DNA of 64,000 bases from Vicinamibacteria bacterium. Its GTDB lineage: Bacteria > Acidobacteriota > Vicinamibacteria > Fen-336 > JAGNNV01. Position numbers and translations under genes: made by a program. The stretch is from the NCBI GenBank assembly GCA_031392925.1, contig JANMVV010000378.1:4766-68765 (forward strand), read 5' to 3'. The notes beneath the pieces were generated by a model that was not told the origin of the DNA, searched no databases, and saw nothing but the letters and a program-made list of their open reading frames with translations. Below are positions 1-64,000 of the stretch, piece after piece (position 1 is the first letter of the stretch; every line of letters starts with the position of its first letter).

Positions 1-13
1 CGGAATAAGCAAC

Positions 14-142
14 GTCATTGCGAGGAGCCACTCCGTTGGTAACGCGACGAAGCAACCCCCTCCAGCCACCACCCAGCCTGCTTGGTAGTGGTAGGCGGGG
101 CTTGCTTCGGGCCGGTACCAACGGACCGGGCCCTCGCAATGA
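14..142. repeat. Long imperfect inverted repeat downstream of the tricorn protease gene. Arms of about 31 bp, 5' gtcattgcgaggagccactccgttggtaacg and 3' cggtaccaacggaccgggccctcgcaatgac, flank a roughly 65-bp spacer that carries a direct repeat cttggtagtggt (twice, at about 72-83 and 161-172).
   Basis: Outer 12 bp are exact reverse complements (gtcattgcgagg / cctcgcaatgac). Inner 10 bp tccgttggta / taccaacgga also pair. Lies 3' of the tricorn gene (stop at 184). Confidence 0.4.
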
Positions 143-183
143 CGAGAGGTCGGGCGGGGCTTGGTAGTGGTGGCCCGCGCGGT

Positions 184-3100
184 CTACTTCTTCTCCACCT
201 TCACCGGCCCTGCGGGCTTCTTCGGGTACTTGGCGCTACCCGCTTCGATTTTCTTCATCACCTCCGCGACCGCGCGCTCGAGTTGCTGATCCTTGCCGTC
301 GATGGTGGCCTTGACGTCATTGGTCACCTCGATGTCCGGATCGACGCCGTGGCCTTCGATGATCCACTCGCCCTTGGTGCTCGCCATGCCTGAGGTGGGG
401 ACGAAGATGGTGCCGCCATCGATGAGCGAGCCGGTGCCGTTGATGCCGACCACACCGCCCCAGGAGCGGCGGCCGATGAGCGGCCCGAGGCCCGCTTCGC
501 GGAACATGGCCGGGAAGATGTCGCCGTCCGAGGACGAGCGCTCGTCGAGAATCGCGGCCATGGGGCCGATGAAGACGCCGTCGGGGTAGGGATCAGCGAG
601 ATCGTCGGTGCGGCCGAAGTTCACCGCGAGCATCTTGCGGCGCAGCCGCTCGATGATCATGCGTGAGACGTTGCCGCCGCCGTTGGCGCGCACGTCGACG
701 ACCAGGCCATCCTTGCGAATCTGGCCGTAGTACCACTTGATGAACTCGCGGATGCCCGGCGCGCCCATGTCGGGGATGTGGAGATACCCGACGCGGCTAC
801 CGGTCAGTTCGCTCACCTTGCGGCGGTTCTTGTTGATCCAGTCAAGATAGTTGAGGTCCGACTCGCTGGTGATCGAGCTGTAGGTGACGGTGCGTGAGCC
901 GTCCATCGCCGGTTTCGAATTCAACGTCAGCGAGATCGGACGATCCGCCTTGCCGCGCAGGTGCATGTAGGGATCCTGATCGGCCTTCAACTCGACCCCA
1001 TCGATGGCGAGGACGTAGTCACCCACGTTCGCGTTGACGCCGATCTCGGTGAGGGGCGAGCGGTAGATATCTTCTTCGTTCTGGCCTTCGAAGATCTTCG
1101 AGAGCTTGAACCTCCCCGCCGCCTTGTCGAGCGCGAACAAGGCGCCCGGGAGGGCCACGCGCGGACGGGGCGGAATCTGGAAATCGCCGCCCTCGACGTA
1201 GGCGTGCTGAATGGTCAGTTCCGAGATCATTTCGCTGATCACGTAGTTGAGGTCGGACCGGTGGGCCACGAAGGGTAGCCACGCGGCGTACTGTTTGCGC
1301 AACGCCTCCCAGTCGAAGCCGTGCATGTTGTCGACGTAGAACCAGTCGCGATAGCGACGCCACACTTCGTTGAAGATCTGGTTCCACTCCTGCTCGGGAA
1401 CGCGGTCGACCATGAGGCCGGCGGTCGCGACTGTCTTCTTCGACGAGGCGCCCGAAGGTGTGGCATCCATGAGCGTCCAGGTCGCGCCGGTGTGGACGAG
1501 GACCTTCGAGCCGTCGCCGGAGAGAGCGTAGCCCGCCATGTCGTCCGCGAGTGTGGTCTCCTTGCGGTCCTTGAGGGAATAGATGCGGAGCGACGTCTTG
1601 CGGTCGCCATCGCGGCCATAGAAGAACGCGGAACCCGCGGTGTAGAGGAGGTGGCCCTTCTTGGCGGTGAGCCCGGAGTAGTTGTCCGCCTCGACGGGGA
1701 CCTTCGCGACTCGCTTCATGATGCCGTCGAAGTCGATGGTGAGATCTTCGGCGAGTTTCGGCGGGGGAGACGCGGCCGGGCTCGCGGCCGGCGAGGGCGA
1801 CGGGCTGGGCGCTGGCGTGGCCGTAGCAAAGCTCACTTCATCGCTCTCGGGGGGAAACGGATGCTTCACGTCCTTGCGCAGGGCCATCGCGAAGATGCCG
1901 GTGGTGCGGTTCGACGCGTAGTTGAACTCGACGGTGGAGATCTGCGGCGCGTATTGCCTATCGGAAAAGAAGTAGAGAAAACTGCCCTCCGGATCCCACA
2001 CCGGCTCCTGGGCGTTGTACTGCTCTTCGGTGACCTGGTGAAGCTGGCCGTTCGGCGAACCGCCTTCGCTCCAGATGAAGACGCTGCGGAACGTGTTGGG
2101 ATTGGCGGAGCTGAAGGCGAGGTGATGGCCCTTGGGCGACCAGGTGTAGTCGTGCACCTGATCGCGCGGCGCATCGTAGGCCTGCTTGAGCGACTTGTCC
2201 TCGAACGAGTAAATCCAGATGCGTCCGTCCTTGTCCGAGAACGCGATCCGCTTGCCGTCAGCCGACCACTCGGGCGCGTACCGCATCGCCTTGCCCCCGT
2301 TTGTGAGCCGCTCCGGCTTGCTCGAACCGTCCTGCGCGACCACGTACAACTCTTCTTCGCCGGAGAGGTCGGAGATGAACGCGATCCTCGAGCCGTCGGG
2401 CGACCAGCGCGCCCACTTGTCGTGCGCTCCCGAAGTGCCGGTGAGATTGCGGGTAAAGCCCTTTTCGATGGGTGTGGTGAAGATGTCGCCGCGGGCGCTG
2501 AAGAGAGCCCGTTCGCCCTTGGGCGAGAGCTGCGCGTCTTCGATCTGACCGGCGGCCGAGACGCGCGAGGCGCGCTTCCACAGGCCGTCGTCGGGCACGT
2601 CGATATTGAGCGCGGCGCTCTTCCCCGTCTTCACGTCGAGGACGTTCAGCTCGCCGCTCTGTTCATAGATGATCCGGCCGGTGCGATCCGAACCCGGCCA
2701 TCGCACGTCCCACACCTTGCTCGTCGTGACCTGAGTGGTCCTGGCGGTGGGCACGTCGTAGGCGTAGAGGTTGAACGTGCCGTCGCGGTCGGAGTTGAAA
2801 TAGATGGTGTTCCCGATCCACATCGGGTCGCGATCGGAGCGGACGCTGTCGATGACGCGCTTCCCCTCGTTGGTCTTGAGGTCGAAGATGAAGAGATCGT
2901 TCGCGAAGCCGCCGCTGTAACGCTTCTCCGGCCGGAAGTCGCGATAGAGAGGCGAGTAGACGAGCTTGGTGCCATCCGGCGAGTACTCGCCCGCGCCGGA
3001 CTCGGGCATGGGCAGAGCTTCGGCTGGGCCGCCGGCCATGGGGACGGTGTAGAGCCGTGTCTTGCCGAGCGTCCATGACTCACGGTGCGAGCGGAAGACG

Positions 3101-3516
3101 ATGGACTTGCCATCGGGCGTCCAGCCGTAGACCTGGTTGTCCCAACCCCAGCGCGGGGTCAGAGGACCGCGCGCGGGGTAGTACGTGAGCTGCTTCGGCT
3201 CGCCCCCACCCGCGGGCATGACATAGACCTGTTCGTCGCCGTCGTACTGACCCGTGAAAGCGATCCACTTGCCGTCGGGCGAGAAGTGGGCGAAGACTTC
3301 CATGCCCGGGTGCGCGGTGAGACGAACCGCGGCGCCGCCGCTCGCGGGCGCGGTCCAGATGTCACCGGCGTAGGTGAAGGCCACCTTGTCGCCGTGGATC
3401 GCCGGAAAGCGCAGAAGCCGGGTCTGGGCGCTCGCGGGTGACGATTCGGCCAGAGTCAGGGCCGCGAGCGCGGCGGCGAGAGAAACGGAAACCGATCGGA
3501 AGGAACCGACGCGCAT
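184..3516 (-). CDS. Tricorn protease homolog (S41-family peptidase with N-terminal beta-propeller repeats), 1110 aa, signal peptide
   Basis: N-terminal signal peptide (AAALAALTLAESSPASA). Repeated TolB-like propeller motifs (SPDGKWIAF, SPDGSRIAF, SADGKRIAF). C-terminal tail-specific-protease-like catalytic region (ANGGGNVS...SSSDGDIFP). Overall size and architecture match tricorn protease. Confidence 0.8.
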   Translation of the reverse strand: MRVGSFRSVSVSLAAALAALTLAESSPASAQTRLLRFPAIHGDKVAFTYAGDIWTAPASGGAAVRLTAHPGMEVFAHFSPDGKWIAFTGQYDGDEQVYVMPAGGGEPKQLTYYPARGPLTPRWGWDNQVYGWTPDGKSIVFRSHRESWTLGKTRLYTVPMAGGPAEALPMPESGAGEYSPDGTKLVYSPLYRDFRPEKRYSGGFANDLFIFDLKTNEGKRVIDSVRSDRDPMWIGNTIYFNSDRDGTFNLYAYDVPTARTTQVTTSKVWDVRWPGSDRTGRIIYEQSGELNVLDVKTGKSAALNIDVPDDGLWKRASRVSAAGQIEDAQLSPKGERALFSARGDIFTTPIEKGFTRNLTGTSGAHDKWARWSPDGSRIAFISDLSGEEELYVVAQDGSSKPERLTNGGKAMRYAPEWSADGKRIAFSDKDGRIWIYSFEDKSLKQAYDAPRDQVHDYTWSPKGHHLAFSSANPNTFRSVFIWSEGGSPNGQLHQVTEEQYNAQEPVWDPEGSFLYFFSDRQYAPQISTVEFNYASNRTTGIFAMALRKDVKHPFPPESDEVSFATATPAPSPSPSPAASPAASPPPKLAEDLTIDFDGIMKRVAKVPVEADNYSGLTAKKGHLLYTAGSAFFYGRDGDRKTSLRIYSLKDRKETTLADDMAGYALSGDGSKVLVHTGATWTLMDATPSGASSKKTVATAGLMVDRVPEQEWNQIFNEVWRRYRDWFYVDNMHGFDWEALRKQYAAWLPFVAHRSDLNYVISEMISELTIQHAYVEGGDFQIPPRPRVALPGALFALDKAAGRFKLSKIFEGQNEEDIYRSPLTEIGVNANVGDYVLAIDGVELKADQDPYMHLRGKADRPISLTLNSKPAMDGSRTVTYSSITSESDLNYLDWINKNRRKVSELTGSRVGYLHIPDMGAPGIREFIKWYYGQIRKDGLVVDVRANGGGNVSRMIIERLRRKMLAVNFGRTDDLADPYPDGVFIGPMAAILDERSSSDGDIFPAMFREAGLGPLIGRRSWGGVVGINGTGSLIDGGTIFVPTSGMASTKGEWIIEGHGVDPDIEVTNDVKATIDGKDQQLERAVAEVMKKIEAGSAKYPKKPAGPVKVEKK

Positions 3517-3962
3517 CAGCGCCTCTCCGGCGCGGGCGGCGCCACCACCACGAGGGGCACGTCCCAGTGCGCCTCGAGGATCTCGAAACGACGCTGCTCT
3601 TCCTTCTTGAACGTCTCCTGATCGGGGTAAAGCCGCTTCTGGATGGCCGACTCCTGATTGGGCCCCACAAAAGCGTTCATGTTCGCGAAGGTGATGACGA
3701 CCAGGAACGTCCAGTCGGCGCGCCCGTCTCCGTGATACGTCGGGCGCATGACCTCAACGCCGGTGATCCGGCCCTTGTCGCCCATCTGCGCTTGCAGAAC
3801 CGGGTAGTGATTCTTGAAGAAGAGGCGCTCGAACTCGTCCTGATAGCCCCATTTCACCTTGTAGTAGTAGGCGGCGCGGACCGGACCGTCCTGGGCCTGA
3901 GCCTGAAACGGCAACGCCACGGCCAGAAGCAAGGCGACAGCGAGAGAGATGGTCTTCTTCAT
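3516..3962 (-). CDS. Small secreted protein of unknown function (148 aa), translationally coupled (ATGA overlap) to the tricorn protease start
   Basis: Signal peptide MKKTISLAVALLLAVALPFQAQA. Its stop TGA overlaps the tricorn ATG at 3514-3518. No recognisable catalytic motif. Confidence 0.5.
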   Translation of the reverse strand: MKKTISLAVALLLAVALPFQAQAQDGPVRAAYYYKVKWGYQDEFERLFFKNHYPVLQAQMGDKGRITGVEVMRPTYHGDGRADWTFLVVITFANMNAFVGPNQESAIQKRLYPDQETFKKEEQRRFEILEAHWDVPLVVVAPPAPERR

Positions 3963-4195
3963 GAGGGCCCCTTTCGAAGGTGAAGGCGGAATTCTAGGGC
4001 CGAGGTGGCTCGCCGCCGATCAAGACGATCTCGGAGCTACGCCCTGGCTTCGAGTTACGCGCTTTTCGGTTCAGAGATAACCGTGTTTCCGTGACGGCGC
4101 TGGCCAGGGTGATGGCGAGTGCCGGATTGAGCCGGGCGCGAACAACCTCCATCCGACCAAACCTGGCAGATGTTTCATGGGCATAATCCACGGAC

Positions 4196-5320
4196 ATGCC
4201 CTTTGAAGCGACACTCTTCAAGCCCGTCTCCGGCGAATCGGCGAAGGTGTCCGTGCGGACCTTCGGCTCTTCGCTGGAGGTGACCGGAGGGAGCGAGACC
4301 CTCCACATCGACCCGGCCAGGTGCGCCCTGACCGCGGGTGGGTGGGACCGGGAGTCCATTCAGATCGCATGGCCGGGCGCGGGCGGCATGTGGGCGATCA
4401 CGTCGAAAGATCCCGGCGCCAGGGACGAGCTGGCGCGAATCGCGCAGTTCCACGCCGCCCTGGGCGAGGCCGCCCGGGTTCAGGCCAGCACACGCCGAAG
4501 CGGCCATTTCGGCCTGACCATGGTCGCACTTCTCACCCTGCTCCCCGTGCTCCTGCTGGTCGGCCTGCTGGTCTTCCGGAATCAGATCGTCGATTTCGTC
4601 CTCGCACGGGTCCCCGTCACCGTCGATCAGGAAGTCGGAAAGATGTTCGAAGGGGAGGTCCTTCGCTCGGCGGACACGGTGGCGGAGAATGAGGCGACCC
4701 GGGCGGTGAACCTCATCGTGGATCGGCTCAAGGCCGCGAATCCAGACCAGCGATTCGCGTTCAAGGTCAGCGTCCAGCGAAACCAGGAAGTGAACGCCTT
4801 CGCCGCGCCGGGCGGCTTGATCGTGGTGTACACCGGTCTCATCAACGAAGCGGGCTCGGCCGAGGAGGTGGCGGGCGTGCTCGCCCACGAAATGGCGCAC
4901 GCCACGAACCGGCATTCGATGCGACAGCTGATCTACGCGGGCGGCCTGCTTCCCCTCATGGGCCTGCTCATCGGTCAGCCCGACGCGGCCGCGCTCTTCC
5001 AGAACCTCGGAAAGCTCTCGGAATTGAAGTTCTCGAGGACGCAGGAGGAGGACGCCGATCGAACCGGTTTCGAGACTCTGGTGGCCGCCCGCGTATCCAC
5101 CGACGGCATGGCGCGATTCTTCGATCGACTCGCGAGGGCCGACGGGCCCCAGCCATCTTTCCTGTCGACTCATCCTTCAAGCATCGACCGGGCCGGCATT
5201 ATCCGGGAGCGCACGAAGGCGCTCAATCATGCCGACGTGAAACCGTTGCCCATAGACTGGAACTCGGTGAAAGCCTCGATCGCCGGCCTGGCTCCTTCCG
5301 GTGCTGGAGGGGTGCGATGA
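4196..5320 (+). CDS. M48 family zinc metallopeptidase (Ste24/HtpX/BepA-like), membrane-anchored
   Basis: HExxH zinc motif VLAHEMAHATNRH. Hydrophobic TM segment LTMVALLTLLPVLLLVGLLVF. Downstream EED motif (SRTQEEDADRTGF). Confidence 0.8.
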   Translation: MPFEATLFKPVSGESAKVSVRTFGSSLEVTGGSETLHIDPARCALTAGGWDRESIQIAWPGAGGMWAITSKDPGARDELARIAQFHAALGEAARVQASTRRSGHFGLTMVALLTLLPVLLLVGLLVFRNQIVDFVLARVPVTVDQEVGKMFEGEVLRSADTVAENEATRAVNLIVDRLKAANPDQRFAFKVSVQRNQEVNAFAAPGGLIVVYTGLINEAGSAEEVAGVLAHEMAHATNRHSMRQLIYAGGLLPLMGLLIGQPDAAALFQNLGKLSELKFSRTQEEDADRTGFETLVAARVSTDGMARFFDRLARADGPQPSFLSTHPSSIDRAGIIRERTKALNHADVKPLPIDWNSVKASIAGLAPSGAGGVR

Positions 5321-6672
5321 GCGGAGTCGACGTCTCGACGCTCCCCACCTCGGACGAAGGGAACTATCCAAACCCCGCCTACGCCTGGTACGTCGTGGGC
5401 GTGCTGTGCTTCGGGTACCTCTTCGCGTTCGTCGACCGCATCATTGTCGGCCTTTTGACTCCGGCCATTCAGGCCGATCTCGGGATCACCGACACGCAGG
5501 CGGGCCTCCTTCAGGGATTCGCCTTCGCGCTCTTCTACACAGTGTTCGGAATCCCGGTCGGCCTCGTGGCCGACCGCTGGAGCCGCAAGGCGCTGCTCTC
5601 CGCCGGCATGACCATCTGGAGCGCCATGACCGCGGTCTGCGGTCTCGCGAGTTCCTTCTGGGTTCTCTTCGCGGCCCGGGTGGGCGTGGGTGTTGGTGAA
5701 GCGACCCTCAACCCGTGCGCGGCCTCGCTGATCGGCGACTACTTCCCGCCGAAGACGCGGCCAAAAGCGTTCGGCGTGTACGTCATGGGCACGGCCCTCG
5801 GCTCAGCCCTCACGTATCTCACCGGCGGACTGGTGATCGGCACGCTGCAGAAGTTCACCACAATTCCCGTTCCGTTCCTGGGCGATCTGAAACCCTGGCA
5901 GGTGACCTTTCTGATCGTCGGCCTGCCTGGCCTCATCCCGGCACTCCTTTTCATGCTGACGGTCAAGGAACCGAAGCGGCTCGACCTCGCGGCTGCGAAC
6001 AGGGGCCGGGCCTCGTGGGCGGAGACGCGCGCGTTTCTGGCCACGAACCGAACGACATTCTTCTGTCAGTTCGCGGGCGTTGCCCTGGTTGTCATGTCGG
6101 TCTACGGCTTCGTGAACTGGCTGCCGAGTTACTTTCTGCGCGTCCATGGATGGAGCCCGGCGAAGTTCTCGATTCAGTACGGCATCTTCGGAGGCCTCGC
6201 CGGCGTCGCGAGCGCGCTCTCCGCGGGCGGGGCCGCGTCTTTCCTGCGGCGCAAGGGCTATGCCGACGGAACGCTTCGTGCGTGTGCTCTCGGCTGCGCG
6301 GGCTCCGCTTTGGGCGCCACGATCGCGCCCTTGATGCCCACTCCGGAAATGGCGCTCGGGCTGTATGTCCTTACCGGCTTGTTCGTGAACTACCCCACGG
6401 TGCTCAGTCTGTCGGCCATCGCCGAGGTGACGCCCAACGAGATGCGCGCCCTGGTGACCTCCATCTACATTCTTCTCATCGGCCTCGTCTCATCCGGGCT
6501 GGGTCCGATCGCCGTCGGTTTCGTCACCGACCGCGTCTTTCATGACAAGCAGGCCATCGGGTGGTCGCTCGCCCTGGTCACCGCGGTGACCGGAGGCCTC
6601 GGATCGGCGCTCGTGTTCTACGGCCTCAAGGCGTATCGCGAGAGCCTCGCCCGGGTCACCTGGGGCCGTTAG
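5317..6672 (+). CDS. MFS transporter (12-TM major facilitator)
   Basis: MFS signature GLVADRWSRK between TM2 and TM3. Repeated 6+6 hydrophobic helices. ATGA overlap with the upstream gene. Confidence 0.8.
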   Translation: MSGVDVSTLPTSDEGNYPNPAYAWYVVGVLCFGYLFAFVDRIIVGLLTPAIQADLGITDTQAGLLQGFAFALFYTVFGIPVGLVADRWSRKALLSAGMTIWSAMTAVCGLASSFWVLFAARVGVGVGEATLNPCAASLIGDYFPPKTRPKAFGVYVMGTALGSALTYLTGGLVIGTLQKFTTIPVPFLGDLKPWQVTFLIVGLPGLIPALLFMLTVKEPKRLDLAAANRGRASWAETRAFLATNRTTFFCQFAGVALVVMSVYGFVNWLPSYFLRVHGWSPAKFSIQYGIFGGLAGVASALSAGGAASFLRRKGYADGTLRACALGCAGSALGATIAPLMPTPEMALGLYVLTGLFVNYPTVLSLSAIAEVTPNEMRALVTSIYILLIGLVSSGLGPIAVGFVTDRVFHDKQAIGWSLALVTAVTGGLGSALVFYGLKAYRESLARVTWGR

Positions 6673-6682
6673 CCCCTGGCCA

Positions 6683-9133
6683 CTAACGCGCGAGCGCGGC
6701 GGCTCGGATGATGTCCGCGAAGACACCCGAGGCGGTGACTTCCGGGCCCGCACCCGGGCCGCGCACCACCAGCGGCGATTCGGGGTAACGATCGGTCCAG
6801 AACGCGACCATGTTGTCCCCGCCGCGCAGCGAGGCGAAGGGGCTCGTCCGCTCCACGCGCCGGAGGCCGACCTCCGCGACGCCGTCCACCACCGAAGCGA
6901 GATAACAGAGCCGGCCTCCATCGAGCGAGGCCTCCTGCGCTCGCTTCTCCATGACCGCGTCGAGCTCCGGGAGACGCTTCCAGAACTCTTCGATCGGCAG
7001 GACGTCCCACTCCGGTCCGGGCAGAAGGGAGTGTCGATCCACCCCGGACGCCTCGATCGGCATGCCGGCTTCGCGGGCGAGAATGAGGATCTTCCGCGCC
7101 ACGTCCGAACCGGAAAGATCCTCGCGCGGGTTCGGCTCGGTGTAGCCAAGGGCGTGCGCCTCCCGGAGCGCCACGCTGAATGCGACGCCGTCGGCCACCT
7201 TGGTCGTGAGAAAGCCGAGGGTGCCGGAAAGCGCGCCCTCGATCCGGCGGACGCGATCGCCGGTGCGCACCAGGTCCGCGAGCGTTCCGACCACGGGAAG
7301 CGCCGCGCCCACCGTGGTCTCGTGGAAGAGGGCCCCGCGACCCCGGCGCCGCCCCGCCTTGATCGCCTTGTAGGTCGCTAGATCTCCGCCGAAAGGACGC
7401 TTGTTCGCCGACACCACGTGAACCCCGGCATCGAGGAGGCGGGTGTAGTGCCGCATCGTCTCTTCGCTGTCCGTGCAGTCGACGAAGACGGCGCTGGAGC
7501 GCCGGCTGGCCACGGCGGCGCGGACCAGCAATTCGAGGTCTGCGGCCGTCCCCTCGGCCTCAACGGTTTGTCGCAGAGCGGCGCCTGGAATCCCCGTGGG
7601 CCGTATCAGCAGGTGCCTGCTGGTGGAAGCGCCGTCGATCTCGAGCCGGAGCTCGGCACGCGCGCGGAGGCCCTCGGACTGCGCGGTCATCTGCTCGACC
7701 AGCCGCCTGCCGACTCGACCCAGGCCGGCAATGAAGACGGAGACCGTCCGGTGATCGGCGAAGAAGGCCTCGTGGATCGCGTTCACCGCGCGCTTCTGGT
7801 CGTGCCGGCTGACCACGCAGGAGATGTTCAGCTCCGACGAGCCCTGGGAGATGGCGCGCACGTTCACGTGCGCTTCGCCTAACACCCCGAAGATCCGGCC
7901 GGCGCTGCCGGGGGTTTCCCGCATGGCCGCACCCACGACCGCGATGACGCTGGTATCGGGCTCGACGACCAGGTCGTCGATGAGGCCCGCCTGCCGCTCG
8001 AGCACGAACTCGGCGGCGATGCTCGCCCCCGCGCGCGCCACGGCCGCCGGCTCGATGGCGAAGCAGATCGAATGCTCCGAAGAGGCCTGGGAAATGAGGA
8101 TCACGCTCACGCTCTCGCGCGCCAGCGCGCCGAAAAGGCGCATGGCGATGCCGGGCACGCCCACCATCCCGTCGCCCTCGAGACGAAGGAGCGCCACATT
8201 CGAGATCGAGGCCACGCCGCGCACGCCCATGGGCGCCGGTGAGGCCTCCTCGCGGATCCAGGTTCCCTGGAAGGCGGGGTTCAGCGTGTTCTTGATGACC
8301 AGGGGAATGTTCTTCGCGCGGGCAGGGTGCACGGTGGGCGGATAGACCACCTTGGCCCCGAAATGCGACAGCTCCATCAGCTCGTCGTAGCGAAGAGACT
8401 CCAGGGAGAACGCCGTGGGCACGATCCGGGGATCAGCACTCATGACCCCGTCGACGTCGGTCCAGATCTCGATGGCCTCGGCGTCGAGGGCCGCGCCGAA
8501 GATTGCCGCGGTGTAGTCGGAGCCGCCGCGGCCGAGCGTCGCGGTCTCGCCCGATTTCGTGGCGCCGATGAAGCCGGTGACCACGGGGATCGCGGTCGCG
8601 TCCTTCCACCATTCGCGAATGCGGGCGTTGGTCCCCTCGAAGTCCACCCGAGCCGAGCCGAAGGTCTCATCCGTGGCCACGAGCGATCGGGCATCGATGG
8701 CATCCGCCTGATGACCCTGCGCGCGGAACGCAGCGGCGACGACCTGGGCGGAGAGGCGCTCTCCAAAGCTCGCGATACTGTCCAGGGTGCGAGGCGTGCA
8801 TTCACGGACCAGGGAGACGCCATGGAGCAGATCGCGCAGGTCAACCGTCGCCTGCTCAATCTGCCGCAGGAGGCCGGCACGCTCCTCGAGACCCAACAGA
8901 TCGAGGGCAACGCCCGCATGACGCTTCGCCATGGCGTCAAGATCCGACCGCCATTCGGAGGACCCCTTGACCGCCCGCTGCGACATCTCGATCAGCGCGT
9001 TGGTCACGCCGCCGAATGCGGACACGACGACGACAATCCGGCCCGCGGCGGACGCCTCGGAAACCAGGCGGAGGACTCCCCGGATCCGGTCGGGCGAGCC
9101 GACCGATGTCCCTCCGAATTTCATGATTCTCAT
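6683..9133 (-). CDS. thrA: Bifunctional aspartokinase / homoserine dehydrogenase (ThrA-like), about 816 aa
   Basis: Aspartokinase N-terminus MRIMKFGGTSVG. ACT-domain region. Homoserine dehydrogenase NAD-binding motif FIAGLGRVGRRL and C-terminal HSDH catalytic region. The track ORF extends to 9676, but the 181-aa N-terminal extension has no homology and true start MRIM or MKFGG sits at 9133/9124. Confidence 0.8.
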   Translation of the reverse strand: MRIMKFGGTSVGSPDRIRGVLRLVSEASAAGRIVVVVSAFGGVTNALIEMSQRAVKGSSEWRSDLDAMAKRHAGVALDLLGLEERAGLLRQIEQATVDLRDLLHGVSLVRECTPRTLDSIASFGERLSAQVVAAAFRAQGHQADAIDARSLVATDETFGSARVDFEGTNARIREWWKDATAIPVVTGFIGATKSGETATLGRGGSDYTAAIFGAALDAEAIEIWTDVDGVMSADPRIVPTAFSLESLRYDELMELSHFGAKVVYPPTVHPARAKNIPLVIKNTLNPAFQGTWIREEASPAPMGVRGVASISNVALLRLEGDGMVGVPGIAMRLFGALARESVSVILISQASSEHSICFAIEPAAVARAGASIAAEFVLERQAGLIDDLVVEPDTSVIAVVGAAMRETPGSAGRIFGVLGEAHVNVRAISQGSSELNISCVVSRHDQKRAVNAIHEAFFADHRTVSVFIAGLGRVGRRLVEQMTAQSEGLRARAELRLEIDGASTSRHLLIRPTGIPGAALRQTVEAEGTAADLELLVRAAVASRRSSAVFVDCTDSEETMRHYTRLLDAGVHVVSANKRPFGGDLATYKAIKAGRRRGRGALFHETTVGAALPVVGTLADLVRTGDRVRRIEGALSGTLGFLTTKVADGVAFSVALREAHALGYTEPNPREDLSGSDVARKILILAREAGMPIEASGVDRHSLLPGPEWDVLPIEEFWKRLPELDAVMEKRAQEASLDGGRLCYLASVVDGVAEVGLRRVERTSPFASLRGGDNMVAFWTDRYPESPLVVRGPGAGPEVTASGVFADIIRAAALAR

Positions 9134-9253
9134 GGCCTGGAAGCGGGGCTTCGAACCCGCGCGGGAAGAAGAGTTTATGGGCAACGGTCCTTCGGACGGG
9201 CCGGTCGGGCTTTTGGGGTATTGGGCCGGGATCGCTACCATTGAGGCTGAATC

Positions 9254-9673
9254 ATGACCAGCACGCCCGGGCCCGACTTCACTTTGAACCTTACCTGGCA
9301 GGGGGAGCAGCGCTTTTCCGGCACTTCGGACGGCGGCGTTTCGATGACCGTGGACGGCAAACGCCAGGCCGGTCCTTCGCCGGTTCAGGCCGTGGCATTC
9401 GCGCTTGCCGGCTGCATGGGCATCGATGTGGTGGACATGATCGAGAAGGGCCGCCTTCCGCTGAAATCGGTCACCTGCGACCTGCGCATCTTTCGAGACA
9501 GCGGGACGCCGCGCAAGATCATCGGGTGCGACCTCCACTTTCTCGTGACGGGCGATGTCCCGGCGGATCGGATCGCCCGGGCCATCGAATTGTCGCGCGA
9601 GAAGTACTGCTCGGTCTGGCACTCGCTCCACCCCGCGATCGATTTCAAGACAAGCTTTACCGTGAATCCGTGA
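9254..9673 (+). CDS. osmC: OsmC/Ohr family peroxiredoxin-like protein
   Basis: Length 139 aa. The two conserved cysteines are in context (LAGCMGIDV and KYCSVWHSL). Typical OsmC fold sequence. Confidence 0.8.
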   Translation: MTSTPGPDFTLNLTWQGEQRFSGTSDGGVSMTVDGKRQAGPSPVQAVAFALAGCMGIDVVDMIEKGRLPLKSVTCDLRIFRDSGTPRKIIGCDLHFLVTGDVPADRIARAIELSREKYCSVWHSLHPAIDFKTSFTVNP

Positions 9674-10764
9674 CATTTCCGTACCCCGTCGAGCTCGAGT
9701 CCTGGGGATATTCGCGAGCCTGGCACAAGAAGTTCGAGAGCGCCGACGTCCATGGCTGTTTCCCCGCCCGCGTCGTGCGCGATCATCGCGGATATTTTCG
9801 GGTCATCACCGCCAAGGGTGAACTCATCGCCACCACGGCCGGACGGCTGAAGCACAACGCCCAGCATGCTTCCGAACTCCCCGCGGTGGGCGACTTCGTG
9901 GCCCTCAAGGAAGTGCGGGAAGAAGGCCACAAGCACGGCCGCGGGGTGATTCAACTCGTCCTGCCCCGCACCACTGCTTTCAAGCGCAAGGCCGCGGGAC
10001 ATTTGACCGAAGAGCAGATCGTGGCCAGCAACATCGACACGGTCTTTATCGTGTGCGGCCTCGACTCCGACTATTCCCCAAGGCGGGTGGAGCGCTATCT
10101 GATTCTGGCCCGCGAGAGCGGCGCGCGCGCGGTGGTGCTGCTCAACAAGTCGGACAAGTGCGCCGACACCGGCAAGCCCACGAGTGAGGTCGCGGTGATG
10201 GCAGGCGACACCCCGGTTCACCTGATCGCGGCCAAACCGCGGATCGGCCTCGACGTCCTGCCCGCGTATCTCGGCGCGGGCGACACCATCGCTTTTCTCG
10301 GCTCCTCGGGTGCTGGGAAGTCGACGCTCATCAACGCGCTCCTCGGCGAGGAGCGCCAGGCCACGCGCGAGGTGCGCGAGGCCGACTCCAAAGGCCGCCA
10401 TACCACCACTGAACGCCAGATGTTCCGGCTGGTGGGAGGAGCACTCGCCATCGACACCCCGGGCATGCGTGAACTCCAGCTCTGGTCGAGCGCCTCGGAT
10501 ATCTCCGGCGCCTTCGCGGACATCGAAGCTCTGGCCCTGAACTGCCGTTTCCGCGACTGCACGCACCAGACCGAGCCGCTGTGCGCGGTCCGGAACGCCG
10601 CGGAAAGCGGCGAGCTCAACGCGGAACGGTACGCGCACTTCTCGAAGCTGCGCGGTGAGGCCACGGCGATCGGCCAGCTCCGGGATGTGAAGCTGCGGAT
10701 CGAGAGGAAGGCGGCCGACCGCATGGGGAGCAAGGCGCTCAAGAAGCACCAGCCGCGCGCGTGA
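9670..10764 (+). CDS. rsgA: Ribosome small-subunit biogenesis GTPase RsgA (YjeQ)
   Basis: Circularly permuted GTPase motifs (LLNKSDK G4 precedes Walker A GSSGAGKSTLINAL). DTPG G3 motif. C-terminal zinc finger CRFRDCTHQTEPLC. No ATG upstream of the OB domain. Likely GTG start at 9670 overlapping the osmC stop (GTGA). Confidence 0.75.
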   Translation: MTFPYPVELESWGYSRAWHKKFESADVHGCFPARVVRDHRGYFRVITAKGELIATTAGRLKHNAQHASELPAVGDFVALKEVREEGHKHGRGVIQLVLPRTTAFKRKAAGHLTEEQIVASNIDTVFIVCGLDSDYSPRRVERYLILARESGARAVVLLNKSDKCADTGKPTSEVAVMAGDTPVHLIAAKPRIGLDVLPAYLGAGDTIAFLGSSGAGKSTLINALLGEERQATREVREADSKGRHTTTERQMFRLVGGALAIDTPGMRELQLWSSASDISGAFADIEALALNCRFRDCTHQTEPLCAVRNAAESGELNAERYAHFSKLRGEATAIGQLRDVKLRIERKAADRMGSKALKKHQPRA

Positions 10765-10835
10765 TCCCAAGGACCCCCCGGGTCCGGCTCGACCGAGTTC
10801 ATTGTTTGCACAGTATTTGAGTAGAATATCGACTC

Positions 10836-13328
10836 ATGAAAGATGTGCTTGGGCGGGCAGCCGTAATCGCCATCGTCACGGGAAGCCTGGTCTTCGCGAC
10901 GGAACCGGCCCGCGCCTCCACCGGGCCCGAAGGCCAGGAGATTCGGGGCGAGGTGCGAGACAGTGTCTCGGGAGAGCCGCTCCCGGGCGTCGAGGTTCGC
11001 CTGGACGGTTCCGTCGTGGTCACCGACGCTCTCGGGCAGTTCACGGTTCGAAGGGGCCCTCCGCCCTATCGTTTCACCCTCAAGGCGAGGGGCCTGTCAC
11101 CGGTGGTTCGCTCGGTCTCCGAGGTCGAGTCGCTCTCGACCGTGATCCTCCTGCTCGATCCGGCGCTGAAGCGCGAGGAGCGCGTGGAGGTCTTCGGGGT
11201 ACAGAAGGACGACCCCGCGCCGGCTTCGATTCCGATCCGGCCCCAGCAGGTGCTCCAGGTGGCGGGTGCGGTCGACAACATCTTCAGGGCGCTCCAGACC
11301 CTCCCCGGGGTCGCCGCCACCGATGAGTTCGGCTCGCGGCTCGCGGTGCGCGGTGGAACCCCCGACCAGAATCTCACCCTCATGGACGGCGTCGAGATCC
11401 ACAACCCGTACCGGCTGTTCGGCCTCACCAGCGCTTTCAACCCGGAGACCGTCGAGAAGTTCGAGCTGTCGGCGGGAGCCTTTTCGGCCAGGTACGGAGA
11501 CCGTCTGTCCTCCATTCTTCTGGTCGAAAACCGGGACGGAGTGAAGGAGCGCAGCATCCAGGGCTCGACCACACTCTCGATCACGGACGGCAACGTGCTC
11601 CTCGAGGGTCCGTGGAAGAACCGGGACAAAGGTTCGTGGATCGTGAGCGCCCGGCGGACCTACTACGACCTCGTCGCGGATCGCATCATCGGCGAGAACC
11701 TGCCCGGCTTTCACGATATCCAGTTCCGCGGGAACTACGAGGCATCCCCGACCACGAAGTTCACGCTGTTCGGGATCCGGTCACGAGAGTCCGGGGACGC
11801 GACTTTCACCGGGGACGGCACGGACAGCGGCTCTTTCACCAACGCCGCGACGAATGACGTCTACGGCCTGCGGGCACGGAGCTTCTTTGGCACGCGCCTT
11901 TCGTCGACGCTGGCGCTCGCGTATTACGACTTCGCTCAGACCCTCGCCGTCGACGCCCAATTCGAGGACGGGTCGAGGCGATCGAACGCGCGGGTCAACA
12001 CCACGCAGATCAACGTCGCCTTCAACCAGACCATCGCCACCCGCGACCTCTCCCTGCGCAACGACTGGAGTCTCGCCCTTTCAAAGGCGAACCTCCTCGA
12101 GGCGGGCTTCGAGGCGCATCGGCTGCGCACCGGCGCCACCTACAACATCCTGGGCGAGCGCAATCTCTCCGAGGCCAACCCTTCCTCCATCCGCGGCGGG
12201 GCCGCCCTCCCCGACTTCTACGACGAGAAAGTGCCCTCCCATCGATGGGGCGCGTGGATTCAGGACCGGATGACCATGGGAAAGCGTCTGTCCGTCGAAG
12301 CCGGCCTGCGCCTCTCGCGGTCGTCCATCACCGGGACCGTCGAGGTCGAGCCGCGGTTGTCCCTTCTGGTGCGGGGCAGCGACACCTGGAGGTGGCGCGC
12401 CGCCTACGGCTCTCATTCGCAGAGCCCGGGAATCGAGAAGCTCCTGCAGTCGGACTACTTCCTCGACCTGTCGACCCTGGGGCTCAGGAACGAGCGCTCG
12501 CGGCACGGCACCCTCAGCGTCGAGAAGGACTTCTCCTCGGTGAGCCTAAAGGCGGAGGCCTACTACAAGAACTTCTCGGACCTCATCGTGGGGGGCCTCG
12601 AGACCGACGCGGGACTTGCGGCCCGGCTCCCTCGCTACGACTTTCCTCCGTCGCTCGAGTCGAGCATCCCCACGGAGAAGTTCATCACGACCACGCCGAC
12701 GAATGGCGCCTCCGGCCGGTCCTACGGCATCGAGCTCGTGGCGACCCGTCCCCTCAGCCGCGGCGACCAGTTCCTCTCCGGCTGGGCCTCCTACGGCTAC
12801 GGGAAAGCGACGAAGGAGGCCTACGGCCGGAATCTTCCCTTCGAGTACGACCGGCGGCACGCGCTGTCGATCGTCTCCCAGTTGAACGCCTCCGAAAAAA
12901 TTCAGATCGGCTTCACCCTCCGCGCTTCGTCCGGCTTTCCCCGCACCGCGCCCATAGGTGTCAGAGTCGTCCCCACCGAGGACACTCTCGATGCCGACAA
13001 GGACGGCAACACGACCGAACTGATCCCCGAGCGCGACGCACATGGGCTTCCCGTGTATACCGCGGACTACGGTTCGGTCGGCAACCTTCTGCGGACGCAG
13101 TATCCGAGATTCGTGAGACTCGACATGCGGGTCAACTGGAAACCGCACGGCCTCAAGTCGCGCTGGCTCTTCTATCTCGAGTTCATCAACGTCACCAACC
13201 GGGAAAACGTAGGCCGGTACGAGGCGACGCTGCGCCCGGTCGCCACCAGCGACCGCCCGAGGATCGAGGAAATCCCGGCCGCGGCCCTGCCCTTCCTCCC
13301 CACGTTTGGCGTGCGCTTTCGGTTCTGA
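10836..13328 (+). CDS. TonB-dependent receptor with N-terminal carboxypeptidase-regulatory-like domain
   Basis: Signal peptide. CarbopepD_reg-like segment (GEVRDSVSGEPLPGVEVRLDG). Plug-domain motif (TPDQNLTLMDGVEIHNPYRLFG). Long beta-barrel ending in terminal aromatic FGVRFRF. Confidence 0.75.
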   Translation: MKDVLGRAAVIAIVTGSLVFATEPARASTGPEGQEIRGEVRDSVSGEPLPGVEVRLDGSVVVTDALGQFTVRRGPPPYRFTLKARGLSPVVRSVSEVESLSTVILLLDPALKREERVEVFGVQKDDPAPASIPIRPQQVLQVAGAVDNIFRALQTLPGVAATDEFGSRLAVRGGTPDQNLTLMDGVEIHNPYRLFGLTSAFNPETVEKFELSAGAFSARYGDRLSSILLVENRDGVKERSIQGSTTLSITDGNVLLEGPWKNRDKGSWIVSARRTYYDLVADRIIGENLPGFHDIQFRGNYEASPTTKFTLFGIRSRESGDATFTGDGTDSGSFTNAATNDVYGLRARSFFGTRLSSTLALAYYDFAQTLAVDAQFEDGSRRSNARVNTTQINVAFNQTIATRDLSLRNDWSLALSKANLLEAGFEAHRLRTGATYNILGERNLSEANPSSIRGGAALPDFYDEKVPSHRWGAWIQDRMTMGKRLSVEAGLRLSRSSITGTVEVEPRLSLLVRGSDTWRWRAAYGSHSQSPGIEKLLQSDYFLDLSTLGLRNERSRHGTLSVEKDFSSVSLKAEAYYKNFSDLIVGGLETDAGLAARLPRYDFPPSLESSIPTEKFITTTPTNGASGRSYGIELVATRPLSRGDQFLSGWASYGYGKATKEAYGRNLPFEYDRRHALSIVSQLNASEKIQIGFTLRASSGFPRTAPIGVRVVPTEDTLDADKDGNTTELIPERDAHGLPVYTADYGSVGNLLRTQYPRFVRLDMRVNWKPHGLKSRWLFYLEFINVTNRENVGRYEATLRPVATSDRPRIEEIPAAALPFLPTFGVRFRF

Positions 13329-13376
13329 AGATTCGGATCCGGCCGGAGGAAACCGGTATCCTCCGCGCTCCTCGTA

Positions 13377-14330
13377 ATGAAACTTCGCAATTCTTCCGCA
13401 CTTCTTCCCTTTCTGGCCGGCGTCATCGTCCTCCATGCCTGCGGCGGAGGCCTGACCGACGCCCCCACGCCGGCGCCCACCCCGGCCCCGACTCCGAACT
13501 TCCCCGTGATCGTCGCGGCGGGCGACATCTCCTGCGACAGCGCGACGCCCCTGCTTCCGTGCAAGTCCAAGGAGACTTCCGACCTCATCGCCTCCGAGCG
13601 CGCCCTTCACCCCGCGGTGATCGTCCTGCCCCTCGGAGATCTCCAGTACGAAGCGGGCACCCTCGCCGAGTTCAGGAACAACTATCAAAACACCTGGGGC
13701 CGCTACAACGACATCGCTCATCCGACCACGGGAAATCACGAGTACGAGACGCGAGGAGCGACCGGCTATTTCGAATACTTCGCGAGTGTCGGGGTGGCGG
13801 TCGGCGCCCGGAGTGAAGGCTGGTATTCCTACAACGTCGGCGACTGGCACTTCGTGGCCATAAACAGCAACTGCGGGAGCATCGGAGGCTGCACCACCGG
13901 ATCGGCGCAATATCGGTGGCTGCAGGCCGACCTTCTGCAGAGCCGGCAGAAGTGCACGGTCGCCTACATGCATCACCCGTTCCTGAGTTCCGGGCAAAAC
14001 GGCAGCACTCCGGTACTGCTGCCGCTGATGCGCCTGCTCTACGAGAACAACGTCGACCTCGTCCTGGCCGGCCACGATCATCTCTACGAGCGATTCAATC
14101 CGATCACCCCGGATCAGGTGGCCGATCCCGCGAAGGGCCTTCGCCTGTTCACCGTGGGCACGGGCGGCCGCGACCTCTATGACTTCCCCCGGGTTCTCCC
14201 GAACTCCGCGGCCCGCTACAACCAGAACTTCGGGGTCCTTCGCGTCACCATGAAGGAGGCGGCCTACGAGTGGGCCTTCGTCAACATCGCGGGCATTATT
14301 GGCGACAGCGGCTCCGGAGTCTGCTTCTAG
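13377..14330 (+). CDS. Calcineurin-like metallophosphoesterase (purple-acid-phosphatase-like), lipoprotein
   Basis: Lipobox LHACGGG. Metallophosphatase motifs GDISCD, GDLQYE, GNHEY, GHDHLYER. Confidence 0.75.
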   Translation: MKLRNSSALLPFLAGVIVLHACGGGLTDAPTPAPTPAPTPNFPVIVAAGDISCDSATPLLPCKSKETSDLIASERALHPAVIVLPLGDLQYEAGTLAEFRNNYQNTWGRYNDIAHPTTGNHEYETRGATGYFEYFASVGVAVGARSEGWYSYNVGDWHFVAINSNCGSIGGCTTGSAQYRWLQADLLQSRQKCTVAYMHHPFLSSGQNGSTPVLLPLMRLLYENNVDLVLAGHDHLYERFNPITPDQVADPAKGLRLFTVGTGGRDLYDFPRVLPNSAARYNQNFGVLRVTMKEAAYEWAFVNIAGIIGDSGSGVCF

Positions 14331-14362
14331 AGCGCGGCCGCGGGACGGCGGGACGGCGCCTC

Positions 14363-14602
14363 TCAGTGCCCGAACGTGCGGCACCTCAGCGATCCGACGC
14401 AGGCCTTGTCGGGCTCGATCACGCAGGGCGATCCCACGACGCCTCCGGTCACGGAGAGAAGCTGAAGCGACGGGTGCAGGGCCACCGCCACGCGTTCGGG
14501 CTTCGCGGGCGCAGACGCCGGCGTATGAGTTTCGTGGGCATGCGCTTTCTTGAGGCTGGTCAGAACCTCTCGGGCAATCAGGTCGATCTTGGCGTCATCC
14601 AT
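14363..14602 (-). CDS. 79-aa protein with encapsulation-peptide-like N-terminal amphipathic helix and Cys3/His-rich C-terminal tail. Last gene of the BMC shell operon.
   Basis: N-terminus MDDAKIDLIAREVLTSLKK resembles PduP/PduD/EutC-type encapsulation peptides. Ala/Pro linker (HAHETHTPASAPAKPE). C-terminal tail has C60, C68, C74 and several His. Start overlaps the stop of the upstream BMC-P gene by 8 nt. Confidence 0.4.
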   Translation of the reverse strand: MDDAKIDLIAREVLTSLKKAHAHETHTPASAPAKPERVAVALHPSLQLLSVTGGVVGSPCVIEPDKACVGSLRCRTFGH

Positions 14603-14870
14603 TGCTGAAGTCGATCTCGTCGATCACCCCAAGGATAGCCGCGTCGACGCCTGCGGTGCCCCGTCCCAGGATCTGCTGCGCGGTACGGCCATCCTGCGTG
14701 TACAGGACCCGCTCCTTCGGCCCGGCTCCCATCCGATCGATGGCGATGATGGGTGTTCCCTTCGAAGCACCCGAGAGTTCGAGCGGCTGCACGAGCAGGA
14801 GCTTCTCGCCGTCGAGCTTGAGATTCTTCTTCGTGGCCACCACGTTGCCGATCACCCGCCCGATCAACAT
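14595..14870 (-). CDS. BMC vertex protein (BMC-P, EutN/CcmL/PduN family, PF03319), paralog 3
   Basis: MLIGRVIGNVVATKKNLKLDGEKLLLVQP...IAIDRMGAGPKERVL...DAAILGVIDEI matches the EutN/CcmL fold signature (MxIGxVIGxVVxTxK...GxKLLxV...AxDxxGAG...R...D.AI.G..D). Confidence 0.85.
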   Translation of the reverse strand: MLIGRVIGNVVATKKNLKLDGEKLLLVQPLELSGASKGTPIIAIDRMGAGPKERVLYTQDGRTAQQILGRGTAGVDAAILGVIDEIDFSNG

Positions 14871-14873
14871 CCC

Positions 14874-15143
14874 TCAGGCCTCCACGTTGACGAGGTCGAC
14901 GATGCCCACGATGGTGGCGTCGGTGGGCACCTCGACGGGCTCGAAGGGGTTCGCCGCTTCCTTCGACTTCACCCAGAAGACCCTCTCGCCGGGACCTGCG
15001 CCCACCGAGTCGGTGGCAATGAGCGTCTTGCCGGTCGGGGCGCCGTCGGGCGCGATCGGCTGGATAACCAGGAGATTGATGCCCTCCAGGCGCTCGTCTT
15101 TCCGGCTCGCCACCAGCGTCCCGCAGACGATGCCGAGCTGCAT
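14874..15143 (-). CDS. BMC vertex protein (BMC-P, EutN/CcmL/PduN family), paralog 2
   Basis: MQLGIVCGTLVASRKDERLEGINLLVIQP...IATDSVGAGPGERVF...DATIVGIVDLV. 3-bp gap to the next gene. Confidence 0.85.
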   Translation of the reverse strand: MQLGIVCGTLVASRKDERLEGINLLVIQPIAPDGAPTGKTLIATDSVGAGPGERVFWVKSKEAANPFEPVEVPTDATIVGIVDLVNVEA

Positions 15144-15145
15144 GG

Positions 15146-15430
15146 TCAGGCCCTCGACGAAGGCTTCGCGAGTTCGACCTGATCCACCACCCCGATGATG
15201 GCCGAATCGATGGGCGCGTCCTTCATGCCCTGAGCGAGGCGGGCCGACGAGCCGGCCACCAGCATGACCCGATCGCCAATGCCCGCGTTCACGGTGTCGA
15301 CGGCGACCACGTAACCCTGCTCCTCCTTGAAGCCGGGATCCATGATGCGCACGACGAGGAGCTTCGTCCCCACCAGACGCTCGTCCTTGCGGGTGGCCAC
15401 GAGAGTGCCGACAACTCGACCGACCTGCAT
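15146..15430 (-). CDS. BMC vertex protein (BMC-P, EutN/CcmL/PduN family), paralog 1
   Basis: MQVGRVVGTLVATRKDERLVGTKLLVV...VAVDTVNAGIGDRVMLVAGSSARLA...PIDSAIIGVVDQVE closely matches CcmL/EutN. 2-bp gap to paralog 2. Confidence 0.85.
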   Translation of the reverse strand: MQVGRVVGTLVATRKDERLVGTKLLVVRIMDPGFKEEQGYVVAVDTVNAGIGDRVMLVAGSSARLAQGMKDAPIDSAIIGVVDQVELAKPSSRA

Positions 15431-15469
15431 CTATGAACCCTTCTCGACTTCTCCGCTGAAATCACCCTT

Positions 15470-15493
15470 GCGCGAGGCCTTGCGGCCTCGCGC
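15470..15493 (-). promoter_or_regulatory. Perfect 10-bp stem / 4-nt loop hairpin (gcgcgaggcc-ttgc-ggcctcgcgc) in the 70-bp spacer between BMC-H and the first BMC-P gene. No U-tract. Candidate intra-operon attenuator or mRNA processing/stability element.
   Basis: Inverted repeat read directly from the sequence. It is the only non-trivial intergenic spacer inside the otherwise tightly packed shell operon. Confidence 0.5.
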
Positions 15494-15500
15494 GGGGGAT

Positions 15501-15785
15501 TTACTTGCCGGCTTTGCCGATCGCGAAGACGTCCTGAAGGTTGTCGTGCGGACGCGGAATGACGTGGACGGAAACAAGCTCTCCGACCCGGCGGGCGGCC
15601 GCCGCGCCGGCGTCAGTGGCCGCTTTCACCGCGGCAACGTCACCGCGACACATCACGGTCACGTAACCCGAGCCGATCTTTTCCCAGCCCACGATCACGA
15701 CCTTCGCGGCCTTGACCATCGCGTCCGAGGCCTCGACGAGGGCCACGAAACCGCGGGTCTCGATCATTCCAAGTGCTTCACCCAT
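15501..15785 (-). CDS. BMC shell hexamer protein (BMC-H, PduA/EutM/CcmK family, PF00936)
   Basis: [80 protein letters not shown] is near-identical in pattern to PduA/EutM. Strong SD AAGGAG 8 nt upstream of the ATG. Confidence 0.9.
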
Positions 15786-15906
15786 CTGAATTCTCCTTTG
15801 TGCGGCTCTTTCGGTCCGTGCTCTAAATAAGGTATGACCGACGTCTACTGTCTTTTATGCGGGCCGCCCAAGTCAAGCGAGGCCATTCAGAAATAATCTA
15901 TCGCGG

Positions 15907-16977
15907 ATGGTGAGCCACCAAACTCCTCCCGAAAAAGTCCGAGGCTCGCTCGCGGTTGCCTCCGTGTCGAAGAAGCGCGGGGGCACTGCCGTGCTGGAGC
16001 AGGTGAGCCTCGCCGTGCGCCCCGGCGAGTTCGTGACCCTCCTGGGACCGTCGGGTTGCGGGAAGACGACCCTTCTCCGGCTGGTCGCGGGTCTTGACGA
16101 GGTGGATTCCGGACGGATCGAGATCTCCGGTACCGAGGTAACGTCGATGAAGGCCCACCTAAGGCCCGTGCATACCGTCTTCCAGAGTTACGCGCTCTTT
16201 CCCCATCTTTCCGTCTTCGAGAACGTGGCCTTTGGTCTGCGACTGCGCGACCGGCCGGAGACCGAGATCAGGTCGCGGGTCGCGAAAACCCTCGCCGCGG
16301 TCCACCTCGAGGGCTTCGACTCCCGGGCCTCCTCGGAAATTTCCGGAGGCCAGGGACAGCGCGTGGCCCTCGCTCGAGCCCTGGTGCTCGAGCCCGACAT
16401 CCTGCTCCTCGACGAGCCTCTGGCCGCCCTCGACGCCCAGTTGCGCTCGGCCATGCGGTCCGAACTGGTCCAGCTTCAGCGCTCCCTTGGCATCACCTTC
16501 GTGCTGGTCACCCATGATCTCGAGGAGGCGATCGAGTGCTCGTCGCGAATCGCGGTCATGCGTGCGGGGCGCATCGCGCAGTACGCACCGCCCGAGGAGA
16601 TCTTCGAACACCCGACGAGTGTCTATGTGGCCCGGCTCGTGGGCATGGAGAACATCCTCGAGGGGCGCGTGGTGGAAAAGACGGCGGCGGGGGTGCGGGT
16701 GGATCTCGGGTTCACGCGGATCGAGATCGCGAACCTCCCGGCCGCGGCGGAGGCGACGATCGGTCTTCACGGAGAGCACATCTCCCTCTCCCGCTCGGGC
16801 GCGGGAATCCGCGGGACCGTGACCGATGTCCGGTATCTGGGCGAGGCCACCCGCTGCCAGGTCGACGTGGGACCGGTGAAGCTCGTCGCCAACGTCTCGC
16901 CGCGGGAAGTGGTCAGGGAAGGCGATCGGGTCTTTCTCGACATCGATCCCTCATGCTGGATCGCGCTCTCGAAATGA
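15907..16977 (+). CDS. potA: Spermidine/putrescine-type ABC transporter ATP-binding protein (PotA-like) with C-terminal TOBE domain
   Basis: Walker A GPSGCGKTT. ABC signature LSGGQGQRVALARAL. Walker B ILLLDEPL. C-terminal TOBE/MOP-like region. Confidence 0.85.
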   Translation: MVSHQTPPEKVRGSLAVASVSKKRGGTAVLEQVSLAVRPGEFVTLLGPSGCGKTTLLRLVAGLDEVDSGRIEISGTEVTSMKAHLRPVHTVFQSYALFPHLSVFENVAFGLRLRDRPETEIRSRVAKTLAAVHLEGFDSRASSEISGGQGQRVALARALVLEPDILLLDEPLAALDAQLRSAMRSELVQLQRSLGITFVLVTHDLEEAIECSSRIAVMRAGRIAQYAPPEEIFEHPTSVYVARLVGMENILEGRVVEKTAAGVRVDLGFTRIEIANLPAAAEATIGLHGEHISLSRSGAGIRGTVTDVRYLGEATRCQVDVGPVKLVANVSPREVVREGDRVFLDIDPSCWIALSK

Positions 16978-17759
16978 AGGCCAAAGGGCTTCTGATTCCC
17001 GCGGCCGTCACCGGTCTCGTGCTTTTCGTCGGTCCTCAACTGATGCTCCTCTCCCGCACGGGCGAGGGGTCGGTCTGGGTGCGGCTCCTCGATCCTCTCT
17101 ATGCCGCGATCTTCTGGCGCAGTGTTCTGATGGCGTTCGGCACCACGGTGGCGACTTTGCTGGTGGGATTTCCCGTGGCCTGGGCTCTCGTCCGCGCGGT
17201 GCCCGAGCGCTCGCGCGGACCGTTCCTTCTGCTCGTCACCCTGCCTCTTTGGACGTCGGTTCTGGTGAAGCTTTATGCCTGGGTCTTCCTGCTCCGGGCC
17301 GGGGGCCTGCTCTCTCAGTTGCTGACGTTTTTCGGGTGGGACGCTCCGAGCCTCCTCTACACCACGGCCGCCGTCGCCATCGGTCAGCTCTATGTCGAGC
17401 TGCCGTACATGATCCTTCCGATCTACGCGTCGGTGGAGAGGATCGACCCGTCCCTGATCGATGCGGCCCGGGACCTCGGAGCGAGCCCAACCGCGACCCT
17501 CGCGCGCGTCGTGATTCCCATCGCGGCGCCGGGAATCGTGGCGGGATGCGTGCTCGTCTTCGTGCCTGCGCTCGGGTCCGTGCTCGTGCCCGATCTGCTT
17601 GGTGGAGCCAAGACGGCGTGGGTCGGAACCCTGATCACGAGCCAGTTCGGCACGGCGCGCGATCCAGCGTTTGGTTCGGCCATGGCCTTCACCCTCAGCG
17701 CCCTCACTCTCGGCGCCTTTCTTCTCTTCGGCCGCTTCCTCGCGAAGGCGCAGGAATGA
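16974..17759 (+). CDS. potB: ABC transporter permease (PotB-like)
   Basis: Six-TM BPD-transport permease with EAA-like loop (IDAARDLGASPTATLARVVIP). ATGA overlap with the potA stop. The track ORF N-terminal extension (from 16536) is a shadow overlapping potA. Confidence 0.8.
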   Translation: MKAKGLLIPAAVTGLVLFVGPQLMLLSRTGEGSVWVRLLDPLYAAIFWRSVLMAFGTTVATLLVGFPVAWALVRAVPERSRGPFLLLVTLPLWTSVLVKLYAWVFLLRAGGLLSQLLTFFGWDAPSLLYTTAAVAIGQLYVELPYMILPIYASVERIDPSLIDAARDLGASPTATLARVVIPIAAPGIVAGCVLVFVPALGSVLVPDLLGGAKTAWVGTLITSQFGTARDPAFGSAMAFTLSALTLGAFLLFGRFLAKAQE

Positions 17760-19555
17760 AGCGGCTCCAGGCGTTGCTGGTCGGGACGCTGCTCTTCCTT
17801 CACCTCCCCGTCCTGGCCCTTGCGGTGTTTTCGTTCTCTCGCTCGCGCCTGTCCGCCTCCTTCGACGGACCGAGCCTCGTCTGGTACGAGAAGCTCCTGA
17901 ACAACGGACCCCTGATGAGAGCCATGGAGAACTCTCTGATCGTGGGCGCTTCCGCCACGCTGATCGTTGTGATCCTCGCAACCTCGGCGGCGCTCGGATC
18001 GAGAGCCGCCCCCACCCGGACCCGCGAGCGTGCGGTCTCGCTGTTCCTCCTGCCCCTGGTGACGCCGGAGATCGTCTTCGGAGCCTCCCTTCTCGCCTTC
18101 TTCTCCCGGCTCTTCATTCCGCTCGGCCTCGGCACCGTGATGGCGGCCCACGTCGTGTTTTCGCTCTCGTTCGCGTTCTTCGTGATCCGTGCGCGCGCGC
18201 ACGCTTTGCCGGTGGACGTCGAGGAAGCCGCCGCCGATCTGGGCGCCTCCCCCGGACAAGTGTTTCGCCGGGTCACCCTGCCGCTCCTGGCCCCCGGCCT
18301 CGTGGCGGCGGCGCTGCTCACGTTCTCGCTCTCCATCGACGACTACGTGGTGACGTCCTTCGTCTCGGGCGCCGGCGCCACCACCCTGCCCGTCTACATC
18401 TACTCGATGCTCAAGAGCTCGCTCTCTCCGGAGATCGCCGCGGCCTCCACCATCCTTCTCGCGGCCACCACCCTGCTGCTCTTCGCGACCGCGCTCATCG
18501 AATCGCGACCTCGACTTTCGATGGCGGCCATGGCCGCCGGACTGTCGATCCTGGCCACGCCGGTGGTCCTTGCGAGGTCGCAACCTCGAGGAACACGCGA
18601 GCTGAATCTCTACCTGTGGTCGAACTACATCGCCCCCGAGACCATCCGGAAGTTCGAAGCGCGAACCGGGGTGAAGGTGAATCTCGATGTCTATGATTCG
18701 GCCGAGGCCCTTCTGTCGAAGATGCTGGCCGGCAACCAAGGGTACGACGTGATCTGCCCGCCCACCTACACGCTGGCGCCTCTGATCCGCGCGGGCGTCC
18801 TCGCCGAGCTCGACCACGACCGGCTGACCCATCTCACAGGGACCGCGCCGGAGTTCCTCGGCCAGAGCTGGGACCGGGAGAATCGGTACTCCATCCCGTA
18901 TCTATGGGGTGTCACCGGGATCGCTTCCGATTCGCGACGGGTTCCATCCGTCGAGTCGTGGAACGCGCTGCTCGATCCAGGATGGAAGGGAAAGATCCTC
19001 ATGCTGGACGATGCGCGCGAGGCGATCGCCTTCGGCGCGCTGCTCCTCGGCCTCGACCCGAACACGCGCGACCCCGAGTCGCTCGCACGGATCCGGAGGA
19101 TCCTCGTCGAGCAGAAGCCGCTGGTGCGGGCGTACGACTCGGCGAGCTTCGACGACGCGGTTCTCTCGGGCGAAGTGACCCTCGCGCAATCGTGGTCGGG
19201 CCAGATCGCTAAGATCATGAAGGAGGCGCCGTGGGTGCATTTCACCATCCCTCGCGAAGGCGCCATGGTCTTCGTGGACAATCTGGCCATACCGAAGAAC
19301 GCGCCGCACGCGGACCTCGCTCTTGAATTTCTCGACTTCGTGATGGAGCCGGACATCGCGGCCGAGATCTGCCTGACCACGGGGTACTCGACGCCGTCGC
19401 GCGCGGGCCGCGCGCTCCTTCCCCAGGCGGTACAGAACAATCGGGCCATGTTCCCGTCCGAGGCACAGATGAAGCAGCTTCGGCCGTTCGAGGATCTGGG
19501 CGAGGCCGCGGCCCTTCACGATCGCTTGTGGACCGAAGTGAAGTCGGGGCGCTGA
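17756..19555 (+). CDS. Fused ABC permease (PotC-like) and periplasmic polyamine-binding protein (PotD-like), 599 aa, no stop codon between the domains
   Basis: N-terminal roughly 270 aa is a BPD permease (EAA loop VEEAAADLGASPGQVFRRVTLP). It is followed in frame by a hydrophobic signal-anchor-like segment MAAMAAGLSILATPVVLA and a PotD-like SBP (LNLYLWSNYIAPETIRKFEARTGVKV...). ATGA overlap with the potB stop. Confidence 0.7.
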   Translation: MKRLQALLVGTLLFLHLPVLALAVFSFSRSRLSASFDGPSLVWYEKLLNNGPLMRAMENSLIVGASATLIVVILATSAALGSRAAPTRTRERAVSLFLLPLVTPEIVFGASLLAFFSRLFIPLGLGTVMAAHVVFSLSFAFFVIRARAHALPVDVEEAAADLGASPGQVFRRVTLPLLAPGLVAAALLTFSLSIDDYVVTSFVSGAGATTLPVYIYSMLKSSLSPEIAAASTILLAATTLLLFATALIESRPRLSMAAMAAGLSILATPVVLARSQPRGTRELNLYLWSNYIAPETIRKFEARTGVKVNLDVYDSAEALLSKMLAGNQGYDVICPPTYTLAPLIRAGVLAELDHDRLTHLTGTAPEFLGQSWDRENRYSIPYLWGVTGIASDSRRVPSVESWNALLDPGWKGKILMLDDAREAIAFGALLLGLDPNTRDPESLARIRRILVEQKPLVRAYDSASFDDAVLSGEVTLAQSWSGQIAKIMKEAPWVHFTIPREGAMVFVDNLAIPKNAPHADLALEFLDFVMEPDIAAEICLTTGYSTPSRAGRALLPQAVQNNRAMFPSEAQMKQLRPFEDLGEAAALHDRLWTEVKSGR

Positions 19556-19783
19556 TTTGAGGCTTGTGAAAGACTGACGCATGGCCGAGTCGATGGAACA
19601 CCCGATCCGCCTACCTCCCGAAGCCAGATGCCCGACGCACGGCGCGATTCTCCAGGCTGACGCCACGTGCGGGTGCGTCTTCCCTTTCCATATCCTTCTC
19701 TGGAGACGGGGACCGGTGATCGACGGCGTCAGGGCGCAGCCCTCAGGAGGTCGCACGCGCCGCCCGGCCGGAGGGCCCTCCTG

Positions 19784-20326
19784 ATGCGCTGCGTAGCCTT
19801 CCTGAGAGCCATTAATGTGGGTGGCAGCCATCTCGTGAAGATGGACGCCCTGAGAGCAACTTTCGAGGATCTCGGCTTCGCGAACGTCGAAACCTTCATC
19901 GCGAGCGGCAACGTCATCTTCGACGCCCGCTCGAAGGACCTGGCGGCGGTCGAAAGGAAGATCGAGCAGGTTCTCGAGAAGAGGCTTGGCTACGAGGTGG
20001 CGACCTTCATCCGGTCGCTCTCCGAGGTGCATAAAATTGCGCTCTACCAGCCATTCTCTCCCTCGGCGATGGCCTCCGCGGTCTCGGTCAGTGTCGGTCT
20101 GCTCAAGGCGCCGCTTCCGGATGCGACGCGGGCGGCGCTTGCGGGGCTCAAGACCGACATCGACGACTTCCACACCAACGGCTCGGAGCTCTACTGGCTC
20201 TGCCTGAAGGGGCAGGGCCAATCGAAGATCTCGAACGCGGTCTTCGAGCGCGCGCTGAGGGTCAAGGCTACATTCCGCGGTCTGCGGACCATGGAGAAGC
20301 TCGCGGCGAAGTACCCGAACGCCTGA
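19784..20326 (+). CDS. DUF1697 family protein
   Basis: N-terminus MRCVAFLRAINVGG is characteristic of DUF1697. Length about 180 aa. Confidence 0.6.
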   Translation: MRCVAFLRAINVGGSHLVKMDALRATFEDLGFANVETFIASGNVIFDARSKDLAAVERKIEQVLEKRLGYEVATFIRSLSEVHKIALYQPFSPSAMASAVSVSVGLLKAPLPDATRAALAGLKTDIDDFHTNGSELYWLCLKGQGQSKISNAVFERALRVKATFRGLRTMEKLAAKYPNA

Positions 20327-20371
20327 GGCACGTCTCCACTCGTCTCCTGGTAGTTGACCCCAGCCGGCCCG

Positions 20372-21067
20372 TCACTTCGTGACCGACACCGACAGCCGGG
20401 CGCCGCGCGGGATTTCAACCTCGTCACCCTTCATGATGAGGACGGCCCCGGCTCCGGCCGCCGCGCCGATGACGGTGCCGATGGCCGCGCCCTTCCCGCC
20501 ATCCTTGATGGCGCCGATGATGAGGCCGCCCACCGCCGCTCCGGCGACGATCTTCTTGTCCTTGCCGGAGGTGGACGCGGCCAGGCTGTCGATGGTCTCA
20601 GTGGCGATGGAGATCTTCTCTCCCTTCTCCATCACCGCGTCGAAACCGACGACCAGATGGGCGCGGCCTTTCACCCGCTTCGCGGACACCGCGACGAGCA
20701 CCCGGCCGCGGACCTCGGCCCCCTGGTCGAGCTTGAAGCCTTGAAGGGGCACATCCTCCGTCAGCACCGCGAACACGGGATCGCCCTCCCGGCTGGTGGC
20801 GGTGGAGACCGCAGTCCGAATTTCGATGGGCAGGAGCGTCCCGGCGGGGACATTGAGCCGAACCCGCACGGGCGCGGTGGGCGCCGCCGGAGCGGCATCC
20901 CTGGTTTCCCTCGCCGGCGCGGAAGCGGCGGAGGCGGGAGCCGGCACGACCGCAGCCGGCCGGGCCGGAGTGGCCGCCGCCACCGGAGGGGGCGTTTGCT
21001 GAGCGCCCTGCACGCATCCGAGGGGTAGAACGGCCATCGCAATGAGAATTCCGGTGAGTTTCATCAT
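20372..21067 (-). CDS. Putative lipoprotein with Ala/Pro-rich linker and C-terminal glycine-zipper segment
   Basis: Signal/lipobox MMKLTGILIAMAVLPLGCVQG. Pro/Ala-rich low-complexity linker. GxxxG glycine-zipper segment (GAAVGGLIIGAIKDGGKGAAIGTVIGAAAGAGAV). Confidence 0.45.
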   Translation of the reverse strand: MMKLTGILIAMAVLPLGCVQGAQQTPPPVAAATPARPAAVVPAPASAASAPARETRDAAPAAPTAPVRVRLNVPAGTLLPIEIRTAVSTATSREGDPVFAVLTEDVPLQGFKLDQGAEVRGRVLVAVSAKRVKGRAHLVVGFDAVMEKGEKISIATETIDSLAASTSGKDKKIVAGAAVGGLIIGAIKDGGKGAAIGTVIGAAAGAGAVLIMKGDEVEIPRGARLSVSVTK

Positions 21068-21161
21068 GTGACACAGTAGCGCGGCCGGACACGAAGCGTC
21101 TGTATCCTTCGTCACGACGACGGCGGGCAACGACGCTCACAACTCTCAAGGAATCATCCAA

Positions 21162-23129
21162 ATGAAGAGACATCTGACCGGCGCGCTTCTTCTGCTGAGC
21201 GTCATCTCGCCCGCCCACGCGGGCAACCGCGTGATGGAGGCGAAAGACATTCCGGCCATCCGGACGGCCCAGGATGCTCAGGTGTCGCCGGACGGCCGCA
21301 TGGTCGCATTCGTGGTCAGCGAAGTGGACGAGAAGGAGAACGTCTATCAGACGGATATCTGGCTCGTGAACACGGGCGGCGGAGACCCCTTCCGCTTTAC
21401 CCAGGCCAAGAAGAACGATCGCTCGCCGCAGTTCTCGCCGGACGGCACGAAGCTCGCCTTCATCTCGGAGCGCGAGGACAAACCGCAGATCTTCCTCGCC
21501 GACGTGCGCGGCGGCGAACCCTGGAAACTCTCCGACCTGAAGGGCGGCGTCTCGGGGTTCGCGTGGAGCCCGGACGGCACCTGGATCGCGGCCCTGTCCA
21601 GCGACGCGCCCTCCGAGGAGGAAGAGAAGCGGACCAAGGCCAAGCATGACGAGCGCGTAGTGGATAAGGACTTCCGCATGGCCCATCTGCATCGGATCGA
21701 TGTGGCCACGAAGGAGACGAAGCGACTCACCGAAGGGGCTTTCACGCTCTCCGATGCTCGTGTCTCGCCGGACGGCGCCGAGATCGCAGCGGTTCGCCGG
21801 CCGACACCAAAGGCCGATGACTCTAGCGCCTCGGACATCGTGATCGTGCCCGCGGCCGGCGGTGCGCCGCGGCTGCTCTTCGAAAACTCCGGGGCGGACT
21901 CATCGCCGCGCTACTCACCCGATGGCCGCACCATCGCTTTCCTGACCCGCGACGGAAAGCGGCCCCGCACCGGAACGGATTCGATCGCCTTGATTCCGAG
22001 GGCCGGCGGCGCGATCACGCGGCTCACCCCGGTGGACCTGAACCCCGGCACGATCCTCTGGTCGAGCGATGGAGCCTCCATCCTCTTCACCGTCACCGTA
22101 GGCGTCGAAGGACGGCTCTACTCCGTTTCGACCAAAGGCGGTGCGCCGCGCGCTCTGCTGAGCGGGGCGTACACCGTGTCTTCACCGGTGCTCGCATCGA
22201 GCGCTCCCTCGCTTGTCTATCTGCGGCAGGATCCGCGCTCGCCCAACGATATCTACGTCCAGGCCGTCGACGCGGCCTCGCTTCCGACCGCCTCAGCGAC
22301 CGCCAAACGCCTGACCACTCTCAATCCGATGCTCTCCGACTTCGCTCTCTCCGCAACCGAGGTGATCCGATGGAAGGCTCCGGACGGCCGTGAGATCGAG
22401 GGCCTGCTTCATCGACCCCTTGGCTCGACCGGGAAGAAACTGCCGCTCATCGTGCACGTTCATGGCGGTCCCTCGGGTGCTTACACCCTGACCTTTCCCG
22501 CCGCGATGAACAACTACCACCACATCCTCACCGGCCGCGGCTACGCGGTGTTCCAGCCCAATTTCCGCGGGAGCACGGGCTACGGCGACGACTTCCAGCG
22601 CCTGAACGTGAATGACTGGGGCAAGGGCGACTTCCAGGACATCATGAGCGGCGTCGATTCCCTGATCGCGAAGGGTGTCGCCGATCCGGATCGCATGGCC
22701 CTGCATGGATGGAGCTACGGCGGCTACATGTGCGCGTGGTCGATCACCCAGACGACACGCTTCAAGGCAGCGAGTTGTGGCGCCGCGCTCACCAACCTCT
22801 TCAGCATGTACGGGACCAACGACATTCCATCTACTCTCGACGACTACTTCGGCGGCTCGCCCTACGCGAACGCCGATGGCTACTGGAAAGCTTCCGCCAT
22901 GGCCTGGGTCACGAAGGTGAAGACGCCGACCCTGATCCTCCACGGCCAGGCCGACGATCGCGTGCCCACGAGCCAGGGTCAGGAGCTGTACCTCGGCCTC
23001 AAAAAGCTGGGCGTGCCCACCGAATTCGTGACCTATCCGCGGGAGCCGCACGGCTTCCGTGAGCCCAACCATCAAGTCGACAAGATCGAAAGGGAACTCG
23101 CATGGTTCGCTAAGTGGGGCGTGAAATGA
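21162..23129 (+). CDS. S9 family serine peptidase (prolyl oligopeptidase / acylaminoacyl-peptidase type) with N-terminal beta-propeller
   Basis: Signal peptide. TolB-like repeats (SPDGRMVAF, SPDGTKLAF, SPDGTWIAA). Nucleophile elbow GWSYGGYM. C-terminal Asp/His region (QADDRVP...EPHGF). Confidence 0.8.
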   Translation: MKRHLTGALLLLSVISPAHAGNRVMEAKDIPAIRTAQDAQVSPDGRMVAFVVSEVDEKENVYQTDIWLVNTGGGDPFRFTQAKKNDRSPQFSPDGTKLAFISEREDKPQIFLADVRGGEPWKLSDLKGGVSGFAWSPDGTWIAALSSDAPSEEEEKRTKAKHDERVVDKDFRMAHLHRIDVATKETKRLTEGAFTLSDARVSPDGAEIAAVRRPTPKADDSSASDIVIVPAAGGAPRLLFENSGADSSPRYSPDGRTIAFLTRDGKRPRTGTDSIALIPRAGGAITRLTPVDLNPGTILWSSDGASILFTVTVGVEGRLYSVSTKGGAPRALLSGAYTVSSPVLASSAPSLVYLRQDPRSPNDIYVQAVDAASLPTASATAKRLTTLNPMLSDFALSATEVIRWKAPDGREIEGLLHRPLGSTGKKLPLIVHVHGGPSGAYTLTFPAAMNNYHHILTGRGYAVFQPNFRGSTGYGDDFQRLNVNDWGKGDFQDIMSGVDSLIAKGVADPDRMALHGWSYGGYMCAWSITQTTRFKAASCGAALTNLFSMYGTNDIPSTLDDYFGGSPYANADGYWKASAMAWVTKVKTPTLILHGQADDRVPTSQGQELYLGLKKLGVPTEFVTYPREPHGFREPNHQVDKIERELAWFAKWGVK

Positions 23130-25090
23130 GAAGGCTTTTCCTGGCCGCCCTCCTCGTCCCATCGTTCGCCCTCGCCGACACACGCGTGCCGACCATCGAT
23201 GACATGGTGGCGCTGAAGCGCGTTTCTCAGCCTGCGGTGTCTCCCGACGGTTCGCGCGTGGCCTACGTCGTCCGCAAGGCCAACTGGGAGGAAAACGCGT
23301 TCGAGACCGAGATATGGCTCGCCGACGCGCGGTCCGGGACATCGCGCGCATTTACCCAGTCGAAGAAGTCTTCGGAGGCCCCGAGCTTCTCGCCGGACGG
23401 TTCATCGCTCGCCTTCCTCTCCGACCGCGATGGGAAGCGACAGGTCTACGTGATGAGCCTTTCGGGCGGCGAGTCGCGCAAGCTCACCAGCGCGGAAGAA
23501 GGCGTGTCGCGTTTCGCCTACTCGCACGATGGGAAGCGGATCGCCTTTGTCGCCTCGGACCCCAAGACCGAGGCCATGAAGGATAGGCAGAAGCTCTACG
23601 GCGAGGTGACCATCGAGGACGAGGCCACGAACCCCGCTCACCTGCACGTCATCGGTGTCCTTAGCGAAACCACGAAGCGCCTGACCTCCGGCACGTTCGT
23701 GGTGGGCTCCTTCGACTGGTCCCCCGACGATCGCGAGATCGCGTTCGACTTCAGCCAGAGCACCGATCCGTCGTTCGGGGTCACGTCGAACCTCTCGGTG
23801 GTGGATGCCGACACCGCCATGGTTCGCCCGCTCGTCACCCAGGACGGGCCGGATGAAAGCCCACGCTACTCGCCCGACGGGCAGCAGATCGCCTTCACCA
23901 CCGCGATGCAGGAGGTGGCGGCGTTCTATTACAAGAACCGCAAGGTGGCGACGATCCCGGCCAGGGGCGGGGCGATCACGGTCCTCGCCGCGACCTTCGA
24001 CGAGGATCCGCAGCTCGTGGCCTGGAACAAGGGCGGGATCTTTCTCGCCGCGAATCAGAAGACGGAGGCGGGCCTCTTCACCATCGATCCGGCCGCAAAG
24101 ACGGTCGCACGCATTCCCCTCGAGCGGCCGATCGCCGCGGGGTTCGCGTTCAGCGGCGACGCCACCACTCTCGCTTTCGTCGGAAGTTCGTCTTCGGCCT
24201 ACCCGGAAGTCTTCGCCGGGCCGGCCAGGGGCGGCGCGGCCAGGAGGCTGTCGGAGGTGAGCGGCGGACTGGCGGCGTTCACCCTCGGAACCAGCGAAGT
24301 GGTTTCGTGGAAGAGCACGGACGGCGCCACCATCGAGGGCGTCCTGCGAAAGCCCGCGGGCTACCAGCCCGGATCCCTGGCTCCCCTTCTCGTCATCATC
24401 CACGGCGGCCCGACCGGGATCTCGCGGCCGAGTCTTTTCGGCGCAACCTACGTCTACCCCATGGAGGCGTGGCTCGCGAAGGGTGCGCTCATCCTCGAAC
24501 CCAACTACCGGGGCAGCGCCGGCTACGGCGAGGCGTTCCGGTCCCTCAACGTCCGCAATCTCGGCGTGGGTGATGCCTGGGACGTGCTCTCAGGAATCGA
24601 CAGCCTGATCGCAAAGGGCCTGGTCGACAAGACGAAGGTCGGGGTCATGGGCTGGAGCCAGGGCGGCTACATCTCGGCCTTCCTCACCACGCACGACTCG
24701 GCGCGTTTCCGCGCGGTCTCGGTGGGTGCGGGAATCTCGAACTGGGTCACGTACTACGTGAGCACCGACATCCATCCCTTTACGCGCCAGTATCTGAAAG
24801 CGACGCCCTGGGACGACCCCGAGATCTACCGCAAGACATCACCCATGACCTACATCAAGGGAGCGAAGGCGCCGACCCTCATCCAGCATGGCGACTCGGA
24901 TCAGCGGGTTCCCGTCTCCGATGCCTTCGAGTTGTACCAGGGGTTGCGCGATCAGGGTGTCGAGACCCGGCTCGCGCTCTACAAGGGCTTCGGCCACGGA
25001 CTCAACAAGCCGAAGGCGCTGCGCCATGCCCTCCAGGAGAATCTCGACTGGTTCGACAAGCACCTTTTCGGAGCGACGAGTGCGAAGTAG
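23126..25090 (+). CDS. S9 family serine peptidase, second tandem paralog
   Basis: Same architecture as upstream paralog. Nucleophile elbow GWSQGGYIS. DSDQRVP and GHG C-terminal motifs. ATGA overlap with upstream paralog. Confidence 0.8.
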   Translation: MRRLFLAALLVPSFALADTRVPTIDDMVALKRVSQPAVSPDGSRVAYVVRKANWEENAFETEIWLADARSGTSRAFTQSKKSSEAPSFSPDGSSLAFLSDRDGKRQVYVMSLSGGESRKLTSAEEGVSRFAYSHDGKRIAFVASDPKTEAMKDRQKLYGEVTIEDEATNPAHLHVIGVLSETTKRLTSGTFVVGSFDWSPDDREIAFDFSQSTDPSFGVTSNLSVVDADTAMVRPLVTQDGPDESPRYSPDGQQIAFTTAMQEVAAFYYKNRKVATIPARGGAITVLAATFDEDPQLVAWNKGGIFLAANQKTEAGLFTIDPAAKTVARIPLERPIAAGFAFSGDATTLAFVGSSSSAYPEVFAGPARGGAARRLSEVSGGLAAFTLGTSEVVSWKSTDGATIEGVLRKPAGYQPGSLAPLLVIIHGGPTGISRPSLFGATYVYPMEAWLAKGALILEPNYRGSAGYGEAFRSLNVRNLGVGDAWDVLSGIDSLIAKGLVDKTKVGVMGWSQGGYISAFLTTHDSARFRAVSVGAGISNWVTYYVSTDIHPFTRQYLKATPWDDPEIYRKTSPMTYIKGAKAPTLIQHGDSDQRVPVSDAFELYQGLRDQGVETRLALYKGFGHGLNKPKALRHALQENLDWFDKHLFGATSAK

Positions 25091-25096
25091 AGACGC

Positions 25097-26221
25097 ATGC
25101 CGCGGCTTCTGATTTCATGCGGTGAGCCCTCGGGCGAGTTCTACGCCGCCGAACTCGTGGCCGAGTTGCGCCGGCGACGCCCCGACCTCGAGGCCATCGG
25201 TCTCGGAGGCGACCTTTTGGCCGCGGAGAACGTGCGCCTGCTCGCCCACCTCAAGGATCTCGCGGTGGTGGGCCTGTTCGAGGTCTTGTCCCATCTGCGG
25301 AGGATCAAGGCACGGTTCGATTCGGTGGTCGCGGAGGCGGCACGGTTCCGGCCCGATGTGGCGGTCCTGATCGACTATCCCGACTTCAACCTGCGCCTCG
25401 CCCGTGAACTGAACACGCTCGGCATTCCCGTCGTCTACTACGTCTCGCCGCAACTCTGGGCCTGGCGTCGGGGACGGATCAAGGACGTCAAGCGCGATGT
25501 CGCGAAGATGCTCGTGATCTTCCCATTCGAGGCGCAGATCTATCGCGATGCGTCCGTGCCGGTCGCGTTCGTCGGGCATCCGCTGATCGACCACGTGAAA
25601 CCGCCGGAGAACCGCGCGGCCATCGCGAGAAAGCTCGGGCTCGAAGGCGACCGGCCGGTGATCGCCCTGCTTCCGGGCAGCCGGAACAAGGAGGTGGGGT
25701 TCAATCTCCCGCCGATGCTGGGTGCGGTGAAACTCCTTCGCGAGAAACGGCCCGACCTTCAATTCGTCCTGGCCGCGGCGCCGCACCTGCGCGCGAATGC
25801 GCTTCAGGAAGCGACGGCCGCGGGCATCACCATGAGGGACGGCGCGACCCGCGACGTGCTCTCGTCGGCCCGGGTCGCGATCGTGGCCTCCGGAACCGCC
25901 ACCGTCGAAACGGCACTCACCCTCACCCCAATGGTGGTCGTTTATCGACTCTCCGCCCTGACCTACGTTCTCGGCAAGCCCCTGGTCAGCGTCTCGAACT
26001 ATGCGATGGTGAACCTGATCGCCGGCCGTGTGGTCGTGCCGGAGTTGATCCAGAACGACTTCACACCCGCCCGGGTGTGCGAGGAGACCCTCCGCGTTCT
26101 TGACGAGGGCGCCCCGCGCGCCGAGATGCTCAAGAACCTGCAGGAAGTGCGAGAGAAGCTGGGCAAGGGCGGCGCCACCCGCCATGCCGCCGACGAGGTC
26201 AGCGCTTTTCTACCTCAGTGA
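25097..26221 (+). CDS. lpxB: Lipid-A-disaccharide synthase LpxB (GT19)
   Basis: N-terminus ISCGEPSGEFYAAELV is LpxB-like. Length 374 aa. C-terminal GTATVE motif region. Confidence 0.8.
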   Translation: MPRLLISCGEPSGEFYAAELVAELRRRRPDLEAIGLGGDLLAAENVRLLAHLKDLAVVGLFEVLSHLRRIKARFDSVVAEAARFRPDVAVLIDYPDFNLRLARELNTLGIPVVYYVSPQLWAWRRGRIKDVKRDVAKMLVIFPFEAQIYRDASVPVAFVGHPLIDHVKPPENRAAIARKLGLEGDRPVIALLPGSRNKEVGFNLPPMLGAVKLLREKRPDLQFVLAAAPHLRANALQEATAAGITMRDGATRDVLSSARVAIVASGTATVETALTLTPMVVVYRLSALTYVLGKPLVSVSNYAMVNLIAGRVVVPELIQNDFTPARVCEETLRVLDEGAPRAEMLKNLQEVREKLGKGGATRHAADEVSAFLPQ

Positions 26222-26994
26222 TGGCCCTGATGCGGGCTCTCGGGCAGGGCCGGCGGCAGGTTGACGGGCATCGCTGAATTCAGGATCCGTCCCCAGGTCG
26301 GCGCGAGCGAGGCCTTGAGCGTCCAGTCGGTGAGGATCAGAAAGGCCGCGAGAAGAACCCAGGACCGCAGGTTCTTCCACGGCGGTGCTGGATAGCGGAA
26401 GATGCGGGAAAGAACGGGCCCCGCGAGAACCACGCCGAGGACGCAGAACGCGGCCACCCGGCAGATCGCCCACGGCTGCCAGCCGAAGAACAAAGTGGCC
26501 CACCAGGGCGCCCCCGCGCGGTGGATCGAGGCCACGTACCCGTTCATGTAGTTGGTGAGGACGGCCCCGCCGATGATCGACGCCAGACTGCCGGAAAACA
26601 GACTCACGAAGACGAAGACCACGAGATGCGTGACGTGCAGGGGCAGGAAGCGGCGCCAGTTCCCTTCTGTTCCACCCCCGAACCGAATCCACTGGAACAT
26701 CTCCTGGCGGTACTCGGGACCGTTGAAGACCCGGGGCGGGAAACCGTCCGTGGTGGGCCACAGCGCGAGGCACACCGTTCCTAAGACGGCAAGCGCCAGC
26801 GGAAAGACGAGCATGAGCAGAATCGCGCCACGCAGGTCGCCCGCGCGAAGACGGCGCGCCATGATCCACCAGGCCGGCAGAGCGTTCAGAACGGGCAGAA
26901 GGAACCAGGGATCGAGGGCGAGCCCGACGGGGTAGGAGAGAGCGATGGCGCCGATCAGCAGAGTGGCATCACGGCGGATCGGCTCCGCGGTCAT
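26215..26994 (-). CDS. Polytopic membrane protein of unknown function
   Basis: Six or more hydrophobic helices. Convergent 7-bp overlap with lpxB 3' end. No recognisable motif. Confidence 0.4.
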   Translation of the reverse strand: MTAEPIRRDATLLIGAIALSYPVGLALDPWFLLPVLNALPAWWIMARRLRAGDLRGAILLMLVFPLALAVLGTVCLALWPTTDGFPPRVFNGPEYRQEMFQWIRFGGGTEGNWRRFLPLHVTHLVVFVFVSLFSGSLASIIGGAVLTNYMNGYVASIHRAGAPWWATLFFGWQPWAICRVAAFCVLGVVLAGPVLSRIFRYPAPPWKNLRSWVLLAAFLILTDWTLKASLAPTWGRILNSAMPVNLPPALPESPHQGHH

Positions 26995-26996
26995 GA

Positions 26997-27920
26997 TCAG
27001 GCGTTGCCGACGGGGAGCCGGTCGAAGTGAACCATGGACGCGAATTCGTGGAACCGATCGTTGATCTCGTTCTGCTTCAGGGTGAGGAGGCGCTCCACCC
27101 CGAAGGCCTCGCAGCAGAACGAAGCCACCGTCGACCCCATGATCACGGCCTGGCGGAACGTCGCCGGGTCGTGCGAGTCCGTCTGGTCGAGGTAGCCCAT
27201 CAGGCCGCCCGCGAAGGAATCACCGGCGCCGGTGGGATCGAGAACGTGCTCGAGCGGAAAGGCGGAGGCGAGGAAGCAGGAGTCTTCCTGAAAGAGAAGG
27301 GCCCCGTGCTCGCCCTTCTTGATGATGAGCGTCTTCGGACCCATGGCCCGGATCTTTCGCGCCGCGCGGATCACGTTCCAGTCCTTCGCCAGTTCCTTCG
27401 CCTCGGAGTCATTGATGAGGAGAACCTCTACCTTCGCGAGGGTCTTCTTCAACTCCTCGAGGCGATGGTTGATCCACAGGTTCATGGTGTCGCAACCCAC
27501 GAGCTGGGGTGCTTCGACCTGCTCCAGAACATCGCGTTGCAGCGACGGCTCAATGTTGCCGAGGAAGAGCCGATCGGACTTGCGGTAGCTCTCAGGAAGT
27601 TTGGGCTTGAAATGCTCGAAGACGTTCAAGTCGGTGCAGATGGTTTCGCGGGAGTTGAGGTCGGTCGAATACTTGCCCTGCCAGTGGAAGGTCTTCCCGG
27701 GCAAGTGCTCGAGACCCTGCAGGTCGATCCGCCGGCCTTCAAAGGCGCTCATCTGCTCGGGACCGAAGTCGTCGCCGACCACACCCACCATGTTGACATC
27801 CGTGAAGAACGAGGCGGCCAGGGCGAAATACGAGGCGGAGCCTCCGAGGATTCTCTCGGCGCGGCCGGCGGGAGTTTCAAGCGTGTCGTAGGCGACGCTT
27901 CCAACAACGAGAACAGACAT
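26997..27920 (-). CDS. PfkB-family carbohydrate/nucleoside kinase (ribokinase/adenosine kinase-like)
   Basis: PfkB signature 2 DPTGAGDSFAGG. Glycine-rich N-terminal di-Gly region. 307 aa. Confidence 0.75.
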   Translation of the reverse strand: MSVLVVGSVAYDTLETPAGRAERILGGSASYFALAASFFTDVNMVGVVGDDFGPEQMSAFEGRRIDLQGLEHLPGKTFHWQGKYSTDLNSRETICTDLNVFEHFKPKLPESYRKSDRLFLGNIEPSLQRDVLEQVEAPQLVGCDTMNLWINHRLEELKKTLAKVEVLLINDSEAKELAKDWNVIRAARKIRAMGPKTLIIKKGEHGALLFQEDSCFLASAFPLEHVLDPTGAGDSFAGGLMGYLDQTDSHDPATFRQAVIMGSTVASFCCEAFGVERLLTLKQNEINDRFHEFASMVHFDRLPVGNA

Positions 27921-28016
27921 GGCTTCTTGGGTGCTTATCCAGGGTGAGGAAGGGGGATGAGGGAACGGGTTTCTTGAGGGAAGTCGCGGGCGCCTCGGGC
28001 ATCCGCGGCGCGAAGC

Positions 28017-28889
28017 CTATTTCAAGTAGCGCCCGATTATGGGGGCCAAATCCTTTTTGACCTTCTCGGGGATGAGATAGGGCGCGGTCATGATCGCAAA
28101 CTTGAGAGCGCTTTCGCACTCGCAGTCGCGGGGTGCGGGAAACTGTTCCACCGCGGCCTTGAGGATCGCCTTCGCCATGGAGGCGTTCTTTTGGACCACC
28201 GCCACCACCTGCTCGACGGTGACCGCGTCGTGCCCGGGGTGCCAGCAGTCGTAGTCGGTGACCATGGCGAGAGTCGCGTAGCAGATCTCGGCCTCGCGGG
28301 CGAGCTTGGCTTCCTGCAGGTTCGTCATGCCGATGAGGTCGGCGCCCCAGGATCGGTACAGGTTCGACTCGGCGAGGGTCGAGAACTGCGGCCCTTCCAT
28401 GCAGACGTAAGTGCCACCCTCATGGATGACGGCGCCGGCGCGCCGGCAGGCCTCGCCCAGGATCCTGTGGACGTGTCTGCAGACCGGATGGGCGAAGCCC
28501 ACGTGGCCCACGATGCCGCCTTCGAAGAAGGTGCCCTTGCGGCCGAAGGTGCGGTCGATGAACTGATCGGGCGTCACCATGTGGGTGGGGACGTACTGCT
28601 CCTTGAGCGAGCCCACCGCGGAGACGGAGAGGATCCACTTCACGCCGAGAGCCTTCAGGGCCCAGATGTTGGCGCGGAAGTTGATCTCCGAGGGCGAGAT
28701 CCGATGGCCGCGACCGTGACGCGGCAGGAAGGCGACACTTTGCGCGCCGAACCCGCCCACCATGATCGCGTCCGACGGTTTCCCGAAGGGGGTCTCGATG
28801 AAAGCCTCGCCCTGGGCTTCGAAACCCTCGATGTCGTAGAGGCCGCTGCCTCCGATGATGCCGATGTCCGCGGTGTGGTTCATTTCCAT
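28017..28889 (-). CDS. mtnP: S-methyl-5'-thioadenosine phosphorylase (MTAP, PNP family 2)
   Basis: IGIIGGSGLYD N-terminal phosphate-binding loop. Overall PNP/MTAP pattern. 290 aa. Confidence 0.8.
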   Translation of the reverse strand: MEMNHTADIGIIGGSGLYDIEGFEAQGEAFIETPFGKPSDAIMVGGFGAQSVAFLPRHGRGHRISPSEINFRANIWALKALGVKWILSVSAVGSLKEQYVPTHMVTPDQFIDRTFGRKGTFFEGGIVGHVGFAHPVCRHVHRILGEACRRAGAVIHEGGTYVCMEGPQFSTLAESNLYRSWGADLIGMTNLQEAKLAREAEICYATLAMVTDYDCWHPGHDAVTVEQVVAVVQKNASMAKAILKAAVEQFPAPRDCECESALKFAIMTAPYLIPEKVKKDLAPIIGRYLK

Positions 28890-28890
28890 T

Positions 28891-29283
28891 TCAGGCCTGC
28901 TTCAGTTCGAGGAGAACGCCGGCCGCGGACTTCGGGTGGATGAAGGCGACTCGGCAGCCGCCCGCGCCGATCCGCGGCACCTCATCGAGAAGCTGCGCTC
29001 CGGCCGCCTTCATTTCGGCCATGGACTTCTCGATGTCATCGACGAGGACGCAGATGTGGTGCAGCCCTGAACGCTTCTCGAGGAATTTCGCGATCACCGA
29101 CGAGGGGTCTGTGGGCTCCAGAAGCTCGAGGTGCGATTCGCCCACGGTGATGAACGCGGTCTTCACCTTCTCGGTCGGCACGTCGTGCTCGGACTCGATC
29201 GTGAAGCCGAGGGCCTCGTAGGCGCGCTTGGCCGCGGTCAGGTCTTTCACCGCGATGCCCAGGTGGTCGATCTTCAGAATCAT
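28891..29283 (-). CDS. mce: Methylmalonyl-CoA epimerase (VOC/glyoxalase-fold)
   Basis: MILKIDHLGIAVKDL...HICVLVDDIEK...FIHPKSAAGVLLEL is typical of VOC-family MCE. The track ORF extends upstream, but start at MILK (29283) fits. Confidence 0.7.
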   Translation of the reverse strand: MILKIDHLGIAVKDLTAAKRAYEALGFTIESEHDVPTEKVKTAFITVGESHLELLEPTDPSSVIAKFLEKRSGLHHICVLVDDIEKSMAEMKAAGAQLLDEVPRIGAGGCRVAFIHPKSAAGVLLELKQA

Positions 29284-29296
29284 GGCGTCTCCGTCG

Positions 29297-30238
29297 TCAC
29301 TCGATGCCCTTGAGGGTCTCGTCGGCCGCCGAGTAGGGATCGACCAGCCGATTCTGTACCCGCTCGCGCAGGCGCAGGCTGGAATCGAGCGCGTCGATGC
29401 GGCGACGCACCTTCTCCCGAAGGAGCCCTTCCACCTGCGCCTCGAACTGGCGCAGGAGCCGTTCGCGCCGCCGGGCGGCCAATTGCCCGCTCGCCTCGCG
29501 CCGGGCGCGGACCTCTTCAATCGTCTTCGCCAGTTCCTCGATGCCCTGGCTCGACGGGGCCACGGTGCGAACCACCGGAGGCCGATCGCCCCTCGTCTCG
29601 CCGGTGAGCGACAGCATCATCTCGATTTCCGAGGCCAGCCGATCGGCGCCGTCGCGATCGGCCTTGTTCACCACGAACACATCCGCGATCTCCATGATCC
29701 CGGCCTTGAGGGCCTGGACCTCGTCACCGAGACCGGGCACCAGAACCACGATGGCGATATCCGCTTCGGAGGCGATGTCGACCTCGTCCTGCCCCACGCC
29801 CACGGTCTCGACGATCAGGATGTCCTTGGACGAGGCGTCGAGCACAAGGAGGGCGGCGGCGGTGGCGGCGGAAAGGCCGCCTAGAGCGCCGCGCGTGGCC
29901 ATCGAGCGAATGAACACGCCATCATCGGTCGCGTGGTTCTGCATGCGGATCCGGTCGCCCAGGATGGCGCCCCCGGAAAATGGAGAGGTGGGATCGACGG
30001 CCACCACACCCACCGTCTTCCCCGCTTTCCGGAAATGCGTGGTCAGCCGATCGACCAGAGTCGACTTCCCCGCCCCGGGCGGACCGGTGATCCCGAGGGT
30101 CAGGGCACGGCCGGCATGCGGAAAGAGACGGGCGAGCAGTGCGCGTGAGCCCGGCCAGTCGTCCTCGACCGCCCGGATGGCCCTCGCCACCGCGCGGATG
30201 TCACCGCGCAGGATGTCTTTGTCTTCCGGGAGTTTCAT
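29297..30238 (-). CDS. meaB: Methylmalonyl-CoA mutase-associated G-protein chaperone MeaB (ArgK)
   Basis: Walker A GITGPPGAGKSTL. MeaB-specific ETVGVGQDEVDIA. NKADRD G4 motif. Confidence 0.85.
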   Translation of the reverse strand: MKLPEDKDILRGDIRAVARAIRAVEDDWPGSRALLARLFPHAGRALTLGITGPPGAGKSTLVDRLTTHFRKAGKTVGVVAVDPTSPFSGGAILGDRIRMQNHATDDGVFIRSMATRGALGGLSAATAAALLVLDASSKDILIVETVGVGQDEVDIASEADIAIVVLVPGLGDEVQALKAGIMEIADVFVVNKADRDGADRLASEIEMMLSLTGETRGDRPPVVRTVAPSSQGIEELAKTIEEVRARREASGQLAARRRERLLRQFEAQVEGLLREKVRRRIDALDSSLRLRERVQNRLVDPYSAADETLKGIE

Positions 30239-30266
30239 GCGCCCTTGCGTGCGTCCCGAACCGACC

Positions 30267-31406
30267 TTAAGCGAGAAGGGATCGCGCGATCACGAGTTTC
30301 TGGATTTCGCTCGTGCCTTCGCCGATGGTGCCGAGCTTGGAATCGCGCAGGGCGCGTTCCACCGGATAGTCCTTCACGAAGCCGTAGCCGCCGTGAATCT
30401 GGATCGCCTCCAGAGCCACTTCCACCGCCATCTCGCTGGCAAAGAGTTTCGCCATGGCCGACTCGGTCTTGTGTTCGCGACCGGCGTCGCGCAGCGCGGC
30501 CGCCCGCAGCATGAGGAGCCGGGCCGCGTCGATCTTCATGGCCATCTCGGAGAGCTTGAACTGAACGCCCTGGAATTCCGCGATGGCCTGATTGAATTGC
30601 TTGCGTCCTTTCGCGTAGGAAAGCGCCGCTTCGAAGGCACCCTGTGCAATGCCGATCGAGAACGCCGCGATGCCGATGCGCCCGCGATCGAGAATTTTCA
30701 GGGTATCGATGAAGCCCTGGCCGAGCTCACCGAGCAGGTTGTCCTTCGGGATGCGGCAGTCCTCGAGGATCAGTTCGGAAGTGTCGGACGAGCGGACGCC
30801 CAGCTTGTCTTCCTTCTTGCCCGGCCGAAAGCCCTTGGTTCCGCGATCCACCAGGAACGCGGAGATGCCCTTGTTGCCTTTCGTCTTGTCGGTCACGGCC
30901 ATGATGACCGCCACCTCGGCGAAGCTCCCGTTGGTGATGAACGTCTTGGAGCCATTCAGGACCCACGAGTCTCCGTCCTTGACCGCGACCGTCTTGGTTC
31001 CGCCCGCGTCCGAGCCGGCGCTGTTCTCGGTCAGGCCCCAGGCCCCCACGAACTCGCCGGTGGCGAGTTTCGGCAGGTACTTCTTCTTCTGTTCCTCGCT
31101 GCCGGCCAGGAAGATGTGGCCGGAGGAGAGAGAGTTGTGAGCCGCGGTCGAGAGAGCCACGCCCGCGTCGACGCGTGCGAGTTCCTCGATGACGATGGTG
31201 TAGTCCACCGTCGACATGCCCGAGCCGCCGTATTCCTCGGGAAAGACCACGGCAAGGAGCCCCAAATCGCCGAGCTTGATGAAGATGTCGCGAGGGAACT
31301 GCTGGGCCTCGTCCCAGGCCCGGGAATTCGGCTTCAACTCGCGTTCGGCGAAATCGCGGACGGTTTTCTTGAGGAGCCGCTGATCCGCGCTCAGTTCGAA
31401 GTCCAT
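30267..31406 (-). CDS. Acyl-CoA dehydrogenase (short/branched-chain type)
   Basis: ACAD fold motifs. C-terminal catalytic region HGGYGFVKDYPVERALRDSKLGTIGEGTSEIQ. 379 aa. Confidence 0.85.
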   Translation of the reverse strand: MDFELSADQRLLKKTVRDFAERELKPNSRAWDEAQQFPRDIFIKLGDLGLLAVVFPEEYGGSGMSTVDYTIVIEELARVDAGVALSTAAHNSLSSGHIFLAGSEEQKKKYLPKLATGEFVGAWGLTENSAGSDAGGTKTVAVKDGDSWVLNGSKTFITNGSFAEVAVIMAVTDKTKGNKGISAFLVDRGTKGFRPGKKEDKLGVRSSDTSELILEDCRIPKDNLLGELGQGFIDTLKILDRGRIGIAAFSIGIAQGAFEAALSYAKGRKQFNQAIAEFQGVQFKLSEMAMKIDAARLLMLRAAALRDAGREHKTESAMAKLFASEMAVEVALEAIQIHGGYGFVKDYPVERALRDSKLGTIGEGTSEIQKLVIARSLLA

Positions 31407-31479
31407 TCCATACCTCTAAGGAACTCCCTCAGAAACGAGGGGCTCTCGATCTTACGCGTTCGCTCCCGTTTGGAACGGC

Positions 31480-32316
31480 TCAGGAAACCGTCTTGAAGAA
31501 CGCATAGAGGAGAGGGGCGGCGAGGATGAAAGCGTCCATCCGGTCGAGAGCCCCGCCGTGACCGGGGAAGAGGGTTCCCGAGTCCTTCGCTCCGACGTAG
31601 CGCTTGAACAAACTCTCCAGCAGGTCGCCGGCGATGCCCGCGGTCGCCACCAGCACGCCGATCACGATCACGAGGCCGAGCGACTGGTCCTTGAACAGAT
31701 AGGTCGCGACCACCGCACTCGCGAGAGCGGCGCCGACAAGTCCGCCGATCGCCCCTTCGACGGTCTTGCCCGGCGAGACCTGGGGCGCGAGCTTGTGGCG
31801 GCCGATCGCGTGACCGGTGAAATACGCGAACACATCGGATGAAATGACGACCGCGAGCAGCAGGGCGATCCGCGACGTGCCTTCCTCCATCGGGGGGAGG
31901 CTCGAAAGAGCGGCGAAGGACCCCGCGCCAAGTCCGATCAGGAGTCCGGCCAGCGCCCCCGCGCCTTCGGCGGCGAGAACGGGAATTCCGAATCGATCCG
32001 CGCGCGACACCGCGACGAACGCGGCGGCCACCGCGGCCACAATGGGGAGTCCGGAGATGGGAAACGCGTGCGTCGCGTCGGGTGTGCCCGCCATTTCAAA
32101 GAAAAGGGCGATGCCGGGAAGAAAGGAAATGTGGGAGGCGTGGAGCGAGGCGCGGGCGAGCAGGGTGTGGGCTTCACTCACCCCGAGGACGCAGAGGATC
32201 GCGGCGAGGATCCAGGGGCCGCGCTGCGGAAAAAGGGCGATGGCCGAGACCACGACGGGAAGGACCACCACCGCGGTCGCGACCCGCCGGAAGAGATTCG
32301 AGGAGAAAAGGCTCAT
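31480..32316 (-). CDS. cdsA: Phosphatidate cytidylyltransferase CdsA
   Basis: C-terminal signature LFKRYVGAKDSGTLFPGHGGALDRMDAF. Polytopic membrane protein. ATGA overlap with uppS stop. Confidence 0.75.
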   Translation of the reverse strand: MSLFSSNLFRRVATAVVVLPVVVSAIALFPQRGPWILAAILCVLGVSEAHTLLARASLHASHISFLPGIALFFEMAGTPDATHAFPISGLPIVAAVAAAFVAVSRADRFGIPVLAAEGAGALAGLLIGLGAGSFAALSSLPPMEEGTSRIALLLAVVISSDVFAYFTGHAIGRHKLAPQVSPGKTVEGAIGGLVGAALASAVVATYLFKDQSLGLVIVIGVLVATAGIAGDLLESLFKRYVGAKDSGTLFPGHGGALDRMDAFILAAPLLYAFFKTVS

Positions 32317-33137
32317 GCCCGCGATGTGGCCGCGGTGATGCCGCCGTAGCGACGTTCCCTTTTCTGGAAATCGGCGATCGCCTGCAGCAGGTGCCGGCGG
32401 CGGAAGTCGGGCCACAAGACGTCGGTTACCCAGATCTCCGCGTACGCGATCTGCCAGAGGAGAAAATTGGATACGCGCAGCTCGCCGCTCGTGCGGATCA
32501 GGAGATCCGGCTCGGGGAGATGGGCGGTGAAGAGATACTTTTCGATCGTGGCCTCGTCGATCGTTGACGGATCGAGGGCGCCAGCCTTCGCCTCGTGGGC
32601 GATGCGGCGCACCACGTCGGTGAGCTCGGAGCGACCCGAATAGTTGAGGGCCAGCGAGAATTGAAGGCCGGTGAGGTGCGCGGTCTCCCGGATGCCACGG
32701 CGCAGTTCGTCCTGCACGTCCTTCGGAAGGCCATCGAGCCCACCCACCACTCCGAACTTGATGTTGTTCTCCTGGAGCGTTCTCAGCTCCCGACGGATGT
32801 AGAGCTTCAGCAGACCCATAAGACCCGACACCTCGTCGGTGGGCCGCTTCCAGTTCTCGGTCGAGAAAGCGTAGACGGTGAGGGCCTCGAGCCCGAGGCG
32901 CGCCGCGGTCTCGACCGTGGAACGTACGGACTCGACTCCGGCCCGATGACCTTCGAGGCGCGGGAGAAAACGGCTCTTCGCCCAGCGTCCGTTGCCGTCC
33001 ATGATGATGGCCACGTGGCGCGGAAGGCGGTCGAAGTCGATGGCGTCGACGAGTGCTCTCTCGTCGCGGTCGCTTCCAATCACCTCGAGAACCTGGGTGC
33101 GCGTCATGCTGAGGGATTGTAAGCGGTCAGGCGACAA
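32313..33137 (-). CDS. uppS: Undecaprenyl-diphosphate synthase (isoprenyl transferase) UppS
   Basis: HVAIIMDGNGRWA and FSTENWKRP motifs. Conserved uppS-cdsA order. Confidence 0.85.
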   Translation of the reverse strand: MSPDRLQSLSMTRTQVLEVIGSDRDERALVDAIDFDRLPRHVAIIMDGNGRWAKSRFLPRLEGHRAGVESVRSTVETAARLGLEALTVYAFSTENWKRPTDEVSGLMGLLKLYIRRELRTLQENNIKFGVVGGLDGLPKDVQDELRRGIRETAHLTGLQFSLALNYSGRSELTDVVRRIAHEAKAGALDPSTIDEATIEKYLFTAHLPEPDLLIRTSGELRVSNFLLWQIAYAEIWVTDVLWPDFRRRHLLQAIADFQKRERRYGGITAATSRA

Positions 33138-33173
33138 GGCTCAGCCGCGGGTCGAGAGCGCCTCGTCCAATCC

Positions 33174-33602
33174 TCAGGAAAAGCGCTCCACGACCAGGGT
33201 CAGCCCGTCACGCGCCACCACCCGCACCCGGTCGCCTCGCCGGAATTCAACCCTCGGCGCGCACCGGGCGTGCCAGAAGGACCCAAACACCTCCACCTCC
33301 AGCGGCGAAGCCTGCACCACGATGCCCTCTTTGCCCACCGGGGACGCGTCCGTCGAGGGCGGCTCACGATGCCGATACAGGAAAACGTACATGGCGAGGG
33401 GCGTGAAGATCCACAGGAGCAGGCGCGGCCAGGAAAGGCCCTCGGGCCGAAGAGGCGGATCCAGCAGGTACCACAGAGCCCAGAAGGCGAGAACGATGAG
33501 GATTCCCGTGCTCGCGTGCAGCGCAGTCACGCTATTGGCGCTGCCGTACCACGCAACGGTCATGAAGACGTTCGAGACGTCCGGGTTCGGTTCAATCGCC
33601 AT
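33174..33602 (-). CDS. NfeD-like membrane protein (short form)
   Basis: Two N-terminal TM helices plus C-terminal OB/beta-barrel pattern (EVFGSFWHARCAPRVEFRRGDRVRVVARDGLTLVVE). No adjacent SPFH/stomatin partner visible. Confidence 0.45.
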   Translation of the reverse strand: MAIEPNPDVSNVFMTVAWYGSANSVTALHASTGILIVLAFWALWYLLDPPLRPEGLSWPRLLLWIFTPLAMYVFLYRHREPPSTDASPVGKEGIVVQASPLEVEVFGSFWHARCAPRVEFRRGDRVRVVARDGLTLVVERFS

Positions 33603-33609
33603 GAGCGGT

Positions 33610-34323
33610 CTAGCGGCCGCCGGGGATGAGGGGCCGGAACACCACCGTGTATCGCTTCGGACCTTCGCACACCTGAGCCATGTCGGGGCCGGTGGGAAAG
33701 CTCCGGGTCAGTGTCTCGGGCACCGTGGTTTCACCGCTCACCGCCTGAGCGAGCGGGGGCAACCCCTTCGCGGTGCGGCATCCTCCGGGGAGGGTTGCCT
33801 CCCGAACCGTCATGGTGAACTCGGAGGGGTCCCAGGGCTTGAGGGAAGGATGGCGAAAGCCCGCGAGACGGCGGATGAAATCGGGCAGGGGCGAAAGAGC
33901 GAGGCCGCCCGCGGGAGGGAGCTTGCCCATGACCACGATCTGCAGCGGCGCGCCCAGGAGCACCGAGAACCTGAAGATAGCCGGACCGGCGCCCTCACCC
34001 GGCTCCTGGCCCAGGACGAGCGTCTTCGGCGGACCGGCCTTGCCAACGGATTTCATCGCCGCGTCGAGCTGCGTTGAAATCGCCTGCATCTCCGTCTTGT
34101 CGAGAAAACCGCGCAGCACTTCGCGCCGTCCCGCCACGAAGACCGAACCGTCGGTGAGCAGGGCGAAGCGCGGCGGGACGCCGTCGAAACTCTCGCGAGC
34201 GGTGAGCTTCACCTCCGCGGGCAGGGGATCGAGCCGGAGCCACTGAGCGGGAGGAGCCGCCTGCGCCACGGCGTTTTGGGCTCCGCCGAGCAGGGCGCCC
34301 ACGATGAGGACCAGGCGGATCAT
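33610..34323 (-). CDS. Secreted hypothetical protein
   Basis: Signal peptide MIRLVLIVGALLGGAQNAVAQA. No recognisable motif. Confidence 0.35.
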   Translation of the reverse strand: MIRLVLIVGALLGGAQNAVAQAAPPAQWLRLDPLPAEVKLTARESFDGVPPRFALLTDGSVFVAGRREVLRGFLDKTEMQAISTQLDAAMKSVGKAGPPKTLVLGQEPGEGAGPAIFRFSVLLGAPLQIVVMGKLPPAGGLALSPLPDFIRRLAGFRHPSLKPWDPSEFTMTVREATLPGGCRTAKGLPPLAQAVSGETTVPETLTRSFPTGPDMAQVCEGPKRYTVVFRPLIPGGR

Positions 34324-34410
34324 TGGCTGAGGATAATTCGCCGGGGCGTGCGCGCGACTGAGCGAAGGGTCCTCGTTAAGATGGAGCGTCCCCTCAGGAG
34401 GAAAAGAATC

Positions 34411-36117
34411 ATGCGCGTTGCCCGCCTAAAGCCGCTCCTTGTCGTCCTCGCCCTGGGAGTTTCATCCCTGCCACCGACGACGCAGGCCGCCCAGCCGGTT
34501 CGAGCCAGGAGCGGGATGGTGGCATCGCAGGCGTTCATCGCCTCGCAGGTGGGGACGGACGTTCTCAAGGACGGGGGCAACGCGGTCGACGCGGCCGTCG
34601 CCGCCGCGTTCGCTCTCGCCGTCGTCCATCCCACGGCGGGGAATATCGGGGGCGGGGGCTTCCTGGTGAACCGGCTCGCCAACGGAAACACGAGCACCTA
34701 CGATTTCCGCGAAATCGCGCCGGCGCTGGCCCACCCCGGCATGTTTCTCAAGGACGGCAAGTACGACGCGGAGCTTCATCACAATTCCCACGTCGCGGTG
34801 GGCGTGCCCGGAACGGTGGCCGGGCTCTACGCCGCCTGGGCGGACCTCGGCTCCAAGAGGATGCCGTGGCGGCGCCTGGTGGAGCCCGCGGTCGTCCTCG
34901 CCCGCGAGGGCTTCTTCGTGACCGATGGTCTCGCTCGATCGCTCAGGAGCGTCCTGCCTCACATGCAGAAGTATCCGGCTTCATTAGCGCAGTTCTCGCG
35001 GAAGGGCGTGCCCTACGAGATGGGCGACCTCCTCAAGCAGCCCGATCTCGCGGACACGCTCCAGCGCATCGCCCTTGAAGGACCGCGCGGCTTCTACGAG
35101 GGCGAGACCGCCCGTCTCATCGCGAAGGAGATGAAGGCGAACGGAGGCCTCATCACCGAGGCCGACCTGAAGAGCTATGCGCCCAAGAAGCGGCCCGCCA
35201 CGGTGGGAACGTACCGCGGCTACGAGGTGATCAGCATGCCCCCCATCAGTTCGGGGGGGACCGCGCTCATCGAAATGCTGAACGTCCTGGAAGGCTACGA
35301 CCTCGCCAAGGACGGCCCGCGCTCGGCGGCCACGATTCATCGGATCACCGAGGCCATGCGGCGCGCGTTCGCCGATCGGGCCCGGTACATGGGCGACCCC
35401 GCGTTCAATCCGAACCTGCCGACCACGCGCCTGATCTCCAAGGAATACGCGCTCGAACTTCGCAAGACCATTCGCGAGGACAAGGCCTCGGTGTCGACCC
35501 CCGCCACGTTCGAGTGGCCGGCGGAGAGCGACGAGACCACGCATCTCTCCGTGGTCGATCAGGACCTGAACGCGGTCTCCATGACCTATACCCTCGAAGC
35601 CGGCTACGGCTCGAAGATCGTGGTCCCGGGTGCTGGGTTCCTGCTCAACAACGAGATGGGCGACTTCAACGCCGGCCCCGGCCTCACCGACGGAAAGGGA
35701 CTGATCGGTACCGAGCCCAATCTGGCTCAACCCGGCAAACGGATGCTCTCGTCGATGACGCCCGCCATCCTCGCCAAGGACGGCGACCTGTTCATGGTCA
35801 TCGGGTCGCCGGGCGGCCGCACCATCATCAACACCGTCCTGCTCACCATCCTCAACGTCGTCGACTTCGGCATGAATATCCAGGACGCCGTGGACTTCCC
35901 GCGGTTCCATCATCAGTGGCTGCCCGACCGGATCGACTTCGAGAAGAACGGCATTTCGCCCGACACCCTCGCCATCCTGAAGCAGCGCGGGCACGCATCC
36001 GAAGAGAGTCCATACCCTCAGGGCGTCGCTCAGGGCATCGTGTGGAACAAGCGCGACAAGGTCCTTGAAGGCGCAACGGATCGACGCGTCCTCGACGGGG
36101 CTGCGATCGGACACTAG
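34411..36117 (+). CDS. ggt: Gamma-glutamyltranspeptidase (Ntn-hydrolase)
   Basis: Signal peptide. Autoprocessing/nucleophile Thr in DETTHLSVVD. GGT-family motifs throughout. Start at 34411 (MRVARLKPLL). The track ORF 5' extension is unlikely. Confidence 0.85.
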   Translation: MRVARLKPLLVVLALGVSSLPPTTQAAQPVRARSGMVASQAFIASQVGTDVLKDGGNAVDAAVAAAFALAVVHPTAGNIGGGGFLVNRLANGNTSTYDFREIAPALAHPGMFLKDGKYDAELHHNSHVAVGVPGTVAGLYAAWADLGSKRMPWRRLVEPAVVLAREGFFVTDGLARSLRSVLPHMQKYPASLAQFSRKGVPYEMGDLLKQPDLADTLQRIALEGPRGFYEGETARLIAKEMKANGGLITEADLKSYAPKKRPATVGTYRGYEVISMPPISSGGTALIEMLNVLEGYDLAKDGPRSAATIHRITEAMRRAFADRARYMGDPAFNPNLPTTRLISKEYALELRKTIREDKASVSTPATFEWPAESDETTHLSVVDQDLNAVSMTYTLEAGYGSKIVVPGAGFLLNNEMGDFNAGPGLTDGKGLIGTEPNLAQPGKRMLSSMTPAILAKDGDLFMVIGSPGGRTIINTVLLTILNVVDFGMNIQDAVDFPRFHHQWLPDRIDFEKNGISPDTLAILKQRGHASEESPYPQGVAQGIVWNKRDKVLEGATDRRVLDGAAIGH

Positions 36118-36120
36118 AGG

Positions 36121-38451
36121 ATGAGCACAGGGGCCCCCAAGCCACTGGTCCGGAAACTTGCCCTGGGGTTGCTCGGCGCCCTCGGACTCGCGACCGTGCT
36201 CGCGGGCACCGGCGTCTGGTGGCTGCAACGAGGTCGGGGAACCGCGGCATCGCCCGCCCCGTCGCCGAGTCCCGCGAAGTATGCCGAAAACGGAATCTGC
36301 CTGGGCTGCCATCAGGAAGAAGCGCAACAGTGGCGAGACTCTCACCACGCGAAAGCCATGGCCCTGCCCACGGAAGAAACGGTGCGGGGGGATTTTCGGA
36401 ACACGTCCTTCTTCGACCGGGGCGTGACCGCGCGCTTCTTCAAGCGCGGCGACAAATTCTTGGTCAACATCGAAGGGGCCGACGGTAAGCCGGCCGATTT
36501 CGAGATCAAGTACACCTTCGGCCTCGAGCCCCTGCAGCAGTACCTGATCGAAATGCCGGGAGGAAGGCTGCAACCCCTCACCATCGCGTGGGACGGCCCG
36601 AACCGGAAATGGTTCCATCTCTATCCGAATGAAAAGGCGCCGCCGGGCGATGTGCTGCACTGGACCGGCCGGTACCAGACCGCGAACACGATGTGCCTCG
36701 TCTGTCACACCACCGACTACGAGAAACGTTACGACCCGGCCACGGACACGTTCGCGTCGCGATGGGCGGAGTCGAACGTCTCATGCCAGGCGTGCCACGG
36801 TCCGGGCGATCGGCACGTCCAATGGGAGACGAGCCTGCGCGGGGCGGGCAGCAAGCCGGCATCCCCGCCCCGGGAGCCTCACGCCCTGACCGTGGACATC
36901 AGGGGCGCCGATGCGCGAAGGAGAACGGAGTTGTGCGCCCCCTGTCATCTGAGGCGCAGTGAACTCATGCCCAGGTCCGCTCCCGGTCAGCCCGTGCTGG
37001 ACAACTACCTGCCCGGCCTTCTGGTTGAAAGGCTCTATTACGCCGACGGCCAGCAACTCGAGGAGGTTTACGAAGACGGCTCGTTCCGCCAGAGCCTCAT
37101 GTTCCAGCGGGGCGTCACCTGCACGAACTGCCACAACGCCCACACCGGCAAACTCAAGCTGCCGGGGAACGGCGTCTGCCTGCAGTGCCACAAGCCCGAT
37201 CCGAATCCGAGCTTTCCAATGGCGGCCGGGAATTTCGACTCGCCGAAGCATCACTTCCACAAGGAAGGCTCGAAAGGCGCCCGGTGCGTGGCCTGCCACA
37301 TGCCGGCCAGGCCCTACATGCGGATTCAGCTCCGCCCCGACCACAGCATTCGCATTCCGCGTCCCGACCTCTCGGTGAAGCTCGGCGTGCCCGACGCGTG
37401 TACAAGCTGCCATATCGGCAAGAAAGCGCAGTGGTCCTCGGATGCCGTGATCAAGTGGTACGGACCCGTGCGCAAGCAGGGGACGCACTACGGCGAGGCG
37501 TTCGCCGCGGCTCGAGCCGGTCAACCCTCTGGAAGTGCGGCGCTCGCGCAGCTCGTCGCCAACCGGGCGATGCCGGCCATCGTGCGCGCGAGTGCTTTGG
37601 AGCAACTAAGCCGCGAGCCCGCTGCGGGAGCCGCCGAACGGATCCGCGCGGCGCAGGATTCCGATGCCGAGGTGCGCACCGCCGCGGCCAACGGCGTGGA
37701 AGGCTTGAGCGTGGCGCAGCGCATCGAGACCCTGACCCCGCTGCTCGCGGATCCGGTCCGCTCCGTGCGGACCACCGCGGCCAGGAACCTGTCATTCCTG
37801 CCCATCGACCAGTTGGGGGCGACCGCCCGGCCGGCCTTCCAGGCTGCCCTCCTGGAATACATCGGGACCCAGACCTTCGCGCTGGACATGCCGGGCGCTC
37901 ACCTCAATCTGGCCGTGGTCTACGAGAACACCGGCCGGCCCGCGCTCGCGGAGCAGCACTACCTCAAGGCCCTCAAGATCGATCCGGACTTCACACCCGC
38001 GCGCGCCAATCTCGCCCGCCTGTACAACGCCAGCTCACGCAACGCCGACGCAGTGAGCGTGCTGACCGAGGGACTCAAACGCCTGCCCCAAATCGGGGAG
38101 CTTCAGTATTCGCTGGGATTGCTGCTCGCCGAGGAAAAACGAATGAAGGAGGCCACGGAGGCTCTGGCGAAAGCGACGAAACTGCTGCCGAATCGCGCCA
38201 GCGTCTACTACAACTATGGCCTCGCGCTGGAGCAAATGGGACAGAGCGGGCCGGCCGAAAAAGCCCTCCTCGAGGCCCAGCGCCTTGACCCTGCGGATCC
38301 AACCGTGCCCTATGCCCTGGCGGTCTTCTACGCTCAGAAGGGGCAAAGGGATGAGGCCCTGCGATGGGCGGAGACCCTGCTCTCTCTTCGTCCCGCCGAC
38401 CCGCAGGTGATCGGTTTCGTGGCCAGCCTCCGCGGCCGCGGGAGCCCGTAG
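36121..38451 (+). CDS. Membrane-anchored octaheme c-type cytochrome with C-terminal TPR/HEAT-like repeat domain
   Basis: Eight CxxCH motifs (CLGCH, CLVCH, CQACH, CAPCH, CTNCH, CLQCH, CVACH, CTSCH). N-terminal TM anchor. C-terminal third is Ala/Leu-rich repeats typical of TPR (YLKALKIDPDFTPARANLARLY...). 3-bp gap after ggt. Confidence 0.75.
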   Translation: MSTGAPKPLVRKLALGLLGALGLATVLAGTGVWWLQRGRGTAASPAPSPSPAKYAENGICLGCHQEEAQQWRDSHHAKAMALPTEETVRGDFRNTSFFDRGVTARFFKRGDKFLVNIEGADGKPADFEIKYTFGLEPLQQYLIEMPGGRLQPLTIAWDGPNRKWFHLYPNEKAPPGDVLHWTGRYQTANTMCLVCHTTDYEKRYDPATDTFASRWAESNVSCQACHGPGDRHVQWETSLRGAGSKPASPPREPHALTVDIRGADARRRTELCAPCHLRRSELMPRSAPGQPVLDNYLPGLLVERLYYADGQQLEEVYEDGSFRQSLMFQRGVTCTNCHNAHTGKLKLPGNGVCLQCHKPDPNPSFPMAAGNFDSPKHHFHKEGSKGARCVACHMPARPYMRIQLRPDHSIRIPRPDLSVKLGVPDACTSCHIGKKAQWSSDAVIKWYGPVRKQGTHYGEAFAAARAGQPSGSAALAQLVANRAMPAIVRASALEQLSREPAAGAAERIRAAQDSDAEVRTAAANGVEGLSVAQRIETLTPLLADPVRSVRTTAARNLSFLPIDQLGATARPAFQAALLEYIGTQTFALDMPGAHLNLAVVYENTGRPALAEQHYLKALKIDPDFTPARANLARLYNASSRNADAVSVLTEGLKRLPQIGELQYSLGLLLAEEKRMKEATEALAKATKLLPNRASVYYNYGLALEQMGQSGPAEKALLEAQRLDPADPTVPYALAVFYAQKGQRDEALRWAETLLSLRPADPQVIGFVASLRGRGSP

Positions 38452-38466
38452 CTCAGGGGCCGAGGC

Positions 38467-40851
38467 TCAGCGCTCGATACGCACGCCGATGACGAAGGCG
38501 CGAGGCGGCTGCACCATGGTGATCCGCCGGTAGTCGGGCTGCCACACGACCTGCTCCTCCGCCTCGAACTGCGAACCAAGCGCGTTGAAGACGGACGCCG
38601 AGATCTCGAGGTCAGCGTTCGCGACCTTGAAGCGCTTCGCGAGCCGCGCATCCACCGACAAGGTGTAGTGAAGCCGTGCGCGGCCTCGCGGAATGGCCTG
38701 GACGAAGTCGGGACCCTGGGGGAGATCGTTCTGGATCACCAGCCGGGCAAAAGGCTGACCGTCGTCGTAACGGGCGATCGCGCCGAAGGTGAAGCCCAAG
38801 ACGTCGTTGGCGGTGAGATACATGCGCAGGCTGTAGGCGCGGTCGAAGAAGAGGCGTCCATAGGCGTAGGTGTCGGCGTTCGTCCGGTCGAAGCTCTCTC
38901 CCACCACGCCGAAATCGTTCTCGCCCACGCGGAGGCTGCGATTGCCGCCGCGACCTGAATCCCTGAACGCCGCTCCAAGAAGGCCCCAGTGGACGTGCTT
39001 CGTGTTCGTGTCGAAGCCAAGCTCCGCGCCCTCGCCCAGTGCGTGATGGTCGGCGGGATTGGTGAGCAGGAACTGCGACTGGGTCAATGAGCGAAGGCTC
39101 TCTTCGACGATCGGCAGGAGCTGATCGTCGGACGGACCCAGGATGTCTCCCGAGGGATCGGGGATGTTTCGAATGGACGCGATCTCCGATCCCTGGGGAT
39201 TGAGTGCTACTTCCATGAGGTCGCGGTCGCGGCGCGCGAAACCAGTGGCGTGGATGCCCACACCCCACACTCTGGTGCGGAAACCCACAATCACCTGACG
39301 CATCGTGGGCAGCGCAAGGTCGGGATCGACGCTCATGGAACCAGGGTTCCGGCTTGCCACCACGCCGCCAAGTTCCGGCGCGGTGGCCAGACGGTCGTGA
39401 TTGAGGTCGCGCCAACGGCGGGCGACCACGGTGGGCGCGTGGCGCGTGGCGGCTTCGTAGCTGACGAGAGGCACCGGGGGCGTGCCGATCGACGCCTCGG
39501 CATAGAGGTTCGTGGTCCCGCTCTTCATCCATTCGAAGCGGAGTTTTGGGAGGACTTTGGTGGAACCAAGGATCCGATCGCCGTCGCGGTCGCCCACGGT
39601 GACGCGCTGAACCTCGACCGTGCCGGCGACTCGCGTCCGCGCCGAAGTTTCAGCCCGAAACGCGATAGCGAGGCCGGCCCGGTTCTCGGCCAGGCGCGAA
39701 GCGGTCCCGCCCAAAAACGTCCATTCCCGAGCGGACGTCCCGTTGAGACTCTCGAGGCCCACGAAGCTCGGTTGCGAGAGGGAACGCGCGCTGGTCGCCC
39801 GGCTGACACGAGCAAGGAGGCTCAGGCTCAAAGAGGAGCTTACGTCCCAGAGCGGTCGGCCGGCTTCGATCTCGACTTTCCCGGCGGTCGAATCGTACGG
39901 GGCTTGCTCGGCGGGCGTGCCGTCGACCAGGCGTTCGAAAGGAAGCGATGAGCCAAAGGTCGGATCCTCGGTAGTCCCGCGGCGATAGGAAACACGGGCG
40001 AACGCGGGGGTCGCGAGGTCGGGGTGGAGCGGGGCCGGAGGCGTTCGCGACCAGGCGCCACCGACCATCAGACCGGTGGCCCGGGTCTCCGCCGCGGTGA
40101 AATCAAACGGCGCGCGCCGCCCCTGATACATCGCGAGCGCCTGAAGCCGATCGTCGCCGCTCAGGTGGTTCAAGCGTCCTTCGAAACCAAGCCGCTGGGT
40201 CGCGCGTTCGAGATCGGACTCGCGTTCCGACCGCGACACGTCCGCGCCGGAAAGAGCGCCGCTCCAGCTCGTGCCGCCGGCCGACGACGAACCGGACGCG
40301 GCGAGAACGCCGTCGAAAAGGCTGTGCCCGCGTGCGAGGGATGGAATCGAATCGGCGGTCGTCCCCCTGGAATCGAACAGGCCCAGATTCCCCTGCGCCA
40401 TGAAGCGCACGTGCTCCGACGCGGCCGCGGCCGGGTGGTCGTGAACGAGGGCCGTTCCTCGCGAGTCGGTGCGCACCTCCACTTCTCCGAGCTCCATAGC
40501 ACCCCACACGAGCGCCCGGCCGCCGAGAATCGGATCGGTCACATCGAACCCGTCGATCTCCACGCGCGACTGGGTCCACGAGCCGCCGCGAAAAGAGAAG
40601 CGCGAGGGCTCGGCGGGAAAGAGTCCGGCGCCTTCCTCACGCTCGAGCACGAGGCCGGAGTTGAGTTGCACCACGCGTGCGGTCAATGAACCGGCGGTGG
40701 GCAGGGCCTTCGCCACCTCGGGCTGGAGGCGCGCAGCCGGGGTTGGAGAAGCCTCGGGTGTCGGGACCCTGTCTTGCGCAAACACGCCGGTGCCCGCAAT
40801 GACGCTCGCCAGGGACGCAATCAGGAGCCGCCGGGCTCTCATCTCAATCAT
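38467..40851 (-). CDS. TonB-dependent receptor-like outer-membrane protein
   Basis: Signal peptide. Plug-like segment (RGGSWTQSRVEIDGFDVTDP). About 790 aa of beta-strand-rich sequence. C-terminus lacks the classic terminal Phe. Confidence 0.6.
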   Translation of the reverse strand: MIEMRARRLLIASLASVIAGTGVFAQDRVPTPEASPTPAARLQPEVAKALPTAGSLTARVVQLNSGLVLEREEGAGLFPAEPSRFSFRGGSWTQSRVEIDGFDVTDPILGGRALVWGAMELGEVEVRTDSRGTALVHDHPAAAASEHVRFMAQGNLGLFDSRGTTADSIPSLARGHSLFDGVLAASGSSSAGGTSWSGALSGADVSRSERESDLERATQRLGFEGRLNHLSGDDRLQALAMYQGRRAPFDFTAAETRATGLMVGGAWSRTPPAPLHPDLATPAFARVSYRRGTTEDPTFGSSLPFERLVDGTPAEQAPYDSTAGKVEIEAGRPLWDVSSSLSLSLLARVSRATSARSLSQPSFVGLESLNGTSAREWTFLGGTASRLAENRAGLAIAFRAETSARTRVAGTVEVQRVTVGDRDGDRILGSTKVLPKLRFEWMKSGTTNLYAEASIGTPPVPLVSYEAATRHAPTVVARRWRDLNHDRLATAPELGGVVASRNPGSMSVDPDLALPTMRQVIVGFRTRVWGVGIHATGFARRDRDLMEVALNPQGSEIASIRNIPDPSGDILGPSDDQLLPIVEESLRSLTQSQFLLTNPADHHALGEGAELGFDTNTKHVHWGLLGAAFRDSGRGGNRSLRVGENDFGVVGESFDRTNADTYAYGRLFFDRAYSLRMYLTANDVLGFTFGAIARYDDGQPFARLVIQNDLPQGPDFVQAIPRGRARLHYTLSVDARLAKRFKVANADLEISASVFNALGSQFEAEEQVVWQPDYRRITMVQPPRAFVIGVRIER

Positions 40852-41950
40852 TCTTCAAACCCTCCGGGAGGTTCGATCGATTCACGACCCAGGCCATCTG
40901 CCGCGGGTCGGCGCCACCCAGACGATCGATGACGGATTGGACGGCCCGACCCGCCATGCCGACATTCGGATCGGCGGACAGGCGCGTCTCCCAGGTCCCC
41001 GAACCGAGGTGGTTGAAGAGTCGGAGTTTCAGGAAGAGTCGCTCGTCGCGCAGCGGCGAGTCCATGGGCAGAGGCTCTTTGGCGAAGACATCGAGCGCCG
41101 CCCCGGCGATCGCGCCATCGAGTAGAACGCGGGCCAGGGCGTCTTCGTCCACTACCGGACCGCGCGTGGTGTTGATCAGATACGCAGTCCGTTTCATCTG
41201 GCGCAGCCGCGCCTCGTTCATGAAATGGACGGTGGCGTCGGGGCCGGTCTTGATCAGGGGCACGTGAAGGGCGATGAAATCCGCGGTCGCCAGAGCGTTT
41301 TCGAGGGTCACGTACTCAATGGTGCGCCGCGTTCCGAACCCCAGCTCGGCGCGCAGATCCATAACGCGCTGCACATCGGCGCGGAACTTCTCGTCCCGGG
41401 TGCGCGAATAGCACAGCACATCCATGTCGAAGCCCGCGCACTTGTGGACGAAGGCTTTACCGATGCGGCCCGTGCCGATAACCGCCACCGTCTTCCCGGC
41501 CACGTTGTCGCCGAGCCAGGGGTGATGCGGGTGCCAGACGCCCCAGCGTCCGCTGCGCACCAGGTCCTCGGAAGGGTAGAGCTTGCGGGCCACGTCGCCC
41601 ATCATGAAGAAGGCGAACTCGGCGGTGGCGTCGGAGAGGACGTCCGGCGTGTTCGCCACGGGAATCCCGTGACGCGTGGCCGCGGGAACATCGATGTTGT
41701 CGTACCCGACCGCCACCTGGGCCACGATCTTCAAACCCGCGAAAGCACCCTTCGCGAGGAGCGCATCGTCGATCCGGTCGCGGATGGTGGTGACGAGCCC
41801 GGCGATTCCGCTCACCACCTTCGCGGTGAGCTCTTCATGGGTCGGAGGCTCGACCCTTGGGTGAACGTCCACCTCGTAGCCGGCCCCCGACAGGCGAAGA
41901 ATCGCCTCACGACCAATGTCGGCGGTGACGTAAACGCGGGGAGCTTTCAT
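40844..41950 (-). CDS. D-isomer-specific 2-hydroxyacid dehydrogenase (glyoxylate/hydroxypyruvate reductase-like)
   Basis: NAD-binding GxGxxG (VIGTGRIGKAF). Catalytic region (LINTTRGPVVDEDAL...ALDVF). Start MKAPRVYV at 41950 overlapping the lysR stop (ATGA). The track ORF 5' extension is a shadow. Confidence 0.8.
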   Translation of the reverse strand: MKAPRVYVTADIGREAILRLSGAGYEVDVHPRVEPPTHEELTAKVVSGIAGLVTTIRDRIDDALLAKGAFAGLKIVAQVAVGYDNIDVPAATRHGIPVANTPDVLSDATAEFAFFMMGDVARKLYPSEDLVRSGRWGVWHPHHPWLGDNVAGKTVAVIGTGRIGKAFVHKCAGFDMDVLCYSRTRDEKFRADVQRVMDLRAELGFGTRRTIEYVTLENALATADFIALHVPLIKTGPDATVHFMNEARLRQMKRTAYLINTTRGPVVDEDALARVLLDGAIAGAALDVFAKEPLPMDSPLRDERLFLKLRLFNHLGSGTWETRLSADPNVGMAGRAVQSVIDRLGGADPRQMAWVVNRSNLPEGLKND

Positions 41951-42885
41951 TGGTGGCGCAGGATCATAAGGGTCGGGTGACCAGGAGCTTTGCGGAAGAG
42001 CGCGATGGCGCTCTCCGAGATCGCGACCGCGGCCGGGTGCCTCAGCCGCCGCTCGACGGTGATGGCATAGGCGCGCGCGGTCAGTCCCTCGAGCCGGCCC
42101 ACCAGCTCCGCGCCATACTGGGCCTTGATATCCCGGGCGAGAGCAAGGGGGGCGGGAAAGAGACCAAGGCCCTTCTGACCGAAGACCTTCATGAGGGCAC
42201 TGTCCTCGAACTCTCCGACGATGGTGGGCGTGACCTCGTGGCGCTCGAACCACCGGTCGATCGAACGCCGCAGGGGCGCGGCCTCGGTGGGCATGAGCAG
42301 GGGCACACCGAGGAGCGATTTCGGGAAATGCCGCTTGAGGGCGCGAAACGACGACACCCCGAAGAAGCCGACACCGCTCTCCCCGAGAAGATGCGAATAG
42401 GCCTTGACCTTGGCCGAGGCGGGCGCCGGCGCGTCGGAGAGCACGAGGTCGAGCTGGTGCGTGGCCAGGTCCGCGAGCAGGCGATCGGGCTTGCCCTCGA
42501 CGCACACCACCCGTACCGCGGGCTTGAGGCGCAGGGCGGGCTCGACCAGCCGGTAGACGATCAGTTTCGGAACCGCGTCCACGATGCCGATGGACAGGGC
42601 GCGCGGTCGCGGCGCCGACCGTCCGGTCACCACCTCCACGAGTTCCTTGCCGATGCCGAAGATCTGTTCCGCGTATTGAAAGGTCAGCCGTCCCACGTCG
42701 GTGAGAACGATCGACCGGCCCGAGCGCGTGTACAGCCTGGCGCCCAGGCTGCGCTCGAGTTCGCGCAACTGGGCGCTGATCGCAGGCTGCGAGACGTGGA
42801 GCCTCTCACTCGCCCGGGTGATGCCGCCATCGCGCACCACCGCCCAGAAATAGCGGAGGTGGTGGTAGTTCAAGACATCGGACAT
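41947..42885 (-). CDS. LysR-family transcriptional regulator
   Basis: N-terminal wHTH ([35 protein letters not shown]). LTTR effector-binding domain length. Confidence 0.85.
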
Positions 42886-42890
42886 CGGCG

Positions 42891-42910
42891 TTGATTTTGT
42901 CCTACTTCAA
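42891..42910. promoter_or_regulatory. Candidate LysR-type binding box (TTGA-N12-TCAA dyad) in the 34-bp divergent spacer between lysR and the phosphotransacylase gene
   Basis: ttgattttgtcctacttcaa contains inverted half-sites ttga/tcaa in an AT-rich patch. Location is classic for LTTR autoregulation and target activation. Confidence 0.3.
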
Positions 42911-42919
42911 GGCGTTGCT

Positions 42920-43936
42920 GTGGTAAACCTCGCGCCCATGAGCACGCTCCAGAGAATTCGAGATGAGGCTTCGAGGAATCCGAAGAGAATCGCCCTGCCG
43001 GAGGCCGACGAGCCGCGCATGCTGCAGGCGGCCGCCATCGCGACGAAGGCGGGCCTCGCGCGCATTTCCCTGGTGAGCGCGGACTCGACGAAGGTGCGAT
43101 CCGCGGCCTCGGGCCAGGGCGTCGATCTCGGTGGAATCGATCTCGTCGAGGTGCCCGGGTCCGGCAGGGAGCACGAGACCGTGAAGCGCTTCTATCTCGA
43201 ACGGACGCGCGCAAAGGGTCTGTCGGAGTCCGAGGCGGCCGACCACGTGCGCGGTGCGATGCTCTTCTCCGCCATCGGGGTGTCCCTCGGGACCTTCGAC
43301 GGTTTCGTGGCCGGGGCGCGGGCCACCACCGCGGAAACCCTGCGCGCGGCCCTGCGCGGCATCGGCGCCGCGCAGGGCATCTCCAAGATTTCGTCGTTCT
43401 TCCTGATGGAGACGGGAAACCCGGACCTCGGCGCGTCCGGCGGACTGATCTTCGCGGACTGCGGCGTCAACCCCGACCCGACCCCGGGCGAGCTCGCCGA
43501 GATCGCGTGGCTCGCCAGTCTCAATGCGAAGAAGTTCCTCGGGGCCGAGCCCCGCGTGGCCCTGCTGTCGTTCTCCACCAAGGGCAGCGCCGATCATCCG
43601 CGGGTACGGAAAGTCCGGGCCGCTCTCGAGATAGCCCGCGAGCGATATCCGAGCCTCGAGATCGACGGCGAACTGCAGTTCGACGCCGCCCTCGTTCCGA
43701 GTGTGGCCGCCTCCAAGGCGCCGGGGTCCCAGGTGGCCGGACGCGCGAATGTCCTGATCTTCCCCGACCTCGACTCGGGAAACATCGGCTACAAGATCGC
43801 GGAACGCATCGGCGGCGCTCGCGCGGTCGGCCCGATCCTTCAGGGTCTCGCGAAACCCGCCAACGACCTCTCCCGCGGTTGCTCCGTCGAAGACATCGTC
43901 GACGCGATCGCGATCACGGGACTACAGGCCGACTAA
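42920..43936 (+). CDS. Phosphate acetyl/butyryltransferase (PTA_PTB family)
   Basis: [18 protein letters not shown]-terminal and ...[25 protein letters not shown]-terminal patterns are typical of the PTA/PTB phosphotransacylase fold. Confidence 0.75.
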
Positions 43937-45330
43937 GGAATGATTTCGAACTCGGTTTCCTTGACGTAGTCCTTCTTCGTGGCGTTGTCGCGGAGACGAA
44001 GCTGGGCGATGTACTTGCCGGGGGCGTAGCCGCCGAGCGGCACCGGACCCGCCGAGGGAGTCGCGGGCTCGACGTCGTAGGTCTGATCCGGGGCCTTCGC
44101 GAGCGTCTTGCCTTCCTTGATGATCTGGAAGCCGCCCACCACCGAGATCTTCCCCGTTTCGTCCTTCTGAGCACCGTAGATCGCGGCCAGCAGCGTCACG
44201 GACTCGCTCTTCTTGAAAACGTTGCCGTAACGGGGCACGAACCTGGTGGCGCCGAAAGTGAAGTCGAAGAGAGGATCGTCCTTCGCGGGCGTCGCCCCTT
44301 CCTGAATATCGGCCAGAACCATGACCGGCGACACCGTAAGCTCGACGCCATAGTCCTGGGTCTTGAACGTCATCTCGGCCACCGCCCCCTTGCTCGACTT
44401 GGAATCGATCGCTCCGATCTTCATGGTGTGCTCGCCCGGGCGCAGCGGCATGCCGAACCCGGAAACGAACTTGTTGTCGACGACTTCGGCGGTGACTTCG
44501 CGGTCCATCGACTTGAGCACCCGGCCTTCCTTATCGGAGGAATGAACCGAAACCACCACTTTCGCCATCTTCTTCCCGCCCACGTCCGACACGGTCAGGC
44601 CAGAGGCGTCGCCCTGGATGAGTCCGGCGACGAACACCGAGGCGCCGTCCTGGGAGCGGATCTCCATTACCGGCTTCGCGATGAGTTCGAAGTCTTTGCG
44701 CGGCTCCTTGAGCAGCGCCTGGACCGGTGTGGGCTTCGGCAGCAGATCGGCGAGCTTGACCAGAGAGCCCTTGGAATCGAACTTGTACGACAGGTTGGTC
44801 TGGACGACTTTGAACTCGGCAAGGCGATTCAACTGCTCGGCGAATCGGTTGCCCTGGGGAAGCATGCAGGTGCCGTCGATTGGGATGTCGATCGAGCCGC
44901 CCTTGAACGTCATGGTGGGCCGGTCCTTGTACGTCCAGGTCTCGGGGGACCGGAAGGACACCTCGGCCGTCTGTTCCCTCTTCACCGCGTCGGGGGCGCC
45001 CAGGAGGATGTAGAGGCGTCCGCAGTCGGTCTGCGAACCGATCCGGCCCGCGACCTTGAACTTCGCGTCGACCTCGGCCACCTGCTTCAGGTATTCGGCC
45101 TGAAACTCGTTCTCGGGCGTGTCCAGATTCGGATCGCGCCTGGCCCAGAAGATCTTCTGGAACTCGGCGGCATCGGCGTTGTTCTTGAGACCCTTGTAGG
45201 ACTTCTCTTCCTCGGGAAGGATAAGGGGCCGCACTTCGTCGACCCATTTCTTCGCGTTCTTGTCGAGATCCGCGAGGGCATTGGAGGCGAGAAGAGCGAG
45301 GAGGGCCGGGGCCAAACCAAGACGTTTCAT
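43933..45330 (-). CDS. Secreted protein of unknown function, possible GWxTD-domain relative
   Basis: Signal peptide [35 protein letters not shown]...[17 protein letters not shown] resembles the GWxTD-domain core. Unverified. Start at 45330. Upstream track extension is a shadow. Confidence 0.35.
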
Positions 45331-45500
45331 GGAGCAGTTCCTTTTGAACAAGGCGGACAGAAATGGCGCGGTTTTCGGGACGCCGAAGGAGCGAACCGGA
45401 ACCCCGCCCCGGGGACTCGTCGCTTCGGGAACGGGAGTGTACCGCCGCCCCGGTAAAACCTGGGACCGGGGGCTCGTGATAGCTTCGGGGTTTACCACCC

Positions 45501-46535
45501 ATGTCTTTCCGAAAACCATCGAGAATCCTGGCCCTCGGGTGTCTCCTGCCCTTCCTGGGCGCGGACGCGTTCGCGGCGCCGAAGGCTGCGAAGAGGGCGC
45601 CGGCACGGTGGATTCCCGTCTCGATCCTGACTCCCCCCGAGGCGTCCGTCTTCGATCTGAGAGTCGGAGAAGCGGCGCGATCCGCCATCCACAATCGGTC
45701 GAACGTCGCCGTGGTCGCCATGGATCCCTGGACCGGACGCGTCCTTACTATCGGCAATCCGCAGTCCGGACTTCTCACCGCCTATCAGCCCTGCTCGGTC
45801 TTCAAGCTCGTGGTGGCGGTGGCCGGACTTACCGAAGGCGTCATCACGCCGGAGTCCCGGTTCAATTGCACGGACGGCTGCTGGATCAGCCCGGGCCACG
45901 GTCCCATCGACCTGCGGCGGGCGCTCGCGGTTTCCTGCAACACCTACTTCGAGTGGGTGGGTGAACGGCTCGGGTTCGAGACCGTGCGCGCTTATGCGCA
46001 GAAGCTGGGCCTTGGTTCCCTGACCGGCATCAATGTGCCGGGCGAGACCGCGGGCGTCATTCCTTCCTCCATCCCAAGTCTCGGCGTCGGCCATATGTCG
46101 TCGCACGCTCAAGGCGTCAAGACCTCGGCCATGCAGCTCGCGGTCCTTATGTCCGCCCTGGTGAACGGTGGCGTGATCAACGAGCCGCAGTTCGTCGGAC
46201 CGCAGGCGGTCAGGGCGAAGGAGCGGTCGCACCTGTCGGCGCCTCCCACCCTGGCACTCCTCGCTCCCGGACTCTTCTCCTCTGTGACCGAGGGCAGCGC
46301 TCAACGCGCTTTCGACCCCGGCTTCGTGGCTTCCGGGAAGACCGGGTCGTGCGCGGGTGTCGGGTGGTTCGCGTCCTCCCTCGGCTACCCGCGTTCGGAG
46401 ATGGTGGTCGTGGCCTTCGTACGCGGAGGAAACGGTGCCGCCGCTTCCGCGGTGGCCGGAGAGTTCTATCGGTCGCTCCTGGGCGTGCCGGCGCCGACGA
46501 ACTCGAGCCTCGCGACCGCAGCGGGCTCGCAGTAA
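45501..46535 (+). CDS. Penicillin-binding-protein transpeptidase domain / class D beta-lactamase-like protein
   Basis: Signal peptide. SxxK (CSVFK). SxN (SCN). KTG (SGKTGS) active-site triad motifs in the correct order and spacing. Confidence 0.65.
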   Translation: MSFRKPSRILALGCLLPFLGADAFAAPKAAKRAPARWIPVSILTPPEASVFDLRVGEAARSAIHNRSNVAVVAMDPWTGRVLTIGNPQSGLLTAYQPCSVFKLVVAVAGLTEGVITPESRFNCTDGCWISPGHGPIDLRRALAVSCNTYFEWVGERLGFETVRAYAQKLGLGSLTGINVPGETAGVIPSSIPSLGVGHMSSHAQGVKTSAMQLAVLMSALVNGGVINEPQFVGPQAVRAKERSHLSAPPTLALLAPGLFSSVTEGSAQRAFDPGFVASGKTGSCAGVGWFASSLGYPRSEMVVVAFVRGGNGAAASAVAGEFYRSLLGVPAPTNSSLATAAGSQ

Positions 46536-46543
46536 AGCAAGAA

Positions 46544-46572
46544 GGCGCCGGCCCCGGAGGGCCGGGCCTTGG
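46544..46572. terminator. Candidate bidirectional terminator hairpin (ggccccgg-aggg-ccgggcc, imperfect) between convergent genes
   Basis: GC-rich imperfect inverted repeat followed by ttgggg. Lies in the 43-bp gap between two convergent stops. Weak U-tract. Confidence 0.25.
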
Positions 46573-46578
46573 GGAGCT

Positions 46579-47757
46579 TTACCGGCGGTCGAGTTTGACC
46601 ACGAGCTTCCTGCCTTCGGCGTCGACGTTGATCTCGGTCTCTTCGGTGCGGTAACCCGGGCGAACAACCTCGACGCGGTGACGGCCGAACGGAAGCTGGA
46701 CCTGCGTCAACTGGGACGCCTTGCCGTGAAACTCACCGTCGATGTAGACAGAGGCGTCGAGCGGAAGGATATCGAAGAGGATTTCGCCCCGGCCGGCCTG
46801 AGGCATCTGGATCACGGGCTGGTCGTTGCGCGGAGAATCGGGGGGCGCGGAATCGACCTCGCGGCCCGGTTCCGGGCGAGGGCGCGGCGGTTCATTTTGG
46901 AGAGTCGCGCGCGCGGGGTCGCGGCCTTGATCCACTGGACGCGCGTATTCCTCGCCGATGGTCTCCCGGGTCTCACCCGTGCCCTTCACCATGTCCCAGC
47001 GAAGCTTGATCGTCTCTCCGCCGCCGGGGTAGACCGAGAAGGTATGCGACGCGTATCCCTCGAGCTTCAGGGTGATGTCGTGGCGACCGGGCGAAACGTT
47101 CAGACGCTGGAACATGCCGTCGAAATCATCCGCCACGCCGGCGTAATAGCCGTCGACATAGACCCGGGTCTTGGCCGGATCGACCAAGGTTCGGATCTGC
47201 TCGCCGTCGTTCCCCTGGCGATACCCGCCGCCAGCCCCACCGCCGTAGTAGGGCGCAGGGGCGTAACCGTAATTGTCGCCATAACCGTAGCCATAGGCGC
47301 CATAACCATAGCCGTAGCCGTAGCCGAGGCCCCCCCCATAACCCGGGTAGCCCCAATAGGCATACGGACTGTAGTAATACGAGGAGTAGGGGTAGCCGTA
47401 ATAAGCGCCATAGCCGTAATACGCGGGGCGGCCATAGTGGTTGTACTCATTGCCGTAGGTGTCGCGATGGCCGGTGCCTGTCCCCGGCCGCGGCCGACGG
47501 CCCTCGGCTCCCGAAGAACTGTACCCGCCGCCCGAACCGCCCTGACTTGGGGCGCCTCCGCCACTCCCGCCGCTCTGCGAGCCACCGCCACCTCCGCTGG
47601 CCTGCGAGCCCCCGCCACCCCCGGTATGCCGAGCGCCCTCGGAAGAGCCGCCGCCACCCCCACCGCCACGGGGGACGGCGTGATTATCGCCTTGCGAGAA
47701 GGCGGTCGCGGCAACCAGGACCAGGGGGACCATTCCGATGACTTTTAGTGTCTTCAT
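46579..47757 (-). CDS. Secreted low-complexity protein: Gly-rich then Tyr/Gly-rich (YG repeats) segment, followed by two PEGA domains
   Basis: Signal peptide MKTLKVIGMVPLVLVAATAFSQG with SD-like gaggt upstream. GGGGGS-type tract. About 80-aa YG-rich tract (GYGYGYGYGAYGYGYG). Two PEGA-like modules (TRVYVDGYYAG..., ASVYIDGEFHGK...RVEVVRPGY). Confidence 0.6.
   Translation of the reverse strand: MKTLKVIGMVPLVLVAATAFSQGDNHAVPRGGGGGGGSSEGARHTGGGGGSQASGGGGGSQSGGSGGGAPSQGGSGGGYSSSGAEGRRPRPGTGTGHRDTYGNEYNHYGRPAYYGYGAYYGYPYSSYYYSPYAYWGYPGYGGGLGYGYGYGYGAYGYGYGDNYGYAPAPYYGGGAGGGYRQGNDGEQIRTLVDPAKTRVYVDGYYAGVADDFDGMFQRLNVSPGRHDITLKLEGYASHTFSVYPGGGETIKLRWDMVKGTGETRETIGEEYARPVDQGRDPARATLQNEPPRPRPEPGREVDSAPPDSPRNDQPVIQMPQAGRGEILFDILPLDASVYIDGEFHGKASQLTQVQLPFGRHRVEVVRPGYRTEETEINVDAEGRKLVVKLDRR
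47220..47667 (-). repeat. Coding low-complexity tandem repeats (Gly-rich then Tyr-Gly dipeptide repeats) inside the PEGA protein gene
   Basis: DNA shows short-period tacggc/tatggc repeats (ggctacggctacggctatggttatggc...). Confidence 0.6.
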
Positions 47758-48147
47758 GGGTTGAAACCTCATCGGCAGGCTCCGGAAGAGACCCTGCCGT
47801 CCTTGAACCGAAGCAAACCGTGTGCCCAGGCCCAACCCCCGGAAGGGCGCCTGGGGGAGCCGCGTTTGTCCCGCCCCGATGACAAGATGGCGAAACCGAG
47901 GACACCGGCGGTCAAGTCTGCGTGGTGACGGGATCTCCGGGTCGAATCACCCGTGGGATGAGGACGCGGGCGTTCATCCGGCCGCGCCCGGGGTGGATTT
48001 TCGCGGGCCCGGCTTCCTCAGGGTCTTGGTCCATCTTCATGAGCGAACGTAAGATAACGCGCTCGGAACTTAAGCGCGGCACGTTCCGTATTCATACTGA
48101 TGGACGACAGGCGGGTCCCGTCCACGGCCGGCAATTCTGGAGGGTTC

Positions 48148-49446
48148 ATGTCGAAGGGCAAGAAAATCGCGCTGTTTATCGGGGCGCTCGTGGTGATCGG
48201 CGGCGTGATCGCCGGAAGTGTGGCCCGGGCCAGCGGGAAGAAGATCGAAGTTCAGACCGGCAAGGTCGGCAAGAAGGACCTGGTCTCCAAGGTATCCGCT
48301 TCTGGAGAGATCCGGCCCAAGAAGTTCGTCAACGTTTCCTCCGACGTGGCCGGCCGGATCGTGCGTCTCCTGATCAAGGAAGGCGACCGGGTGAAGCGCG
48401 GCCAGATCCTGGCCAGGATCGACGCCAAGCGCTACGAGGAAGGCGCGCGGCAGTCCGAAGCCAGCCTCGGAGCGTCGCGGTCCGATCTCGATCGTTCGCT
48501 CGCCGACCTCGAACTGAGCCGGCAGGCGCTCGAGCGCCAGAAGAGAATGCACGCCGACAAGCTCATCGCCGATCAGGCCCTGGAGCAGGCCGAGTCGGAG
48601 TTCAAGATGAAGCAGGCCGCGGTCGAGTCGCAGCGCAAGCGCATTGCCCAGCAGGCCGCGGTAGTGGCCACCACCCAGGACGACCTCGGCAAGACCATTG
48701 TCGTGGCGCCCATGGACGGCGTGGTCACCAGCCTCCAGAAGGAAGAGGGCGAGACCGTCATCGGCGCTCAGAGCTTCTCTCCGACCGTCATCTGCATCGT
48801 CGCGGACCTCTCGGTCATGGAGGTCGAGATTCTGGTCGACGAAACCGACATCCGGAACCTGGCTCTGGGCCAGACCGCCGAGGTGCGGGTGGACGCCCTC
48901 GAGGGCTCGATCATCAAGGGCGAAGTTACGGAAATCGGCTCTTCGGCGATCCCGCGCGGCGCCGCCGCAGCCACCGGTTCGAACGTGAACAATTCCAACC
49001 AGGCGAAGGATTTCAAGGTCACGGTCACGCTGAAGGATCCGCCCGCCACGCTCCGCCCGGGATTGAACGCGACCGCCGATGTGATCACCGCCCGCCGCGA
49101 AGGCGTGACCGCGGCGCCTATCCAGGCCGTCGTGGTTCGACAGGTCGACAAGGACGGCAAGGTGGTGGATCCGGCGATCGGCCAGGCCGGCGCCGGCGAT
49201 TCCGCGAACACCCCCACCCGCACCGCGAAGCTCGAAGAGAAGGAAGGCGTCTTCGTGATCCAGGCCGGCAAGGCGGTCTTCAAGGCGGTGAAGACCGGAA
49301 TCGTGGGGGACACCGACATCGAAATCACCGACGGCGTGAAGGACGGCGAGGAAATCGTGATCGGCTCGTATCGAACCCTGCGGACCCTGCGCAACGATGC
49401 GCAGCTCAAGTTCGAGGAACAGACGAAAAGCAAGGCGGCCAAGTGA
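48148..49446 (+). CDS. Efflux transporter periplasmic adaptor (HlyD/MacA family)
   Basis: N-terminal TM anchor. Coiled-coil hairpin region ([32 protein letters not shown]). Beta-barrel/lipoyl-like segments. Confidence 0.8.
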
Positions 49447-50156
49447 GCGAGACGAGCGAAGCCTCATCGATCATCCGCTGCGTCGACCTCTGGCGCACGT
49501 ATCAGATGGGAGAAGAGACGATCCACGCCCTGCGGGGAGTGTCCTTCGAGATTCAGCCCAACGAGTACCTCGCCATCATGGGCCCGTCGGGCTCGGGCAA
49601 ATCGACGCTCATGAACCTCATCGGATGCCTCGACACGCCGTCGCAGGGGGAGTACTACCTGCGGAACCAGCTCGTGTCCAAGATGAGCGACGACGCCCTC
49701 GCCGAGGTGCGTAACAAGGACATCGGCTTCGTCTTCCAGACCTTCAACCTGCTCCCTCGAGCTTCCGCTCTGGAGAACGTCGAACTTCCCCTGGTCTACG
49801 CGGGCATTTCGAAGAGCAAGCGGATGGATCGGGCCCGCGAGGCGCTCGAGAAGGTCGAACTTGGAACGCGCATGAGCCACAAGCCGAACGAGCTCTCGGG
49901 CGGCCAGCGGCAGCGCGTCGCCATCGCCCGGGCCCTGGTGATGGGCCCGGCGATTCTGCTCGCCGACGAGCCCACGGGAAACCTGGACTCGACCACCGGC
50001 GAGGAGATCATGCGGCTCTTCGAGCGGCTCCATGAGGCGGGGAACACGATCATCCTGGTCACGCACGAACGTGATATCGCCGAACACGCGCATCGGGTCA
50101 TCATGATCCGCGATGGCAAGATTGCCAGCGACGAATTGAGTCCGAAGAAGGCTTGA
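49443..50156 (+). CDS. ABC transporter ATP-binding protein (MacB/LolD-type)
   Basis: Walker [10 protein letters not shown]. Signature [15 protein letters not shown]. Walker [16 protein letters not shown] start overlapping the adaptor stop (GTGA). The track ORF 47922..50156 5' portion is an Arg/Gly-rich shadow. Confidence 0.85.
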
Positions 50157-50196
50157 GGCGGGTAGCCTCCCGTCCCCTTCGTCAAGGAGCGCACTG

Positions 50197-51438
50197 ATGC
50201 CGTTTCATGAAGCGATCAGTATTGCCATTGCCTCGGTGAAGGCGAACAAATTGCGGTCGGTGCTCACCATCCTGGGCGTGGTGATCGGCATTGCCTCGGT
50301 GATCGCGGTGGTGGCCATCACGGACGGGCTCGACCGGTACATGGCCGACAAGGTCCTCGCCCTCGGAACCAAGAGCTTCACCATTCAGAAATTCCCCAAC
50401 GTCATCGTTTCCTTCGACCAGTTCCGGGAGTTCAACAAGCGCAAGGATCTCGTTCTGCGCGACATCGATCTGGTCAAGGAAGCCTGCACGCTTTGCTCGG
50501 AAGTCGGAGGCGTGCTGGCAACCGGCCGGACGGTGAAGTACGGATCAGTCCGCCACGAAGGCGTTCAGGTCATGGGCATCACCGAGAACTACTCCCGCAT
50601 CGGCGCGATTCGAAATCTGCTGGTGGGCCGGCACCTGATCAACGACGATATCGACTCCGCCCGACCGGTCGCGGTCATAGGAACGGATGTGATGGAGGCG
50701 TTCTTTCCGAATGCCGAACCTCTGGGCAAGGAGATCATCATCGATGGAAACCGCCTGCGCGTGGTGGGCGTCGGAGAAAAGAAGGGCAAGGTCTTCGGTC
50801 AGAGCCAGGACGACTTCGTCTGGACGCCCATTACCGCGTTCCGGAAAGCATTTGGATCAAGACGGTCGGTGACCATTCAGGTCGAGGCTCAATCGATGGC
50901 GGTCTTCGAACAGGCTCAGGATCAGGCCCGGCTCGCCCTGCGCAATCGTCGCCACCTCGAGTACACCCAACCCGACGATTTCAGCATCGAGACCGGGGAG
51001 AGCATCATGGATCTTTGGAACAGCGCCACCCAGGGAATCTACGTGGTGACCCTGGTGGTCACCGGGATCAGTCTGCTGGTCGGAGGTGTGGTGGTGATGA
51101 ACATCATGCTGGTCTCGGTCACCGAACGCATCAAGGAGATCGGCGTTCGCAAAGCGCTGGGCGCGCGTCGCGGCGACATCCAGAAGCAGTTCATCGTCGA
51201 ATCGGTTCTTCTCACCGGAATCGGAGGCGTCCTGGGCGTGCTGGGGGCCGCGATCTTCTCGTTCTTCGTGGGCAAGCTGATGTCGGGCATCGTGGGTGAC
51301 GAATTCTCCGCGCCCGTGCAGTTGTGGGCGGTCCTGGTGGCCGTGGTGTCGTCCACCGTGGTCGGTCTGGTGGCAGGGATCTATCCGGCCGCGCGGGCGG
51401 CCGCTCTCGATCCCGTGGTCGCCCTGAGGAGCGAGTAA
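50197..51438 (+). CDS. ABC transporter permease, FtsX/MacB-type with large periplasmic domain
   Basis: N-terminal TM1 (LRSVLTILGVVIGIASVIAVVAI). About 200-aa periplasmic domain. C-terminal three TM with ERIKEIGVRKALGA motif. Confidence 0.8.
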   Translation: MPFHEAISIAIASVKANKLRSVLTILGVVIGIASVIAVVAITDGLDRYMADKVLALGTKSFTIQKFPNVIVSFDQFREFNKRKDLVLRDIDLVKEACTLCSEVGGVLATGRTVKYGSVRHEGVQVMGITENYSRIGAIRNLLVGRHLINDDIDSARPVAVIGTDVMEAFFPNAEPLGKEIIIDGNRLRVVGVGEKKGKVFGQSQDDFVWTPITAFRKAFGSRRSVTIQVEAQSMAVFEQAQDQARLALRNRRHLEYTQPDDFSIETGESIMDLWNSATQGIYVVTLVVTGISLLVGGVVVMNIMLVSVTERIKEIGVRKALGARRGDIQKQFIVESVLLTGIGGVLGVLGAAIFSFFVGKLMSGIVGDEFSAPVQLWAVLVAVVSSTVVGLVAGIYPAARAAALDPVVALRSE

Positions 51439-51440
51439 CC

Positions 51441-52691
51441 ATGGCCCGGAAAGGTTCAATCCGCATCGCCCTGTTCGGCTTGTGGGAGGCCGTCAAGATG
51501 GGCCTGTCCTCCCTCGTTTCCTACAAGATGCGCGCCTCGCTCACCATCCTTGGCGTCGTCATGGGCATCATGACCGTGTCCGTGGTGTCCTCCATCATCG
51601 CCGGCCTGAACAACTCTCTCTCCTCCCAGCTCAACAAGCTGGGATCGGCCTTCATCCTGGTCCGACCCTTCCAGCCCGGGGAAAGTGTCCCGGCGGAGGA
51701 GCGTCGAAGGCGCAAACTCCTGTCCGACGACGAGGTCAAGGCCATCCGCGAGCTGTCCTACGTGTCCCAGATCAGCCCGCTCGAGTTCGTGCGCGCCGAC
51801 ATGATCAAGTACAAGGAATTCCGGATCAACTCCGCGCAGGTGTTCGGAACCACCCCCGACTACGAGGGGGTGCACAACGTCTTCGTCGAGAAAGGGCGGT
51901 TCTTCAACGAGAGCGAGACTTCGCGCTCCGCCCCCGTGGTCGTGATCGGACCCGCGATCGTGGATGCGGTCTTCCCGGGACTCGACCCTCTCGACAAGGA
52001 ACTGTCCATCGACGGGAGGAAGTTCCGGGTGATCGGCGTGACCGAGCGACAGGGGAAATTCCTGTTCATCGACCGGGACAATTTCATTCTCGCGCCCCTC
52101 AAGAGTCTTCCCCCCGCGAACTTCATGGGGCTCCAGGGCTACGCGGCGGACATCAAGGCGGTGTCGCCCGAACGCCTCGCCCAGGCCGAGGAACAGATTC
52201 GCGAGACCTTGCGGCGAAAGCGCCGTCTGAAATTCTTCGCGAAGGACACCTTCGCGGTCTTCACCCAGGACGCGATCACCGACCTCTACAACCAGATCAC
52301 GGGCGGGATCTATCTGGTTATGATCGCCATCTCGTCGATTGGCCTGGTGGTAGGCGGGGTGGGGGTCATGAATATCATGCTGGTCTCCGTCACCGAGCGA
52401 ACGCGGGAGATCGGCATTCGCAAGGCGCTCGGAGCCAAGAGACGCGACATCCTCTGGCAGTTCCTGACCGAAGCCATGACCCTCACCGGCGTGGGCGGGA
52501 TCCTCGGCATCTTTATCGGCGGCGGCTTCGCGGCCATCGTGAACGCACTATCTCCCTTCCCGGCGGCCTTCCAGCCCCAGTGGGTGGGAGCGGCGTTCGT
52601 ATCTTCGCTGGTGGTCGGTTTGTTCTTCGGCTTGTGGCCCGCCCTCAAGGCGGCGAAGCTCGATCCCATCGACGCCCTCAGATACGAGTAG
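51441..52691 (+). CDS. ABC transporter permease, FtsX/MacB-type (second paralog)
   Basis: Same topology as upstream permease. ERTREIGIRKALGA motif. 2-bp gap from upstream gene. Confidence 0.8.
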   Translation: MARKGSIRIALFGLWEAVKMGLSSLVSYKMRASLTILGVVMGIMTVSVVSSIIAGLNNSLSSQLNKLGSAFILVRPFQPGESVPAEERRRRKLLSDDEVKAIRELSYVSQISPLEFVRADMIKYKEFRINSAQVFGTTPDYEGVHNVFVEKGRFFNESETSRSAPVVVIGPAIVDAVFPGLDPLDKELSIDGRKFRVIGVTERQGKFLFIDRDNFILAPLKSLPPANFMGLQGYAADIKAVSPERLAQAEEQIRETLRRKRRLKFFAKDTFAVFTQDAITDLYNQITGGIYLVMIAISSIGLVVGGVGVMNIMLVSVTERTREIGIRKALGAKRRDILWQFLTEAMTLTGVGGILGIFIGGGFAAIVNALSPFPAAFQPQWVGAAFVSSLVVGLFFGLWPALKAAKLDPIDALRYE

Positions 52692-52713
52692 ATTCAGCCG
52701 CGAGGAGACCCTC

Positions 52714-53463
52714 GTGACCGAAACTCCAGCCCCCCCCGCTGTTCCACCCGCGGACTCCGGTTCGTTCCTCGGCAATCTGTTCAACCTCTACTTCGAGCCC
52801 ACGGAGACCTTTTCGAAGATCTTCGTCCGGCCGCGGGTCTGGATGGCCATCGTTCTTCAGATCGCAATGGGCGTGCTCTTCACCTCCGTCTGGCTGGAGA
52901 AGATGGATGCCCGGGAGTTCATGAAGGCGCAGATGGAGCAGAACTCGCGGATCCAGCAGATGCCCGCCGAACAGGTGGAGCAGATCATCAACACCCAGGC
53001 GCGATTCATGCGGACCTGGGGACGCATCGCTCCCTTCTTCGTGCCCGTGGTGATGGACCTCGTCCTCGCCGGGATCTTCATGTTCATCTTCCGGTTCTTC
53101 ATGGCCGCGGATGTGTCGTTCATGCGATCGCTCGCCACGGTGGCCTGGACCTTCGCGGCCCTCGGCCTTCTCCAGACCCCGATCATGCTGCTGGTCTTCT
53201 GGCTGAAAGGCGACTGGAATGTCGATCCCAACCAGATCATCCAGGCGAACCCGACGATCTTCTTCGAACCCGGCAGCACGTCCCGATGGATCTGGAGCCT
53301 GCTCTCGAGCTTCGATCTCTTCTCGCTGTGGACCCTCTTCCTGTTCGCCACCGGCTTCGCGGTCGCGGGAAAGCGCGGTTTGAGCACCGGCCTGTGGGGC
53401 ATCGCTATCCCGTGGGTTGTCTACCTTGCGGTCAAGGTGGGCTTCATCCTGATGTTCGGCTAG
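52714..53463 (+). CDS. Yip1-domain membrane protein
   Basis: N-terminal LFNLYFEPTETFSKI followed by five hydrophobic helices, pattern of bacterial Yip1 family. Confidence 0.5.
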   Translation: MTETPAPPAVPPADSGSFLGNLFNLYFEPTETFSKIFVRPRVWMAIVLQIAMGVLFTSVWLEKMDAREFMKAQMEQNSRIQQMPAEQVEQIINTQARFMRTWGRIAPFFVPVVMDLVLAGIFMFIFRFFMAADVSFMRSLATVAWTFAALGLLQTPIMLLVFWLKGDWNVDPNQIIQANPTIFFEPGSTSRWIWSLLSSFDLFSLWTLFLFATGFAVAGKRGLSTGLWGIAIPWVVYLAVKVGFILMFG

Positions 53464-53489
53464 CAAGCCGAAGGTAACCTTGCGGTTCC

Positions 53490-55340
53490 ATGTGCGGAAT
53501 CGCGGGTGTCGTCGAAGCGGAGGGCGCTCCTTCGCGTGAGCTTCTGGAGCGGATGGGGCAGGCCATCGCCCATCGCGGCCCCGATGACGGACGCGTGGAA
53601 GTCTTCGGACGCGCCGGCTTCTCGTTCCGGCGGCTCTCCATCATCGACGTCGCGGGCGGCGCTCAGCCCATCTCCAACGAGACCGGCCGGATCCACGTCA
53701 TGGCGAACGGCGAGATCTACAACTATCTCGATCTACGCCGCGAACTCGAGTTGCTGGGGCATCGCTTCAAGACCCACTCCGACGTGGAAACCATCGTCCA
53801 TGGCTACGAGCAGTGGGGCGACGAAGTGCCGAAACACCTCCATGGCATGTTCGCCTTCGCCATCTGGGACGAAGATCGGCAGCGCCTGCTGCTCGGGCGC
53901 GATCGGCTGGGCAAGAAGCCCCTCGTCTACGCGGAATCACAGGGCAGGATCACGTTTGGCAGTGAATTCTCAGCGGTGCTCGCGGACCAGCGGGTTTCGC
54001 GCGACGTGGACCGGCTCGCGATCCACGACTACCTGACCTATCAGTACGTCCCCGCTCCGGCCTCAGGGTTCAAAGCGATACGGAAACTGCCCCCCGCGCA
54101 TGTCCTGGTCTTCGAGGGCGGCTCCGCGAAGCTCTCTCGCTACTGGCAGCCGAGCTGCACGCCGCGGCTCGACCTCACCATGGAGGACGCGGTCGCGGAG
54201 ACGGAGCGGCGCCTCAAGGAAGCGGTGCGCAAGCGCCTCATGAGCGAAGTTCCCCTGGGCGCCTTTCTCTCCGGCGGCGTCGATTCTTCGCTCATCGTGG
54301 CCCTGATGTCCGAGTTCACGAAGGTGAAGACCTTCTCCATCGGCTTCGAGGAGAGCGGCTTCAACGAACTCCCGCACGCCCGCGCGGTGGCGGAGCGATA
54401 CGCGACCGACCATCACGAGTTCGTGGTGAAGGCGAATGCCGCGGAGGTTCTGCCGAAACTCGTGCGGCATTACGGCGAGCCCTACGCGGATTCCTCCGCC
54501 CTGCCTTCCTACTACCTCGCGAAACTCACGCGCGAGCACGTCACCGTGGCCTTGAATGGCGACGGGGGCGACGAGTTCTTCGCGGGCTACGACCGGTATC
54601 GGGCCCTTCAGTATTTTAAGCTGGCGCGAATCCTGATGCCGCTGGCTCCGGTGGCGCGAGCGTTGTCTCAGTGGCGCGCCCTGCCTCTCCGCGCCCGGCG
54701 CGCCTTCGCCGGCGCCGGCCACGATCCCCGCGAGGCCTATGCGAGGATCATGTCCTACTTCTCGCCGGAGCAGAAGTGTTTCATCTATTCGGACGAGATG
54801 CGGAGTCAGGTCAATGCAGTGGATTCGTTCCAGTGGACTTATGGGTTCATGAAAGAGTGCGGGGAGCCGATCGGCGTCCGCCTGCTTCAATACAGCGATG
54901 CCATGACGTACCTTCCCGGAGACATTCTCACCAAAGTCGATATCGCCACCATGGCCAACTCTCTCGAGGGACGCTCGCCGCTCCTCGACCACGAGCTTGT
55001 CGAGTGGGCGCTGCGACTGCCGGATGCGGTCGGCGCAAACCAGTCCCAAGGCAAACTCGTCCTCAAAGCCCTGGCTCGAAAGCACCTGCCCGCGTCGGTT
55101 ATCGATAGACCCAAGATGGGTTTCGGGATTCCGATCAACCACTGGTTCGGGGGTGAACTCCAACCGATGGTCCGCGACATTCTTCTCTCTCAACGGGCTC
55201 GCGAACGGGGACTCTTCAACCCCGCGGCGGTGGAGCGGTTGATCTCGGATCATGTTTCGGGCCGCGAGGTCCACGGCTACCGACTCTGGGCCCTGCTGTG
55301 TCTGGAGCTGTGGTTTTGCGAGGTGGTGGATGGTCGGTAA
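53490..55340 (+). CDS. asnB: Asparagine synthase (glutamine-hydrolysing) family amidotransferase
   Basis: N-terminal nucleophile MCGIAG (class II GATase). PP-loop SGGVDSS. 616 aa. Confidence 0.85.
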   Translation: MCGIAGVVEAEGAPSRELLERMGQAIAHRGPDDGRVEVFGRAGFSFRRLSIIDVAGGAQPISNETGRIHVMANGEIYNYLDLRRELELLGHRFKTHSDVETIVHGYEQWGDEVPKHLHGMFAFAIWDEDRQRLLLGRDRLGKKPLVYAESQGRITFGSEFSAVLADQRVSRDVDRLAIHDYLTYQYVPAPASGFKAIRKLPPAHVLVFEGGSAKLSRYWQPSCTPRLDLTMEDAVAETERRLKEAVRKRLMSEVPLGAFLSGGVDSSLIVALMSEFTKVKTFSIGFEESGFNELPHARAVAERYATDHHEFVVKANAAEVLPKLVRHYGEPYADSSALPSYYLAKLTREHVTVALNGDGGDEFFAGYDRYRALQYFKLARILMPLAPVARALSQWRALPLRARRAFAGAGHDPREAYARIMSYFSPEQKCFIYSDEMRSQVNAVDSFQWTYGFMKECGEPIGVRLLQYSDAMTYLPGDILTKVDIATMANSLEGRSPLLDHELVEWALRLPDAVGANQSQGKLVLKALARKHLPASVIDRPKMGFGIPINHWFGGELQPMVRDILLSQRARERGLFNPAAVERLISDHVSGREVHGYRLWALLCLELWFCEVVDGR

Positions 55341-56400
55341 GGGTCGAGGCCTCGGCCCCCTGTTCTTCGACATCAGCCATCCTGTCCAGGCGCTCATGCT
55401 GCGCCCGGTTATCGAAGCTCTTCGGAGCGAGGGTTTCGCGGCCCGCGTCTTCGCTCGGGACAAGGACGTCACCCTCGGCCTGCTCGAGGGATTCGGAATC
55501 AAGGCGTCGACCCTGGCCAAGCGTCGGCGCGGGCTCGTGGGCGCCGCCGTCGAACTGGTGACCCGGGAGGCGAGGCTGTTGCGCCTCGCTCTGGCCGAGC
55601 GGCCGGCGGCGATCATCGGAACCAGCGTTCACGCCGCACGAGTCGGACGCCTCAGCGGAGCGTTATCGGTCGTGATCAATGACGACGATGCCGCGGCCGT
55701 GCCTCTGTTCGCGCGTCTCGCCTACCCGCTCGCGGACCTGATCGTGAAGCCCGCGTGCCTTGACTTCGAGAATCACCCAAGGCAGGTGACGTACCGGGGG
55801 AATCAGCAGCTCTTCTATCTGCACCCAGCGCGATTCCAGCCCGACCCGGCGATCCGGAGCGAGCTGGGGCTCGGCGCCACCGAGCCCTTCGGGGTCGTTC
55901 GCCTTTCCGCTCTCGACGCTCATCACGACACCGGTGTCCGCGGCATCGGGCGAAGCCTGCTCCAGACCATCGGAAACCAGCTCCCGGAAGACCTGGTGGT
56001 CTTTGCGTCGCTCGAAAAGGCTCAGGATCTGCCGGGGCGTTGGAGGTTGATGCGACTCCCTCCAGAGCGTCTGCACCATGCTCTCGCCGCGGCGGAGTTC
56101 TTCATCGGCGACGGTCAGACCATGACCGCCGAGGCGGCGGTGCTTGGCACTCCGGCGTTGAGGTTGAACGACTTTGTGGGCCGAATTTCCTACCTTAAAG
56201 AGCTGGAGAACTACGGCCTCGCGTTTGGATTTCCTCCCGGCGACGAAGCGTTGCTCCTGGCCCGGCTTGCCGAAATCCTGAATGGACACCGCCCGAGGAC
56301 TCAATTCATCGAGGCGAGAGCCCGTTTTCTCTCTGATATGGTTGACCCGCTCCCCTGGCTCGTTGACCTGGTGTTAAGCCGTCTCCGCCCTCATGCCTGA
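55330..56400 (+). CDS. DUF354-like protein (GT-B / epimerase-related fold)
   Basis: N-terminus LFFDISHPVQALMLRPVIEALRSEGF resembles the DUF354 opening motif. 11-bp overlap with asnB end, 8-bp overlap with wecB start. Confidence 0.4.
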   Translation: MVGKGRGLGPLFFDISHPVQALMLRPVIEALRSEGFAARVFARDKDVTLGLLEGFGIKASTLAKRRRGLVGAAVELVTREARLLRLALAERPAAIIGTSVHAARVGRLSGALSVVINDDDAAAVPLFARLAYPLADLIVKPACLDFENHPRQVTYRGNQQLFYLHPARFQPDPAIRSELGLGATEPFGVVRLSALDAHHDTGVRGIGRSLLQTIGNQLPEDLVVFASLEKAQDLPGRWRLMRLPPERLHHALAAAEFFIGDGQTMTAEAAVLGTPALRLNDFVGRISYLKELENYGLAFGFPPGDEALLLARLAEILNGHRPRTQFIEARARFLSDMVDPLPWLVDLVLSRLRPHA

Positions 56401-57502
56401 AGTTCTGCTCGTCGTCGGCACGCGGCCCGAGGCCATCAAGCTCCTGCCCGTCTACCTCGCTCTGCGCGCACGGGGCGCGGATGTCGCGGTGATGACCACG
56501 GGGCAGCACAAGGAGATGGTCGAACCCCTGATGGAAGTCCTCGGATTTCCCCCGACGTTCTCACTCGCCATCGAAGACGGAGCGCCTTCGCTTGCCCAGC
56601 TTTCATCGCGCCTGCTCGCGGCCTTCGATGAACCTCTCCGGCGCCGGCGACCGGCCTGGATCGTTGTTCAGGGCGACACGACCTCGGTGGCGATGGGAGC
56701 GCTCGCGGGCTACTACCACGACATACCCGTGGCCCACGTCGAGGCCGGCCTGCGCACGGGCCGCCCACGAGAGCCCTTCCCCGAGGAACTCAATCGACAG
56801 ATCGTCGCGCGCATCGCGACCCTGCATTTCGCGCCCACCGAAAGGGCGCGCGCCAATCTTCTTCGCGAGGGCATCCTGGACGCGAATATTCACATGGTCG
56901 GCAACACCATCGTGGACGCGCTCCGGGACATTCGCGCCAGAGTCCTGCCCGGCCTCGCGGACGATGCGAACATTTCCACCATACTCAGCTCGAAACGGCC
57001 CCTCATGCTGGTTACCGCGCACCGGAGGGAAAACCAGGGCCGGGGCCTTGCCGACCTCGCGGCGACCCTCGTACGCCTCGCCAAGCAGTCGGGCGAAGGT
57101 CTTCAAATCGCTTTCCCGGTTCATCTGAATCCCGCGGCCGCGAAGCCGATCCGAGACCGCCTGAGCGGCATCCCCGGCATCCACCTCCTTCCCCCTCTGC
57201 TCTATCCCCAGTTCCTGAAACTCCTCACCCGCTCCACCCTCGTGTTGACCGACAGCGGGGGCGTCCAGGAGGAATGCGCGGTACTTGGGATACCTCTGCT
57301 GATCGCTCGAAACGTGACCGAACGCGCCGAGGCGGTGGAATGCGGCGTGGGCGAACTGGTCGGGGTGGATCCGGATTTGATATTCGAAGCGGCAACGCGC
57401 CTGCTCAAGGATGAGGGCTTGCGGGCGTCTCGATCCGTGGCGAGCGACGCGTTCGGAGATGGGCGGAGCGGCGAGCGAATCGCCGCCTGCCTCCTGCGGT
57501 GA
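56393..57502 (+). CDS. wecB: UDP-N-acetylglucosamine 2-epimerase (non-hydrolysing)
   Basis: MPEVLLVVGTRPEAIKLLPV N-terminus. HVEAGLRT and DSGGVQEE motifs. Confidence 0.85.
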   Translation: MPEVLLVVGTRPEAIKLLPVYLALRARGADVAVMTTGQHKEMVEPLMEVLGFPPTFSLAIEDGAPSLAQLSSRLLAAFDEPLRRRRPAWIVVQGDTTSVAMGALAGYYHDIPVAHVEAGLRTGRPREPFPEELNRQIVARIATLHFAPTERARANLLREGILDANIHMVGNTIVDALRDIRARVLPGLADDANISTILSSKRPLMLVTAHRRENQGRGLADLAATLVRLAKQSGEGLQIAFPVHLNPAAAKPIRDRLSGIPGIHLLPPLLYPQFLKLLTRSTLVLTDSGGVQEECAVLGIPLLIARNVTERAEAVECGVGELVGVDPDLIFEAATRLLKDEGLRASRSVASDAFGDGRSGERIAACLLR

Positions 57503-58713
57503 ACGCGAGGGCCGGCACCGTGGGATCGGAGGCAGGAGACCGGCCGCTCAGAATCGTCATGGTGGGGAATGGGTCCACGGTGCACGCCCTGGTGCGCGGA
57601 GGGGCCATCGCCTCGCTCGGACACCGCGTCCGCCTGGTGACCCTGGGGGAGGTCCTTCCCCATTCGGGAATCGAGGTCTGCACTCGTCCGCTCCCCCGCA
57701 CGCCCTTCGAAGGCTTCCGCGCGTTTCTTTCCTTCGAACGCGATCTGCGCGAGTTCCAGCCGGATCTCCTGCACGTGCACTATGCCGGGGGCAGGCTGGG
57801 CAGCCTCGCCCTCGCTTCCGGCCTTCGGCCCCTCGTGGTGACCGTGATGGGAGGAGACGTCCAACCCGAGCAACACATGGGCCGGGCCAACGCCCTCGAC
57901 CATCGAGCCACGAGGCGGCTGTTGTCTGAGGCGGATCTGCTGCTCGCCAAGTCGACGGCTCTGCGACAGGACATCGCTCGCTATGGCGACTACTCCGGCA
58001 AGACGGAAACAGTGCGGTGGGGCATCGAAACCTCGCGGTTCAAACGGAATCCCTCCAGGGCCGAGGCCCTGCGACGGAAGCTGGCCCTTTCGACCGGGCC
58101 CATCCTGCTGAGTCCACGCAGCCTGCGCCCGCTCTACAACATCCATCTGATCGTGGAGGCCATGGCGGGCATCCTGGCCTGTGCTCCCAATACGACGCTC
58201 CTTCTCAGCCGGCATCGGGAGGATCCGGAATACGCCGCGGCTCTTCGGCGCCGGGTGTCCGAGCTCGGCATCGAGGCCCGCGTTCGCTTCGTCGGACCCA
58301 TCGGCTATGACGACATGCCTGATTTTCTTTCCCTGGCCACTGTGGTCATCAGCGTTCCCTTCTCCGATGGTTTGCCTCAGACGCTGTTCGAGAGCCTGGC
58401 GAGCGAGACTCCGATCGTCCTCGGTCGTCTCCCCGCCTACGAAGAGTTGGTCCGAGACGAGGTCGAGGTCCTCATGGCCGGTCTCGATGCTTCGTCCATC
58501 GCAGCAACCGTATCGCGCCTCCTGGTCGACCCGAGCCTGTGCTCCCGCCTCCGGACCGCCGGCTTGCAGCGGGTCCTCGCGCAGGCGTCCCTCCCCGATG
58601 AGGCCCGGCGGGTGGAAGCCCTCTATCGGCGTGTTCTTACCGGACCGCGCCGACCTTCGCCGCTCGGCCCCAGAATCCTGGACGCGGCAAGCCTCGCCTG
58701 GAGGCGCGGGTAG
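57499..58713 (+). CDS. Glycosyltransferase family 4 (GT-B, GT1 superfamily)
   Basis: N-terminal RIVMVGNGSTVHAL. C-terminal EX7E-like region (FSDGLPQTLFESLASETPIV). Confidence 0.75.
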   Translation: MNARAGTVGSEAGDRPLRIVMVGNGSTVHALVRGGAIASLGHRVRLVTLGEVLPHSGIEVCTRPLPRTPFEGFRAFLSFERDLREFQPDLLHVHYAGGRLGSLALASGLRPLVVTVMGGDVQPEQHMGRANALDHRATRRLLSEADLLLAKSTALRQDIARYGDYSGKTETVRWGIETSRFKRNPSRAEALRRKLALSTGPILLSPRSLRPLYNIHLIVEAMAGILACAPNTTLLLSRHREDPEYAAALRRRVSELGIEARVRFVGPIGYDDMPDFLSLATVVISVPFSDGLPQTLFESLASETPIVLGRLPAYEELVRDEVEVLMAGLDASSIAATVSRLLVDPSLCSRLRTAGLQRVLAQASLPDEARRVEALYRRVLTGPRRPSPLGPRILDAASLAWRRG

Positions 58714-58718
58714 AGTCC

Positions 58719-60443
58719 ATGATGAATCTGCTCGGATTCGGCATCAACGATCTCGATGTCTCGTTGTTCGCGGCCATGATGCGGCTCGCCTTCACCTCGA
58801 TGGCGCTGCTCGGCGCAGGGCTGGTTGCGCGTCGTTCCGACGGCCGGCGGGTCGGCCGAGTTGTGCTCTGGGTCGGCGTCATCGGCCATGCGCTCGCCTG
58901 GCTCGCCACCATGTTCCCTCTTCCCAATGTCTACGGCGCCAATGGCAGCACGGATCGGGAGAATCATCTCGGCTGGGCCAATGTGGTGGCCCTCGGCTTT
59001 TCGCCGCTGCGTACGTTCCAGGTGGATCACCTTCACTTCGAACCACTCTGGCCTTTGCTGACCGCTCTCGCCGCCGGCTTTAACGTCGACCGGGTAGCCG
59101 TCGTCTTTCAGTGGGCGCCTCTGTTCGTGGGGCTCGCCCTGCTCTTCGCCATTCGCTTCGCCTGGATCCGTGGCATGCCTTCCGGGGCGCAGTCAGACGC
59201 CGAGGCTTCGTTCGCGGCCCTGGGCGCTCTTCTTCTCCTGTCGACTCCCGGAGATTTCTCCGGCCCCTTTCGGAATCCCTGGGCACTCACGTTCCTTCTC
59301 AAGCCGAATCACGCCCTCGGTCTGGTGCTGGTCCCGATCGCGGCGCTCTCGATCTCGCGAGCCAGGACCTGGAAGACTCGCCTTTCCGCAGGCTTCGTGC
59401 TCCAGCTCGTCGGCTGGGCGTTCGTAATTCACATGGCCCTCTTCGTGGCCGGGCTCGTCGTCTTCCTCGTTCTCTCGTGGGCGACCAAGAGGGTCGATCG
59501 GGTCGCCGATGTGGTCGATGCGGGGACGGCCATAGGCGCAAACCTCCTGATCGTGAGTCCCTACCTGGTGATGCTGGTGGTTGCGTACCCTTTCCTTCAC
59601 GGCAACGACGCGTATCGACTTTCTCCCTTCTCTGAGCGACCTCTCGAAGCGCCGCTCCGGCTGGGGGTCCTTGTGCTGTTCAGCGCCTGGGGGGCGTGGC
59701 GGACCTATGGAGAGGGGACTCGCCTGGCCCGGATCCTCGCCGGTCAGTGGCTGACCGCACACATCGTCTGGCAGGCCTTCCCGATTCTGGGCCTGTTCGG
59801 CCAGGCTCGAGAGCAGGACGAGGTCTTCTACTGGTGCCGGTTCTGGACCGGGCTCTTTGCCGGGGTTGGAATGTTCAAGGCGGCTCATTCCATTTTGGCC
59901 CGGGTCCGCGGCGGCATCGATGGCCGCGAACGCCAGATCGGACTGGCCGCCGCCGTATCACTCGCCCTCCTGCTGCCCTCCCTTCTACCCGCCTGGTGGG
60001 ATCCCCCGTTGATGGATCAGTACTTCGTAGCCGCGCGCAGGCCCCTTCCCGACTGGATCGCGGAGCCGACCCGCTTCATCAGGGACACGACACCGCGCGA
60101 GGCGGTCTTCGCCGGCGACCGAAAATACGCCCGATGGATTGCCGCATATGGCGCGCGGCGCGTCCTTCTCTCGAACTCACTCAACTACCCCAACGACGAG
60201 CCGCATCGGTCCGAGGTTGAGAGGGCCCTGTTGAGAGGCGGGGAGCCAGCGCTCCTGGCCGAAGGCCGCGATCGCTATGCGATTCAGTACGTCCTCGCCA
60301 CCTCGAGCCCGATGGAGCAGGCGCCCGACGTCACGCTCGATCTGCTCAAGTCTCGCCATCATCTCGAGACGGTGTACGACCGCCGGTTCGCAGCCCGGCG
60401 GGTGATGATCTTCAAGATCCGTCAAGAAGCCGGCAATCGATGA
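58719..60443 (+). CDS. Large polytopic membrane protein, GT-C-like (putative lipid-linked-sugar glycosyltransferase or polymerase)
   Basis: About 11-13 predicted TM helices followed by a soluble roughly 150-aa C-terminal domain. Adjacent to the GT2 polyprenyl-phosphate glycosyltransferase. Confidence 0.4.
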   Translation: MMNLLGFGINDLDVSLFAAMMRLAFTSMALLGAGLVARRSDGRRVGRVVLWVGVIGHALAWLATMFPLPNVYGANGSTDRENHLGWANVVALGFSPLRTFQVDHLHFEPLWPLLTALAAGFNVDRVAVVFQWAPLFVGLALLFAIRFAWIRGMPSGAQSDAEASFAALGALLLLSTPGDFSGPFRNPWALTFLLKPNHALGLVLVPIAALSISRARTWKTRLSAGFVLQLVGWAFVIHMALFVAGLVVFLVLSWATKRVDRVADVVDAGTAIGANLLIVSPYLVMLVVAYPFLHGNDAYRLSPFSERPLEAPLRLGVLVLFSAWGAWRTYGEGTRLARILAGQWLTAHIVWQAFPILGLFGQAREQDEVFYWCRFWTGLFAGVGMFKAAHSILARVRGGIDGRERQIGLAAAVSLALLLPSLLPAWWDPPLMDQYFVAARRPLPDWIAEPTRFIRDTTPREAVFAGDRKYARWIAAYGARRVLLSNSLNYPNDEPHRSEVERALLRGGEPALLAEGRDRYAIQYVLATSSPMEQAPDVTLDLLKSRHHLETVYDRRFAARRVMIFKIRQEAGNR

Positions 60444-61714
60444 TGGGAGGCTTTCAGTGGCCGCCAGACGTCGCGAGGATGCTGGCCGAACCTGCGGCGA
60501 TCCCGGCGCTGCGCGTGGGTTTGTTCATGTTCGCCTTCATGGCCGCGCTGGCGTGGCTCAATCGGGCTCCTCGCCTTGCCCTCCTTCTCTTGTCTTTGGG
60601 CGGCGCCCTGGGTCTTTCATACTGGCTCGGCCAGATCGTGTCACCGCTGGGTCTCGAGGGCACAACGCTCGGGAGCCAATGGGCCCAGGCCGGAGTCAAC
60701 GCCCGGGCCGAGCCTGGCCGAGGGGGTTTTGTGGTTGGAACTCGAGCCGAGTCATCTCTCCCGGCCGCTCTCTCGGCGAGCGGCCTCCCTTTGGAACTCG
60801 TACACGCGACGCCTCAGGTCTTCACCCTGCTATTCCTTGGCCTGGTGGTTCTTCTCCCCTGGTTGTTCGTCCGAACCCCGACCAACGCTGCTTTCGCGGC
60901 CGCCCTCGGTCTTGGAGGGGGACTGTGGCCGGGCATCGCCCCCTACAGTGCCGTCCTGTGTCGGCCTTCCCTTCTCATGATCACCGCGGCGGGGGTTGGA
61001 GTCGCAGCGGTTCTCGCGCGACGGCGAGAATTTCGGAGGGCCTTCAATCATTCCCGCACCGGCTGGTGCGGGGGGCTGCTTGCGGTTGCGGCCACGGACA
61101 GGGCCATGGATGGCGGCGCGGAAGCCAGCGCTCTTGGCGCCCTTGTCCTCGTGTGCATTTCAATGATCCTGGCTTCTCCCCTGCGCGCCGCCATCCGTCG
61201 GTGGTCATTTTCAGCGGAAGCGGCTCTCAGGATCGAGGCGCTTCTGCTTCTCGCCGCCTTCGCCGGAAGTGGCCTGTTCTGGTGGACTCCGACGGAGACT
61301 GTTCCCGGATTCGCGGAGTCGCGCAATGAGGGCGTCGCGCTTCGAAGGCTCCTGGACTGGGTCGCCGCGAACGTGCCTCGAAGTGGCGTGGTTCTCGCCT
61401 CGCGGTCCTACAGTATTCCCATCGCGGCGGTAGCCGGACGACGCGTTCTGTTTCCACCCCTCGACCCCGACGCCCGCGGCCTTTCGGTCCCCGAGCCCGC
61501 CCGCCGCGCGCGGCTCCTGGAATCGACGCTCAAGGGCCGACCCATCGCACGACTCGCCGCGGCCTTTTCGGTCACCGACCTCCTTCTCGGGCCGGGAGAG
61601 CCGACGCCCGTGATGACCGATGAAAACGGCGAGAACGACGCGGAACGTCTAAGCCTGGTCCTCGTCTATCAGGACTCCAAGGACTTCCGCGTCTTTCGTC
61701 TCGCAAAGAAATAG
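60440..61714 (+). CDS. Polytopic membrane protein (second GT-C-like / unknown), ATGA-coupled to upstream gene
   Basis: Multiple hydrophobic helices plus C-terminal soluble domain. Confidence 0.4.
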   Translation: MMGGFQWPPDVARMLAEPAAIPALRVGLFMFAFMAALAWLNRAPRLALLLLSLGGALGLSYWLGQIVSPLGLEGTTLGSQWAQAGVNARAEPGRGGFVVGTRAESSLPAALSASGLPLELVHATPQVFTLLFLGLVVLLPWLFVRTPTNAAFAAALGLGGGLWPGIAPYSAVLCRPSLLMITAAGVGVAAVLARRREFRRAFNHSRTGWCGGLLAVAATDRAMDGGAEASALGALVLVCISMILASPLRAAIRRWSFSAEAALRIEALLLLAAFAGSGLFWWTPTETVPGFAESRNEGVALRRLLDWVAANVPRSGVVLASRSYSIPIAAVAGRRVLFPPLDPDARGLSVPEPARRARLLESTLKGRPIARLAAAFSVTDLLLGPGEPTPVMTDENGENDAERLSLVLVYQDSKDFRVFRLAKK

Positions 61715-61735
61715 ACTCGTCCCAGGGCACTCACC

Positions 61736-62692
61736 TTGTTTCAGGAACATCGCGTCTCGGTCGTCATCCCCGCTCACAACGAAGAGCTCCTGATCGATCG
61801 CGTCATAAACGGCATCCCGTCGTTCGTCGACCACATCATCGTGGTGGACGACGCCTCCGAGGACAAGACCGCCGACCGGCTGGCCGCGCTCAAGGCGCAG
61901 CATGGCGATAGGTTGATGGTGATCAGGCATCCACAGAACCAGGGGGTCGGAGGCGCCATCGTGACCGGGTATGAGGCGGCACTCAGAATCTCCCCGGAGA
62001 AGCACCTCGTGGCCGTGATGGCGGGCGACGCACAGATGGATCCCGAGGACCTCCCCAAACTTCTCGCCCCGTGCGCGCGTGGCCAGGTTGACTATGCCAA
62101 AGGCAATCGCCTGATCACCGGCGAGGCTTGGAAACTCATCCCGCGCACCCGATACCTCGGAAACGCCGTGCTCTCTCTTCTCACCAAGATCGCCTCCGGA
62201 TACTGGCATGTGGCGGACTCGCAGACCGGCTACACCGTGGTCACCGCCGAGGCCCTTGCCGTCCTTCAGCTGCGACGGCTCTATCCCCGATACGGTTTCC
62301 CGAACCACCTCCTCGTCGAGCTCAACAACTACGACTTCCGGGTGCGGGATGTCCCGATCAAGCCCGTCTACAACGTCGGCGAAGTCTCGGGAATCCGGCT
62401 GCACAAGGTCATCCCGACCATCTCCTGGTTGCTCTTCCGGTGTTACTTCTGGAGGATGAAGGAGAAGTACATCATCCGGGACTTCCATCCACTGGTGTTC
62501 TTCCTCTCCTTCGGCTTCATGCTCACCTTCGCCGGCGGAGTGTTCGGCCTGTATCTCGCCTACCTGCGCATGTTTTTCGGAACCGTCACGGCGGTCGCGG
62601 TGATCTTCGCCGCCTTCTGCATGATCGTTGGCATCCAGAGCATCCTCTTCGCCCTCTGGATGGACATGGAGAGAAACAAAGACCTCAAGTAG
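61736..62692 (+). CDS. Glycosyltransferase family 2, polyprenyl-phosphate sugar synthase type (ArnC/GtrB/DPM1-like) with two C-terminal TM helices
   Basis: VSVVIPAHNEE...VVDDASEDKT (DxD context). Catalytic GT-A core. C-terminal TM pair (LVFFLSFGFMLTFAGGVFGLYL / AVIFAAFCMIVGIQSILFALW). Confidence 0.8.
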   Translation: MFQEHRVSVVIPAHNEELLIDRVINGIPSFVDHIIVVDDASEDKTADRLAALKAQHGDRLMVIRHPQNQGVGGAIVTGYEAALRISPEKHLVAVMAGDAQMDPEDLPKLLAPCARGQVDYAKGNRLITGEAWKLIPRTRYLGNAVLSLLTKIASGYWHVADSQTGYTVVTAEALAVLQLRRLYPRYGFPNHLLVELNNYDFRVRDVPIKPVYNVGEVSGIRLHKVIPTISWLLFRCYFWRMKEKYIIRDFHPLVFFLSFGFMLTFAGGVFGLYLAYLRMFFGTVTAVAVIFAAFCMIVGIQSILFALWMDMERNKDLK

Positions 62693-63845
62693 TGGCCCGT
62701 CGCTCCTCGAGGAGGCGGCGCGCAAGGTCGGCGTAGGCTGCGGCGACCCGCGGCAGGGCATATTCGGAGCAGGCCCGCTCGCGGGCCGCCTGGCCCAGGC
62801 GATTTCTGAGCCCGGAGTCGGCGGCAAGACCACGCAGCCCAAGAGCCAGCGCGGCCATATCTCCCCTTCGAACCAGCCAGCCAAACCGCCCCTCGAGCAC
62901 TTCGCCCGGCGCCGGCGCGGCCATTCCCGGCGCCAGGCAGTCCACGTTGCCTCCGACATACGTGGCCACGCAGGCGCATCCGGCCGCCATGGCCTCGATC
63001 AAGGCGTTGGACATCCCTTCGGCATCGGATGGAAGGGCCATGACATCGGCCTCCCTTTGGAAGAGCGTCGGATCGTCCCGATTGCCGGCAAAGGAGACCG
63101 CGATTCCAAGGCGTGAGGCGAGCTGCTCCAGGCGGCCTCTTTCCGGCCCTTCTCCGATGATCGTGAGCTCGCCTTCCACTCCGGATTGTTTCCACGCACC
63201 AAGAAGAAGGTCGACGCGCTTCTCGCGACGCAGGCCGCCGACATAGACCACGCGAAGAGCTCTATCGATGGGCCGCGGCTCCGGGGGTGGGCCCACGGCG
63301 ACGCCATTCGGAATGACGACGATCCGCGACGCCGCATAGCCCGCGGCCAGGCCCTCGGCTCGGCCGGCTTCGTTCAACGCGACCAGCGCGGAGACCCGGG
63401 TACGAAGAAAGCGATGCACGAGGGGCGAGAACATGCCCCAGGCCCGGAAATCGCTGGTCTCCCCCGTGCTCGACACGCGGAGAATGAGCGGCCAGCGGTT
63501 GCTCTTTGGAACCAGACCCGCGACCAGGGCGGGATAGAGAAGCTGTTGGACGAGAACAGGTCTCCCCGACGGGTTCGAGGCCAGATCCCGCCAGAGACGA
63601 AAAGCGAACGTGGCCCGTTCCGCCTTTCGGATGCGAAAGGGACCCCGCGCGGCAAAACCCAGACGTCGAACCGGGACGCCGGCCACGATTTCCACCACCG
63701 GATGATCCACCTCGAGCCGACGCGTCACGACCTCGGCCCGATGTCCCTGCCGCAGAAGTTCCGCCGCGAGTCTCTCGGCCTGACGTTCCGCCCCGCCCAC
63801 CAGCGGCCGAAACTGGCCGGTGACAATCAGAAGCTCTAACGCCAT
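62685..63845 (-). CDS. Glycosyltransferase family 4 (GT-B)
   Basis: GGAERQAERLAAEL N-terminal motif. C-terminal EX7E region (DAEGMSNALIEAMAAGCACV). Convergent 8-bp overlap with GT2 gene. Confidence 0.75.
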   Translation of the reverse strand: MALELLIVTGQFRPLVGGAERQAERLAAELLRQGHRAEVVTRRLEVDHPVVEIVAGVPVRRLGFAARGPFRIRKAERATFAFRLWRDLASNPSGRPVLVQQLLYPALVAGLVPKSNRWPLILRVSSTGETSDFRAWGMFSPLVHRFLRTRVSALVALNEAGRAEGLAAGYAASRIVVIPNGVAVGPPPEPRPIDRALRVVYVGGLRREKRVDLLLGAWKQSGVEGELTIIGEGPERGRLEQLASRLGIAVSFAGNRDDPTLFQREADVMALPSDAEGMSNALIEAMAAGCACVATYVGGNVDCLAPGMAAPAPGEVLEGRFGWLVRRGDMAALALGLRGLAADSGLRNRLGQAARERACSEYALPRVAAAYADLARRLLEERRATT

Positions 63846-64000
63846 GTCGGCCTCCAGCCCGCCAAATCGTTGCGGGTAATGAGCCTGAGGGCCACGCTGA
63901 ACGCCGCGACCAAGATCAGCGAAACCAAACCGAGGCCCACCGCCGCGAGCGGTCCGGTGGCGAGCGGTCTCAGCAGGAGAGCGACGCCGGACGAAGCGAT
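63843..64000 (-). CDS. Partial CDS (C-terminal about 52 aa) of a membrane protein, possibly a polysaccharide transporter/flippase. Continues beyond window end.
   Basis: Minus-strand translation ...IASSGVALLLRPLATGPLAAVGLGLVSLILVAAFSVALRLITRNDLAGWRPTWR* is hydrophobic. Its stop TAG overlaps the GT4 start. Confidence 0.3.

Follow-up and report, generated by a model that had tools for sequence, protein, structure and literature searches.

A Tyr/Gly-rich PEGA-domain protein family of Vicinamibacteria with a putative aromatic sticker arm

The minus strand of the window (the whole 64,000-nucleotide stretch of Vicinamibacteria DNA analysed here) carries an ORF whose translation places a Tyr/Gly-rich tract in front of two PEGA domains. 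This raises the questions of whether the ORF is a real gene, where its product would be located, and what a tract with one tyrosine in every three residues could do. A sequence-only reading of the locus had suggested a functional-amyloid-like or matrix-type protein of the cell surface, of a kind uncommon in bacteria.

Gene, anatomy and export

The ORF at 46579-47757 consists of 392 codons and a TAA stop (46579-46581) and encodes a 392-aa protein; the ATG start is at 47757, with GAGG 9 nt upstream. A longer TTG ORF reaching 47835 was rejected: homologs start elsewhere, and the relative P0001 (98% identity, 392 aa) starts with MKTLK and shows no indel against the window protein. An identical protein was found in a separate public assembly, Logan SRR20217210. 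The antisense 463-aa ORF on the plus strand (46357-47748) and other overlapping ORFs are probably artefacts of a GC-rich genome (65% GC), because Pfam domains and homologs occur only in the minus-strand frame. The ORF is a real gene encoding an exported protein of soil/sludge Acidobacteria, with the following features.

46579..47757, minus: complete gene for an exported Tyr/Gly-rich PEGA-domain protein (ORF, full-length homologs, second assembly)
47689..47757, minus: signal peptide, aa 1-23 (MKTLKVIGMVPLVLVAATAFSQG), from N-terminal features; predicted cleavage after S-Q-G, before D24
47668..47688, minus: motif conserved at the start of the predicted mature protein, aa 24-30 (DNHAVPR-G), from alignment A1
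47503..47667, minus: Gly/Ser-rich disordered spacer, aa 31-85 (composition, Tandem Repeats Finder, pLDDT <50)
47470..47502, minus: invariant RRPRPGTGTG-type motif, aa 86-96, set between spacer and Tyr tract (alignment)
47209..47469, minus: Tyr/Gly-rich disordered tract, aa 97-183 (composition, pLDDT, family comparison)
46954..47208, minus: PEGA domain 1, aa 184-268 (Pfam, AlphaFold2, Foldseek, invariant columns)
46795..46953, minus: inter-domain linker, aa 269-321, rich in Pro/Arg/Asp/Glu, predicted disordered (pLDDT ~46-54)
46582..46794, minus: PEGA domain 2, aa 322-392 (Pfam best stretch, AlphaFold2, invariant columns)
46532..46582, minus: strong GC-rich hairpin followed by a U-rich run, terminator-like (RNA fold and terminator scan)

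The hairpin sits in the 43-nt gap between convergent genes, and its outer stem overlaps the stop codon. Its RNA fold gave −33.9 kcal/mol (z = −5.8), and the terminator scan also returned a terminator-like match, so the PEGA gene is probably monocistronic. No promoter was found by the sigma-70 scan. The Rfam scan of the whole 64-kb window detected no RNA family, and hence no riboswitch upstream, and the paralog search within the window gave none.

The neighbours in the window are a 344-aa PBP-type transpeptidase (45501-46535, plus) and a GWxTD protein (43933-45321, minus). The conserved neighbours in Vicinamibacteria (LpxB, this transpeptidase and the GWxTD protein) are all envelope-related, and the arrangement of transpeptidase and GWxTD recurs in the great majority of related loci whose flanks are long enough. 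MacAB-FtsX, PTA and LysR genes also lie nearby. A pair of Asn-synthase and DUF354 genes, which we take, as a guess only, to be a glycan/EPS locus, is located 6 kb from the PEGA gene. Since transcription of the neighbours is convergent or divergent, common descent alone may account for the synteny, which is not kept in Polarisedimenticolia and Thermoanaerobaculia relatives. On these grounds, and on that of the terminator-like hairpin, we rejected the idea that a shared operon links the protein functionally to the transpeptidase, GWxTD or MacAB genes.

The signal peptide has K2 and K5 followed by an 11-mer hydrophobic core with a Kyte-Doolittle mean of 2.78. The same N-terminal pattern was observed in 196 of 215 family members, with a second TM-like segment in 1 of the 215. 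Cleavage probably occurs after S-Q-G; at the aligned position, distant homologs show a canonical A-x-A. In the motif that would then form the mature N-terminus, A27 and R30 each reach 90% conservation or more in alignment A1, and the mean pairwise identity of aa 24-30 is 0.64. An ATCUN Cu/Ni site formed by D-N-H was considered and rejected: the His at position 3 is not conserved, being R or K in most relatives. The window protein has no lipobox, and a lipobox-like match occurred in only 1 of 200 relatives. It also has no Cys, and 188 of the 200 relatives lack Cys in the mature part.

Pfam and NCBIfam detected no SLH, PEP-CTERM, T9SS C-terminal domain, autotransporter barrel or other anchor or sorting module. 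The C-terminus (...VVKLDRR) has no hydrophobic segment, an end that we take to be unlike a PEP-CTERM signal. With a Sec signal alone and no anchor or sorting module, the default location in a diderm is the periplasm, barring a further secretion route; by such a route the protein might instead reach an extracellular matrix. The cell-surface or S-layer location suggested in the sequence-only reading is not supported by these features. Pfam (E ≤ 0.1) lists PEGA and weak CarboxypepD_reg-like matches only, with no enzyme domain, and NCBIfam has no family for the protein. It is best read as a Sec-exported, non-lipidated, non-enzymatic envelope/matrix protein of a Vicinamibacteria-class acidobacterium.

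The two PEGA matches (PF08308) scored 58.8 bits against a cut-off of 20.8, with the best stretch at aa 332-381. AlphaFold2 predicted these two domains as the only confident folds, each a beta-sandwich of 7-8 strands with pLDDT mostly >90, apart from one lower loop in PEGA1. PEGA1 (aa 185-268) ranged mostly over 84-97 outside this loop, and carries the invariant core VYVDGYYAG..DDFDG..QRL..PGRH. PEGA2 gave 93-98, with the signature P-x-D-A-S-V-Y-V-D-G ... G-R-H-R-I-E-V-V-R-P-G-Y. Foldseek against the PDB matched the transthyretin-like domains of carboxypeptidase D/N and the SusC NTE with a probability of 1.00. Several matches belong, by molecule name, to interaction contexts (SusC NTE, PapC usher C-terminal domain, cohesin and an RtkS-PpkA complex chain). 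All were generic beta-sandwiches of the transthyretin-like/carboxypeptidase-regulatory type and gave no functional lead, and the PDB sequence search with the family profile detected no relative.

Residues 1-184 were almost wholly below pLDDT 50. In the spacer, aa 23-92 are 46% Gly and 17% Ser, with a GGGGGS-type region of ~55 aa, and a 27-bp tandem repeat (2.6 copies, 47554-47623, Tandem Repeats Finder) encodes a 9-aa unit. The tract contains 29 Tyr in 87 aa at aa 97-183 (33% Tyr, 30% Gly; 31% and 30%, respectively, for aa 113-196), amounts to ~61% Gly+Tyr and is 33-46% aromatic. At aa 100-180 it showed pLDDT values of 31-39 without secondary structure, which corresponds to predicted disorder. 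The two tract strings quoted earlier, GYGYGYGYGAYGYGYG and YYGYPYSSYYYSPYAYWGYPGYGGG, are both found in the translation, and the order of signal peptide, Gly-rich spacer, Tyr/Gly tract and two PEGA modules was confirmed by Pfam, composition and AlphaFold2.

Family size and conservation of composition

We found more than 1,190 homologs that have the same architecture, which fall into ~720 clusters at 50% identity (E ≤ 1e-30). Almost all of them come from Vicinamibacteria or other Acidobacteriota. The family is large, vertically inherited and routine in Vicinamibacteria, a conserved core-genome family, so that calling such Tyr/Gly tracts uncommon in bacteria was an overstatement. The names of MAGs and samples suggest soil and activated sludge as the habitats. 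The nearest database relatives are named 'PEGA domain-containing protein [Vicinamibacteria bacterium]'. Literature searches on PEGA with Acidobacteria/Vicinamibacteria, on GWxTD and on Tyr/Gly-rich bacterial periplasmic proteins gave nothing on this family. It is uncharacterised in the literature searched, and the PEGA name tells nothing of its function.

We defined the subfamily by a signal peptide, a low-complexity spacer, an aromatic tract directly before PEGA1 (VYVDGYYAG..DDFDG), a charged or Pro-rich linker and PEGA2, within ~330-425 aa. The window protein shows this layout, and many homologs align with it over its full length (100% coverage). In alignment A1, 37 columns are invariant, among them R87, P89, G92 and G94 and the PEGA cores. 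The same four residues of the RRPRPGTGTG motif were invariant in 45 of 45 sequences, and the motif at aa 86-96 had a mean pairwise identity of 0.79.

The tract behaves in another way. At least 15 aromatic residues in a 50-aa stretch just before PEGA1 were counted in 110 of 114 diverged full-length representatives (median 23). Across the family it has 35% Y, 21% G, 10% S and 8% R over 57-87 aa, while its mean pairwise identity is 0.42 with many indels, compared with 0.58-0.65 for the PEGA domains. Taken alone, the tract detects no homolog: the homolog search proposed in the sequence-only reading, run with 62 aa of it, gave 1,490 word-sharing candidates and none at E ≤ 1e-3. A slippage or assembly artefact was rejected: Tyr is encoded by TAC 16 times and by TAT 13 times, Tandem Repeats Finder detected weak imperfect 12- and 21-bp repeats only, the second assembly carries the identical protein and the 98% relative has no indel. 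Nor is the tract absent or slippage-variable among relatives, as essentially all of them, from 98% down to ~35% identity, have a Tyr-rich tract.

The tyrosine content runs against mutational bias, because TAY codons are AT-rich, the genome is 65% GC and Tyr averages 1.5% in the four neighbouring genes. For 29 Tyr among 87 residues, the binomial probability is ~5e-31. The richest 60-aa stretch here holds 25 Tyr, compared with a maximum of 7 among all remaining ORFs of the 64-kb window that reach 100 aa. The composition of the tract is conserved and its sequence is not, a pattern which indicates that selection acts on composition.

A preference for particular residues extends over the disordered parts. 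Among 200 proteins, Y/(Y+F+W) was 0.86 in the tract compared with 0.52-0.61 in the folded domains, and K/(K+R) was 0.02-0.04 in disordered parts compared with 0.18-0.34 in folded domains. The spacer is 38% S and 27% G family-wide (43-63 aa). The linker, an R/D/E polyampholyte in most relatives, is 22% R, 20% D and 14% E, with a mean pairwise identity of 0.20 and K/(K+R) of 0.02. In the disordered parts Tyr is thus strongly favoured over Phe, and Arg over Lys, a composition that matches the 'sticker' grammar of FUS-like proteins and of the galectin-3 N-terminal domain. The Arg-over-Lys bias could come partly from GC mutational pressure on weakly constrained disordered regions.

Possible functions of the Tyr-rich arm

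The function we tentatively favour, as a possible one, is that of an exported multivalent cross-linker of the envelope or matrix, with PEGA binding modules and a Tyr-rich sticker arm. The two folded PEGA beta-sandwiches would bind some envelope component, and the disordered N-terminal arm would act as a flexible G/S spacer bearing the Tyr-rich 'sticker' tract. The tract and the Arg-rich polyampholyte linker may then form many weak aromatic (π–π) and Tyr-Arg (cation-π) contacts, either with other copies of the protein or with partners. The protein could in this way serve as a multivalent glue, a scaffold that forms a gel or condensate either in the periplasm or, should it be secreted further, in the extracellular matrix. 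Bridging or agglutination would proceed much as in galectin-3, where an aromatic N-terminal domain is joined to a beta-sandwich lectin domain. Self-association is suggested by the composition, and a self-associating matrix-type protein is the best available reading, plausible from the composition grammar.

Some observations sit uneasily with the cross-linker. The linker of the window protein is Pro-rich and not strongly R/D/E-rich as in most relatives, which counts against the model, and the conserved short motifs AVPRG, RRPRPGTGTG and DDFDG are left unexplained by it.

It is unlikely, though worth weighing, that the tract binds a non-protein target instead. This could be a polysaccharide (EPS, peptidoglycan glycan strands or LPS sugars) held through CH-π stacking, or else a mineral or humic surface, and the protein would serve as an anchor or adhesin for whatever its PEGA domains bind. 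Aromatic side chains are the usual sugar-stacking residues of carbohydrate-binding proteins, and a Tyr-over-Phe preference suits H-bonding and stacking to polar ligands. The conserved neighbours LpxB and the PBP-type transpeptidase are envelope-glycan enzymes, the Asn-synthase and DUF354 pair may also belong to glycan or EPS synthesis, and cells in the presumed soil and activated-sludge habitats live in aggregates. Against this, Pfam and NCBIfam showed no carbohydrate-binding module or cell-wall-binding repeat, and a disordered tract of 35% Tyr as a glycan binder is without precedent in the literature searched. No surface-export signal was found, and minerals or EPS would be reachable only via a further secretion step.

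Covalent coupling is an improbable explanation, in which dityrosine or other Tyr cross-links formed after export would give an insoluble elastic or protective layer. Tyr-coupled or Tyr-rich models for such a layer are resilin, plant Gly-rich cell-wall proteins and Tyr-rich Bacillus spore-coat proteins, and the Gly+Tyr share of the tract resembles that of eukaryotic structural Gly/Tyr proteins. Given the absence of Cys in 188 of 200 relatives, any covalent network must use Tyr. The conserved neighbourhood, however, has no peroxidase, laccase or tyrosinase gene, and invariant short motifs and two folded domains are needless for a simple filler. To our knowledge, no cyst, spore or sheath has been described for these bacteria.

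The disordered regions might also be passive and serve only as entropic linkers or tethers for placing the PEGA domains, with no specific role for the aromatics. G/S- and Pro-rich spacers are common in envelope proteins, and the chemistry of the spacer is interchangeable, being G/S in this clade and A/Q/P/G in L078, the one Vicinamibacterales relative examined. Tract length also ranges from ~7 to ~90 aa across the wider family. We nevertheless consider a passive role quite improbable: 35% Tyr, with its AT-rich codons, would not persist over ~720 clusters in a neutral spacer of a genome with 65% GC, and the aromatic tract always lies directly N-terminal to PEGA1 while the spacer composition drifts.

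A surface functional amyloid or adhesin, with the YG tract stacked into cross-beta fibres, would draw some support from the alternating aromatic/Gly segments, which resemble LARKS-type and amyloid-prone segments. The PEGA domain was also first defined in cell-surface proteins (PMC2447325). This possibility is very doubtful, as Pfam and NCBIfam gave no curlin, Fap or TasA-type repeat and no family match, AlphaFold2 predicted no beta-solenoid and low pLDDT in the tract, no nucleator, chaperone or outer-membrane secretion-channel genes lie nearby, no surface-sorting signal was found, the tract is poorly conserved and has no homolog on its own, unlike amyloid repeat units, and high Gly and Pro with interspersed Arg and Asp disfavour long ordered beta-sheets.

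The sequence-only reading is therefore partly upheld. Its anatomy stands and matrix-type self-association stays plausible from the composition grammar, while amyloid formation, a surface or S-layer location and rarity in bacteria were unsupported by the searches, AlphaFold2, family size, neighbourhood genes and the lack of an anchor, lipobox or second TM segment.

The cross-linker may be taken one step further, to a natural bacterial former of extracytoplasmic condensates or hydrogels that is phylum-wide in Acidobacteriota, with the Tyr/Arg grammar organising a gel-like periplasmic or surface layer, PEGA-anchored to envelope polymers. This is speculative and rather unlikely; if true, it could help Acidobacteriota of soil and sludge to form aggregates and to tolerate desiccation or stress. 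Members of this phylum rank among the most abundant bacteria of soil, and their envelope biology is little explored. If the cross-linker model is true, the family would allow aromatic sticker-and-spacer assembly outside the cytoplasm to be tested cleanly in bacteria, might help to determine cell aggregation or envelope mechanics in soil and activated-sludge communities, and would supply materials engineering with a compact, natural adhesive or gel module rich in Tyr. Whatever the function, the results show that selection on the tract acts at the level of composition, and the subfamily is now operationally defined by its motifs, architecture and synteny.

Comparison with known systems

With PEGA proteins (PF08308) at large, the window protein shares two above-cut-off matches and a transthyretin-like sandwich of ~70 aa. 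The generic profile is without the DDFDG loop of PEGA1, the Tyr-rich arm, AVPRG and RRPRPGTGTG, which mark this subfamily. The OCTIN paper describes PEGA as one N-terminal extension of FGE-domain proteins and has no bearing on the window protein. Lpo-type PBP-regulator lipoproteins also combine a disordered linker with a small globular domain, but their lipobox and N-terminal Cys are absent here. Curli CsgA, Fap and TasA are likewise exported, potentially self-assembling and Cys-less; the window protein differs in having no repeat units, beta-solenoid prediction, nucleator/secretion operon or family match.

The streptococcal and clostridial 'YG repeats' (CW_binding_1) share only the name and Tyr-Gly dipeptides. 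They are folded glucan- or choline-binding repeats of ~20 aa with a conserved aromatic-Gly pair, whereas the YG runs here are low-complexity and predicted disordered, and the CW_binding_1 profile had no match to the window protein (Pfam, E ≤ 0.1).

High glycine-tyrosine keratin-associated proteins, plant Gly-rich cell-wall proteins and resilin act as matrix or cement between structural elements, and share the Gly+Tyr dominance and GYG-type runs. The keratin-associated proteins form an established class (PMC3269608, PMC4820716). These eukaryotic proteins are unrelated to the window protein by descent; the keratin-associated ones are small and Cys-containing, whereas this family is essentially without Cys and PEGA-fused.

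FUS-family low-complexity domains show the same disorder, Tyr over Phe, Arg over Lys, G/S spacers and conservation of composition without that of sequence. FUS is nuclear/cytoplasmic, whereas the window protein is exported, has no RNA-binding domains and is not Gln/Asn-rich. FUS-like domains are roughly 10-15% aromatic and the tract is about three times denser; it might aggregate, fold on binding or be cross-linked instead of forming a reversible gel. Tyr-Arg cation-π interactions are reported for FUS (PMC5927716).

Galectin-3 is not homologous: its N-terminal domain has 12 aromatics compared with 29 Tyr in 87 aa here, and it carries a lectin domain in place of two PEGA domains in a bacterial, possibly periplasmic protein. 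Its N-terminal domain undergoes aromatic-driven LLPS and agglutination, the arm driving weak multivalent self-association and the beta-sandwich binding the target (PMC7060198). Both proteins are extracytoplasmic, rely on Tyr/Trp and have the same module order, with a disordered aromatic N-terminal arm followed by a beta-sandwich.

Gene, domain layout and predicted structure

A genuine minus-strand gene lies at 46579-47757, where the sequence-only reading had placed a Tyr/Gly-rich protein with two PEGA domains. Its ATG start at 47757, preceded 9 nt upstream by GAGG, gives 392 aa. Start and length were the same in P0001, the nearest public homolog (98% identity), and an identical protein was called in the independent Logan assembly SRR20217210. 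Because the GC content of the window is high (61–69% throughout), many long spurious ORFs overlap the PEGA gene on both strands; among these overlapping ORFs, domains and homologs were found for the minus-strand frame only. Both residue strings quoted in the earlier reading were found in the protein. Its layout is listed below, with the mean pairwise identity of each aligned region in a 45-sequence alignment in brackets.

Layout of the window protein
aa 1-23: signal-peptide-like, with K2, K5, a hydrophobic core and S-Q-G
aa 24-30 (window 47668-47688, minus strand): DNHAVPR, conserved motif at the predicted mature N-terminus (AVPRG motif, 0.64)
aa 31-85: Gly/Ser spacer, Gly-dominated in this protein (0.36)
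aa 86-96 (window 47470-47502, minus strand): RRPRPGTGTGH; R87, P89, G92 and G94 invariant in 45/45 aligned homologs (RRPRPGTGTG motif, 0.79)
aa 97-183: Tyr/Gly tract, 29 Tyr in 87 aa (0.42)
aa 184-268: PEGA1 (0.65)
aa 269-321: linker, Pro/Arg/Asp/Glu-rich (0.20)
aa 322-392: PEGA2 (0.58)

Pfam PEGA gave two matches (58.8 bits against a cut-off of 20.8) and weak carboxypeptidase-regulatory-like matches fell on PEGA1; NCBIfam gave no match for the protein. AlphaFold2, run with the 45-sequence alignment, predicted two confident beta-sandwiches at aa 185-268 and 322-392, with pLDDT values of 93–98 over PEGA2 and mostly 84–97 over PEGA1, save one loop. Almost all of aa 1-184 was below 50, the linker was at about 46–54, and the tract (31–39) was without secondary structure. 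Foldseek against the PDB detected generic transthyretin-like sandwiches only: carboxypeptidase D and N C-terminal domains, the SusC NTE, the PapC usher C-terminal domain, cohesins, and one chain of the RtkS–PpkA complex. A profile search of PDB sequences returned no match. The predicted structure and the Foldseek results point to folded parts that are small interaction-type modules, not enzymes.

Signal-peptide features were observed in 196 of 215 family members and a second TM-like segment in one of these 215. A lipobox-like match was present in 1/200 members, and the mature protein was without Cys in 188/200. The protein is thus conserved, bears a Sec signal and no enzyme domain, and combines two PEGA sandwiches with three segments predicted to be disordered. 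As no lipobox, membrane anchor or recognised surface-sorting signal was seen, the periplasm is the default location in a diderm, and the protein is presumably periplasmic. Secretion beyond it is possible by a signal-less route such as the T2SS, or by the adjacent MacAB-type pump.

Distribution of the family and composition of the tract

A word-indexed search yielded more than 1,190 homologs. The best 120 listed were nearly all 340–425 aa long, the few shorter ones being probably partial, and the architecture was common to those inspected or aligned. Few homologs are named, as 'PEGA domain-containing protein [Vicinamibacteria bacterium]'. When 1.84 billion representatives were searched exhaustively with a profile, 720 clusters (50% identity) scored E≤1e-30 and 4,927 scored E≤1e-10; among the weaker and the multi-stretch matches are unrelated multi-PEGA proteins. 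Relatives among GTDB species representatives were essentially all Vicinamibacteria or Acidobacteriota MAGs, the more distant ones from Vicinamibacterales, Polarisedimenticolia and Thermoanaerobaculia, and the hosts are mostly uncultured.

Members with 35–71% identity were also found on contigs, most of them short, binned as Saprospiraceae, Amaricoccus, Patescibacteria or Betaproteobacteria (loci L013, L015, L073, L085). L013 and L015 are probably mis-binned because they kept a Vicinamibacteria-type transpeptidase neighbour, L013 also having the GWxTD gene; the off-phylum bins are probably mostly binning errors. Two MAGs carried two family copies on different contigs, MAG_454_bin-04 (L008/L021; 75% and 57% identity to the window protein) and STL-ACI20 (L033/L084; 45% and 54%), the pairs being true paralogs or a sign that the bins mix strains.

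Tyr averages 1.5% in four neighbouring genes, against which the Tyr count of the tract goes well beyond chance (P ~5e-31). The richest 60-aa stretch held 25 Tyr in the tract versus 7 in the next-best ORF of the window. As Tyr codons are AT-rich (here TAC 16, TAT 13) and the genome is 65% GC, this enrichment runs against mutational bias. The tract DNA showed weak repeats of 12 and 21 bp only. A clearer 27-bp tandem repeat (2.6 copies, 81% match) was seen in the spacer DNA at 47554-47623 (aa ~45-68), encoding a ~9-aa Gly-rich unit, here GGGGGSQASGGGGGSQSGGSGGG. The spacer is Ser-dominated in most relatives, and its Gly-dominated form in the window sub-lineage looks like a recent duplication.

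The sequence-only reading had asked whether the tract is missing or variable among relatives; it is kept. In 98 of the best 120 homologs it was 60–91 aa long with 27–40% Tyr, both anchor motifs being present. Among 114 full-length representatives (mutually ≤50% identical), 110 had at least 15 aromatics in the best 50-aa stretch N-terminal to PEGA1 (median 23, 46%). The design recurred in Thermoanaerobaculia and Polarisedimenticolia relatives, where the spacers are His/Gly/Ser and the tracts Tyr/Phe/Trp/Pro; at a Vicinamibacterales locus (L078) the spacer is Ala/Gln/Pro/Gly and the tract ~50 aa long. In some distant relatives the tract was reduced to a stub of ~7–25 aa. Its family-wide composition was Y 35%, G 21%, S 10% and R 8% (45-sequence alignment). 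The 98%-identical relative differed from the window protein by 7 substitutions and 0 indels, 5/7 substitutions being in aa 95-118. The tract-only homolog search proposed earlier found none at E≤1e-3 among 5.8 billion proteins. Composition and position of the tract are conserved, and its sequence is not; the aromatic tract is under compositional selection across a phylum.

In 200 family members, K/(K+R) was 0.04 in the disordered N-terminal arm and 0.02 in the linker, compared with 0.34 and 0.18 in the folded PEGA domains; Y/(Y+F+W) was 0.86 in the arm against 0.61 and 0.52. Family-wide, the linker contained R 21%, D 19% and E 13%. Mutational pressure could account for part of the Arg-over-Lys bias. 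D-N-x-A-V-P-R-G, duplicated in the homolog P0096, and R-R-P-R-P-G-T-G-T-G stayed highly conserved amid fast-evolving disordered sequence. These two motifs and the PEGA1 core motif DDFDG may be processing or docking sites.

Genomic neighbourhood

Genes around the PEGA gene
38467-40851, minus strand: 794-aa ORF without Pfam match
43933-45321, minus strand: GWxTD-domain protein (TIGR04514, 74 bits), adjoining the transpeptidase gene
45501-46535, plus strand: standalone secreted PBP-type transpeptidase, 344 aa, convergent with the PEGA gene
48100-~52700, plus strand: MacA (HlyD-type)–MacB ATPase–FtsX–FtsX permease exporter operon, divergent from the PEGA gene
53490-56400, plus strand: glutamine-hydrolysing asparagine synthase homolog (616 aa), then a DUF354 protein

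The 43-nt gap to the convergent gene is filled by a strong hairpin (−33.9 kcal/mol, z = −5.8), whose outer stem overlaps the PEGA stop codon, and a following U-rich run, so the PEGA gene looks monocistronic. Neither Rfam elements in the window nor a sigma-70-like promoter were detected. SVFK, SCN and KTG motifs can be recognised by eye in the transpeptidase, which lacks an N-terminal pedestal domain; it matched PBP2 and class-D beta-lactamase models best, though weakly. A literature search for 'GWxTD' found no paper. The asparagine synthase/DUF354 pair may start a glycan or EPS biosynthesis cluster. Two related loci also have an ORF without Pfam match at the position of the 794-aa ORF: it is 797 aa long in L004, truncated by the end of the locus, and 970 aa in L001.

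Across 87 related loci, the order LpxB(−)/PEGA(+)/transpeptidase(−)/GWxTD-like(+) was kept down to ~36% PEGA identity, with MacAB-FtsX on the upstream side in the window's subclade. At least three close relatives (L001, L004, L005) have a MOSC-domain gene between MacA and the PEGA gene; it is absent from the window, where only ~340 bp separate the two. In 6 related loci the transpeptidase was absent and the GWxTD gene directly followed the PEGA gene on the same strand. Neighbours differed in Polarisedimenticolia, Thermoanaerobaculia and Vicinamibacterales relatives. No dedicated secretion, nucleation or cross-linking genes that are conserved next to the PEGA gene were found in the window and related loci. 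As the conserved order shows, the PEGA gene is inherited vertically and belongs to the core genome, its neighbourhood being envelope-related. This neighbourhood is no proof of functional coupling, given how the genes are oriented and that synteny is lost outside the class.

Possible role and comparison with known systems

The most economical mechanism, which we put forward tentatively, is a multivalent cross-linker following a galectin-3-like logic. The PEGA modules would bind an envelope component, the Tyr-rich arm and Arg-rich linker would make many weak aromatic and cation-π contacts, and these contacts would hold protein copies or partners together. That the arm instead binds glycans or mineral/humic surfaces is rather unlikely. 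An oxidatively cross-linked structural layer is a doubtful candidate, and a merely passive spacer slightly more so. The surface functional amyloid or adhesin of the sequence-only reading is very improbable, every testable sequence-level hallmark of amyloid being absent, namely repeat units, a family match, a predicted beta-solenoid and an accessory operon. None of these models explains the conserved AVPRG, RRPRPGTGTG and DDFDG motifs.

A search of 8 million papers turned up no description of this PEGA subfamily and no exported bacterial PEGA protein with a comparable Tyr-rich arm. The protein belongs to a database-annotated PEGA family, of which this subfamily is uncharacterised. It combines PEGA envelope proteins with aromatic low-complexity assembly domains and is not categorically new; its function we infer. 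What stands out is how well the family is conserved and its composition grammar, both open to direct testing with recombinant protein.

The bulk composition of the tract resembles that of high-glycine-tyrosine keratin-associated proteins. According to PMC5927716, Tyr–Arg cation-π contacts contribute to phase separation of FUS-type low-complexity domains, which like this family show a Tyr and Arg preference, G/S spacers and composition-only conservation. The cross-linker would follow a logic like that of extracellular galectin-3, in which the aromatic disordered N-terminal domain self-associates and the beta-sandwich domain binds ligand, resulting in agglutination; galectin-3 shares the same grammar of Tyr and Arg preference, G/S spacers and conservation of composition only (PMC7060198).
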